From: Macrostomum hystrix
Taxonomy: Eukaryota; Animalia; Platyhelminthes
Direction: 5' to 3'
Assembly: GCA_950097015.1 (NCBI GenBank)
Contig: CATNEN010000038.1
Span: forward strand, 34,100,001-34,164,000
DNA length: 64,000 nt
The notes below the pieces were generated by a model. That model searched no databases. It was not told where the DNA came from and saw only the letters and a list, made by a program, of their open reading frames with translations. This document shows, one piece after another, positions 1-64,000 of the stretch. The position numbers and the translations under genes were made by a program. The first letter of the stretch is position 1, and every line of letters begins with the position of its first letter.

Positions 1-2581
1 GATATTAGCAATCCGAATTTCATTGTATCGATCAGTGTTAAATTCACGCCGCTGTTGCCTGCATGGATAGTAATTTGATTGAACGCGTCATATGTAAGGT
101 GTATAATTAAAGACGTGTAAGATCTTCGATAAATTGAGCGTATGGATCGAGAGACTCAGCTGGCATACGCGCGCAGGTAAACTGAGCCTATTTTTGCACC
201 GACGTGCGCAGTACAGTGCATGCCTGCAGCGAAATCATTATCGGACGAAACGACTCTCCGGACGGTAAGCTTCGTCCCTGATGACGTGCCCGCGTCGCAG
301 ATGTCGCTGGATCGCGTGGATATAATCAACACTTCAGTTGCGCATTATTGCTTGCAGCTTAACAGCAATACCTAGCTGCAGGATCAGTATATGGTCATCT
401 CTCGCTGCCATGCAGGGCCGCGACATGTATAAACTGGACACCTAGAGTACTTCAATTTTTGTCTTCGGGCCACTAAAATCGGCACAAAGCAGGACTCTCA
501 ATTGCATCAGTTAGCATGCCTCGGTCTGCACAACCGCCGGCGAGAATCAGTAGCTGTGACGGAACTTGAATGCCGAATGCCAGTTTGAGCATAGCAGCCG
601 AGTCACCCGCCCACACAGGTTTAAGGGTTTGACTGGTGGAGTATGTTTTATTTCTAAATATATTTATAGATAGCAGGCTTGTTGTTATTCAATTATGCGA
701 AAACTTTTTTCTTTTGTTTAAGCACTTTAGAACTCGGACAAAAAGGGCGCAAATTTAAAACAACAAGATAAGAATTCTAATATTATCTAAACCTAAATCT
801 TTACTTTTTTGTCAACAAATGCTAGATTGTATTACCCTTTAGTAATGTTTTACAGTGCAAACATTTCTTATATCCCCTTTTATCACTTCGAATTAAAATA
901 TCTCGTTAAACTTATCCAAACTTATGCATCTGCTCTTTTTGTTCTCCCTAGTTGTTAGTTCTAGAGGTGTGTCAATAAGCAATATACGAATGATATAGTT
1001 TTTTAGCACCTAAGTACTGTATTAGTTGACAAATATTGCCAAAAATTTCGAGTTATTATTTTCGTTATTACATATACTCCAACCTATCATTCATACCAGA
1101 ATTAGCTAAACAGGCTGCTTGTCTGCACCAAAATGTTACTACTATTACTTCGTTTTCTACTAGTTAAATTTTAGGCAACACAAATTAGTTGATAAGGTCA
1201 GTGCTAAAGGCTTGTTCTGACAGCAGTCAAATGGGTTACTATGGATAGTTGGTTATATTATGTTCTGGATGTAGTCAGCCTGTTAGTTATGTTGTTATCC
1301 GTATCTAATAACCTTAATAAAACAACAGAATATTAATGCATTGTGTGTGCAATCTCCTAGTTTTTTAAACATTTTCGTTTTAATGAAACCTGCTGATGGA
1401 GCTGTGTACCTAGAAGGCCCACAAGCTCTGATTGTCTCTGAGATGGCCCAAAGCCAAAGTGGCAGCCCTTCATTTTGTGGACTGTATGCAGGCAGGCCCA
1501 ATGACCTAAAAATCCGTATCTGTTGTGTCTGTTGCAAATATTATCAGTCATGGCTAATGAATTACTAGTATACTATTGCATGCCAAAATCAATAGTAGTC
1601 ATGTTTTGAAAGTGTCTTTCTTGAAAATGCAGAAACTATACATAATGCTATATATAGGTCTATGTATAAATTTAAAAGCTATATGAATATAGACTGCTCT
1701 TTATTCATAAATTAATAAATTATGTTTTATAATAGTTTTTGTTACCCAAAACATTTTTGGAATAAATTGAGAATAATAAAAAATGTGCATTTGAGCTAAG
1801 CAGCTTGAATACAATGCAATATGTATGACTGTCTTTGGGGCTAATCTATGCCTGTGCTGGCTACCCATGAATGTTTTATAAGCAGCAGCTAACTAGGAAC
1901 AGCACATGAGCACTAGCATGAGCACAGGCATTATGTGGCTGCATGCTTGTTTTGTAGTCAAAAAATCCTAAAGTGCACCAGATGTAGGGATTGTCAACTT
2001 TTTACTTTACAGAAAACCTCTTATTACGCCTTAGAGTAGTCATTTTGAAAAAAATTGTTTCGGATTATATAAAACTGGTTTCATTTTTAAATTGACAACT
2101 CAAATAAGCCCTGTGTACTGATATATAGGCCCAAATAAGTCAGAAGTATTTCTTGTTTTAATCATTTTAGTTGCACAAGCACTTTAATACTAAAAATTTA
2201 TTATTTATTAGTACTATTATATAAATATATCAGATGTGTTTTGTATATGATATATTAGTGCTATAAGTGCTTATATAGAGCTCTATATATAGTACATTAT
2301 GTTCTGAATTTTATGTTCTAAACTTAAACCCTTTACTTAGCTAAATTTTATGTTTCATTTGTAAATTAATGTCCTTAAATTAAATATAGCTATAACAGCT
2401 AAAATGCATGAAGTAAATCTTCTGCTCTAAAATGCTCAATTATTTACTTTTAATATTCAATTTTAGATCTTAAGACCTTTTAGCTGTAGGTCTTTAGGAC
2501 TCCCTTTTTACTTGAAATTTATGATTTTATGATTTCGAGTCAGTAAAATCTCATTCGATTGAGACACTTTCAGCCTGTGTA

Positions 2582-5500
2582 ATGTCTGATATTGGCCTAC
2601 TAGGAGCCAGTCATGCCAGTCATGGTCATCAGCATATTCAACAGCCACGCTATGGCGCCCTGCTGACTGTGCCGCTTCTCGCTGGCGATGGGCCCAACGG
2701 AGGTTCCAATGGTAGTCTGTCAATTAATGACGATGGCAGCCAGCCGCCACCGCCAGCCAGCAGCGTTGATGGCGATGACAGTGTGGAAGACGCCAAGCAG
2801 TCTGGCGATGACAGGATGCGTCGCCGATTAAAGTACTTCTTTATGACTCCGTGTGAAAAATACCAAGCCAAGGGTCGGCTGCCTCTGAAGCTGCTGCTGC
2901 AGCTGCTCAAAGTGCTAGTTGTCACCCTGCAGTTGTACGTGTTTGGCATGGAGAGCTCAAGTCACGTATACTTCCTTACTACTACTCAGGCTGCATTTAG
3001 GCACCTCTATCTGGAGGTGAGGCGACCGCTTAGAAACCTGTAAATAAATCATATACAAAAACGGCTGATAGTGTTTTTTACGCCCTGGTTAGGTTACATT
3101 CCAGGAATAGAATATATTTCAATATCTATTTTTATTTCTCAGTCCTGGGACGCGAGCTGGGAATCGCCGCCCTACCCACCGGCGCACGGGCCCTACGCTG
3201 TGTACACATACGACAGTTTCTACTCTAGCTTAGATTTTGCTCTAGCCGGCTACAACGACACGCTCAGTGGCTCCATTGGTTCATTCGCTCCAACTGTACT
3301 AGCCACCAATGGGACGAAAGGCGCTCCTCAGCTATGCCTGTTACACTACACTAATCTAACTGTCGATGCTGCCAATTTTCGTTACACTCTCGATAGGCAG
3401 GTATCAACCAGGTGTTTCGAAATGCTACCACTAGCTGATGGTAATGGCACCTCGCGTTACGACAGTCGGCGTCAACTGCAGAACCTAGGCTACAAACTGA
3501 ATTTTGACAATGTTCTAGCTGCTAAGCTACAGTTTAATGTGAATGCCATACATTTCAATTTTGACCAACCGCGATTGTCGACTGCCGAGTGCTTCTTATT
3601 TAATATCACGGTAAGAATGCGTTATAGCTCGTATTTAAGTGGCAATGACGCTCTGGTACAGAAATAGTTACGGCCACAAAACTCTAGACTTAGAGAAAGG
3701 TCTTCAAACACAAACGAAGCGGAATTGGGACAAAAGCGGAATCAAAAAGAATCAATAATCTCTACTGATAGAAACCAACTTCAGACCCTGTCACAATAAC
3801 AGACATTGACGTCAAATTCGATTCCGTTGCTGAAAATAGACACTGACGTCACATGCGATCCCGTTGCTATAAATAGTCGTTGACGTCACATGCGATCCCA
3901 TCGCTAAAAATAGACACTGACGTCACATCTGATCATTTTGCAAAGTTAGCATCTTATGTTTAAAACGTAAGACATGCTTCACAAAAAATGTCAAGGGATA
4001 AATTTTTTTATAATAATAGCACACATAATGTTACTTGCAATCATGCTGTACGGGTATGTAGTATAGATAGATTTTGTGTAATTAAAAATCAAATTTTCGA
4101 ACATTTTTGCACAGATTCTATTCGACAATCGGGCTCACACTGGCCAAGTCCTAGTAAGCCTGGACGCTAATCCAATCGAGAAGCGGTGCGGCGCCGAGCA
4201 CCAGTTTGGCCCAACTGAGAAATCAATCTCTTACACATTTCTAGACGTGTCCGTCATTCTAGTCTGCATTTTTTCATTTGTTAGCTGCGTCCGCAGCCTT
4301 TACAAAGGCAATCGAATGAGAATGGTGAGACGCGTAATACACTTATGTTAGTGCAGGGGTCGGCAAACTCTGGCCTGCGGGCCAGATGCGGCCCTCGAAG
4401 CTCCCAAATCCGGCCCGTTGCTCCTTCCAACACATATAGTATCCTGTCTCATCTCTCCCGTGTCTCATCTCTCCCGTGTCTCATCTCTCCCGTGTCTTAT
4501 CTCTCCCGTGTCTCATCTCTCCCGTGTCTCATCTCTCCCGTGTCTCATCTCTCCCGTGTCTCATCTCTCCCGTGTCTCATCTCTCCCGTGTCTTATCTCT
4601 CCCGTGTCTCATCTCTCCCGTGTCTCATCTCTCCCGTGTCTCATCTCTCCCGTGTCTCATCACTTCCGTGTCTCATCTCTCCCGTGTCTCATCTCTCCCG
4701 TGTCTCATCTCTACCGTGTCTCATCTCTCCCGAGTCTCATCTCTCCCGTGTCTCATCTCTCCCGTGTCTTATCTCTCCCGTGTCTTATCTCTCCCGTGTC
4801 TCATCTCTCCCGTGTCTCATCTCTCCCGTGTCTCATCTCTCCCGTGTCTCATCTCTCCCGTGTCTCATCTCTCCCGTGTCTCATCTCTCCCATGTTTCAT
4901 CTCTCGCCTGGATCTCATCTCTCCCCTGTCTCATTTCTACCCCCGTCTCATCTCTCCAGTGTCTCATGTCTCCCCTGTCTCATTTCTACCCACTTCTCAT
5001 CACTTCCGTGTCTCATCACTTCCGTGTCTCATCTCTCCCGTGTCTCATCTCTCCCGTGTCTCATCTCTCCCGTGTCTCATCTCTCCCGTGTCTCATCTCT
5101 CCCGTGTCTCATCTCTCCCATGTTTCATCTCTCGCCTGTCTCATCCCTCCCCTGTCTCATTTCTACCCCTGTCTCATCTCTCCCCTGTCTCATCTCTCCC
5201 CTGTCTCATTTCTACCCCTGTCTCATCTCTCCCCTGTCTCATTTCTACCCCCGTCTCATCACTTCCGTGTCCCATCACTTCCGTGTCTCATCTCTCCCGT
5301 GTCTCATCTCTCCCGTGTCTCATCTCTCCCGTGTCTCATCTCTCCCGAGTCTCATCTCTCCCGAGTCTCATCTCTCGCCTGTCTCATCTCTCCCCTGTCT
5401 CATTTCTACCCCCGTCTCATCTCTCCAGTGTCTCATGTCTCCCCTGTCTCATTTCTACCCACTTCTCATCACTTCCGTGTCTCATCACTTCCGTGTCTCA

Positions 5501-8500
5501 TCACTTCCGTGTCTCATCACTTCCGTGTCCCATCACTTCCGTGTCTCATCTCTCCCGTGTTTCATCTCTCCCGAGTCTCAATTCCCCTGTCTCATTTCTA
5601 CCCACTTCTCATCACTTCCGTGTCTCATCACTTCCGTGTCTCATCTCTCCCGTGTTTCATCTCTCCCGTGTCTCATCTCTCCCGTGTCTCATCTCTCCCG
5701 TGTCTCATCTCTCCCGTGTCTCATCTCTCCCATGTTTCATCTCTCGCCTGTCTCATCCCTCCCCTGTCTCATTTCTACCCCTGTCTCATCTCTCCCCTGT
5801 CTCATCTCTCCCCTGTCTCATTTCTACCCCTGTCTCATCTCTCCCCTGTCTCATTTCTACCCCCGTCTCATCACTTCCGTGTCCCATCACTTCCGTGTCT
5901 CATCTCTCCCGTGTCTCATCTCTCCCGTGTCTCATCTCTCCCGTGTCTCATCTCTCCCGAGTCTCATCTCTCCCGAGTCTCATCTCTCGCCTGTCTCATC
6001 TCTCCCCTGTCTCATTTCTACCCCCGTCTCATCTCTCCAGTGTCTCATGTCTCCCCTGTCTCATTTCTACCCACTTCTCATCACTTCCGTGTCTCATCAC
6101 TTCCGTGTCTCATCACTTCCGTGTCTCATCACTTCCGTGTCCCATCACTTCCGTGTCTCATCTCTCCCGTGTTTCATCTCTCCTGTGTCTCAATTCCCCT
6201 GTCTCATTTCTACCCCCGTCTCATCACTTCCGTGTCCCATCACTCCCGTGTCTCATCTCTCCCGAGTCTCATCTCTCCCGTGTTTCATCTCTCCCGTGTC
6301 TCATCTCTCCCGAGTCTCATCTCTCCCGTGTTTCATCTCTCCCGTGTCTCATTTCTCCCGTGTCTCATCTCTCCCGAGTCTCATCTCTCCCGTGTTTCAT
6401 CTCTCCCGTGTCTCATTTCTCCCGTGTCTCATCTCTCCCGTGTCTCATCTCTCCCGTGTTTCATCTCTCCCGAGTCTCATCTCTCCCGTGTCTCATCTCT
6501 CCCGAGTCTCATCTCTCCCGTGTTTCATCTCTCCCGTGTCTCATCTCTCCCGAGTCTCATCTCTCCCGTGTTTCATCTCTCCCGTGTCTCATTTCTCCCG
6601 TGTCTCATTTCTCCCGTGTCTCATCTCTCCCGAGTCTCATCTCTCCCGTGTTTCATCTCTCCCGTGTCTCATTTCTCCCGTGTCTCATTTCTCCCGTGTC
6701 TCATCTCTCCCGTGTCTCATCTCTCCCGTGTTTCATCTCTCCTGTGTCTCAATTCCCCTGTCTCGTCTTTCCCCTATCTCATTCTCTTATAATTTTACAG
6801 TCAATGTGGCCTGCTGTCGTCTTTTAGGTTCTCTCTTTGGCCCGCTAGCTAGTAAGTGTTCCGTCCCCTGTGCTAGTGGGATAAGACTTTCAAGACAAAA
6901 TTATAACAAACTGTCTCACTGCAGCGCACCCGTCGCTACTTTCGCAACCAATTCGAGTACAAACTAAGCCTAGAGGAGCAGTGCGAGTTTATCAATCTCT
7001 GGTTTGTACTCATCATTGTCAACGATCTGCTCACCTTGATTGGCTCGCTAATGAAGATTCTTATTGAGTACAAGGTCAGTCTAATATTCTTTGCTGGAAT
7101 TGCTTATGTTATTCTTTGTCTGTCTTTTTTATCTTCACCTCGTCTGTTTGTGTGTCGTTGTCAATCGTCTTTTACTTTCACGCACCCTGCAGACATTTGA
7201 CAACTACACAGTGTGCAGCCTGTTTCTAGGTAGCGGCTCTATGCTGGTCTGGTTTGGCACTCTGCGCTATTTAGGCTACTTCTCAAAGTATAATGTGAGT
7301 AGTATCTTGCGTAATTGATAAGTAGTCAATGAATAACTTAGTGTAATAAACATATGAATCATTGTTAGCCAGCAGCTAATCGATAATGCTGAGCTAACAG
7401 CCAATAAATATTAAAGAGCTGACAGCCAATCGATAACAAGACTTGCAAATCAGAAATAAGAAGCAATATAAATGTACTTATGTTAGATTTTATTCATTAA
7501 CCGTAAGTTTACTGTTCTCAGGTGCTGCTGCTGACTATAAAGCGAAGCCTGCCGGATATTCTCAGATTTCTAATCTGCGCGATCGCTTTGTTTCTGGCCT
7601 TCTCACTATTCGGCTGGATAACATTCGGGCCTTATCACGTGAAATTTCGCACCTTCTTTTCGTCGCTGGAATGCCTATTCGCTTTAGTTAACGGCGACGA
7701 TATATTTACAACATTCGCGTTGATTCCTGCTAGCACAAATGCTTATATCTACGTTGTGTCCAGAATCTATTTGTATTCCTTCATTGCCCTGTTCATCTAC
7801 ATTGTTCTAAATGTGTGCATCTCAATCATATTGGAGGCCTACGAGAGCGTCACTGTGAGTTTTTCTGCCTTTGATTTTGAAGTTTTGATTTTGATTGGAT
7901 GCTTGGTTAAGCAAATAAAAAATAGATTTTTATTGGCCAGGAAGACTAGATAAATGTAGGTCAATTATCATGGGGAAGCCTAGCTATTAACATGTAACCA
8001 TGACGGCTGTTATTGTTGGTTATATTGCTATTATAGACTCTGTCACCGAGATAAGTAGAGTGTTTGGACATATTTGCAACAGTTGATTTTCGCTACTGCT
8101 CCCGTTCACAGCGCCGACGCTCGGCCCAATCGGCGTCTCGGATGTGGGCCTTCATAGCCGAGTGCGCCGATCCAGCCAGCTCTATGGCCTATAGAAACGA
8201 CGGCGTCAGTCGACGTCGACGACTGTCCACTGCGGCCTCCGCTGCCGACTTGGCTTCCTGGCTGTCGCGCTGGTTCCACGCTTCTCTGGTGTCGCGAGTC
8301 AATGTGGGGCCGAATCAGCCAGACGGCGTCGGTGACGTTGTTGGCGACTATCCGAACAGCGCACCGGCTATCCGCGGTGGTTCGGCTACGTTTGTTGTCG
8401 GAGACGGCATCGTCCCGGCTGGTGTTCGGCGCGGTAGTCATCGTCGTCGACGCTCTCGACGTCGACTACTTCGCCGCGGAGTGGGCGGTGGCGATCTTCA

Positions 8501-8699
8501 TCTTCCAGAGTCGTTTATTGTCAGTGCAGACGCTGTCGCCACTTCCAGCGAGGCCGATGACGATGAAGAGAACTGCGACGATGGAAAGTCAGCTGCCATC
8601 GCCGTACTAGCCGGGGTCGAGGACAGCGACTCCGGAAGCAGCGACACGGTCGACGATCTGCTCGATGGCGGTTGTCTAGAACGAAATCACTTGGCCTAA
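2582..8699 (+). CDS. MCOLN: Mucolipin / TRPML lysosomal cation channel, 7 coding exons, ~761 aa
   Basis: Exons 2582-3016, 3143-3610, 4115-4324, 6925-7074, 7193-7294, 7522-7854, 8112-8699; all introns GT-AG and phase 0. Family motifs: RRRLKYFFMTPCEKYQAKGRLPLKL, YPPAHGPYAVY, ILFDNRAHTG, EFINLWFVLIIVNDLL, LVWFGTLRYLGYF and pore ECLFALVNGDDIFTTF. Confidence 0.95.
3800..3930 (+). promoter_or_regulatory. Intronic 37-bp tandem (~4 copies), each copy carrying a perfect CRE (TGACGTCA)
   Basis: TGACGTCA at 3807, 3844, 3881 and 3918 (37-bp spacing). Copies 2 and 3 continue into the E-box CACATG. Function not demonstrated. Confidence 0.45.
4354..4417 (+). mobile_element. hAT-Charlie (MER58-like) DNA transposon terminal fragment
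   Basis: CAGGGGTCGGCAAACTctGGCCtGCGGGCCAgATgCGGCCC resembles the known Charlie/MER58 terminus. It is preceded by the 8-mer tgtTAgtg, which fits the nnnTAnnn target preference. No second end was found. Confidence 0.65.
4443..6785 (+). repeat. 16-bp minisatellite (TGTCTCATCTCTCCCG)n in mucolipin intron 3
   Basis: Direct tandem with an internal 612-bp block duplication. It produces the spurious ~800-aa ORFs in all three + frames. Confidence 0.97.
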
Positions 8700-8745
8700 T
8701 CGCAGGCTAACTCGTTTGTCTTACAGTCATAAAATCTCTGAGTCA

Positions 8746-9120
8746 TGAAGTCTCAGTCCTGAGGTGACATTCCTGAAGTCTCAGTCCTGAGGTGACATTC
8801 CTGAAGTCTCAGTCCTGAGGTGACATTCCTGAAGTCTCAGTCCTGAGGTGACATTCCTGAAGTCTCAGTCCTGAGGTGACATTCCTGAAGTCTCAGTCCT
8901 GAGGTGACATTCCTGAAGTCTCAGTCCTGAGGTGACATTCCTGAAGTCTCAGTCCTGAGGTGACATTCCTGAAGTCTCAGTCCTGAGGTGACATTCCTGA
9001 AGTCTCAGTCCTGAGGTGACATTCCTGAAGTCTCAGTCCTGAGGTGACATTCCTGAAGTCTCAGTCCTGAGGTGACATTCCTGAAGTCTCAGTCCTGAGG
9101 TGACATTCCTGAAGTCTCAG
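8746..9120 (+). repeat. 28-bp perfect tandem (GAAGTCTCAGTCCTGAGGTGACATTCCT)n, ~13 copies
   Basis: Identical units starting ~47 bp after the mucolipin stop codon. Confidence 0.97.
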
Positions 9121-9629
9121 TTCTTGCAATGCATAGTGTAATTTATTCCAGCATAATATAGCAATTGTGACTCCACTTGTACAAGTGTGTGCTGATCAAG
9201 TTAATAGGTTTTTTTACAATCGACCTACATTGTTCTTCAATTATTGCCTCTTCCGAGTTCATGTCTTCCATGCTTTTTACTGCCTTCAGTCTTCCATTAA
9301 GCAAGTCTGAGTGTACCGAAGTATTTTCAGAAATATTTACAAGTCTACTCATGTTAAACTTATTTTTATGGCGATGAGTCTTTGTGAATTGTGTGGAACT
9401 GATTCGTACTCAAGATTTTCAAATTATATTCTGCGCATTTTCTTATGATTCCTACTGACCAAATTATTATTTCTTGGATCACTTTATTTCGATTTTTCCT
9501 TGTTTCTTTATAAGAAGCCATGACAACTAACAAATAAAAACACAACAGTCACAATTTTTATTATTTACTTTTGCCTTTTTTCATTTTTCTTTGACAATAG
9601 TAAAGAACAATAAAACAAATTCAATAGTT

Positions 9630-12072
9630 ATTAAGCCATTATATCAGATCCCATGGTTACCAAGCTATTAATCCAGATCCCAATACTAACAAAGCCATTA
9701 ATCCAGATCCCATGGTTATCAAGCTATTAATCCAGATCCCATGGTTACTAAGCTATTAATCCAGATCCCAATACTAACAAAGCCATTAATCCAGATCCCA
9801 TGGTTATCAAGCTATTAATCCAGATCCCATGGTTACTAAGCTATTAATCCAGATCCCATGGTTACCAAGCTATTAATCCAGATCCCATGGCTACCAAGCT
9901 ATTTATCCAGATCCCATGGTTACTAAGCTATTAATCCAGATCCCATGGTTACTAAGCTATTAATCCAGATCCCATGGTTACCAAGCTATTAATCCAGATC
10001 CCATGGCTACCAAGCTATTAATCCAGATCCCATGGTTACTAAGCCATTAATCCAGGTACCATGGCTACCAAGCCATTAATCCAGATCCCATGGTTACCAA
10101 GCTATTAATCCAGATCCCATGGTTACTAAGCTATTAATCCAGATCCCATGGTTACCAAGCTATTAATCCAGATCCCATGGCTACCAAGCTATTAATCCAG
10201 ATCCCATGGTTACTAAGCTATTAATCCAGATCCCATGGTTACTACGCTATTAATCCAGATCCCATGGTTACCAAGCTATTAATCCAGATCCCATGGCTAC
10301 CAAGCCATTAATCCAGATCCCATGGTTACCAAGCTATTAATCCAGATCCCATGGTTACTAAGCTATTAATCCAGATCCCATGGTTACTATCCCATTAATC
10401 CAGATCCCATGGTTACCAAGCTATTAATCCAGATCCCGTGGTTACCAAGCTATCAATCCAGATCCCAATACTAACAAAGCTATTAATCAGATCCCAATAC
10501 TAACAAAGCCATTAATCCAGATCCCATGGTTACCAAGCTATTAATCCAGATCCCATGGTTACCAAGCTATTAATCCAGATCCCATGGCTACCAAGCTATT
10601 AATCCAGATCCCATGGTTACTAAGCCATTAATCCAGATCCCATGGCTACCAAGCCATTAATCCAGATCCCATGGCTACCAAGCTATTAATCCAGATCCCA
10701 TGGTTACTAAGCCATTAATCCAGATCCCATGGCTACCAAGCCATTAATCCAGATCCCATGGTTACCAAGCTATTAATCAAGATCCCATGGTTACTAAGCT
10801 ATTAATCCAGATCCCATGGTTACTATCCCATTAATCCAGATCCCATGGTTACCAAGCTATTAATCCAGATCCCGTGGTTACCAAGCTATCAATCCAGATC
10901 CCAATACTAACAAAGCTATTAATCCAGATCCCAATACTAACAAAGCCATTAATCCAGATCCCATGGTTACCAAGCTATTAATCCAGATCCCATGGTTACC
11001 AAGCTATTAATCCAGATCCCATGGCTACCAAGCTATTAATCCAGATCCCATGGTTACTAAGCCATTAATCCAGATCCCATGGTTACCAAGCTATTAATCC
11101 AGATCCCGTGGTTACCAAGCTATCAATCCAGATCCCAATACTAACAAAGCTATTAATCCAGATCCCAATACTAACAAAGCCATTAATCCAGATCCCATCG
11201 TTACCAAGCTATTAATCCAGATCCCATGGTTACTAAGCTATTAATCCAGATCTCATGGTTACTATCCCATTAATCCAGATCCCATGGTTACCAAGCTATT
11301 AATCCAGATCCCGTGGTTACCAAGCTATCAATCCAGATCCCAATACTAACAAAGCCATTAATCCAGATCGCATGGTTACCAAGCTATTAATCCAGATCCC
11401 GTGGTTACCAAGCTATCAATCCAGATCCCAATACTAACAAAGCTATTAATCCAGATCCCAATACTAACAAAGCCATTAATCCAGATCCCATGGTTACCAA
11501 GCTATTAATCCAGATCCCATGGTTACCAAGCTATTAATCCAGATCCCATGGTTACTAAGCTATTAATCCAGATCTCATGGTTACTATCCCATTAATCCAG
11601 ATCCCATGGTTACCAAGCTATTAATCCAGATCCCGTGGTTACCAAGCTGTTAATCCAGATCCCAATACTAACAAAGCCATTAATCCAGATCGCATGGTTA
11701 CCAAGCTATTAATCCAGATCCCGTGGTTACCAAGCTATCAATCCAGATCCCAATACTAACAGAGCTATTAATCCAGATCCCAATACTAACAAAGCCATTA
11801 ATCCAGATCCCATGGTTACCAAGCTATTAATCCAGATCCCATGGTTACCAAGCTATTAATCCAGATCCCATGGCTACCAAGCTATTAATCCAGATCCCAT
11901 GGTTACCAAGCTATTAATCCAGATCCCATGGTTACCAAGCTATTAATCCAGATCCCGTGGTTACCAAGCTATTAATCCAGATCCCAATACTAACAAAGCC
12001 ATTAATCAGGATACCATGGTTACCAAGCTATTAATCCAGATCCCATGGTTACCAAGTCGTTAATCTAGATCC
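9630..12072 (+). repeat. 29/30-bp minisatellite (CTATTAATCCAGATCCCATGGTTACCAAG)n
   Basis: About 80 units, with a 30-bp variant (...CCCAATACTAACAAAG). Confidence 0.97.
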
Positions 12073-12409
12073 CTAAATCCTAAATCTAAACTTTGTAGTT
12101 ACTCTTTTATTCTGTTTTAAGTTCATTCTAATCGTTGCAAGGTTTTTGCCATAGACAATGACTTTATTATTGCAATATTTATAAAAAAATTACTAATTAC
12201 ACCCAAGCTGACTGGTCCTACAAAAGCGAATGCTTTTGTGCTAGAAATCAGTTTGTCGGTCTTCTGAACAGAAAATAATAATTTAATAGATAAAACTCAT
12301 ATTTCGATCATCAGTCATAGTCTGCATATCTGGTATTGTTAATAATTTTATTTAGGTTTAGTTTTTTTTCTTAACAATCGGCGTTCTTATAGATTAACAA
12401 TAGCTAATC

Positions 12410-15020
12410 ATGCGACCCCTATCTGCCATGCTGCCGCCTTACACAGTCAATGAGAGTCTGGTGCGCGACATTCAAGCCGACTCAGTCACACTGGTCAGCC
12501 AGCAGATGGCCAAGAGACAGTCAGCAGCCTATTTTATGCACGATTGTCAACAGATCAGGCTGGACCTGGGCCCCCTCACTGGCTACGTCAGGCCACCCGT
12601 GACACTGGTACTGACGCCACTGGGCTTCGCTGTGCTATTCGATAGTCTGAGAGTCGCTCGCTACCTGCTAGCTCAGGCTGGCGCTTCGCCTGCTGATCGA
12701 GCTTACCTGGCTGATAGGCCAGTGGCTGGCGGCAAAGTGAGTACTTTTCTTAACTTTATTATTTATGGCGCTAGATCGAGGATGAGCCACTTTACTGAAG
12801 AGATAATACACTAGAGAAATTAGACATGTGTGAGATGAGACAGGTGAGAGATGCGACAGGTTAGAGAAGAGAAAATGAGTAGACGAGACAGGTAAGAGAT
12901 TAAATACGGGAGACATATATGACACGGGAGAGATAAGACAGGTGAGAGATAAGACAGTTGAGAGATAAGACAGGTGAGAGATAAGACAGGTGAGAGATAA
13001 GACAGGTGAGAGATAAGACAGGTGAGAGATAAGACAGGTGAGAGATAAGACAGGAGGTGAAAGATAAGACAGGTGAGAGATAAGACAGGAGGTGAAAGAT
13101 AAGACAGGTGAGAGATAAGACAGGTGAGAGATAAGACAGGAGGTGAGAGATAAGACAGGAGGTGAAAGATAAGACAGGTGAGAGATAAGACAGGTGAGAG
13201 ATAAGACAGGAGGTGAGAGATAAGACAGGTGAAAGATAAGACAGGTGAGAGATAAGACAGGAGGTGAAAGATAAGACAGGTGAGAGATAAGACAGGTGAA
13301 AGATAAGACAGGTGAGAGATAAGACAGGTGAGAGATAAGACAGGTGAGAGATAAGACACGGGAGAGCTGAGACAGGGAAGGATGAGACACTGGAGGAGTG
13401 TGACAGGAGGAGAGCTGAGCTAGGGAAGACATAAAACAGCGGAGACAAAATTAGCACGAGATCTAAATTTGTGTCATCTAGTTAGTAAAGCTTAGTTGGC
13501 TCATGGAGTAATCGTTTCACCACCCAGGCACGCGTTGTCGAGCTGCCCACAGCCGGCCTGGCCCTCCCCGGCCGTGACATGTTCTCATTGTTAGCCGCCT
13601 ACGGCTTAGATCCCAATTCTCACCTGCCTCTTCGTCTGCGCTGCTGCGCCGGCGCCGGCAGTCCGGCCGACGAACTCATGCCAAGCTTCTGGCACCTGCT
13701 GTGGCGCTGCTGGAGTCCCATGCGAGACTGCGACGCCCTTATCCAGACCACTGATCTGTTGCTGCGCGCCGGAGCTGACGCCAATGCGGGACTTGCCGGC
13801 CTGCCCGTCATGCGGGAGGCCTTCTTCTTCGACGGCCACCAGTTCGAGGATCGGGCCACGGCGATTAAGGTAGACATTTTTCAGTGTGTTTTTATTCTAG
13901 CAATTCTAGTCTGTAGGAAGCCTCGGCTTTTCATGGTTGTCTGATTTGTCTGGATATAAAGATTTATCATTTCCGTTAAGTCTTTTCTTAGAAAATTAGG
14001 ACAATTCAAACTTGCTCCTTTGATTCCTTTTCCTGGAATTTCGACATACATATAGTTAAAATTGTCTTAGTGATTAAATTCGCAGGAATTAAGAAATTAT
14101 TTTATAACTTATTTCTGTGATTCGGTTTTCAAGTAATCCTCACGCAGAATTTCCTAGAAACCCTCACCCAGAGTTGTTTCCTAGAAATTTCTATTTAAAA
14201 TATTCTGGAAAGCGCGACCCAGAATTTCCTGAAAATTTCGACCCAGAATTTCCTAGAAATCGCGATTTATTTTCAAAAATTCCTGTTTAGAGTGTCTCAT
14301 TGTTCTCCTTCAGTTTCTTAGATAACTCTGCTACTCCCCATTCAGGCCGCTCGTTATCTGCGCCTGCTGCTTCTAGCCGGCTGTCGACCAGATCGTCTCG
14401 GCCGTCCCTCCGACATCGCCGGCGTCCTTCTTGCCGTCTGGCGCACTCTACGTCGACCAACTGCGGCCGAAGCTGCCACAGCCGCCGCGGCCGCCGCAGC
14501 CGCTGCCGCTGCTGCAACTTCCGCGTCTACATTGGCTTCGTCGACCAATCCAACTGCGCCGACGTTAACAAATCCGGCCGATGAAGAGGCCGAAGCGATG
14601 TGCTTCAGCCTGACAGACTGCCTCATGGCCTGTTGGCCGGCTCTATCCTGCCGCCTACTGCTGCCGCATCATCAGCAGCGCTGCCAGCTGCATCATCTGC
14701 TGCCCCGCGATCTGGCCCTGCGTCACACCAGCCGACAACCGCCCAGCCTTCGCGTAGCGGCAGCTCTGGCTGTGCGAGCCAGCTTAGGCGGCCGGCTGTT
14801 TCTCCGCCGCCTGTGCTGCCTGCCGCAGGATCGCCTGACTCGCAATCTGCGCCTGCTGGTCCGCTGGCCCTCCGGTCCGGCCCCTAAACTGACGCCGGCG
14901 CCCACCCAACCGCCGTCCCTGCTGATGGCATTGTCTGCTAGTGGCAGCAGCAGTTCTAGTCATAAGGCCCGCTCTTCTAGACAGCCGCGACAAGTTGATA
15001 GGGCTGCGGCGATGCCGTGA
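12410..15020 (+). CDS. Ankyrin-repeat and SOCS-box-like protein (ASB-like), 3 exons, ~447 aa
   Basis: Exons 12410-12736, 13528-13869, 14346-15020 (GT-AG, phase 0, frame continuous). Degenerate ankyrin motifs LTPLGFAVLFDSLRVARYLLAQAGASP and TDLLLRAGADANA. C-terminal SOCS-box-like QPPSLRVAAALAVRASLG...LCCLP..LTRNLRLLV. Confidence 0.75.
12822..13440 (-). repeat. 16-bp minisatellite (GAGAGATAAGACAGGT)n, inverted relative of the 4443-6785 family
   Basis: Tandem units in ASB-like intron 1. The reverse complement TGTCTTATCTCTCACC is 13/16 identical to the first array's unit. Confidence 0.93.
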
Positions 15021-15551
15021 ATGATTAGCTGAACCTGTCTAGCATGTGATGTCCACTTGTACATTGTTTTTTCTTTTTTTAGTCTCATTTCCTTTTTAAA
15101 ACACTAATTTTTGCATGCCAACTGTCTTTCGCTAAAATTTATTTCATTTATTAAGTCCATTTTCAATTTTCGTTCCAATTAGCTTAATTGATTGATTGAC
15201 TAACAATGTATCTCAAGTTGTAATTGCTATAACTGAAATAATATTACTTATTTTAATATGGCTGGTAACTATTAAGAGTTGGTCGCTTTCAGTTGTTCGC
15301 AAGATAGTAAGCATTAGCAGAGTAAAGCTTGTATTTATTGAAGCCAGCATTTGAGAGTAATATTGTTGTACCCCATTGTTTAAAACAAAAATTTCCCGAC
15401 TTGTAATAAATGAAACAGCAAACTAAAAAAAATAGAAAGATTCTGATAAATGCATTGCAATTTTATCCTGGTGCATAGCATCAATTACCTGTGTTTGAGT
15501 TCGTCATTTTTTTCGATTGTTATTCGTATCTTATATCTCTCAGTGACTCTC

Positions 15552-16190
15552 GGATCTTGTCAGGGATTGCTAGATCTTGTCAGGGATTGTTAGATCTTGT
15601 CAGGGATTGTTAGATCTAGTCAGGGATTGCTAGATCTTGTCAGGGATTGTTAGATCTTGTCAGGGATTGTTAGATCTAGTCAGGGATTGTTAGATCTTGT
15701 CAGGGATTGTTAGATCTTGTCAGGGATTGTTAGATCTTGTCAGGGATTGTTAGATCTTGTCAGGGATTGTTAGATCTTGTCAGGGATTGTTAGATCTTGT
15801 CAGAGATATCTAGATCTTGTCAGGGATTGCTAGATATTGTCAGGGATATCTAGATCTTGTCGGGGATTGTTAGATCTTGTCAGAGATATCTAGATCTTGT
15901 CAGGGATTGTTAGATCTTGTCAGGGATTGCTAGATATTGTCAGGGATTGTTAGATCTTGTCAGGGATTGTTAGATCTAGTCAGGGATTGTTAGATCTTGT
16001 CAGGGATTGTTAGATCTTGTCAGGGATTGTTAGATCTTGTCAGGGATTGTTAGATCTTGTCAGGGATTGTTAGATCTTGTCAGGGATTGTTAGATCTTGT
16101 CAGGGATTGTTAGATCTTGTCAGGGATTGCTAGATCTTGTCAGGGATTGCTAGATATTGTCAGGGATATCTAGATCTTGTCGGGGATTAT
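15552..16190 (+). repeat. 20-bp minisatellite (TAGATCTTGTCAGGGATTGT)n
   Basis: About 32 units, decaying out to ~16265. Confidence 0.97.
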
Positions 16191-16297
16191 TTTATTTTGG
16201 CTGAGATTTTAAGATGTTTTCAGGTATTGCTCGATTTTGTCAGGGATTATTAAATATTGTCAGATGTCAGTAAAATTATTCTTGTTATCAACTTCAG

Positions 16298-18230
16298 TCT
16301 ATCTCAATCAGCTACGCCGCTGCCTCAGCAGCCCTGCTGCTGTTCCTGACGGTGGCAAGCAGCGGTGTGCTGGCCTCCATGGAGCAGCCGTACTGCACCT
16401 TCTTTGGCAATCGAGCGCCGGCGCCGCAGCCAACTCTGCACAATTGCACCTGGTATCGGCGGCACAGCTGCTGCCGTGGCGAGGAGATCAACATTACCTT
16501 CGCCAGCGTGCGGCCGCTGCAGGGCGCGTCTCGCAGCTGCCTACGCTACTTCAACTCGTTAATGTGCTACATCTGCAGCCCGTCGCAGTGGATGTTCTAC
16601 AGGGGCGAATCTCTCACTGTGTGTCGCGACTTCTGCGACAAATGGTATCAAGCTTGCGGCAGCGCCTTCATCAAGGTTCGCCACTGTCCGTTCTGGGTGT
16701 CTGTTCTGGGTGTCTGTTCTGGGTGTCCGTTCTGGGTGTCTGTCTGGGTGTCTGTTCTGGGTGTCTGTTCTGGGTGTCTGTTCTGGGTGTCTGTTCTGGG
16801 TGTCTGTTCTGGGTGTCTGTTCTGGGTGTCTGTTCTGGGTGTCTGTTCTGGGTGTCCGTTCTGGGTGTCTGTCTGGGTGTCTGTTCTGGGTGTCTGTTCT
16901 GGGTGTCTGTTCTGGGTGTCTGTTCTGGGTGTCTGTCCTGGGTGTCTGTTCTGGGTGTCTGTTCTGGGTGTCTGTTCTGGGTGTCTGTTCTGGGTGTCTG
17001 TCCTGGGTGTCTGTTCTGGGTGTCTGTTCTGGGTGTCTGTTCTGGGTGTCTGTTCTGGGTGTCTGTTCTGGGTGTCTGTTCTGGGTGTCTGTTCTGGGTG
17101 TCTGTTCTGGGTGTCAGTTTTGGGTGTCTGTCTGTTCTGAATCTCTGTTCTGGTTGTTTGTCTGTTCTGAATCTCTGTTCTGGGTGTCTGTCTGTTCTGA
17201 ATGTCTGTTCTGGTTGTCTCTTAGTTCTGAATATCTGTTCTGAATGTCTGTTCTGAATGTCTGTTCTGAATGTCTGTTCTGAATGTCTGTTCTGAGTGTC
17301 TGTTTTGGGTATCTGTCTGTTCTGAATCTCTGTTCTGGGTGTCTGTCTGTTCTGAATGTCTGTTCTGGTTGTCTCTTAGTTCTAGTTCTGAATATCTGTT
17401 CTGAATGTCTGTTCTGAATTTCTGTCCTGAGTGTCTGTTCTGGGTGTCTGTTTTGGGTGTCTGTTCTGGGTGTCTGTTTTGGGTGTCTGTCTGTTCTGAA
17501 TATCTGTTCTGAATGTCTGTTCTGAATGTCTGTTCTGAGTGTCTGTTTTGGGTGTCTGTCTGTTCTGAATGTCTGTTCTGAATGTCCGTTCTGAATGTCT
17601 GTTCTGGTTGTCTCTTAGTTCTCAATATCTGTTCTGAATGTCTGTTCTGAATGTCTGTTCTGATTGTCTGTTCTGAATTTCTGTTCTGGGTGTCTGTCTG
17701 TTCTGAATGTCTGTTCTGAATGTCTGTTCTGAGTGTCTGTTCTGAATTTCTGTTCTGGGTGTCTGTCTGTTCTGAATGTCTGTTCTGAATGTCTGTTCTG
17801 AGTGTCTGTACTGAATTTCTGTTCTGGGTGTCTGTCTGTTCTTAATGTCTGTTCTGAATGTCTGTTCTGAGTGTCTGTTCTGAATTTCTGTTCTGGGTGT
17901 CTGTCTGTTCTAGGTGTCTGTTTTCCATCCAGTTTTCCATTTTTCATCCAGTCGTGTGTGTCTGTCTTTCATTTGTACTAAGGTTTCGTATTTGTATCTG
18001 CAGCTGTCCTGCTGCCTCTATTGCAGGGTCAAACCGTGGCCTCCCTATTTGAAAATGGCTACAAACTGTGCGACAGTCGCCAATTCAAAGTGTCAACTGG
18101 CAAAGACGACTGCTTTCGCTATGTTGCGGAAGAGGACGAAGTATTTGCCGGCGCGTCCGGGCCGACCAGAGCGCCTAATTTGGCACTAGCGGTCTCTGTG
18201 GCTGCAGCCATTGCTATTGTTCCTTTTTAA
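16298..18230 (+). CDS. Folate-receptor-family (FOLR/riboflavin-binding/retbindin-like) protein with signal peptide and probable GPI signal; no start codon ahead of the signal peptide
   Basis: Exons 16298-16675 and 18027-18230 (phase 0). Cys pattern CTWYRRHSCC...C..YFNSLMCYICSP...VCRDFCDKWYQACG. Hydrophobic N-terminus SISISYAAASAALLLFLTVASSGVLA and hydrophobic C-terminus LALAVSVAAAIAIVPF*. Confidence 0.85.
16685..17920 (+). repeat. 13-bp minisatellite (CTGGGTGTCTGTT)n grading into (CTGAATGTCTGTT)n
   Basis: Fills the intron of the folate-receptor-like gene, starting ~10 bp after the donor. Confidence 0.96.
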
Positions 18231-18459
18231 GCTTCGAATTGTTACTGTGCTGATAGGAATCGTTTTTTAAACATTTATTGTAGCTCTAGATCATTTGCCT
18301 CTAAAAATTGTCCACACTGTGTAGATTATCGTACATATTCATAATTCAGCAACGCATTGTTGCAAGCAATACGTATTCATCTATTTATCAGCTATTGCGC
18401 GGCGCATTTAAAGGCTGCGTACGGCTGTACAGTCCATGGACTGGGGGACGCCACACCCA

Positions 18460-18617
18460 CCCTCAATTACCCCAGCTGGTAACCCATCAAATAGCTGGAT
18501 GAACTGAAGCAATGCTGGGTTAAGTGTCCTGCTAAAGGACACAAATTGTTCCAATGGAGTCGGGAATCGAACCCCCGACCTTCAAGTCCCGATTCCGACG
18601 CTCTAGCTACAACCTCC
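18460..18617 (-). mobile_element. tRNA-derived SINE with CORE-like body
   Basis: Minus strand: tRNA-like head with B box GGTTCGATTCCC, then TGTGTCCTTtaGCAgGACACTTAACCC...GCTTCAGTTCATCCAGCT...ATGGGT, which resembles the CORE-SINE domain. Confidence 0.7.
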
Positions 18618-19544
18618 TCTTTGCTCTCCTCGCTTTGTTTTTGTCTTCGAGACAATTTTTTTCATGACTTTTATCGTTCACACTACTTACAGTAGTTCCA
18701 AATTTATAGTAGTACTTAAATAAGTCAATTCGCATGACAACGACGCGTAATATTTTTAATTTTTTGATAAAGACGAAATTTTACGAATTTTCTGACACAA
18801 TCCAATCTCTCTACTGCTAGTAGTATGCAATGCAGCTTTTGCACAGGCACTTGTGATATAGCAATGTTTGTTATACTAGTCTCTGATAGATTTTTTATTT
18901 ATTAGTGTAAATTTGATGCTAAATAAAACTGAAAATGCGACACATTTTTTGCAATATTTCAGAGTTTGTTTGTTTTTTCTCTTCGCTAAAAAGGTAGAAA
19001 TAGAAAATTGTAGTATTTTCAATTGTAGAAAAAAGATTGTGAACCAATTAAATAAAAGTACAATCTTTGTGTGAGTGAGCGCTTAACCCGTGCTAACAAG
19101 CATCTCTATTGTGTTAAGCATTTCTTAAGCACGCATAAGCACCCGCGTGTATGAGTTTTAGATAGCTATTAGACTGGTATATTATTCTACAGATTTTCTG
19201 CATGTTTTGACCCAATGTGAAATCTAACTATTTCAGTTTCTAGAAACAACTAGACAAAGCAGAACAAAAACATAGTTAGTTCATTGTCATTGGGATATGA
19301 ATGTCTCATTGCTGTGCCTGTCTGTATCTATACTTATCCATTTTATCAGCCTAGCTAGCAATCAGATTTTATCTTTGACTTGCTCGAATGCAACATTTGA
19401 AACTTCACACAATAACTTCGATAATCTTATGGGCCCTTGTTTTTTGGATTATTGACGGCCAATTCTGAAAATCACGAATTCTTTTGTAAATAACAAGTCA
19501 TTAGTTTGAGCTATTCCAGAGTTGGTTTAGATTCTAGATTAGCT

Positions 19545-20012
19545 TACAAATCCAGGGTTATCTCAGATCCAGGACTATCTCAGATCCAGGACCATCTCAG
19601 AGTCAGATCCTAGATTTGCTCAGATCCAGGACCATCTCAGAGTCAGATCCTAGATTTGCTCAGATCCAGGACCATCTCAGAGTCAGATCCTAGATTTGCT
19701 CAGATCCAGGACCATCTCAGATCCTAGGGTAGCTCAGATCCAGGACTATCTCGGATCCAGCATTATCTCAGATCCTAGATTAGCTCAGATCCAGGACTAT
19801 CTCGGATCCTAGATTAGCTCAGATCCAGGACTATCTCGGATCCTAGATTAGCTCAGATCCAGGACTATCTCGGATCCTAGATTAGCTCAGATCCAGGACT
19901 ATCTCGGATCCTAGATTAGCTCAGATCCAGGACTATCTCGGATCCTAGATTAGCTCAGATCCAGGACCATCTCAGATCCTAGATTATTTCAGATTCAGAA
20001 TCTGCTCAGATC
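19545..20012 (+). repeat. 17/34-bp dimeric minisatellite (CTCAGATCCAGGACTAT-CTCGGATCCTAGATTAG)n
   Basis: Tandem array ending ~35 bp before the first ITFG2 acceptor. Confidence 0.93.
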
Positions 20013-20048
20013 TACCTGACTAAACTCAGCCCTTATCTTTCTTGGCAG

Positions 20049-23000
20049 TCTTCAGTTCGTCAGGTTGACTTCGTGGAGAAGCTGGAGCTGTCGGGCATCA
20101 GCGTCCGGTCCCAGTCGCTGGTCTGTCTGGCCGATGTTGACAACGACGGCTGCAGCGAGTTGCTTCTAGCCAGCTCTGAGCAGCAGATCAACTCGGCTGA
20201 GCCGTTTAGCGAGAACTGCCTGCGCGATGAGAGTCACCTGTGTCGGGTGCTCATTTTCAAGGTGTCTTGTACCTTTTTTCATGTCGGAGCTTACCTTTTT
20301 GACCAGATAAATATATTTTCTGGTCATAGTTTACTGTTGGAAATGGTCCTAGTTTACTGTTGGAAATGGTCCTAGTTTACTGTTGGAAATGGTCCTAGTT
20401 TACTGTTGGAAATGGTCCTAGTTTACTGTTGGAAATGGTCCTAGTTTACTGTTTGAATCAGTCCTAGTTTACTGTTGGAAATGGTCCTAGTTTACTGTTG
20501 GAAATGGTCATGGTTTACTGTTGGAAATGGTCCTAGTTTACTGTTGGAAATGGTCCTAGTTTACTGTTGGAAATGGTCCTAGTTTACTGTTGGAAATGGT
20601 CATGGTTTACTGTTGGAAATGGTCCTAGTTTACTGTTGGAAATGGTCCTAGTTTACTGTTGGAAATGGTCATGGTTTACTGTTGGAAATGGTCCTAGTTT
20701 ACTGTTGGAAATGGTCCTAGTTTACTGTTGGAAATGGTCATGGTTTACTGTTGGAAATGGTCCTAGTTTACTGTTGGAAATGGTCCTAGTTTACTGTTGG
20801 AAATGGTCATGGTTTACTGTTGGAAATTGTCCTAGTTTACTGTTGGAAATGGTCCTAGTTTACTGTTGGAAATGGTCCTAGTTTACTGTTGGAAATGGTC
20901 CTAGTTTACTGTTGGAAATGGTCCTAGTTTACTGTTGGAAATGGTCCTAGTTTACTGTTGGAAATGGTCATGGTTTACTCTTGGAATTGGTCCTAGTTTA
21001 CTGTTGGAAATGGTCATAGTTTACTGTTGGAAATAGTCTAGTTTACTGTTGGAAATGGTCCTAGTTTACTGTTGGAAATGGTCATGGTTTACTGTTGGAA
21101 ATGGTCCTAGTTTACTGTTGGAAATGGTCCTAGTTTACTGTTTGAATCAGTCCTAGTTTTCTAGTCTCCTAGTGGAATTGATCCTCATTTTCTGTTGGAA
21201 TTGATCCTCATTTTCTGTTGGAATTGATCCTCATTTTCTGTTGGATTTGATCCTCATTTTCTGTTGGAATTGATCCTCAATTTCTGTTGGAATTGATCCT
21301 CATTTTCTGTTGGAATTGATCCTCAATTTCTGTTGGAATCGGTCCTCATTTTCTGTTGGAATTGATCCTCATTTTCTGTTGGAATTGATCCTCATTTTCT
21401 GTTGGAGTTGATCCTCATTTTCTGTTGGAATTGATCCTCATTTTCTGTTGGAATTGATCCTCATTTTCTGTTGGAATTGATCCTCATTTTCTGTTGGAAT
21501 TAATCCTCAATTTCTGTTGGAATCGGTCCTCATTTTCTGTTGGAATTGATCCTCATTTTCTGTTGGAATTGATCCTCATTTTCTGTTGGAGTTGATCCTC
21601 ATTTTCTGTTGGAATTGATCCTCATTTTCTGTTGGAATTCATCCTCATTTTCTGTTGGAATTGATCCTCATTTTCTGTTGGAATTGATCCTCATTTTCTG
21701 TTGGAATTGATCCTCATTTTCTGTTGGAATTGATCCTCATTTTCTGTTGGAATTGATCCTCATTTTCTGTTGGAATTGATCCTCATTTTCTTTTGGAATT
21801 GATCCTCATTTTCTGTTGGAATTGATCCTCATTTTCTGTTGGAGTTGATCCTCATTTTCTGTTGGAATTGATCCTCAATTTCTGTTGGAATTGATCCTCA
21901 TTTTCTGTTGGAATTGATCCTCATTTTCTGTTGGAATTGATCCTCATTTTCTGTTGGATTTGATCCTCATTTTCTGTTGGAATTGATCCTCAATTTCTGT
22001 TGGAATTGATCCTCATTTTCTGTTGGAATTGATCCTCAATTTCTGTTGGAATCGGTCCTCATTTTCTGTTGGAATTGATCCTCATTTTCTGTTGGAATTG
22101 ATCCTCATTTTCTGTTGGAGTTGATCCTCATTTTCTGTTGGAATTGATCCTCATTTTCTGTTGGAATTGATCCTCATTTTCTGTTGGAATTGATCCTCAT
22201 TTTCTGTTGGAATTAATCCTCAATTTCTGTTGGAATCGGTCCTCATTTTCTGTTGGAATTGATCCTCATTTTCTGTTGGAATTGATCCTCATTTTCTGTT
22301 GGAGTTGATCCTCATTTTCTGTTGGAATTGATCCTCATTTTCTGTTGGAATTCATCCTCATTTTCTGTTGGAATTGATCCTCATTTTCTGTTGGAATTGA
22401 TCCTCATTTTCTGTTGGAATTGATCCTCATTTTCTGTTGGAATTGATCCTCATTTTCTGTTGGAATTGATCCTCATTTTCTGTTGGAATTGATCCTCATT
22501 TTCTTTTGGAATTGATCCTCATTTTCTGTTGGAATTGATCCTCATTTTCTGTTGGAGTTGATCCTCATTTTCTGTTGGAATTGATCCTCAATTTCTGTTG
22601 GAATTGATCCTCATTTTCTGTTGGAATTGATCCTCATTTTCTGTTGGAATTGATCCTCATTTTCTGCTGGAGTTGATCCTCATTTTCTGTTGGAATTGAT
22701 CCTCATTTTCTTTTGGAATTGATCCTCATTTTCTGTTGGAATTGATCCTCATTTTCTGTTGGAATTGATCCTCATTTTCTGTTGGAATTGATCCTTATTT
22801 TCTGTTGGAGTTGATCCTCATTTTCTGCTGGAGTTGATCCTCATTTTCTGTTGGAATTAATCCTCATTTTCTGTTGGAGTTGATCCTCATTTTCTGTTGG
22901 AATTAATCCTCATTTTCTGTTGGAATTAATCCTCATTTTCTGTTGGAATTAATCCTCATTTTCTGTTGGAATTGATCCTTATTTTCTGTTGGAGTTGATC

Positions 23001-26000
23001 CTCATTTTCTGTTGGAATTGATCCTCATTTTCTGTTGGAATCGGTCCTCATTTTCTGTTGGAGTTGATCCTCATTTTCTGTTGGAATCGGTCCTCATTTT
23101 CTGTTGGAATTGATCCTCATTTTCTGTTGGAGTTGGTCCTCATTTTCTGTTGGAATTGATCCTCATTTTCTGTTGGAATTGATCCTCATTTTCTGTTGGA
23201 ATTGATCCTCATTTTCTGTTGGAATTGATCCTCATTTTCTGTTGGAATTGATCCTCATTTTCTGTTGGAATTGATCCTCATTTTCTGTTGGAGTTGATCC
23301 TCATTTTCTGTTGGAATTAATCCTCAATTTCTGTTGGAATTGATCCTCATTTTCTGTTGGAGTTGATCCTCATTTTCTGTTGGAATCGGTCCTCATTTTC
23401 TGTTGGAGTTGATCCTCATTTTCTGTTGGAATCGGTCCTCATTTTCTGTTGGAATTGATCCTCATTTTCTGTTGGAGTTGATCCTCATTTTCTGTTGGAA
23501 TCGGTCCTCATTTTCTGTTGGAATTGATCCTCATTTTCTGTTGGAATCGGTCCTCATTTTCTGTTGGAGTTGATCCTCATTTTCAGTTGGAGTTGATCCT
23601 CATTTTCTGTTGGAATTGATCCTCATTTTCTGTTGGAATTGATCCTCATTTTCTGTTGGAATTGATCCTCATTTTCTGTTGGAATTAATCCTCATTTTCT
23701 GTTGGAATTAATCCTCATTTTCTGTTGGAATTAATCCTCATTTTCTGTTGGAGTTGATCCTCATTTTCTGTTGGAATCGGTCCTCATTTTCTGTTGGAAT
23801 TGATCCTCATTTTCTGTTGGAGTTGATCCTCATTTTCTGTTGGAATTGATCCTCATTTTCTGTTGGAGTTGATCCTCATTTTCTGTTGGAGTTGATCCTC
23901 ATTTTCTGTTGGAGTTGATCCTCATTTTCTGTTGGAATTGATCCTCATTTTCTGTTGGAATTGATCCTCATTTTCTGTTGGAGTTGATCCTCATTTTCTG
24001 TTGGAATTGATCCTCATTTTCTGTTGGAGTTGATCCTCATTTTCTGTTGGAATTGATCCTCATTTTCTGTTGGATTTGATCCTCATTTTCTGTTGGAATT
24101 GATCCTCATTTTCTGTTGGAATCGGTCCTCATTTTCTGTTGGAATTGATCCTCATTTTCTGTTGGAATTGATCCTCATTTTCTGTTGGAATTGATCCTCA
24201 TTTTCTGTTGGAATTGATCCTCATTTTCTGTTGGAATTGATCCTCATTTTCTGTTGGAATTGATCCTCATTTTCTGTTGGAGTTGATCCTCATTTTCTGT
24301 TGGATTTGATCCTCATTTTCTGTTGGAATTGATCCTCATTTTCTGTTGGAATCGGTCCTCATTTTCTGTTGGAATTGATCCTCATTTTCTGTTGGAGTTG
24401 ATCCTCATTTTCTGTTGGAATCGGTCCTCCCTTTTGTATGTATAGGTATCTATTTATGTTAGCTGTTTACGGTTTTACGAACCAGCAGCAGCTGAAACTG
24501 CATTTACTTTTTTATTTTCTAAATATCGTCATGCACTAAGGAGCCTCTTTGTTAAAAAAATTCTTCTTTTGAAAGATACTCCACTATTATTTTTCGGAAC
24601 TAGTTAGGTTTTTTCTACAGAATTTGTTGCATTGTTGGGAGAAATCGATTTTCAGTGACGCTGACTGTTAGATTTGGTCGAAGCGAAATTAAACTGAATT
24701 GCTGAAATATTTTATTGGCTTATCTCGTTTCGTGGGATCTCGTAACAATTTTGGAAATACCGATCCTAACTTTAATAGTAAATTGCGCTGATCATTTTAA
24801 AGCGACGGGCGTATTTTTAGAATTCGCTTATTCGTATTTTTATCATTCATTAACAGCCTCCCTTGAAACTGTTCAAATAGTCATACGTTTTTCTAGCTAA
24901 TAATAAACTATTGCAATAGACCGTTCTACCATTGTTGGTCTGTCTAGGATAATTCTTTCACTGAAAGGATGAAATCCGGACATATATTTTACCCTTCTCT
25001 GGCACGCCATAACCTTAATCCTCCGATTCTGTCACTCCCTAGCCTTCCTTAATCCCCTCATTCTGTCACTCCCTAGCCTTCCTTAATCCCCTCATTCTGT
25101 CACTCCCTAGCCTTCCTTAGTCCCCTCATTCTGTCACTCCCTAGCCTTACTTAATCCCTCATTCTGTCACTCCCTAGCCTTCCTTAATCCCCTCATTCTG
25201 TCACTCCCTAGCCTTCCTTAATCCCCTCATTCTGTCACTCCCTAGCCTTCCTTAATCCCCTCATTCTGTCACTCTCTAGCCTTCCTTAATCCCCTCATTC
25301 TGTCACTCCCTAGCCCTCCTTAATCCTCCGATTCTGTCACTCCCTAGCCTTCCTTAATCCCCTCATTCTGTCACTCCCTAGCCTTCCTTAGTCCCCTCAT
25401 TCTGTCACTCCCTAGCCTTCCTTAATCCCCTCATTCTGTCACTCCCTAGCCTTCCTTAATCCTCCGATTCTGTCACTCCCTAGCCTTCCTTAATCCCCTC
25501 ATTCTGTCACTCCCTAGCCTTCCTTAATCCCCTCATTCTGTCACTCCCTTGCCTTCCTTAGTCCCCTCATTCTGTCACTCCCTAGCCTTCCTTAATCCCC
25601 TCATTCTGTCACTCCCTAGCCTTACTTAATCCTCCCATTCTGTCGCTCCCTAGCCTTCTTTAATCCCCTCATTCTGTCACTCTCTAACCTTCCTTAATCC
25701 CCTCATTCTGTCGCTCCCTTGCCTTTCTTAATCCCCTCATTCTGTCACTCCCTAGCCTTCCTTAATCCCCTCATTCTGTCACTCCCTTGCCTTCCTTAAT
25801 CCCCTCATTCTGTCACTCCCTAGCCTTCCTTAATCCCCTCATTCTGTCACTCCCTAGCCTTACTTAATCCTCCCATTCTGTCGCTCCCTAGCCTTCTTTA
25901 ATCCCCTCATTCTGTCACTCTCTAACCTTCCTTAATCCCCTCATTCTGTCGCTCCCTTGCCTTTCTTAATCCCCTCATTCTGTCACTCCCTAGCCTTCCT

Positions 26001-29000
26001 TAGTCCCCTCATTCTGTCACTCCCTAGCCTTACTTAATCCCTCATTCTGTCACTCCCTAGCCTTACTTAATCCCTCATTCTGTCACTCCCTAGCCTTCCT
26101 TAATCCCCTCATTCTGTCACTCCCTAGCCTTCCTTAATCCTCCGATTCTGTCACTCCCTAGCCTTCCTTAATCCCCTCATTCTGTCACTCCCTAGCCTTC
26201 CTTAATCCCCTCATTCTGTCACTCCCTAGCCTTCCCTAATCCCCTCATTCTGTCACTCCCTAGCCTTCCTTAATCCCCTCATTCTGTCACTCCCTAGCCT
26301 TCCTTAATCCCCTCATTCTGTCACTCCCTAGCCTTACTTAATCCCCTCATTCTGTCACTCCCTTGCCTTCCTGAATCCCTCATTCTGTCACTCCCTAGCC
26401 TTCCTTCTCTCTAATATATTTATTCACTTCTACTCCGCAGGGCGAGTCGACCAAGCCGGCGCTGTCCACGGACAAGATTGGCAGTGTCTCCTGTTTAACA
26501 GTTGGCGATCTGCTGAACGATGGCGGACGCAAACTACTTCTTGTCTGCTGCGCTGAGGGCGACGCCCACCTCATTGAGGTTAGGCTCGCTTCGAGTTTAT
26601 CTATTTTTTATCCTCTAGAAATTCACCCCAAAGTAATCTATGATTTTTCTCAAATAGTAGAACTCAGGTCAAATCAAAGCAGATTCTGAAATTGTTTTCT
26701 GCCTAATTGTTTTAGCTGACAATGGCAGCTATCTGATACTTTTTTACATCGACATTACATTTTTACAATGGTGCTGCTTATCGATTATTATTATTTTAAT
26801 TCAGAAGTCAGTGAGTCATTGAGTTATTCCAACTGAAGCAGTTCAGATATCCCAACTGAAGCAGTTCAGATATCCCAACTGATGCAGTTCAGATATCCCA
26901 ACTGAAGCAGTTCAGATATCCCAACTGAAGCAGTTCAGATATCCCAACTGAAGCAGTTCAGATATCCCAACTGAAGCAGTTCAGATATCCCAACTGAAGC
27001 AGTTCAGATATCCCAACTGAAGCAGTTCAGATATCCCAACTGAAGCAGTTCAGATATCCCAACTGATGCAGTTCAGATATCCCAACTGAAGCAGTTCAGA
27101 TATCCCAACTGATGCAGTTCAGATATCCCAACTGAAGCAGTTCAGATATCCCAACTGATGCAGTTCAGATATCCCAACTGATGCAGTTCAGATATCCCAA
27201 CTGATGCAGTTCAGATATCCCAACTGAAGCAGTTCAGATATCCCAACTGATGCAGTTCAGATATCCCAACTGAAGCAGTTCAGATATCCCAACTGATGCA
27301 GTTCAGATATCCCAACTGATGCAGTTCAGATATCCCAACTGATGCAGTTCAGATATCCCAACTGAAGCAGTTCAGATATCCCAACTGATGCAGTTCAGAT
27401 ATCCCAACTGAAGCAGTTCAGATATCCCAACTGATGCAGTTCAGATATCCCAACTGATGCAGTTCAGATATCCCAACTGATGCAGTTCAGATATCCCAAC
27501 TGATGCAGTTCAGATATCCCAACTGAAGCAGTTCAGATATCCCAACTGAAGCAGTTCAGATATCCCAACTGATGCAGTTCAGATATCCCAACTGAAGCAG
27601 TTCAGATATCCCAACTGAAGCAGTTCAGATATCCCAACTGAAGCAGTTCAGATATCCCAACTGATGCAGTTCAGATATCCCAACTGATGCAGTTCAGATA
27701 TCCCAACTGATGCAGTTCAGATATCCCAACTGATGCAGTTCAGATATCCCAACTGATGCAGTTCAGATATCCCAACTGAAGCAGTTCAGATATCCCAACT
27801 GAAAAAGTTGAGTCGGCCACTTCCAGCCGAGAGGTCTGGAGTTCGAATCCTGGATCATTGGGAAACATAGTAAGACGTGTGCGCAAAACGCTTTTATTCC
27901 CCATGGCTTCGGTCCATCCTTCTGTAATGATTTGGGTTGGTCAGTAGTTCCCCAGTCCGCGGACTGAACATCTGTATACAGAATGCTGTCTTTCTTTCAA
28001 CCCGCTGCCAGGTCACACGGGACTCCGCCGACGGCCTCCGCGCCGCCTTGCGCGCCGGCTATCGTCTAGCAGCGAACGGCAGGCACCTTCTAATAGCCGA
28101 CATCGACGCCGACGGTCGCAACGAACTGGTTGTGGCCACCTCCGACCGTCTGGTGTTCTCTTATCGAGCCAGTCAGAGCGAGCTGACACCGCTGCAGAGA
28201 TGGGAGCTGGTCAGCCAGATTGGCTCCCTATCCCTGCACGAAGAGGATCCGGCCAATCACGCGGGGCCTAGGCACGTGCTGGTCTCTCAGCAGGGAGGTG
28301 CCTATGTCACACTGTGCGTCGGCGAGGCTAACACTGAGGCGCCATCCAAGGTGTGTCAGCAGTTTTGACTGCCTTTGGCTCTTCAGTAGGGCCTTTTAAA
28401 GTAAATGATCTTCTGTACCTTCAAGGCCGTCAACTAGCATCCTTCAGGGCCGATAACTAGCACACTTCACGGCCGCTAACTAGCACACTTCAGGGCTGCT
28501 AACTTGCACACTTCAGGGCCGCTAACTAGCACACTTCAGGGCCGCTAACTAACACTCTTCAGGGCCGCTAACTAGCACACTTCAGGGCCGCTAACTAACA
28601 CTCTTCAGGGCCGCTAACTAGCACACTTCAGGGCCGCTAACTAGCACACTTCAGGGCCGCTAACTAACACACTTCAGGGCCGCTAGCTAGCACACTTCAG
28701 GGCCGCTAACTAGCACACTTCAGGGCCGCTAACTAACACACTTCAGGGCCGCTAAGTACACGCTAGTATCCTTCAGGGCCGCTTTCCACTGCTCTTCAAG
28801 GCTCTCCATGCAGTATCTTCAGTGTCACTCTCCCAGGCATTCTGATCCGTTTCACAAGTGCTGAATCAGTAAATCATTCTCTAATAAATTCCTATACTAG
28901 GTAATCTACCATTCGGTGAATCCAATCACAGCCGACCGTCGCCAGTTTCCCAACACTGAGATAGTCTGCAGCGTGCGCCGATCCCGCCTGCCAGCATCGG

Positions 29001-29521
29001 CCGCCCCACCCTACATGGCCATGTGCACTCTAGACGGTAGCCTGATGCTGCTAGACGGGGTGTCAGACAAACAGATTTGGTCTCTGCAGGTCAATCATCA
29101 ATTGTTTGGCTTGGCTAAATTGGATTTAACCAACGATGCCGCTGAGGAGGTCATCCTATGCAGCTGGGACGGCATGTCCTACATTGTCAATCATCACAAG
29201 GAGGTCGTCAAATTTCAATTCCCCGAGCCTTGCTTATTCTTCGCAGCCGGCTGCTACGGTCTAGATGGTAGAGATGTTCCCGTACTGCTCTACGGCACAT
29301 TCGACTGTCGATTGGTGATGTACATCGGCATCAGCTTGGAGGCTATTCCCGCCTATCCGCTCCTTGGCGCCTCTGACGATGTTGACGAGGGTCTAGCTAA
29401 GCTGGCTAAACAGACCGGACTGAGTAGGCCTGCTCTGGTCCGACTGCTGCTGTACGACAGGCCAGCTCTACAGCGGCTGATTGACGATGGCAGAGCCGCT
29501 GCTGCTGATGCTGTAAATTAG
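20049..29521 (+). CDS. ITFG2: ITFG2 (integrin-alpha FG-GAP repeat protein 2, KICSTOR subunit), 4 exons, ~437 aa with an added initiator Met
   Basis: Exons 20049-20261, 26441-26578, 28012-28350, 28901-29521 (all phase 0). Motifs VCLADVDNDG.SELL, TVGDLLNDGGRKLLLVCCAEG, LLIADIDADGRNELVVATSDR, AMCTLDGSL, WSLQVNHQLFGLAKLDLT, EEVILCSWDGMSYIVNH, colinear with ITFG2. Confidence 0.93.
20322..21160 (+). repeat. 23-bp minisatellite (CTGTTGGAAATGGTCCTAGTTTA)n
   Basis: Tandem array in ITFG2 intron 1. Confidence 0.96.
21170..24430 (+). repeat. 23-bp minisatellite (CTGTTGGAATTGATCCTCATTTT)n
   Basis: About 140 units, related to the preceding array, with a 713-bp (31-unit) internal duplication. Confidence 0.97.
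25015..26405 (+). repeat. 34-bp minisatellite (TCATTCTGTCACTCCCTAGCCTTCCTTAATCCCC)n
   Basis: About 40 units ending ~35 bp before ITFG2 exon 2. Confidence 0.97.
26828..27801 (+). repeat. 23-bp minisatellite (CCCAACTGA[A/T]GCAGTTCAGATAT)n
   Basis: About 42 near-identical units in ITFG2 intron 2, with one A/T variable site. Confidence 0.97.
27805..27945 (+). mobile_element. Degenerate tRNA-derived SINE
   Basis: B box GAGTTCGAATCC followed by a decayed CORE-like body (GCTTCGGTCCATCCTTCTGTAATG). Confidence 0.5.
28420..28785 (+). repeat. 23-bp minisatellite (CTTCAGGGCCGCTAACTAGCACA)n
   Basis: Tandem array in ITFG2 intron 3. Confidence 0.94.
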
Positions 29522-29539
29522 TTTCTATGCCATGGATTG

Positions 29540-29848
29540 ACTATGGGTGTTATGCTGCAGTGGCTATGGGGTGTTATGCTGCAGTGTCTATGGGGTGTTA
29601 TGCTGCAGTGTCTATGGGGTGTTATGCTGCAGTGTCTATGGGGTGTTATGCTGCAGTGTCTATGGGGTGTTATGCTGCAGTGTCTATAGGGTGTTATGCT
29701 GCAGTGTCTATGGGGTGTTATGCTGCAGTGTCTATGGGGTGTTATGCTGCGGTGTCTATAGGGTGTTATGCTGCAGTGTCTGTGGGGTGTTATGCTGCAG
29801 TGTCTATGGGGTGTTATGCTGCAGTGTCTGTGGGGTGTTATGCTGCAT
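29540..29848 (+). repeat. 24-bp minisatellite (TATGGGGTGTTATGCTGCAGTGTC)n
   Basis: Begins ~20 bp after the ITFG2 stop codon. Confidence 0.95.
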
Positions 29849-30293
29849 TGTCAACAAGTAGTTTTTGCTGTTCTCTGTCCTAATCGTGCAGTTTTCAATC
29901 AAATCATTATCCGATGAGTGTAATTGTTAGTACAATTAAATTTCTAGCGCTTATCAAACACCCATACTTCACTCGCTGAACGACGCTTAAACAATAAAAT
30001 TCTTGCAAGATAAATACTAAAAATGTAATTTTAGCACAGAAAAAGTACGTCTTTCTTGTCACCCTGACAACCTGTTAAATAAAATAGCAGCAAATAACGC
30101 GTTAGCAGTGTTTAATGTTGAATTTTTTGTTGTATCGGATTTGTTTAGCTTTTAATTTCATTTGACGTTATTGCTTGTATTTTACAGACGGCAAATTGAA
30201 TGCGAACTCATTGCAGATTCGAACTAAAGACCATTCAACTTAAACATTTTCTAAAATTTCAGTTACACTTTTAAAAACAAAAGTACCTTAACA

Positions 30294-31229
30294 ATGGGCG
30301 GTTCCTATAGCAACCAGCGCCTGGCAGGCACCGCCTCGGCTTCCGCCGCGCCAGGAGGAGCCGACATTCCCCGACCCGAGCGACGCGTCCTGATCGCCGT
30401 CGACGGATCCAAAGGCGCCCAACGGGCCTTCGACTATTGGAGCAGCCAGCCGGGCAGTCAGCAGGACAGCATCATTCTGCTGCACTCAATGGAAGCTCCC
30501 AATGTGCTCACCGGCCTGCTGTTGTCACCGTCTGGGTGGGTGCTTACCTTCTGATTCTGCCCACCTGGTTTAGACTAGTTTATAGAAAATTACAGCTAAG
30601 ATTCAACTACTGATCGGAAAAGTACAAGTATAATAGAGTGCAGAATGGACTAAAATTCAGTTTAGAATAAAGTAAAAGTTAAATAAAATTACAGATTAGA
30701 AAAGAGTACAGTCTAGATTTAACTGCAAGCCAAAATAACTTGTATGGCATAATAAAGTACATATTCTATTAAAGTACATACTCGATTAAAGTACATATTC
30801 TATTAAAGTACATGGATATAAGCATTGGCTTGAGAATACGTGAACAACTCTCGAACTGCAAACAAAATAGACTTTAATAAACTAGCGACTGACGGACCTC
30901 ACCCACCCTCGCCTGTCCTCGACAGCACCTTCGACTACGAAGAATACGAGAAGCAGGGCCGCCTGTTGAAGCAGCGCTCCCAACGCCTCGGCCAGGAGCT
31001 GCTGGCCCAGTGTGAGCAGCGCCGACTTCGCTGCAAATTTGTCACCGAGGCTGGCAGCCCCGGGGCGGCCATTGTTGAAGCCGCCCGCAGCTACGCCGCT
31101 AACCTGGTCGTGGTCGGCTGCCGCGGCAATAATGGCATCCGGCGCACAATCCTTGGCTCCGTTAGCGACTACGTGCTGCAACACTCGTGCCGACCGGTTG
31201 TAGTGGTGCCTGAGATTGTCGACAAGTGA
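30294..31229 (+). CDS. Universal stress protein (UspA-domain), 2 exons, ~181 aa
   Basis: Exons 30294-30535 and 30926-31229 (phase 2, GT-AG). Motifs RRVLIAVDGS, IILLH, GSPGAAIVEAA and VVVGCRGNNGIRRTILGSVSDYVLQHSCRPVVVV, which includes the intact G-2x-G-9x-GS ATP-binding motif. Confidence 0.93.
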
Positions 31230-31332
31230 ACTGCAGTGCTGCGGCTAGCCTCGTCATTGATGTCTGCAAACTTACCAATTCTATCTAAGACTTTACTATT
31301 TGCAAAAACTTTACTATTTTTCATTTTCCGTC

Positions 31333-33120
31333 ACATCCTCGGATACTTCAGGGTTTGTTTCCTACATCCTCCGATACTTCAGGGGATGTTTCCTACATCC
31401 TCCGATACTTCCGGGAATGTTTCCTACATCCTCCGATACTTCAGGGGATGTTTCCTACATCCTCCGATACTTCCGGGAATGTTTCCTACAAACTCCGATA
31501 CTTCAGGGGATGTTTCCTACATCCTCCGATACTTCCGGGAATGTTTCCTACATCCTCCGATACTTCCGGGAATGTTTCCTACATCCTCCGATACTTCCGG
31601 GAATGTTTCCTACATCCTCCGATACTTCCGGGAATGTTTCCTACATCCTCCGATACTTCCGGGAATGTTTCCTACATCCTCCGATACTTCAGGGGATGTT
31701 TCCTACATCCTCCGATACTTCAGGGGATGTTTCCTACATCCTCCGATACTTCAGGGGATGTTTCCTACATCCTCCGATACTTCAGGGAATGTTTCCTACA
31801 TCCTCCGATACTTCAGGGGATGTTTCCTACATCCTCCGATACTTCCGGGAATGTTTCCTACATCCTCCGATACTTCAGGGGATGTTTCCTACATCCTCCG
31901 ATACTTCCGGGAATGTTTCCTACATCCTCCGATACTTCCGGGAATGTTTCCTACAAACTCCGATACTTCCGGGAATGTTTCCTACATCCTCCGATACTTC
32001 AGGGGATGTTTCCTACATCCTCCGATACTTCCGGGAATGTTTCCTACATCCTCCGATACTTCCGGGAATGTTTCCTACATCCTCCGATACTTCCGGGAAT
32101 GTTTCCTACATCCTCCGATACTTCCGGGAATGTTTCCTACAAACTCCGATACTTCCGGGAATGTTTCCTACATCCTCCGATACTTCAGGGGATGTTTCCT
32201 ACATGCTCCGATACTTCAGGGTTTGTTTCCTACATGCTCCGATACTTCCGGGAATGTTTCCTACATCCTCCGATACTTCAGGGGATGTTTCCTACATCCT
32301 CCGATACTTCCGGGAATGTTTCCTACATCCTCCGATACTTCCGGGAATGTTTCCTACATCCTCCGATACTTCCGGGAATGTTTCCTACAAACTCCGATAC
32401 TTCCGGGAATGTTTCCTACATCCTCCGATACTTCAGGGGATGTTTCCTACATCCTCTGATACTTCAGGGGATGTTTCCTACATCCTCCGATACTTCAGGG
32501 AATGTTTCCTACATCCTCCGATACTTCCGGGAATGTTTCCTACATCCTCCGATACTTCAGGGGATGTTTCCTACATCCTCTGATACTTCAGGGGATGTTT
32601 CCTACATCCTCCGATACTTCAGGGGATGTTTCCTACATCCTCCGATACTTCAGGGGATGTTTCCTACATCCTCCGATACTTCAGGGGATGTTTCCTACAT
32701 CCTCCGATACTTCAGGGGATGTTTCCTACAAACTCCGATACTTCCGGGAATGTTTCCTACATCCTCCGATACTTCCGGGAATGTTTCCTACAAACTCCGA
32801 TACTTCCGGGAATGTTTCCTACATCCTCCGATACTTCAGGGGATGTTTCCTACATGCTCCGATACTTCCGGGAATGTTTCCTACATCCTCCGATACTTCC
32901 GGGAATGTTTCCTACATCCTCCGATACTACAGGGGATGTTTCCTACATCCTCTGATACTTCAGGGGATGTTTCCTACATCCTCCGATTCTTCAGGGGATG
33001 TTTCCTACATCCTCCGATACTTTAGGGGATGTTTCCTACATCCTCCGATTCTTCAGGGGATGTTTCCTACATCCTCTGATACTTCAAGGGATGTTTCCTA
33101 CATCCACCGATACTTCAGAG
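31333..33120 (+). repeat. 31-bp minisatellite (TGTTTCCTACATCCTCCGATACTTCCGGGAA)n
   Basis: About 57 units starting ~100 bp after the USP stop codon. Source of the spurious long ORFs here. Confidence 0.97.
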
Positions 33121-34329
33121 TATGTTTTCTTAATCCCTTGATGCTTCCTACACTCTTGCCTTACATTCGAAATCTAGCAGGCCTTACTAATTAACCGGCT
33201 CTCTCGCAGCACAATTTCAAGCATCGATTCATTCCTACTGCTTAAGGTTATGAGCAATGGCATTCGCTCATGTTGCACAGTAGAGTCAACGCTGTACTGG
33301 CGACTAACAATAGCGGTTGTAATATTGTATGTGCTGGCTTCTATATTTGCGATTCCAGAAATAATTTTACACTTGCTTGATAATTCTATTTAATTTTGTT
33401 TCAAGATCGTAGGATTAGAAATCTATTATTCCGTCGAGTTTAGTTTGCCAAAAATCTAAATATTTTATTTTATTAATTTGCTTTGCATCTATTCTGATCA
33501 GTTAGGCCCAGGTAATTGTTGCTTTTGTAGTCTCATGTGCTACCATTAATCCTACTATTATACACACTATAATAGCTGATTGCATTGTATTGATTTGCCA
33601 TTTAAAATCCATCTGAATGGGTTTATATTAGCTGATAGTATTTTTTTTCTTGTAGTTAAGTCGAGGTGCAGAAATACATTTTTTAATCATTCATTGAATG
33701 TCATCTTCGAGAACAATAGTATTTTACTCTTGTGTTAAATTTCGATTCCTTTGTACTCATTATGCTTAAAGTGTACTCAAAACTGTACAATGGATCATCG
33801 TTTTGGGCCATAGACAATACTTCTCTCGAATCATCCGATGGTAAGTGATTTTTAACTAATCACCATGAAAATCCTGAACACGGGCGAAAAGTTTCCGCTC
33901 TATCCAATGAGACAACTTCCAGAATCACAAAACATCGTCGGCGTGTCTGTTGGCAAGAACCTCACATGTCGGCTATATAAAAAAGTACTCGATTTTTTTT
34001 AAATTTCAAGTCAATTATGGTTCGCTGCCAAAATTGCAAAGCATTGCAATTTTAGTAAATGATCAATGTCACAATTTCGACCAATCGGGTCGTTCCTCCA
34101 AAAAAATCTGCCACCAGTGTATTGGGCCGCATCCCACGCAGTAGAAATCCTCAAAGCAGGTATGGATGGATAAAAGCGCCTATTTAGGAGCTTAACCGAA
34201 TCGCTTGGCTTTGAAGTCGCATTGGGCAATAATTAACTCATTTAATACATCGCCGATCGTCTTATCGATTCGGTTTGCTTTCACGGTGAGTTAATAAGTG
34301 TGTATCCTCGTTTAGTGCTTTACAATCGC

Positions 34330-34492
34330 CTTTTGAATGGGCTAAAGTGGCTACATGTGTTGTGCTGCAGCTTACACCAGCCCCAATCGTGTCAGATGTG
34401 CAGCCGAAAGCGATAAATTCCTGTTTAGTCAGGAATCGAACCCCCGACCTTCAAGTATTGAGTCCGACGCGGTAACAACTAGGCTACAACCC
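34330..34492 (-). mobile_element. tRNA-derived SINE
   Basis: Minus strand GGGTTGTAGCCTAGTTG...GAAGGTCGGGGGTTCGATTCCTGACT (A and B boxes). The head closely matches the element at 18.5 kb. Confidence 0.65.
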
Positions 34493-35202
34493 ACTACTAA
34501 AGTAGAATAAAAAATAAAATTCTCGAGTCGTGGCATGAAGGCTGGTGAAGGTATCAATGAGGGCCTTCAAAAATGTGCGGAGGTGGATTTTAACCGAAAT
34601 AGATAGCTATTGACAGTTTTTGAGTGAATTAATCCATTACGAGCTCTGACTCTATGGAGGTTGTTCTTAACAATTCAATAGATTTTCTGAAATTCTCAGA
34701 GTCCTTATACAATGCTCTCAAATACTCTCTCTGCATTTTGTTACGCCATTTTAATTATAAAAACCACACTGCGTGAATACGGTCGGACCATAGACTAATA
34801 ATCCCACGAGAATAAATACGAGAGTATATCTTTCCTTTCGGGTCTAAATTGTTTTTACTTACATTTTCCATCAAATTCTATATTTAGGACTAGGTAGAAA
34901 TTAATCCTTAAAATATAAACAGAACAAATTTGAATTGGCCTGAGAAAGGTGGGCGTGAGAATTCATACATTTCACATCTCTAAATAATAGGCACTTCTTT
35001 CAGAAACTAAACGATTGCAATTTACTAAAATTACCTTTGATTTAGGCCGCAGAATTAAACAACTATGAAATCGAATTTTATACTCGTATTTGATCGTGTG
35101 AATTGAAGCATGCATTCTACTTTGAATGATTTTTCTAAATTCCTTTTCTGGGTTCTGGTTTCTACAATAATAAACATTATAGAGAAACGCCTTCGCAGAA
35201 TT

Positions 35203-35920
35203 GTGTGGGAGAATGAGGATGGGAATATGGGTGGGAGGATGAGGATGGGAATATGGGTAGGAGAATGAGGATGGGAATATGGGTGGGAGAATGAAGATGG
35301 GAATATGGGTGGGAGGATGAGGATGGGAATATGGGTGGGAGGATGAGGATGGGAATATGGGTGGGAGAATGAGGATGGGAATATGGGTAGGAGGATGAGG
35401 ATGGGAATATGGGTGGGAGGATGAGGATGGGAATATGGGTGGGAGAATGAGGATGGGACTATGGGTGGGAGGATGAGGATGGGAATATGGGTGGGAGAAT
35501 GAGGATGGGACTATGGGTGGGAGAATGAGGATGGGAATATGGGTGGGAGAATGAGGATGGGAATATGGGTGGGAGGATGAGGATGGGAATATGGGTGGGA
35601 GAATGAGGATGGGACTATGGGTGGGAGGATGAGGATGGGAATATGGGTGGGAGAATGAGGATGGGACTATGGGTGGGAGGATGAGGATGGGAATATGGGT
35701 GGGAGGATGAGGATGGGAATATGGGTGGGAGGTTGAGGATGGGAATATGGGTGGGAGAATGAGGATGGGAATATGGGTGGGAGAATGAGGATGGGACTAT
35801 GGGTGGGAGGATGAGGATGGGAATATGGGTGGGAGGATGAGGATGGGAATATGGGTGGGAGGTTGAGGATGGGAATATGGGTGGGAGAATGAGGATGGGA
35901 ATATGTGTGGGAGGTGGGAT
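35203..35920 (+). repeat. 26-bp G-rich minisatellite (GGGTGGGAG[A/G]ATGAGGATGGGAATAT)n
   Basis: About 27 units with three GGG runs per unit. Confidence 0.96.
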
Positions 35921-36140
35921 ACTGTGGGTTGACTGGGGCAGCCATTTATTTAGTGTGGGCTCATTTTTTATGATGATTTTAGTGCGGTGATCACAAACAC
36001 TTTCTAGCCCCGACATGCAAATTGTGATTTCCATACTAATTGGAGTTTCTGACGAATCAGTTGTGATTTGTTAATCCTATTAAACTGCGACCATAAAAGT
36101 TGAAATCTACTCCTAAAACTGCCTTGAATACAGAACAGCT

Positions 36141-37340
36141 ATGACTGTCAAGAATGAGGCAGTACTGCCGAGACCGTCAGTTGCTATTCGGCTAATTCAA
36201 CAACTACTGCTGCTATCGGCTTTGCTTCTGGCGGTCCCACTGCCCCAGAACTGCGCCGCCCAGATACGATACGTCGACGAATTCTGCGGCCGGAATCCGT
36301 TCTGGACGCTGAAGGAGCACGCTGAGCGGGTGGTCGGCCGGACCCTGACAAGCGGTGAGACCAGCATCAGTATCAGCACCCGCAGCTTCAGGACCCTACC
36401 ACCTCAGCATCTGCAGTACCTTCAGGACAACAATTTCAGCACAATCCATGCTTTACGCTTGATCTTCAAAATACGCAGTCAAATCTTCAGGATCTCAGCC
36501 TTACCTTCAGGATCCCCATTCTACCTTCAGGATCCCCATTCTACCTTCAGGATCTCCTTTCTACCTTCAGGATCCCCTTTCTACCTTCAGGATCCCCTTT
36601 CTACCTTCAGGATCCCCTTTCTTCCTTCAGGATCCCCATTCTACCTTCAGGATCCCCTTTCTACCTTCAGGATCCCCATTCTACCTTCAGGATCCCCTTT
36701 CTACCTTCAGGATCCAAGATTTACCTTCAAGATCCCCTTTCTACCTTCAGGATCCCCTTTCTACCTTCAGGATCCCCATTTCTGCCTTCAGGATCCCAGA
36801 TTTACCTTCAGTATCCCAGATTTACCTTCAGTATCCCAGATTTACCTTCAGGATCCCATATTTACCTTCAGGATCCCCTATTTACCTTCAGGATCCCCTA
36901 TTTACCTTCAGGATCCCATATTTACCTTCAGGATCCCATATTTACCTTCAGGATCCCCTATTTACCTTCAGGATCCCATATTTACCTTCAGGATCCCCTA
37001 TTTACCTTCAGTATCCCAGATTTACCTTCAGGATCCCCTATTTACCTTCAGTATCCCAGATTTACCTTCAGTATCCCAGATTTACCTTCAGCATCCCCTA
37101 TTTACCTTCAGTATCCCAGATTTACCTTCAGTATCCCAGATTTACCTTCAGCATCCCCTATTTACCTTCAGGATCCCATATTTACCTTCAGGATCCCAAA
37201 TTCTTTCATTGCCGCCCGCAGCTGAATTCAATCTAGTGTTCAACCGAGCGCTTCAGCACAAGGAGAAGGGAAATCGGCTTCGCGACACGGTTGTCAAATA
37301 TCAGGACTGCTTATTGGCCCTCGAGAATGGACACTTCTGA
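36141..37340 (+). CDS. Small secreted protein of unknown family, 2 exons, ~110 aa
   Basis: Exons 36141-36354 and 37222-37340 (phase 1, G|GTGAGA ... CGCAG|CT). Signal peptide LLLLSALLLAVPLPQNCAA, then mature QIRYVDEFCGRNPFWTLKEH...VVKYQDCLLALENGHF with two Cys. Confidence 0.7.
   Translation: MTVKNEAVLPRPSVAIRLIQQLLLLSALLLAVPLPQNCAAQIRYVDEFCGRNPFWTLKEHAERVVGRTLTSGETSISISTRSFRTLPPQHLQYLQDNNFSTIHALRLIFKIRSQIFRISALPSGSPFYLQDPHSTFRISFLPSGSPFYLQDPLSTFRIPFLPSGSPFYLQDPLSTFRIPILPSGSPFYLQDPRFTFKIPFLPSGSPFYLQDPHFCLQDPRFTFSIPDLPSVSQIYLQDPIFTFRIPYLPSGSPIYLQDPIFTFRIPYLPSGSPIYLQDPIFTFRIPYLPSVSQIYLQDPLFTFSIPDLPSVSQIYLQHPLFTFSIPDLPSVSQIYLQHPLFTFRIPYLPSGSQILSLPPAAEFNLVFNRALQHKEKGNRLRDTVVKYQDCLLALENGHF
36485..37200 (+). 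repeat. 20-bp minisatellite (CTACCTTCAGGATCCCC[A/T]TT)n
   Basis: Tandem array inside the intron of the small secreted-protein gene. Confidence 0.95.
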
Positions 37341-37574
37341 TTGGAGAGACAGAAAACACTCGTGGAAAAATTAGGCATTGCTGTTAAAGCACCAACAATA
37401 TCTGCTAAGCGGACTGCGCTACCGAATACAAAAGTCTTCTGATGTAGTCGTTATTTGGTTACGGTTTCACTGCATTCTATTTTATTTTGCTTTCTAAACA
37501 TCATTTGTGAGTGGGTTAATCATGCAGATTCTGGATTTCTATAGAATAAGAATTTTGGGTAGATGTGAGAATAC

Positions 37575-40500
37575 TGCTTATTACTGAATTCTGGTTGATT
37601 TTAACTGATTTATGGTGGATTATTACTGATTTCTGGTAGATTATTACTGAATTCTGGTTGATTATTACTGAATTCTGGTTGATTATTACTGAATTCTGGT
37701 TGATTATAACTGATTTATGGTGGATTATTACTGATTTATGGTGGATTATTACTGATTTATGGTGGATTATTACTGATTTATGGTGGATTATTACTGATTT
37801 ATGGTGGATTATTACTGATTTATGGTAGATTATTACTTATTTATGGTAGATTATTACTGATCTATGGTAGATTATTACTGATCTATGGTAGATTATTACT
37901 GATTTATGGTGGATTATTACTGATTTATGGTGGATTATTACTGATTTATGGTGGATTATTACTGATTTATGGTGGATTATTACTGATTTATGGTGGATTA
38001 TTACTGATTTATGGTGGATTATTACTGATTTATGGTGGATTATTACTGATTTATGGTGGATTATTACTGATTTATGGTGGATTATTACTGATTTATGGTG
38101 GATTATTACTGATTTATGGTGGATTATTACTGATTTATGGTGGATTATTACTGATTTATGGTGGATTATTACTGATTTATGGTGGATTATTACTGATTTA
38201 TGGTGGATTATTACTGATTTATGGTGGATTATTACTGATTTATGGTGGATTATTACTGATTTATGGTGGATTATTACTGATTTATGGTAGATTATTACTG
38301 ATTTATGGTGGATTATTACTGATTTATGGTAGATTATTACTGATTTATGGTAGATTATTACTGATTTATGGTGGATTATTAATTTATGGTGAATTATTAC
38401 TGATTTATGGTGGATTATTACTGATTTATGGTGGATTATTACTGATTTATGGTGGATTATTACTGATTTATGGTGGATTATTACTGATTTATGGTAGATT
38501 ATTACTGATTTATGGTGGATTATTACTGATTTATGGTGGATTATTACGGATTTATGGTGGATTATTACTGATTTATGGTGGATTATTACTGATTTATGGT
38601 AGATTATTACTGATTTATGGTGGATTATTACTGATTTATGGTGGATTATTACTGATTTATGGTGGATTATTACTGATTTATGGTGGATTATTACTGATTT
38701 ATGGTGGATTATTACTGATTTATGGTGGATTATTACTGATTTATGGTAGATTATTACTGATTTATGGTAGATTATTACTGATTTATGGTGGATTATTACT
38801 GATTTATGGTGGATTATTACTGATTTATGGTGGATTATTACTGATTTATGGTAGATTATTACTGATTTATGGTGAATTATTACTGATTTATGGTGGATTA
38901 TTACTGATTTATGGTGGATTATTACTGATTTATGGTGGATTATTACTGATTTATGGTGGATTATTACTGATTTATGGTGGATTATTACTGATTTATGGTA
39001 GATTATTACTTATTTATGGTAGATTATTACTGATCTATGGTGGATTATTACTGATTTATGGTGAATTATTACTGATTTATGGTGGATTATTACTGATTTA
39101 TGGTAGATTATTACTGATTTATGGTGGATTATTACTGATTTATGGTGGATTACTAATTTATGGTGAATTATTACTGATTTATGGTGGATTATTACTGATT
39201 TATGGTGGATTATTACTGATTTATGGTGGATTATTACTGATTTATGGTAGATTATTACTGATTTATGGTGGATTATTACTGATTTATGGTGGATTATTAC
39301 TGATTTATGGTGGATTATTACTGATTTATGGTGGATTATTACTGATTTATGGTGGATTATTACTGATTTATGGTGGATTATTACTGATTTATGGTGGATT
39401 ATTACTGATTTATGGTGGATTATTACTGATTTATGGTGGATTATTACTGATTTATGGTGGATTATTACTGATTTATGGTGGATTATTACTGATTTATGGT
39501 GAATTATTACTGATTTATGGTGGATTATTACTGATTTATGGTGGATTATTACTGATTTATGGTGGATTATTACTGATTTATGGTGGATTATTACTGATTT
39601 ATGGTAGATTATTACTGATTTATGGTGGATTATTACTGATTTATGGTGGATTATTACTGATTTATGGTGGATTATTACTGATTTATGGTGGATTATTACT
39701 GATTTATGGTGGATTATTACTGATTTATGGTGGATTATTACTGATTTATGGTGGATTATTACTGATTTATGGTGGATTATTACTGATTTATGGTGGATTA
39801 TTACTGATTTATGGTGGATTATTACTGATTTATGGTGGATTATTACTGATTTATGGTGGATTATTACTGATTTATGGTGGATTATTACTGATTTATGGTA
39901 GATTATTACTTATTTATGGTAGATTATTACTGATCTATGGTAGATTATTACTGATCTATGGTAGATTATTACTGATTTATGGTGGATTATTACTGATTTA
40001 TGGTGGATTATTACTGATTTATGGTGGATTATTACTGATTTATGGTGGATTATTACTGATTTATGGTGGATTATTACTGATTTATGGTGGATTATTACTG
40101 ATTTATGGTGGATTATTACTGATTTATGGTGGATTATTACTGATTTATGGTAGATTATTACTGATTTATGGTGGATTATTACTGATTTATGGTAGATTAT
40201 TACTGATTTATGGTAGATTATTACTGATTTATGGTGGATTATTAATTTATGGTGAATTATTACTGATTTATGGTGGATTATTACTGATTTATGGTGGATT
40301 ATTACTGATTTATGGTGGATTATTACTGATTTATGGTGGATTATTACTGATTTATGGTAGATTATTACTGATTTATGGTGGATTATTACTGATTTATGGT
40401 GGATTATTACGGATTTATGGTGGATTATTACTGATTTATGGTGGATTATTACTGATTTATGGTAGATTATTACTGATTTATGGTGGATTATTACTGATTT

Positions 40501-42773
40501 ATGGTGGATTATTACTGATTTATGGTGGATTATTACTGATTTATGGTGGATTATTACTGATTTATGGTGGATTATTACTGATTTATGGTGGATTATTACT
40601 GATTTATGGTAGATTATTACTGATTTATGGTAGATTATTACTGATTTATGGTGGATTATTACTGATTTATGGTGGATTATTACTGATTTATGGTGGATTA
40701 TTACTGATTTATGGTAGATTATTACTGATTTATGGTGAATTATTACTGATTTATGGTGGATTATTACTGATTTATGGTGGATTATTACTGATTTATGGTG
40801 GATTATTACTGATTTATGGTGGATTATTACTGATTTATGGTGGATTATTACTGATTTATGGTAGATTATTACTTATTTATGGTAGATTATTACTGATCTA
40901 TGGTGGATTATTACTGATTTATGGTGAATTATTACTGATTTATGGTGGATTATTACTGATTTATGGTAGATTATTACTGATTTATGGTGGATTATTACTG
41001 ATTTATGGTGGATTACTAATTTATGGTGAATTATTACTGATTTATGGTGGATTATTACTGATTTATGGTGGATTATTACTGATTTATGGTGGATTATTAC
41101 TGATTTATGGTAGATTATTACTGATTTATGGTGGATTATTACTGATTTATGGTGGATTATTACTGATTTATGGTGGATTATTACTGATTTATGGTGGATT
41201 ATTACTGATTTATGGTGGATTATTACTGATTTATGGTGGATTATTACTGATTTATGGTGGATTATTACTGATTTATGGTGGATTATTACTGATTTATGGT
41301 GGATTATTACTGATTTATGGTGGATTATTACTGATTTATGGTGGATTATTACTGATTTATGGTGAATTATTACTGATTTATGGTGGATTATTACTGATTT
41401 ATGGTGGATTATTACTGATTTATGGTGGATTATTACTGATTTATGGTGGATTATTACTGATTTATGGTAGATTATTACTGATTTATGGTGGATTATTACT
41501 GATTTATGGTGGATTATTACTGATTTATGGTGGATTATTACTGATTTATGGTGGATTATTACTGATTTATGGTGGATTATTACTGATTTATGGTGGATTA
41601 TTACTGATTTATGGTGGATTATTACTGATTTATGGTGGATTATTACTGATTTATGGTGGATTATTACTGATTTATGGTGGATTATTACTGATTTATGGTG
41701 GATTATTACTGATTTATGGTGGATTATTACTGATTTATGGTGGATTATTACTGATTTATGGTAGATTATTACTTATTTATGGTAGATTATTACTGATCTA
41801 TGGTAGATTATTACTGATCTATGGTAGATTATTACTGATTTATGGTGGATTATTACTGATTTATGGTGGATTATTACTGATTTATGGTGGATTATTACTG
41901 ATTTATGGTGGATTATTACTGATTTATGGTGGATTATTACTGATTTATGGTGGATTATTACTGATTTATGGTGGATTATTACTGATTTATGGTGGATTAT
42001 TACTGATTTATGGTGGATTATTACTGATTTATGGTGGATTATTACTGATTTATGGTGGATTATTACTGATTTATGGTGGATTATTACTGATTTATGGTGG
42101 ATTATTACTGATTTATGGTGGATTATTACTGATTTATGGTGGATTATTACTGATTTATGGTGGATTATTACTGATTTATGGTAGATTATTACTGATTTAT
42201 GGTGGATTATTACTGATTTATGGTGGATTATTACTGATTTATGGTGGATTATTACTGATTTATGGTGGATTATTACTGATTTATGGTGGATTATTACTGA
42301 TTTATGGTGGATTATTACTGATTTATGGTGGATTATTACTGATTTATGGTGGATTATTACTGATTTATGGTGGATTATTACTGATTTATGGTGAATTATT
42401 ACTGATTTATGGTGGATTATTACTGATTTATGGTGGATTATTACTGATTTATGGTGGATTATTACTGATTTATGGTGGATTATTACTGATTTATGGTAGA
42501 TTATTACTGATTTATGGTGGATTATTACTGATTTATGGTGGATTATTACTGATTTATGGTGGATTATTACTGATTTATGGTGGATTATTACTGATTTATG
42601 GTGGATTATTACTGATTTATGGTGGATTATTACTGATTTATGGTGGATTATTACTGATTTATGGTGGATTATTACTGATTTATGGTGGATTATTACTGAT
42701 TTATGGTAGATTATTACTGATTTATGGTAGATTATTACTGATTTATGGTGGATTATTACTGATTTATGGTAGA
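37575..42773 (+). repeat. 21-bp satellite (GATTATTACTGATTTATGGTG)n, ~5.2 kb
   Basis: About 245 units. Rare variants recur at a 1863-bp period. Confidence 0.98.
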
Positions 42774-43376
42774 TGTTTTGTAAATTATCGATTGCTGGTC
42801 TATTTGGGATTACTGGTTTTTGAAAACTATGCGATTTTTCACTTTCTGTGATTAATGTGTTTGTTTTTTCATGAATACTTTTTAATGAATGATGAATTCA
42901 TTCAGACACTATGACTGCCACGTTCCGGTTTTGGGATAAATTTCGTGAAAAGCAACAAGAAGGAATCCTGCTTGGCTCCTTCGCTCGAAAATTAAATTAT
43001 TGTTAAAAGCTAAAAACCTGAAGCGACAATAAGCCAGCATTCTGTTGCATCTCAGATTCAGCAGCGTATATTGATATTTTTAGGCAAGCCACATTGTTAA
43101 ATTTAAGACCGACTAAAATTAAAGTGCAATTTCTATTCAACTCGCTTTGTTTCGCAACCTAAAATCAAATGCTTCAGGCAGTAGTGGAGCGGATAATTGT
43201 GTTTTTTTGCATCAGAGCATGACCCGAAGCTAGCATTCGTGACCTTTTTAAACTGGGTCTTTATTCAAATGCTTAGAGCATGTAAGTATCTTTGAATTAG
43301 GGCAGGAGAAAAATAAAATTAAAAGGTGGGTTTGAATCCTCTTTGTGTACTGATTAGGGGATACATTTCAGTTTGC

Positions 43377-43550
43377 GGGGGTGAGTGGCAGAGCGGTCTA
43401 ACGCGTTTGCCTCTCGCACCAAGGTCCCTGAGCTCGATTCTGCGGCGAGGCCACATTCATTTGGGGCGCAGCCACGAAGAGAAGGCTTGGGGGCTTGTCG
43501 TGCAATTTACGCCCTTGAGGGCCAACCTCCAAGGCACAGTAAGAGTGCCT
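43377..43550 (+). mobile_element. tRNA-derived SINE-like element
   Basis: A box TGGCAGAGCGG and B-box-like GAGCTCGATTC with tRNA-like spacing. No complete acceptor stem. Confidence 0.55.
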
Positions 43551-43557
43551 TGTGCCT

Positions 43558-43930
43558 TGTGTCAGTGATGTGTGTCAGAGCTGTGTGTCAGAGCTGTGTG
43601 TCAGAGCTATGTGTCAGAGATGTGTGTCAGAGCTGTGTGTCAGAGCTGTGTGTCAGAGCTATGTGTCAGAGATGTGTGTCAGAGCTGTGTGTCAGAGCTG
43701 TGTGTCAGAGCTGTGTGTCAGAGCTGTGTGTCAGAGCTGTGTGTCACAGCTGTGTGTCAGAGCTGTGTGTCAGAGCTGTGTGTCAGAGCTGTGTGTCAGA
43801 GCTGTGTGTCATAGCTATGTGTCAGAGCTGTGTGTCAGAGCTATGTGTCAGAGCTGTGTGTCAGAGCTGTGTGTCAGAGCTGTGTGTCAGAGCGGTGTGT
43901 CATAGCTATGTGTCAGAGTTGTGTTTCAGA
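43558..43930 (+). repeat. 13-bp minisatellite (TGTGTCAGAGCTG)n
   Basis: Tandem array directly after the SINE-like element. Confidence 0.95.
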
Positions 43931-44351
43931 TGAGAAAGTCAGGGCAGATGGACACACCTGTGTGAGCATGTGCCTGCGTACAGTATCTGTGTGCGTGTGT
44001 GCTCAGGAGTCAGCAAAATGGGCAGAATTGCCTCCTCGCTGGCTGCGGGTCACTAAATGATGTGCCACTGCCCACTGCCCTCCAGCAATTATTATTATAT
44101 TTTAGGGGATGAAAATTTGTCTACTTAAGGGGATAATTTGTCTTATTTAAGTAATAACTTGACCACTTGAAGGGAAAAATTTTGGACAAAAAAATATAAT
44201 TTACTTAATGGGAAAATTTGTCACCTTAAAGGGATTTTAACTTTTCAACCTATTAGGATAAAATTTTCAACTTAGATGGTCCCTAAAAGGGGCAATCTGT
44301 ATCAAAATAGTTGATTGACAAATACTTAAGTCTCGACTGGTCAAAAATATT

Positions 44352-47300
44352 TCACTTGTGAGCCAACTTTGAGCCCGTCAGCGCCACGGACTCATCAACA
44401 GGCCTGACAGTGCCGCATCTGGCAGTTCTAAGAAAGTCAAGCAGCAGATAAAGAAACTCGACCAGTTCGACTAGAAATGCCATAGTGAGGCCGAGATACA
44501 GTGAGCACAGGCCGCCGATGCGACTCATCAGGGCTTCGAAGGTCACGGTGAGTTTCTCCCGCTTTTGCACACTGTCAAAGCTGCGCCTGCGAACAATGAT
44601 GTAAGCGAACTGGTTGTAACCGGTTGGCACCAGGGACTTCCGGCCCTGCGGAATCTGGCGAAGGTTGGTACTGTTCAGGTAGGCCATAATCTTTGATTCC
44701 ATCCTCGCTGCGGTGGCCTGGTCCTTGTGCGCTCTGCAGATGGGATTTTTGGAAATCTGTGTCACAACTCTGTGTCAGGGCTGTGTCAGAGCTGCGTGTC
44801 AGAGCTATGTGTCAGAGCTGTGTGTCAGTCAGAGCTGTGTGTCAGTCAGAGCTGTGTGTCAGTCAGAGCTGCGTGTCAGTCAGAGCTGTGTGTCAGTCAG
44901 AGCTGTGTGTCAGTCAGAGCTGTGTGTCAGTCAGAGCTGCGTGTCAGTCAGAGCTGCGTGTCAGAGCTATGTGTCTCAACTGTGTCAGAGCAGTGGCTGT
45001 GTCAGAGCTGTGTGTCAGAGCTGTTTGTCAGAGCTGTGTGTCAGAGCTGTGTGTCAGAGCTATGTGTCAGAGCTGTGTGTCAGCTGTGTGTCACAACTGT
45101 GTCAGAGCTGTGTCAGAGCAGTGGCTGTGCCAGACAATGGCTGTCAGTGCAGTATCCGCACCTGGCTCGCAGCAGCTGAGTCCAGCTCTCAGACTGCTCA
45201 ATCATCCAGTGCAGCTGAAAGTTCGTTGCCCGCCAGCGCGTCACGGACGACTGCTGAGTGTAGCTGAAGCGCTGGCAGCGTTTGCGGCAGCGTACACCGT
45301 CGGCAGCCTGACGGACGGCCCTGACGTCGACGCCGCTGAGACAGTTGAGACGACTGGAACAGTCGTTCGTGTAGAGTGTAGTGTAGATAATAAAAGTACA
45401 TTTCGTTCTAGAACTCTCTCGCGGATTCAGTCCTTACCGGAAGAAGCTCTCTGTATTGTTGGGATCAATGTGTCCGCAGTAGGGGATCTGGGCTGTGGGC
45501 CTGGCCACCGGCCTCGGTAGGCGAGCCAGGACGCAGCCGCACCGGTTGATCACGTGACGATTAAGCTCCTGGTCGATGCAGGCCCTGTACGAGTAGGAAT
45601 AGTTGCGGCCCAGGTCGTAGATGAATGGCTCGTTGCCCTGGTGGCAACGGTCGTTAGGCAAATTGGTCGCCTCGCTCCATTGGACAGTGTCGAAAGCGAT
45701 TTCAACCATTTTACCTGTGGGATTCAGTCACGACGTCCTGAGTTTAAATCAAAATTTCTAATTTATTAAAAACTATTTTTTAACTTATTTTTTTTAACCA
45801 ATATGGATTAGCCATAGAGGTTTACACAGAGCAATGTTGCTTGTCCTTGTCAACAGGGTCCTCGACAAGAATCGCTGAATGTCTAGACGATGCTGACTCG
45901 GAAGGCTTTGAAAGTGAGTTCATTGTATGTTAAGGGCGGAAAAATTTGATCCATATGGTGGAAAAATAGCGGACATGCCAAGATTCGAACTTCGGACCTC
46001 CTGGTCAGGAATATTTTTGTTTAAAAGCTCCGCCTAGATTCGAACCCGAGATCTTCCCGCCAAACCCGGCTCACCAGGCTCAATGTGTACTCCGCCCTTC
46101 TCAACATTAGGCAGCACCCCGTCCTCGTGAAGCAGCAGCCTGAGGCCGAACGCCTGGTCGAAGATGTCCATGACGAATGCCTGGTCCCAGCTGCGCAAAT
46201 CTGGCGGCACTCCGAGGTCAACGATGAGGTAGACATCGGACACTCGCCGGCTGTAATAGTCCAGACTCGGCCGCACTGTGTAGCAGTTGAAATAGCGCGG
46301 ATTGGAAACTAAATCGAACTCCAGACCACACTGCTGGTCCCTGCCAACTAGGCTGTAGCTGCCTCGCACCGTCATGCAGTGAAGCAGGAATTCATTCATT
46401 GAGCGACCCATTGCGATCGCCTGATCTGGCTCCAGGTTCTGATAATAGACGCGCACCTTGTCATAGAAGGTTAGCTTCTGGGCTAGTTCTAGGCGGCCAG
46501 ACTGAAGAAGGCCTCTAGTCAGGTTGCGCAGCATTGTGTTGAATCGCTGTGGCGACAGGCCTAAAGAATTTTAAGGGCTCACTTGCACGTCGAGGTGGTC
46601 GATGGCAAATCACGCGTTAAATCAAGCATCACCTGATAATGGAGTGCCACCTGATAAGGGAGGTGTCACCTGATAATGGAGGTGTCACCTGATAATGGAG
46701 GTGTCACCTGATAATGGTGGTGTCACTTGATAATGGAGGTGTCACCTGATAATTGAGGTATCACCTGATAATTAAGGTGTCACCAGATAAATGAGGTATC
46801 ACCTTATAATGAAGGTGTCACTTAATAATGGAGGTGTCTCCTGATAATTGTGGTGTCACCTGATAATGGAGGTGTCACCTGATAATGGTGGTGTCACTTG
46901 ATAATGGAGGTGTCACCTGATAATTGAGGTATCACCTGATAATTAAGGTGTCACCAGATAAATGAGGTATCACCTTATAATGAAGGTGTCACTTAATAAT
47001 GGAGGTGTCTCCTGATAATTGTGGTGTCACCTGATAATGGAATGCCACCTGATAAGGGAGGTGTCACTTAATAATTGAGGTGTCACCTGATAATGGTGGT
47101 GTCACCTGATAATAGAGGTGTCACCTGATAGTTGAGGTATCACCTGATAATTGAGGTGTCACCTGATAAGGGAGGTATCACCTTATAATGAAGGTGTCAC
47201 TTAATAATGGAGGTGTCTCCTGATAATGGTGGTGTCACCTGAAATTGGAATGCCACCTGATAAGGGAGGTGGCACTTAATAATTGAGGTGTCACCTGATA

Positions 47301-50300
47301 ATGGTGGTGTCACCTGATAATGGGATGTCACCAGATAAGGCAGGTGTAAGCGAGCGGTACCCTGATAATTGAGGTGTCACTTGATAATTGAGGTGTCACC
47401 TGATAATGGAGGTGTCACCTGATAATGGTGGTGTCACCTGATAATGGTGGTGTCACCTGATAATGGAGGTGTCACCTGATAATTGAGGTATCACCTGATA
47501 ATTGAGGTGTCACCTGATAAGGGAGGTATCACCTGATAAGGGAGGTATCACCTTATAATGAAGGTGTCACTTAATAATGGAGGTGTCACCTGATAATGGA
47601 GTGCCACCTGATAATAGAATGCCACCTGATAAGGGAGGTGGCACTTAATAATTGAGGTGTCACCTGATAATTGATGGTGTCACCTGATAATGGACTGACA
47701 CCAGATAAGGCAGGTGTATGCGAGAGGTTCCCTGATAATTGAGGTGTCACTTGATAATGGAGGTGTCACCTGATAATGGTGGTGTCACTTGATAATTGAG
47801 GTGTCACCTGATAATGGAGGTGTCACCTGATAATGGTGATGTCACTTGATAATGGAGGTGTCACCTGATAATGGAGGTGTCACCTGATAATAGAGGTATC
47901 ACCTGATAATTAAGGTGTCACCAGATAAATGAGGTATCACCTTATAATGAAGGTGTCACTTAATAATGGAGGTGTCTCCTGATAATTGTGGTGTCACCTG
48001 ATAATGGAATGCCACCTGATAAGGGAGGTGTCACTTAATAATTGAGGTGTCACCTGATAATGGTGGTGTCACCTGATAATAGAGGTGTCACCTGATAGTT
48101 GAGGTATCACCTGATAATTGAGGTGTCACCTGATAAGGGAGGTATCACCTTATAATGAAGGTGTCACTTAATAATGGAGGTGTCTCCTGATAATGGTGGT
48201 GTCAACTGATAATGGAATGCCACCTGATAAGGGAGGTGGCACTTAATAATTGAGGTGTCACCTGATAATTGAGGTGTCACTTGATAATGGAGGTGTCACC
48301 TGATAATGGTGGTGTCACTTGATAATTGAGGTGTCACCTGATAATGGAGGTGTCACCTGATAATGGTGATGTCACTTGATAATGGAGGTGTCACCTGATA
48401 ATTGAGGTGTCACCTCATAAGGGAGGTATCACCTTATAATGAAGGTGTCACTTAATAATGGAGGTGTCAACTGACAATGGAGTGCCACCTGATAATGGAA
48501 TGCCACCTGATAAGGGAGGTGTCACTTAATAATTGAGGTGTCACCTGATAATGGAGGTGTCACCTGATAATTGTGGTATTACCTGATAATTGATGTGTCA
48601 CCTGATAAGGGAGGTATCACCTGATAATGAAGGTGTCACTTAATAATGGAGGTGTCACCTGATAATGGAGGTGTCACCTGATAATTGAGGTGTCACCTGA
48701 TAATGGAATGCCACCTGATAAGGGAGGTGTCACTTAATAATTGAGGTGTCACCTGATAATGGTGGTGTCACCTGATAATAGAGGTGTCACCTGATAGTTG
48801 AGGTATCACCTGATAATTGAGGTGTCACCTGATAAGGGAGGTATCACCTTATAATGAAGGTGTCACTTAATAATGGAGGTGTCTCCTGATAATGGTGGTG
48901 TCACCTGATAATGGAATGCCACCTGATAAGGGAGGTGGCACTTAATAATTGAGGTGTCACCTGATAATGGTGGTGTCACCTGATAATGGGATGTCACCAG
49001 ATAAGGCAGGTGTAAGCGAGCGGTACCCTGATAATTGAGGTGTCACTTGATAATTGAGGTGTCACCTGATAATGGAGGTGTCACCTGATAATGGTGGTGT
49101 CACCTGATAATGGTGGTGTCACCTGATAATGGAGGTGTCACCTGATAATTGAGGTATCACCTGATAATTGAGGTGTCACCTGATAAGGGAGGTATCACCT
49201 GATAAGGGAGGTATCACCTTATAATGAAGGTGTCACTTAATAATGGAGGTGTCACCTGATAATGGAGTGCCACCTGATAATAGAATGCCACCTGATAAGG
49301 GAGGTGGCACTTAATAATTGAGGTGTCACCTGATAATTGATGGTGTCACCTGATAATGGACTGTCACCAGATAAGGCAGGTGTAAGCGAGAGGTTCCCTG
49401 ATAATTGAGGTGTCACTTGATAATGGAGGTGTCACCTGATAATGGTGGTGTCACTTGATAATTGAGGTGTCACCTGATAATGGAGGTGTCACCTGATAAT
49501 GGTGGTGTCACTTGATAATGGAGGTGTCACCTGATAATGGAGGTGTCACCTGATAATGGAGGTATCACCTGATAATTAAGGTGTCACTAGATAAATGAGG
49601 TATCACCTTATAATGAAGGTGTCACTTAATAATGGAGGTGTCTCCTGATAATTGTGGTGTCACCTGATAATGGAATGCCACCTGATAAGGGAGGTGTCAC
49701 TTAATAATTGAGGTGTCACCTGATAATGGTGGTGTCACCTGATAATAGAGGTGTCACCTGATAGTTGAGGTATCACCTGATAATTGAGGTGTCACCTGAT
49801 AAGGGAGGTATCACCTTATAATGAAGGTGTCACTTAATAATGGAGGTGTCTCCTGATAATGGTGGTGTCACCTGATAATGGAATGCCACCTGATAAGGGA
49901 GGTGGCACTTAATAATTGAGGTGTCACCTGATAATGGTGGTGTCACCTGATAATGGGATGTCACCAGATAAGGCAGGTGTAAGCGAGCGGTACCCTGATA
50001 ATTGAGGTGTCACTTGATTATTGAGGTGTCACCTGATAATGGAGGTGTCACCTGATAATGGTGGTGTCACCTGATAATGGTGGTGTCACCTGATAATGGA
50101 GGTGTCACCTGATAATTGAGGTATCACCTGATAATTGAGGTGTCACCTGATAAGGGAGGTATCACCTGATAAGGGAGGTATCACCTTATAATGAAGGTGT
50201 CACTTAATAATGGAGGTGTCACCTGATAATGGAGTGCCACCTGATAATAGAATGCCACCTGATAAGGGAGGTGGCACTTAATAATTGAGGTGTCACCTGA

Positions 50301-51638
50301 TAATTGATGGTGTCACCTGATAATGGACTGTCACCAGATAAGGCAGGTGTAAGCGAGAGGTTCCCTGATAATTGAGGTGTCACTTGATAATGGAGGTGTC
50401 ACCTGATAATGGTGGTGTCACTTGATAATTGAGGTGTCACCTGATAATGGAGGTGTCACCTGATAATGGTGGTGTCACTTGATAATGGAGGTGTCACCTG
50501 ATAATGGAGGTGTCACCTGATAATGGAGGTATCACCTGATAATTGAGGTGTCACCTCATAAGGGAGGTATCACCTTATAATGAAGGTGTCACTTAATAAT
50601 GGAGGTGTCAACTGACAATGGAGTGCCACCTGATAATGGAATGCCACCTGATAAGGGAGGTGTCACTTAATAATTGAGGTGTCACCTGATAATGGAGGTG
50701 TCACCTGATAATTGTGGTATTACCTGATAATTGAGGTGTCACCTGATAAGGGAGGTATCACCTGATAATGAAGGTGTCACTTAATAATGGAGGTGTCACC
50801 TGATAATGGAGGTGTCACCTGATAATGGAGGTGTCACCTGATAATTGAGGTGTCACTTGATAATGGAGGTGTCACCTGATAATGGAGGTGTCAATTGATA
50901 TTGTAGGTGTCACTTGATAATTGAGGTATAACCTTATAAAGGAGGTGTCACCTGATAATGTAGGTGTCACTTGAAAATATGAGTGTCACCAGATAAGGCA
51001 GGTGTCACTTGATAATGGAGGTGTCACCTGATAATTGAGGTGTCACCTGATAAGGGAGGTATCACCTGATAATGAAGGTGTCACTTAATAATGGAGGTGT
51101 CACTTGATAATTGAGGTGTCACCTGATAAGGGAGGTATCACCTGATAATGAAGGTGTCACTTAATAATGGAGGTGTCACTTGATAATTGAGTGTCACCTG
51201 ATAATGGAATGTCACCTGATAATGAAGGTGTCACCTAATAATGGAGGTGTCACTTGATAATTGAGTGTCACCTGTGTCACCTGACCTGTCGCCCGTCACT
51301 GAATTATCACCTTTGCTCCACATATCGGAAGCCCGCAACGAGAACGGATAATGACTGCAGACTGTAACAGCAGGAAACTTGGTCAAATTATTCAACAGAA
51401 TTGACGTCTGAATCGCTACATCGTAGTCTCGATAGTTGCCAATGACCATAATGCTAGAATAGAGCAGCATGACAAACATCACCAGTACAAATGAGAACCA
51501 GAGCGATCTCAGAAACAATGAATCAGATCTGGCAATCTTGGACACTCCGCGAAGAGAACTATTGCGACAGAAAAGGCTGCCTATTTCAGCAGAGACTGCG
51601 CGATCCTTCTCATTAGTTGCCAACTGTAGAGGCGACAT
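44352..51638 (-). CDS. DEG/ENaC (amiloride-sensitive sodium channel family) subunit, 5 exons, ~554 aa
   Basis: Minus-strand exons 51638-51311, 46560-46075, 45714-45438, 45353-45162, 44733-44352 (phases 1,1,2,2; 1665 nt). TM1 followed by FPAVTVC, YFNCYT, GLRLLLHE, a Cys-rich thumb (YSYRAC...CGC) and TM2 SRIGGLCSLYLGLTMAFLVELVEFL. Confidence 0.92.
44757..45120 (+). repeat. 13/17-bp minisatellite (TGTGTCAG[TCAG]AGCTG)n in the last DEG/ENaC intron
   Basis: Same family as 43558-43930. Confidence 0.92.
46628..51285 (+). repeat. 19-bp palindrome-rich satellite (GTCACCTGATAATGGAGGT)n filling DEG/ENaC intron 1
   Basis: About 4.65 kb. Marker variants recur at 967- and 1666-bp offsets. Confidence 0.97.
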
Positions 51639-51984
51639 TTCGTCTCAAACTATCAACTTGGACGAATTATTAAGTTTCTGTATATATGTTACTGCACTGG
51701 CTGTTGAATTTGTCTTTATACTTGTGAGGGGTTGGGTAGGTGAACAGCTGCTCAGCGGAACTGTTCTGAGAAGTTTAAGAGTATATAATATCACTTAATA
51801 TGTAAAATTCAATACGCATTTATAAGTTTTAGAAACTAATATGTATTGGACACACACAAGAAATAGGATATGATAATAGCTGTATTTTTTAAACTGGGAA
51901 AGACATAAAATTTCAGAGTAGTTGGTACGTATTTCACGCTTCTAAATTCCTATAAGAAACTGAATTTACATTCAGTTTTTTCCA

Positions 51985-52570
51985 TTCCTACTCGAATCTC
52001 ACCCTATCCTACTCGAATCTCACTTTATCCTACTCGAATCTCACTTTATCCTACTCGAATCTCACCCTACCCTACTCGAATCTCACTTTATCCTACTCGA
52101 ATCTCACTTTATCCTACTCGAATCTCACCCTATCCTACTCGAATCTCACCCTATCCTACTCGAATCTCACCCTATCCTACTCGAATCTCACTTTATCCGA
52201 CTCGAATCTCACCCTATCCTACTCGAATCTCACCCTATCCTACTCGAATCTCACTTTATCCGACTCGAATCTCACCCTATCCTACTCGAATCTCACCCTA
52301 TCCTACTCGAATCTCACTTTATCCTACTCGAATTTCACTCTATCCTACTCGAATCTCACTTTATCCTACTCGAATCTCACCCTATCCTACTCGAATCTCA
52401 CTCTATCCCACTCGAATCTCACTTTACCCTACTCGAATCTCACTTTATCCTACCTGAATCTCACTTTATCCTACTCGAATCTCACTTTATCCTACTCGAA
52501 TCTCACTTTATCCTAATCGAATCTCACCCTATCCTACTCGAATCTCACCCTATCCTACTCGAATCTCACT
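51985..52570 (+). repeat. 21-bp minisatellite (TCCTACTCGAATCTCAC[T/C][T/C]TA)n
   Basis: About 28 units upstream of the DEG/ENaC start codon. Confidence 0.95.
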
Positions 52571-53027
52571 ATTAGTTCCATGAATAAATTAAGTGTGAAC
52601 ATGGAAATCAGTTTGAATAATTACTTTTCCATTTAAGTTTTAAAGATAAGGCACACAGCGCCCTTGAATAAATTGTAGTTATTTTCAGCTAAATAAAAAA
52701 ATGGTGTTGATTTAGCAACAAGTCACAATTTTATTTATACTTTATTGTAAAAGTTTGCCACCATCAGCAATAATAACAATAAAATGTTGTTTTACTAGAA
52801 ATGAAAATATGAGAACATACTAGAATTTCGAATAAGAACTTGGAGATTGGAGATTCAATGCGAAAGACAAAAAACTGATTTTACGAGCTATTAGGCAAAA
52901 AGCCTTAAATGAGAACAATATTAAAAAACTGCCTCAAATAAAACACAAGCTTTTCCATTACGTACCATAACGTTGCAAAAATATTGGTATTACTGTTGAA
53001 ATTAAAAGTGTCTCAAATGTTAGGTTA

Positions 53028-53292
53028 CGCAGTGGAGTGGGGTTGGCGTAATAGTGATGACTCATCGCAGTAGAGTGGGGTTGGCGTATTATGATGACTC
53101 ATCGCAGTGGAGTGGGGTTGGCGTATTAGAGATGATTCATCGCAGTGGAGTGGGGTTGGCGTATTATGATGACTCATCACAGTGGAGTGGGGTTGGCGTA
53201 TTATGATGGCTCATCGCAGTGGAGTGGGGTTGGCGTATTATGATGGCTCATCGCAGTGGAGTGGGGTTGGCGTATTATGATGACTCATCGCG
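53028..53292 (+). repeat. 37-bp tandem (GCAGTGGAGTGGGGTTGGCGTATTATGATGACTCATC)n
   Basis: About 7 copies, several containing TGACTCA. Confidence 0.93.
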
Positions 53293-53809
53293 GAACATGG
53301 AAGACATGGCAAAGATAAACTGCTAACTAATATGGGATGAGAAAATGTTAAGCGAAACTACTCGTATGTTAGAACGGCAATCGTGGCACATCACTGAAAT
53401 GTAGAAGTCTATAACTAAAATAATTATGGTTAAATACTGAAGAACTAACTCGCATAGTTCACATAAATTCACTAAAATCCACAAAAAGATCAGAGTAAAA
53501 TTGAAATGGGGCTCTACGCTCGTAAAATTAGAGTAAAAATGTTTTTCTAGAGATAAAATATGAATATCTTATAATGAATTCTTGCTTCATAATAGCATTT
53601 GTGAATTGTCAAAATATGTCATTTTGATGTCTTAAATCAATTAACGAAATCCAGCACATAATACAAGTTAGACTCTGGCCTCAGATTTCAAACCCATTGT
53701 TAATCGTGATACTCTTAACAGTAAAAACTATACAATATTTAAATATCTGAATCTTAAACCCCGGGACTCCAAAATATCAGTCTTTAACCTTAACATCTCA
53801 TACAATCCT

Positions 53810-53990
53810 AACTGAATCTCACTCTAATCCCACCTGAATCTCACTCTAATCCCACCTGAATCTCACTCTAATCCCACCTGAATCTCACTCTAATCCCACC
53901 TGAATCTCACTCTAATCCCACCTGAATCTCACTCTAATCCCACCTGAATCTCACTCTAATCCCACCTGAATCTCACTCTAATCCCACTGC
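53810..53990 (+). repeat. 22-bp tandem (CCCACCTGAATCTCACTCTAAT)n
   Basis: About 8 perfect copies abutting the stop codon of the ANKRD28-like gene. Confidence 0.95.
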
Positions 53991-53999
53991 TCCTGAATC

Positions 54000-56900
54000 T
54001 CAAGCGGCAACTGAAGCTCTTCGACCGCCGGCAGCGGCGCTCATCATAGCGTCCAGCACAACCTTCAGGCAGTCGGCAGCCCGTTCAGAGGCTGCGCAGG
54101 CTAGCGCCGGCAGTCGGCCGGCCTGGTCGACGGCGAACAGGGGCGCGCCGCGCCTGACCAGAGCGGCTGTCACCTCCGGCAGGGCACAGGCGCAGGCCAG
54201 GTGAAGCGGCGTCCGTCCCGCATTGTCAGTCTGAGGAGGTTGAGGCGGTGGTTTCAGTAGGAAATTCCAGGGATTTCTGGTTGCGGCTTCTGCTTAGATT
54301 CTTCAGCTGTTTTGATATCTGCTTCGATTCTAGCGGTGCCTTGATTCGATTCCAGCTCCGACTTTTACTTCGATTCCAGCAAAAAATTTTGCTTAGATTC
54401 GACCGACAACTTTTGCTTCGATTCCAGCCACGATTTCCGCAGAGACTCACCGACTCCACCAGTCGTCCAGCGTCGGGCAGCAGGCGCAGAAGCGCCAAGG
54501 CGGCGGCGCCGTCGCGGCCAGCGCAGGCGCGGTGCAAGCAGCTGGCGCCGTCAGCTGGATCGCGCGCCTCCGGCGATGCGCCAGCCTCCAGCAGCGTCTC
54601 GAGGAGAGCCTCGGTGCGCGCTTCGTCCCAACCGACCGGTGGCCTCGTTGAAGCGGCCGCAGTGGCCGTTAACAGCGGCGTCCGACCGCGTCGATCAACG
54701 GCGTTTGCGGTGGCGCCGCGGCGGAGCAGAAGGTCGGCAGCGACGGCATGGCCGCCGGCTGCTGCCAGATGTAGCGGCGTCCGACCCAGACGATCGGTAC
54801 TGTCGACATGGAAAACAAACTTGTGCTGCTGCTGCTGCTGCTGCTTCTGAAGTTGGTGCTGATGCTGATGCTGCTGCTGCTGCTCGTGGTCTAGCAGGGC
54901 CTGAAGGCAGACGTCCTTCCCAGCGGCGGCTGCGCAGTGCAGCGGGCTGAAGCGGCTCCAGGCGGTGCCGCGGTCCCTGCCGCGGCGCAGAAGCAGGTTG
55001 AGGCTGGCCGCGAACCCGCCGGCGGCCGCCCAGTGCAACGGCGCGAACCCGTCGCTGTCAACTGCATCGGCAAAGTCACTGTCGTGTCCCGTGGCATCGG
55101 CGGCGTCCAACAGGCGGGCGATGGCGTCGACTCGGCCAACGGCGGCGGCCAGGTGAAGCGGACTACGCTGCTGTCGTGGCTCGGCGAGGCTTGGCCGGGC
55201 GCCGGCGGAGAGCAGCTTGCTGATGCAGACGGCGTGTCCGCAGGCTGCCGCCCGGTGAAGCGCCGTCAAGCCGTCAAAGTCGGCGGCGTTAGGCAGCGCT
55301 TTTGACTGATGGACGGAAACGGTTGCGTTGAAAAGAATGGCTGTATGTTAGTGTGCATGGACTGTCTGAAAGTGTCTATGAACAATATTTTAGTGTCTAT
55401 GGACAGTTTGTAGTGTCTATGAACAATATAATGTTTTAGTGCCTATGGACAGACAAGTAGAGTCTACGGACTAGCTGGAAGTGTCTATGGACAGTTTGTA
55501 GTGTCTATGAACAATGTTTTAGTGCCTATGGACAGACAGGTAGAGTCTACGGACTAGCTGGAAGTGTCTATGGACAGTTTGTAGTGTCTATGAACAATAT
55601 AATGTTTTAGTGCCTATGGACAGACAAGTAGAGTCTACGGACTAGCTGGAAGTGTCTATGGACAGTTTGTAGTGTCTATGAACAATGTTTTAGTGCCTAT
55701 GGACAGACAGGTAGAGTCTACGGACTAGCTGGAAGTGTCTATGGACAGTTTGTAGTGTCTATGAACAATGTTTTAGTGCCTATGGACAGACAGTTAGAGT
55801 CTACGGACTGGCTGGAAGTGTCTATGGACAGTCTGGAAGTGTCTATGGACATTAAGTTAGGGTCAATGGACTGTATGCCACACCTGGGATTACCAAGTGT
55901 CTTACCTCTAGCAGGACGTCCACAGCCTCAGCGTGTCCGTTCTGAGCAGCCAGCATCAGCGGCCGTCGGCCAAGCGCGTCTGTGGCTTCAACTGCGGCGG
56001 CGACAACGGCTGAAGCCCGGCCAGCCGGCGCATGCAACAGAGCCCGAAGGACGGCCGCGTGGCCTCCAGCGGCAGCGAAGTGCACCGCCGACCAGAGTCG
56101 GACGCGGTCGCGCACACCGCCTACCGCCGTGTCGTCAGCTCCGGTCTGCCCAGCGTCGGCGTCGTCTGCCAGCAGAACCCGAACAGCTGACAACCGGCCT
56201 CTGTAAGTATGTTTATTATAAATGGACAGTCAGCTAACTGATTGTATTCTAGCACGTTTAAAACATGCTTGAACTCACTGGGCCGCAGCCAAGTGCAGCG
56301 GTGTTCGACCTTCAGCATCGCCGCTGCCATCTAGAGCAGTCGGCAGCCGTCTGGCCAGCACCGCAAGAGCCTCGTCGCGACCGTGATAAGCAGCCAGGTG
56401 CTGCGGGCTGGCCGTCACAGCCACTGGCGCCGCGGCGGCGGCTACTAGAGCTGCAGCTGGGGTCGCTTCAACTAGAAGGGCGGCAGCCTCGGCGGCTGCC
56501 GACGCGACCGCCTGCGAAGCCAGGGCAAAGTGGAGCGGCAGGCGGCCGAGGCAGTCGCGCCTGCCGGCTCCGCTGCTGCCGCTGCCGCCACCGCCGCCGC
56601 CGCCAACCAACCGGCCAATCAGGCGAACATCGGCCGCCGCGGCCGCCAAATGTAGCGGCGTTCGACCTTCGGCGTCGGGTGCGTCGGCTAGTCGAGCGTC
56701 GTGATTCAGGAGAGCCAGGGCTACGGATTCATGGCCTCTGAGAAGACAAAAGCCAAGCAGAGAAACTGCTTAACCGGAATATCCGCATCTGTTAAACCAA
56801 GCGTAGCATCCGAATCCCACAACTATTTTTCTGACTAATCCATTCGCTAATCATTTATTCCTCACACAAAACCAAATGTTAAAGTTTTCGTCTGTCTATT

Positions 56901-59900
56901 TGTGTCTAAGGACTGTCTGCTTGTTGTGTCTATGGACTGTTTGATGGTGTCTATGGACTGTTTGATGGTGTCTATGGACTGTTGTCTGATGGACTGCCTG
57001 ATGGTGTCTTTTGGTCTATCTGTCTTACAGTATTTATGGACTGTTTGTCTTTTAGTGTCTATGGACTGTCTGGCAGTGTACTAGGACTGTGAAATTATAA
57101 TTCTTAGAAGCAGTCCTAATCTTTGAAACTTTAAGTATAAGATACACGGTAAGACGATAAGAAAATAATTATCTGCGATTTTGAACTCGTTAGCAACTGG
57201 TGGCATTGTTTCGCACGCATACCATCAATGCACGGGGTTTGGGGCCGCTAACAATGTTGCGGGGGGGCGGTTAGACAAAAGCAGACAATAAAACGAGTTA
57301 GGACTATGGCTGCTTGGAGTCTGGTTTGCTATTGATTTATCCTGAGTTTTTTCGTCCAACTCAATTGTTTATCAATGGTGCTCATATGAAGCGAATTTGA
57401 AAACCAATATTGGAAAGCTAGACCAAACTACCGTATGCGAGACTGCCTCTATGGACAGTCAGCATAAGGGACTTCTAGAAGACAGGCCATCAGGGACTTC
57501 TAGAACACAGGTATCAGGTACTCCTAGAACACAGCTATCAGGGACTTCTAGAACACAGGCATCAGGGACTCCTAGAAGACAGGCATCAGGGACTCCTAGA
57601 AGACAGGCATCAGGGACTTCAGAACACAGGCATCAGGGACTTCAGAACACAGGTATCAGGTACTCCTAGAAGACAGGCATCAGGGACTTCTAGAAGACAG
57701 GCATCAGGGACTTCTAGAAGACAGGCATAAGGGACTTCAGAACACAGGCATCAGGGACTTCTAGAACACAGGTATCAGGTACTCCTAGAACACAGGCATC
57801 AGGGACTTCAGAACACAGGTATCAGGTACTCCTAGAAGACAGGCATCAGGGACTTCTAGAAGACAGGCATCAGGGATTTCTAGAAGACAGGCATAAGGGA
57901 CTTCAGAACACAGGCATCAGGGACTTCTAGAACACAGATATCAGGTACTCCTAGAAGACAGGCATCAGGGACTTCTAGAACACAGCTAACAGGGACTTCT
58001 AGAACACAGGTTTCAGGTACTCCTAGAACACAGGTATCAGGTACTTCTAGAAGACAGGCATCAGGGACTCCTAGAACACAGGCATCAGGGACTTCTAGAA
58101 GACAGGCATCAGGGACTTCTAGAAGACAGGCATAAGGGACTTCAGAACACAGGCATCAGGGACTTCTAGAAGACAGGCATCAGGGACTTCTAGAACACAG
58201 GCATCAGGGACTTCTAGAAGACAGGCATCAGGGACTCCTAGAACACAGGCATCAGGGACTTCTAGAAGACAGGCATCAGGGACTTCTAGAACACAGGCAT
58301 CAGGGACTTCTAGAAGACAGGCATCAGGGACTTCTAGAAGACAGGCATCAGGGACTTTTAGAACACAGGCATCAGGGACTTCTAGAACACAGGCATCAGG
58401 TACTTCTAGAAGACAGGCATCAGGGACTTCTAGAACACAGGCATCAGGGACTTCTAGAACACAGGCATCAGGGACTTCTAGAACACAGGCATCAGGGACT
58501 TCTAGAACACAGGCATCAGGGACTTCTAGAACACAGGCATTAGGGACTTCTAGAACACAGGCATCAGGGACTTCTAGAACACAGGCATCAGGGACTTCTA
58601 GAACACAGGCATCAGGGACTTCTAGAACACAGGCATCAGGGACTTCTAGAACACAGGCATCAGTGACTTCTAGAAGACAGGTATCAGGGACTTCTAGAAC
58701 ACAGGCATCAGGGACTTCTAGAAGACAGGCATCAGGGACTTCTAGAAGACAGGCATCAGGGACTTCTAGAACACAGGCAAAAGTCGCCGAGTGTTTACCT
58801 GGCCGCTGCCAGGTGCAGGGGTCCTCGGCCGGCCCTGTCCACGGCGCTAGGATCGGCGCCGCGCTCCAGCAGGTGTTGAACCACGTCGGCCCGGCCGGCG
58901 GCTGCGGCGGCGTGTAGGCAGGTCCGGCCGTGACTGTCCACCCTGGCCAGGCCGTCGGCCGGGTCGGCAAGCCGCAGCCGTTGGACGCAGCCGATGAAGC
59001 CGGCTAGGCAGGCCAGGTGAAGCGCCGTCATGCCACCGGGTCCGGCTGGAGCGGAGGCGGCCGCGCCGGCTCGAAGCAGCGCCTCCAGTAGCAGCTGATG
59101 GCCGCCAAGAGCGCCGATGCCGAGCGGCGTGAAGCCGGCCGAGTCGGCGGCTTCGACGTTGGCCCGAGCGGCCAGGAGGGTCTGGGCCCGGCTGGCCCGA
59201 CCGTGCAGGGCGGCCACGTGCAGTGGAGTCCGGCCCGCGTTGCAGCGGACCCGAACGCTGGCGTATTCGTTAATGAGCCAGTCCAGGCAGAGGGCCGAGT
59301 GCGAGCCTGCGACATTCGATTCCATTGTGTGCTTAGATTGAGGGTCTACTGACTCCATTGGGGGGTCAACTGACTTTTATTGGGGGGTCAACTGACTCCA
59401 TTGGGGGGTCAACTGACTCTTGGGGGTAAACTGACTGTTTTGGGGGTCAACTGACACTCCTGAAGGGTCAGCTGACTGTCCTGAAGGGTCAACTGACTGT
59501 TTTTGGGTTCAGCTGACTGTCCTGAAGGGTCAACTGACTGTTTTTTTTATTTCAGCTGACTGTCCTGAAGGGTCATAAAATAGTACGTGTACGAGCGTAA
59601 AATACGGTAACATTGCGCAATAGTCATTTCCAGGAAACGAACCCGCAGCGGACACATGCATCGCAGTCTGGCCGAGATTATTTTTTGCCTCCAAATTGGC
59701 GTCGGCCAGCTCGTGGCACACCTGATCGAAACCGTTCAGGCAGGCCACGTGCAGCGCCGTGTTTCCAGCGTTGGTGGCCGATTCGCTGTCGGCGCCAAGC
59801 GAGATCAGGCGCCGCACGGCCAGCACGTGACCGCAGGCGGCGGCCGCGTGCAGAGCCGTATAGCCCAGCTCGTCTGGGGCGTTTAACTCGGCGCCGTGTC

Positions 59901-61145
59901 GAACGAGAAGCTCCACCATGGCGGCGCTGCCGTTGCAGGCGGCCCAGTGCAGCGGCCGACGGTCCTGCCTATCGGAGCAGTTCACCAATTCGGGTGCCTT
60001 CGACATCAGCATCTGCGCCATCTCTGTGTGCCCATTCAGAGCTGCGTGGTGCAACGCCGTGTGCCCGTCTCGGTCTGAGCAGGTCAGACCCCCGGCTGGC
60101 AGGTGGGGCAAGAGAAGGCGGACGCATTCTACTGCGCCGTGGGCAGCGGCAGCGTGCAGCGGCGTCCTGTTTCCTCGATCGCGACTGTTAGCGTCCACCT
60201 AGTCATGAAGGTAGGGTGGTGTAAATTTGATTGGTTAGTTTAACTGGGGGGAAGAGAATAGGAGTGAGGTGGTAGCTGATTGGCCAGGGGAAGAGAATCG
60301 GAGTGAGGTTGCTGCTGGTTTATTATAATAGTTTAACTGTGTGAAGGAAGAGAATGGCGGTGAGGTGGCTGCTGATTGGCCAGTTTGAGTGTTGATGAAG
60401 ACACTCGGAGTAAGGTGACTGCAAGCTGAATAACAGGTCATGTTAGCTGACAAACGAACAGTTGAGGGCCAGAGCCAAAACTTGCGATCTATTTATTATG
60501 CACAGACTGGTCGATGAATGTATATTGATTATTGAAACGATTTGATAGGTTGAGGGCTAAAACATGCACTGACACGCAGGTGCATATGCGGTGAGTAAAC
60601 ACTGCTAGAGTGAGACAGCGCACGAGACAAAAGGAGTAAGATAACATAGAAAGTAAACGAGGTCTAAAGCATAAAAGCATAAAAGTGCAACCGCAAACCC
60701 AACAGTGACTGCTGATTGGTCAGTTTAACTGTTGGGAAGAGAATCGGAATGAAGTAGTTTTAATGAATATTGCAACTTGGTCATTTGATGGAATCGCAAT
60801 GTCCTGTTGCAATCGAAGTTGATTGGACAGAAAATATTCTGTTTAGCTAACAGGTCTCACCTGATAATCTAGCAGAACCTGGACGCACCTGGCCGACTTA
60901 GCGGCGCAGGCTCTGTGCAGTGGCGTCTGCCAGCCGGCGTCCTTGCAGTTCACTTTGGCGCCGCTCTGAAGCAGCAGCCTGGCGATGTCGGGCTGGTCGG
61001 CGTGCGCCGCCGCGTGCAACGCTGTACGATGCCCGAGATCGTGAGAGTTCACATCGGCCTTGCCATCGGTGAGGAGGCTGCGAACCTCTTCAATACTGCC
61101 AGACAGAGTCTTCAGCAGTAGGTCCGGCACCTGATCAAATTCCAT
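54000..61145 (-). CDS. ANKRD28: Serine/threonine-protein phosphatase 6 regulatory ankyrin-repeat subunit (ANKRD28/44/52 family), 7 exons, ~1062 aa
   Basis: Minus-strand exons 61145-60861, 60198-59643, 59306-58799, 56737-56279, 56200-55906, 55305-54451, 54230-54000 (3189 nt, frame consistent). Family-specific segments WQTPLHRAC, DRRPLHWAA, GNTALHVACLNG, SALCLDWLI, ALHGRASRAQTLL and the C-terminal LPALACAASERAADCLKVVLDAMM. The paralog cannot be assigned. Confidence 0.92.
55350..55875 (+). repeat. Composite repeat of ~20-bp GTGTCTATGGAC-type monomers arranged in ~86-91-bp blocks
   Basis: Intronic. A related degenerate copy lies at 56890-57090. Confidence 0.85.
57465..58778 (+). repeat. 24-bp minisatellite (TTCTAGAA[C/G]ACAGGCATCAGGGAC)n
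   Basis: About 55 units in ANKRD28-like intron 3, starting ~20 bp from the donor. Confidence 0.96.
59340..59575 (+). repeat. ~20-bp degenerate tandem (GGGTCAACTGACTG core)
   Basis: Located in ANKRD28-like intron 2. Confidence 0.8.
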
Positions 61146-61216
61146 CTGCTTCGCGGGCTGCGTCTTCGGAGGATAATTTATTAGGGCTGCAATGCGCAAA
61201 TTTCAGTGTATCCTTA

Positions 61217-61818
61217 GCTGGCTTCCGATTGGCTGGAGATACGGATAGATTGGGCTCTAATCGGAATGTTAAACAGCTGGCTTCCGATTGGCTGGAGATA
61301 TTGATGGATTGGGGTCTAATCGGAATGTGTCACAGCTGGCTTCCGATTGGCTGGAGATATTGATGGATTGGGCTCTAATCGGAATGTGTCACAGCTAGCT
61401 TCCGATTGGCTGGAGATACGGATGGATTGGGCTCGAATCGGAATTTTAAACAGTTGGCTTCCGATTGGCTGGAGATACGGATGGATTGGGCTCGAATCGG
61501 AATTTTAAACAGTTGGCTTCCGATTGGCTGGAGATACGGATGGATTGGGCTCGAATCGGAATTTTAAACAGTTGGCTTCCGATTGGCTGGAGATACGGAT
61601 GGATTGGGCTCGAATCGGAATTTTAAACAGTTGGCTTCCGATTGGCTGGAGATATGGATGGATTGGGCTCTAATCGGAATTTTAAACAGTTGGCTTCCGA
61701 TTGGCTGGAGATACGGATGGATTGGGCTCTAATCGGAATTTTAAACAGCTGGCTTCCGATTGGCTGGAGATATGGATGGATTGGGCTCGAATCGAAATGT
61801 GTCACAGCTGGCTTCTGA
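61217..61818 (+). repeat. 59-bp tandem (~10 copies) with two ATTGG/CCAAT motifs per unit
   Basis: Unit GTTGGCTTCCGATTGGCTGGAGATACGGATGGATTGGGCTCGAATCGGAATTTTAAACA, immediately 5' of the first ANKRD28-like exon. Confidence 0.94.
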
Positions 61819-62624
61819 TTTGCTCGAAGTATTTATCAAACGTTGACTCTTATTAAGAAAAAAGTGTTAGAGAAATAGTAGAGAAAGAGTTAATATTGGC
61901 TCTTATTAAATTATGTAAAGAATTATATTTTTTTATGAAATGACCTGAAGTCGTTAAAAATGAGTCCGGTTTTTTGTATAAGTAAACAGCGTTTTTAGCA
62001 CAGCCAATAAAACACATATAAGTATTTACGGCTGCAAAAAATTGTTTGGAAGAGTAAAATTGTTGTTTTTGGAAGTCACATAATAGTGTATATACGAGCG
62101 TAAAAAATAAAACTGTATTCCTAGAAAGGCTTCAGTTGAAGATTTACGAGTCTGTAAAAAATACACATGGATTCTTATATTTATGATTTTATGTATTTTG
62201 AGTAGAGTAAAAACTTTCAGAAGCATACAGTTTGCTATATGTGTTCGTCAGAGTGAGGCGAAGTGGAGGAGTGAGGTGGTGGAGTGAGGTTGGTGACGGA
62301 GTGAGGTGGGTGTTGGAATGGGGTTGTTGGTGGAGTGAGGTGGGTGGCTGACATGGGGAATTACTTTTAACTTTAAAATTCAGTATTGATATGTGCAGTA
62401 TATCTTCAGTTTGTTTGGCCTAAATTTAGACATAAAAGTTTAGATATGAATCGATACTAGAAGAGTAACCATGGAACCAAAAATGGAAACAAAGACTACT
62501 ATTCGTTGCAAAAATATCGCAGAAAGCTACGAGTATCACAGTCCAGCTGTTTAAATAATGGCTTGCTTGTACAAAACTAACTTCGCAACATTCAGTGTCT
62601 AACTCATCAACGAATCAGATGAAA

Positions 62625-64000
62625 TTATTTTTTCAGTGCCATCAGGTTGACCCAGATGGCTAGCACATTCTTGGGATACTGGTGCACGTAGGCCACACAG
62701 GAAAACTCTACCTTCGGCGTTGGCTCCTTGCTGTCAACGTACATGCCTATCTCATGCAGCTTAGTGTTTTTAACTTCGCCTAAGATCTCTTCGGTAGATT
62801 TGTAGCTCATTTGCAGCGAGTAGCCAACGATCTGAAAAGTTGATTTAGGTGGGTAGGTGGATTGAATGAGGTGGTTAGCGGAGTGAGGTTGGTAGCGGAG
62901 TGATGTGGGTTGCGGAGTGAGGTTGGTAGCGGAGTGAGGTTGGTAACGGAGTGATGTGGGTAGCGGAGTGAGGTGGGTAGCGGAGTGATGTGGGTAGCGG
63001 AGTGAGGTTGGTAGCGGAGCAAGGTGGGTAGCAGAGCGAGGTGGGTTCTAGAAGGATATAAACGTATGTGCTTGATGCATTAAATGATACCAATAAGAAC
63101 GGAAAGTTCTACGAAAAAAAACACACTTACAACTTTAGAGCCAAAAAATCCTTTGTAAACTTCCTTGGCCGCTGCGATTTCACGACAAACTGGGTCATAG
63201 TGGTACACCTCCATGCTGAAAAAAATATAATAAATGCTGATTTTGTGCTAAGAGGTAGTTACTGATTAGCTGCAGTACACATAAATTAAAGTACACTATT
63301 ACTCGAGTACACGAAGACGAGAATGTAAGAAAAGCAAGTCAATGTACATACACATCTAGCTCGTATTTAATGATTACAGAAATGTGATCGAGTAGATAAA
63401 ATTGAAGAATAACTATGCGACTTTGCGCACAGGAGGAGACGAGATTAAAGTAATGACTATCCAGTGTACATTCGCAAGTCCGCACAGGTAGAGACAAGGC
63501 TGAAGAATGACTAGCTAATGTACATTGGCATATACGCACAGGATGAGACGAGATCGAAATAATGACTAGCCAATGTGCATTCCCATGTACGCACGGGAGG
63601 AGACGCGGCTGAAGAATGACTAGCCAATGTATGTTGACATGTACGCACAGGAAGAGACGAGATCGAAATAATGACTCGCCAATGTACATTCGAATGTACG
63701 CACACGTGGAGACGAGGTTGGAGAATGACTAGCCAATGTACATTCGTATGTACACACAGGGGGGCAAGATTAAAGTAACAAGCAGAAATTCCTGAAATTT
63801 CATGAGATTTACTTACGCCTTGAGTAGTTCCCGCACTTCCCTAATTCCGCGATTGTTCCAGAGAGTCGGCACCCTGGGCCGCCAGGACTCGATGCCTTTT
63901 CGCACAGCGGACTCGATGTCGTACTCGATGTTGCTAATATCCGAGGCTATCAAAGCTTCGCTGTCATAGCTGATGGGCTGCTGGATGCAATCGAATGTTT
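62625..64000 (-). CDS. CC2D2A: CC2D2A (MKS6)-like ciliary transition-zone protein, last three exons (5' truncated by the window edge)
   Basis: Minus-strand exons >64000-63817, 63215-63131, 62831-62625. Translation ...IESWRPRVPTLWNN...GYSLQMSY...VEFSCVAYVHQYPKNVLAIWVNL resembles the CC2D2A C-terminus ([30 protein letters not shown]). Confidence 0.85.
62845..63045 (+). repeat. 17/18-bp G-rich tandem (GAGTGAGGT[T]GGTAGCG)n; a related short copy lies at 62250-62350
   Basis: The intronic copy and the downstream copy flank the last CC2D2A exon. Confidence 0.85.
63400..63775 (+). repeat. ~55-bp diverged tandem (alternating dimer) in a CC2D2A intron
   Basis: CGCACAGG..GAGAC....AATGACTAGCCAATGTACATT recurs every 54-55 bp. 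Confidence 0.8.

Follow-up and report, generated by a model that had tools for sequence, protein, structure and literature searches.

The start codon of the ITFG2 gene of Macrostomum hystrix is very probably supplied by a trans-spliced leader. Taken as a whole, this is the best explanation for the data presented here, and ITFG2 adds a confirmed new case to a mechanism that has been described before in flatworms. In the proposed pathway, the ITFG2 pre-mRNA would be trans-spliced at the AG at 20047-48 (positions are those of the window, i.e. the whole stretch of 64,000 nt that was analysed), and the donor would be a 44-nt spliced leader (SL) from SL RNA genes that are located mostly in tandem units of ~11.6 kb on other genomic contigs. 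The leader AUG would be joined in phase 0 to TCU UCA GUU, and the mature mRNA would have a 41-nt 5' UTR, all of it leader-derived. The first AUG would open a frame of 437 codons (M+SSVRQVDFVEKLEL...), corresponding to the full-length ITFG2 beta-propeller. Without the leader there would be no usable start, the next in-frame AUG being codon 270, behind five out-of-frame AUGs.

The ITFG2 gene and its missing start codon

A four-exon model of ITFG2 (Table 1) was built by tblastn with the M. lignano orthologue and by inspection of the splice sites. Searches were performed exon by exon, and the exons were concatenated only for the ATG offsets. All four exons are in phase 0 with AG/GT flanks, and the model has a total of 436 codons plus the stop. 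Exon 2 was placed by tblastn with M. lignano ITFG2, by its match to positions 3-45 of the Pfam Itfg2 profile (PF15907) and by the continuation of assembled contigs at 26442, and the boundary of exon 4 (...SK/VIYHSV) agrees with the M. lignano orthologue. The M. hystrix assembly that was searched comprises 220,453,370 bases in 42 contigs, with the window on contig C38 (35,345,953 bases). Exon 1, the first of the coding exons, is single-copy in this genome, and M. hystrix has no second ITFG2 gene.

Table 1. Features of the ITFG2 locus of M. hystrix, with positions in the window
Feature	Position	Strand	Remarks
In-frame TAG upstream of exon 1	19980-19982	+	Read in the exon 1 frame
Pyrimidine-rich tract and AG (20047-48)	20031-20048	+	Trans-splice acceptor; contigs of X2-X4 leave the genome match at 20048
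ITFG2 exon 1	20049-20261	+	71 codons, phase 0, no Met codon, then GT
ITFG2 exon 2	26441-26578	+	46 codons, AG/GT flanks, no Met codon
ITFG2 exon 3	28012-28350	+	113 codons, AG/GT flanks, no Met codon
ITFG2 exon 4	28901-29521	+	206 codons plus TAG; holds the first genomic in-frame ATG

Reading upstream from exon 1, no in-frame ATG was found between the TAG at 19980-82 and the exon, and no Met codon is present in exons 1-3. The first in-frame genomic ATG of the gene is at offset 804 of the spliced exons, which corresponds to residue 270 of 437 (62% into the protein), and the five out-of-frame ATGs ahead of it open reading frames of 11-38 codons. The genomic junction between acceptor and exon reads ...ccttatctttcttggcAG/TCTTCAGTTCGTCAGGTTGACTTC. 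An earlier note on this DNA, made from the sequence alone, had claimed that exon 1 starts right after a polypyrimidine/AG acceptor, that the gene has no genomic initiator and that its first Met is in exon 4, about 60% into the protein. These claims were borne out, and the acceptor sequence is as it had been quoted there.

The gene is ITFG2, a subunit of KICSTOR, as judged by family membership. As such a subunit, it would be expected to act alongside KPTN, KICS2 and SZT2. Exons 2, 3 and 4 matched PF15907 with 26.6, 62.2 and 139.1 bits, respectively (cut-off 27), at profile positions 3-45, 57-166 and 203-330; exon 1 precedes the region covered by this profile. The product of exon 1 begins SSVRQVDFVEKLEL..., and alignment to human ITFG2 from solved KICSTOR structures (PDB 25ge_B, E 1.2e-4; 9o5a_G, E 4.2e-5) pairs its residues 4-46 with residues 2-44 of the human protein. 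This alignment, with residue 4 at human residue 2, agrees with the earlier suggestion that an AUG added at the junction would fit the ITFG2 N-terminus. Nearer matches were the named ITFG2 proteins of Holothuria (sea cucumber), Styela (ascidian), Bugula (bryozoan) and Nematostella (sea anemone). The arginine at position 4 (R4) of exon 1 is invariant in an alignment of 10 sequences, and is residue 2 in several of the orthologues. End to end, M. hystrix ITFG2 is similar to the ITFG2 of the KICSTOR structures and to the named orthologues. As exon 1 matches M. lignano ITFG2 (E 1.6e-29) and exons 2-4 match PF15907, the exon 1 frame is not due to chance. By these protein comparisons, exon 1 encodes the true N-terminus of ITFG2. 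The N-terminal orthology therefore places 20049 within three codons of the ITFG2 start in other animals, at a site where the DNA offers no start.

Spliced leader sequence joined to ITFG2 exon 1

The RNA evidence consists of assembled contigs, which were mapped within 371 bases around exon 1; the kind of run is not on record as RNA, and rare isoforms, such as a minor one with a cis-spliced 5' exon, may drop out of such contigs. Contigs of 1405 nt in the public runs X2, X3 and X4 matched 20048-20262 with zero mismatches. These three SL-bearing contigs are all from one study. Ahead of 20048 they carry the 21 letters CGAAGACTCAATTTATTGCAT, and the next G fits the genomic AG and the ATG end of the leader alike. 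The sequence that follows 20262 in these contigs has one match in the window, at 26442, immediately behind an AG. The same joint of exon 1 to exon 2 is present in a contig of X1, from another study and with another organism label. At 26450 the X1 contig has a T, compared with an A in the window and in X2-X4, which changes ACC (Thr) to TCC (Ser) in exon 2; this is a strain or species difference. The 6.2-kb intron is absent and exon 1 is single-copy, with no assembled retrocopy, and the contigs therefore represent spliced RNA.

The joined text of leader and exon, ...TTGCATG/TCTTCAGTT, translates as M-S-S-V, with the leader ATG in phase 0 with TCT TCA GTT. The length of the contigs is concordant with the gene model, as 22 nt and 1311 nt account for all of the 1405 nt except 72 nt, which are left for the 3' UTR before a 24-bp tandem array. 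The earlier note had proposed that RNA would carry an SL ending in ATG at 20049, and exactly this join was observed at the AG acceptor in X2-X4. Its wider reading, that ITFG2 is trans-spliced and depends on this for translation, stands for the phase 0 join of an ATG-ending SL in the contigs, and the dependence of translation is what we infer.

As a finding that would contradict trans-splicing as the source of the start codon, the same note had named an upstream micro-exon with an ATG. In this scenario the main isoform, or at least a substantial one, would use the AG at 20047-48 for cis-splicing of such an exon, leaving the SL form as a minor product. This is very unlikely, even though flatworm acceptors often serve both cis- and trans-splicing (PMC12582326) and contigs cannot reveal rare variants: all three contigs that reach the acceptor run into the leader and not into window sequence, and M. 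lignano models, both transcript-based and genome-based, are also without an upstream ATG exon.

An artefact could take the form of an assembly error that removed a genomic ATG, or of an assembler chimera giving the contig of SL and exon. The contigs are identical to the genome over 20048-20262, and their joint falls exactly at the canonical AG. Leader and exon share one base only, and a 31-mer graph needs reads spanning the joint. Moreover, two M. lignano paralogues have the same start-less design. Set against these points there is nothing specific in favour of an artefact beyond the unrecorded run kind, and it is scarcely credible.

SL RNA genes and the leader AUG

The SL RNA exon has the 22-mer CGAAGACTCAATTTATTGCAT(G) at its 3' end. 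No copy of this 22-mer was found in the window at up to 3 mismatches, and the leader is therefore not a cis exon. The genome contains 30 copies of the 22-mer, most of them in arrays with a period of ~11.6 kb on contigs C15, C17 and C42. The array on C17 switches strand between 68,365 and 80,484. One SL RNA gene copy reads CCGTAAAGACGGTCTCTTACTGCGAAGACTCAATTTATTGCATG/GTAAGAC..., and downstream of this a U-rich Sm-like site lies between a first hairpin and a terminal one. The SL RNA folds with a minimum free energy of -35.5 kcal/mol (z -3.8 versus shuffles) into three stem-loops, with AUAUUUUUAG between stems. The features of an SL RNA gene were all found: a short RNA that includes the leader exon, pairing of the 5' splice site inside stem I, stem-loops on the 3' side and an Sm-like site; no Rfam family matched the M. 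hystrix SL RNA.

The GTAAG donor is missing from 11 of the 30 genomic copies of the leader 22-mer, and every one of the 19 copies with an intact donor reads ATG/GTAAG. M. hystrix accordingly has the AUG-terminated SL on which the earlier proposal relied. On C38 itself, the copy closest to ITFG2 lies at a distance of 6.2 Mb, on the opposite strand and without a donor (C38:27887300-27887800, -), and the leader is therefore supplied in trans. This copy comprises the full 44-nt leader with a short ORF, ATG GCT TCG ACT ... TAA, directly behind it in place of a GTAAG donor, and appears to have arisen from a trans-spliced mRNA by retrocopying.

The leader contains a single ATG, at its 3' end. As it has no other ATG, no AUG of the mature ITFG2 mRNA lies ahead of this terminal one. 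The terminal AUG shares its frame with the main ORF, and the conserved ITFG2 N-terminus can be obtained from no other AUG. Ribosomes would be expected to start at this AUG, and the SL-bearing form is probably the only productive 5' end, in which case ITFG2 would not be expressible without trans-splicing. By vertebrate Kozak rules, the leader AUG has a weak context, with U at both -3 and +4. This weakness, and the presence of an in-frame GTG at 20073, might point to skipping of the leader AUG, with translation beginning at a non-AUG codon within exon 1 or else at Met270, giving a truncated protein. However, the leader AUG comes first in the mRNA, and Met270 sits behind the five out-of-frame AUGs. 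In addition, exon 1 is conserved from residue 4 with the ITFG2 of other animals and from residue 1 with that of M. lignano, which implies its translation. Skipping is consequently judged highly improbable, and initiation at the leader AUG remains the preferred reading.

Conservation in Macrostomum lignano

The closest relative of M. hystrix ITFG2 in the databases is that of M. lignano, with 87% identity over exon 4. The M. lignano protein PAA92222.1 and its paralogue PAA60910.1 are both annotated as 'partial' and begin SSIRQVDFVEKLEL (SSIRQ), and two M. lignano UniRef models begin LFQ/SSIRQ and IKLLLQ/SSIRQ. A start Met is present in none of these four M. lignano ITFG2 entries, all of which begin at, or read through, the same junction. 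The residues before SS in the UniRef models are probably translated acceptor sequence ending in CAG, comparable to SWQ-SS in M. hystrix. Since the M. lignano entries are start-less, the design at the same codon is common to two Macrostomum species and to both M. lignano paralogues. The search for homologues returned M. lignano and distant animals only and no further Macrostomum ITFG2 proteins, and this conservation thus refers to one other species.

Genome-only gene finders cannot assign the start of ITFG2, and Macrostomum annotation pipelines need the leader AUG to be added. As such finders give no start, the M. lignano ITFG2 entries are 'partial' or open with translated intron. A broader reading would be that loss of the start codon predates the split of M. 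hystrix and M. lignano and belongs to a large class of conserved macrostomid genes, with trans-splicing as an obligatory, and possibly regulatory, licence for ITFG2 translation. This is considered rather unlikely. If it were true, the KICSTOR/mTORC1 nutrient brake would, via ITFG2, also be licensed by trans-splicing, and RNA that had not been trans-spliced would be untranslatable.

Neighbouring genes and repeats

The stop codon of an upstream folate-receptor-like gene is 1.8 kb before the ITFG2 acceptor. At 16270-16400 (+), this gene (PF03024, E 1.3e-17) likewise seems to start immediately after an acceptor, ...caacttcAG/TCTATCTCAATC..., and has a signal-peptide-like frame without an ATG of its own. 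It may be a second leader-AUG gene, adjoining ITFG2.

Downstream of ITFG2, a universal-stress-protein gene with its own ATG (PF00582; 30294-31229, +) is present on the same strand, 773 bases past the ITFG2 stop. In M. lignano, a 553-aa UniRef model named as a UspA-domain protein has a match to ITFG2 along 75% of its length. It is apparently a fused gene model, and the adjacency of ITFG2 and the universal-stress-protein gene therefore appears to be conserved.

Over 19550-29852, a separate minisatellite is present in the ITFG2 outron, in each intron and in the 3' UTR. The intron arrays (20321-24429, 26825-27803 and 28419-28755) have a common period of 23 bp with unrelated units. Intron 1 also harbours an array with 41 copies of a 34-bp unit, and the 3' UTR extends into an array with a period of 24 bp. 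At tRNA-like stretches near 18560 and 27830, no tRNA was found by ARAGORN.

Comparison with known systems

Flatworm leaders reported so far all end in ATG and are able to give a start codon (PMC12582326). According to Cheng et al. 2006 as cited in PMC9851317, the leader AUG is required by more than 40 S. mansoni cDNAs, and use of this AUG is conserved in Neodermata, with Echinococcus sharing it with Schistosoma (PMC3510090). In the M. hystrix genome paper, the final ATG of the leader was described as probably a start codon (PMC10468722). For schistosomes and tapeworms the leader-AUG mechanism is already in the literature, and for Macrostomum there are hints of it. The ITFG2 case is not surprising to a specialist, and no long-standing question is opened by it. 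A literature search returned no paper linking ITFG2 to trans-splicing, and the searchable text of the Macrostomum papers (PMC8629364, PMC10468722) contains no list of leader-AUG-dependent genes.

ITFG2 belongs to the published class of leader-AUG flatworm mRNAs, as all the defining features of this class that sequence and RNA assemblies can reveal were present. As in that class (Cheng, Cohen, Ndegwa and Davis 2006, J Biol Chem 281:733, as represented in PMC9851317, PMC12582326 and PMC3510090), the leader AUG stands before a GU donor, an AG acceptor immediately ahead of codon 2 receives the leader in frame, and only with the leader AUG does the N-terminus correspond to that of conserved orthologues. 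According to the same sources, the class covers Schistosoma, Echinococcus and other Neodermata and its translation was shown experimentally, whereas ITFG2 is a case from a free-living macrostomid, known from sequence and RNA assemblies.

The slORFs of nematodes, ascidians and euglenozoans (slORFfinder, PMC9851317) are alike in having the start codon in the leader and not in the gene. In contrast to ITFG2, whose single conserved frame begins with a canonical AUG, slORFs mostly use near-cognate NUG codons, often in alternative frames (PMC9851317). The leader sequence is identical to that of Macrostomum SL trans-splicing as described for M. lignano, M. cliftonense and M. hystrix (PMC8629364, PMC10468722). 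Initiation at a leader AUG, which is documented in parasitic flatworms, would be extended here to a conserved signalling gene of an early-branching free-living flatworm, and the design recurs in a second species.
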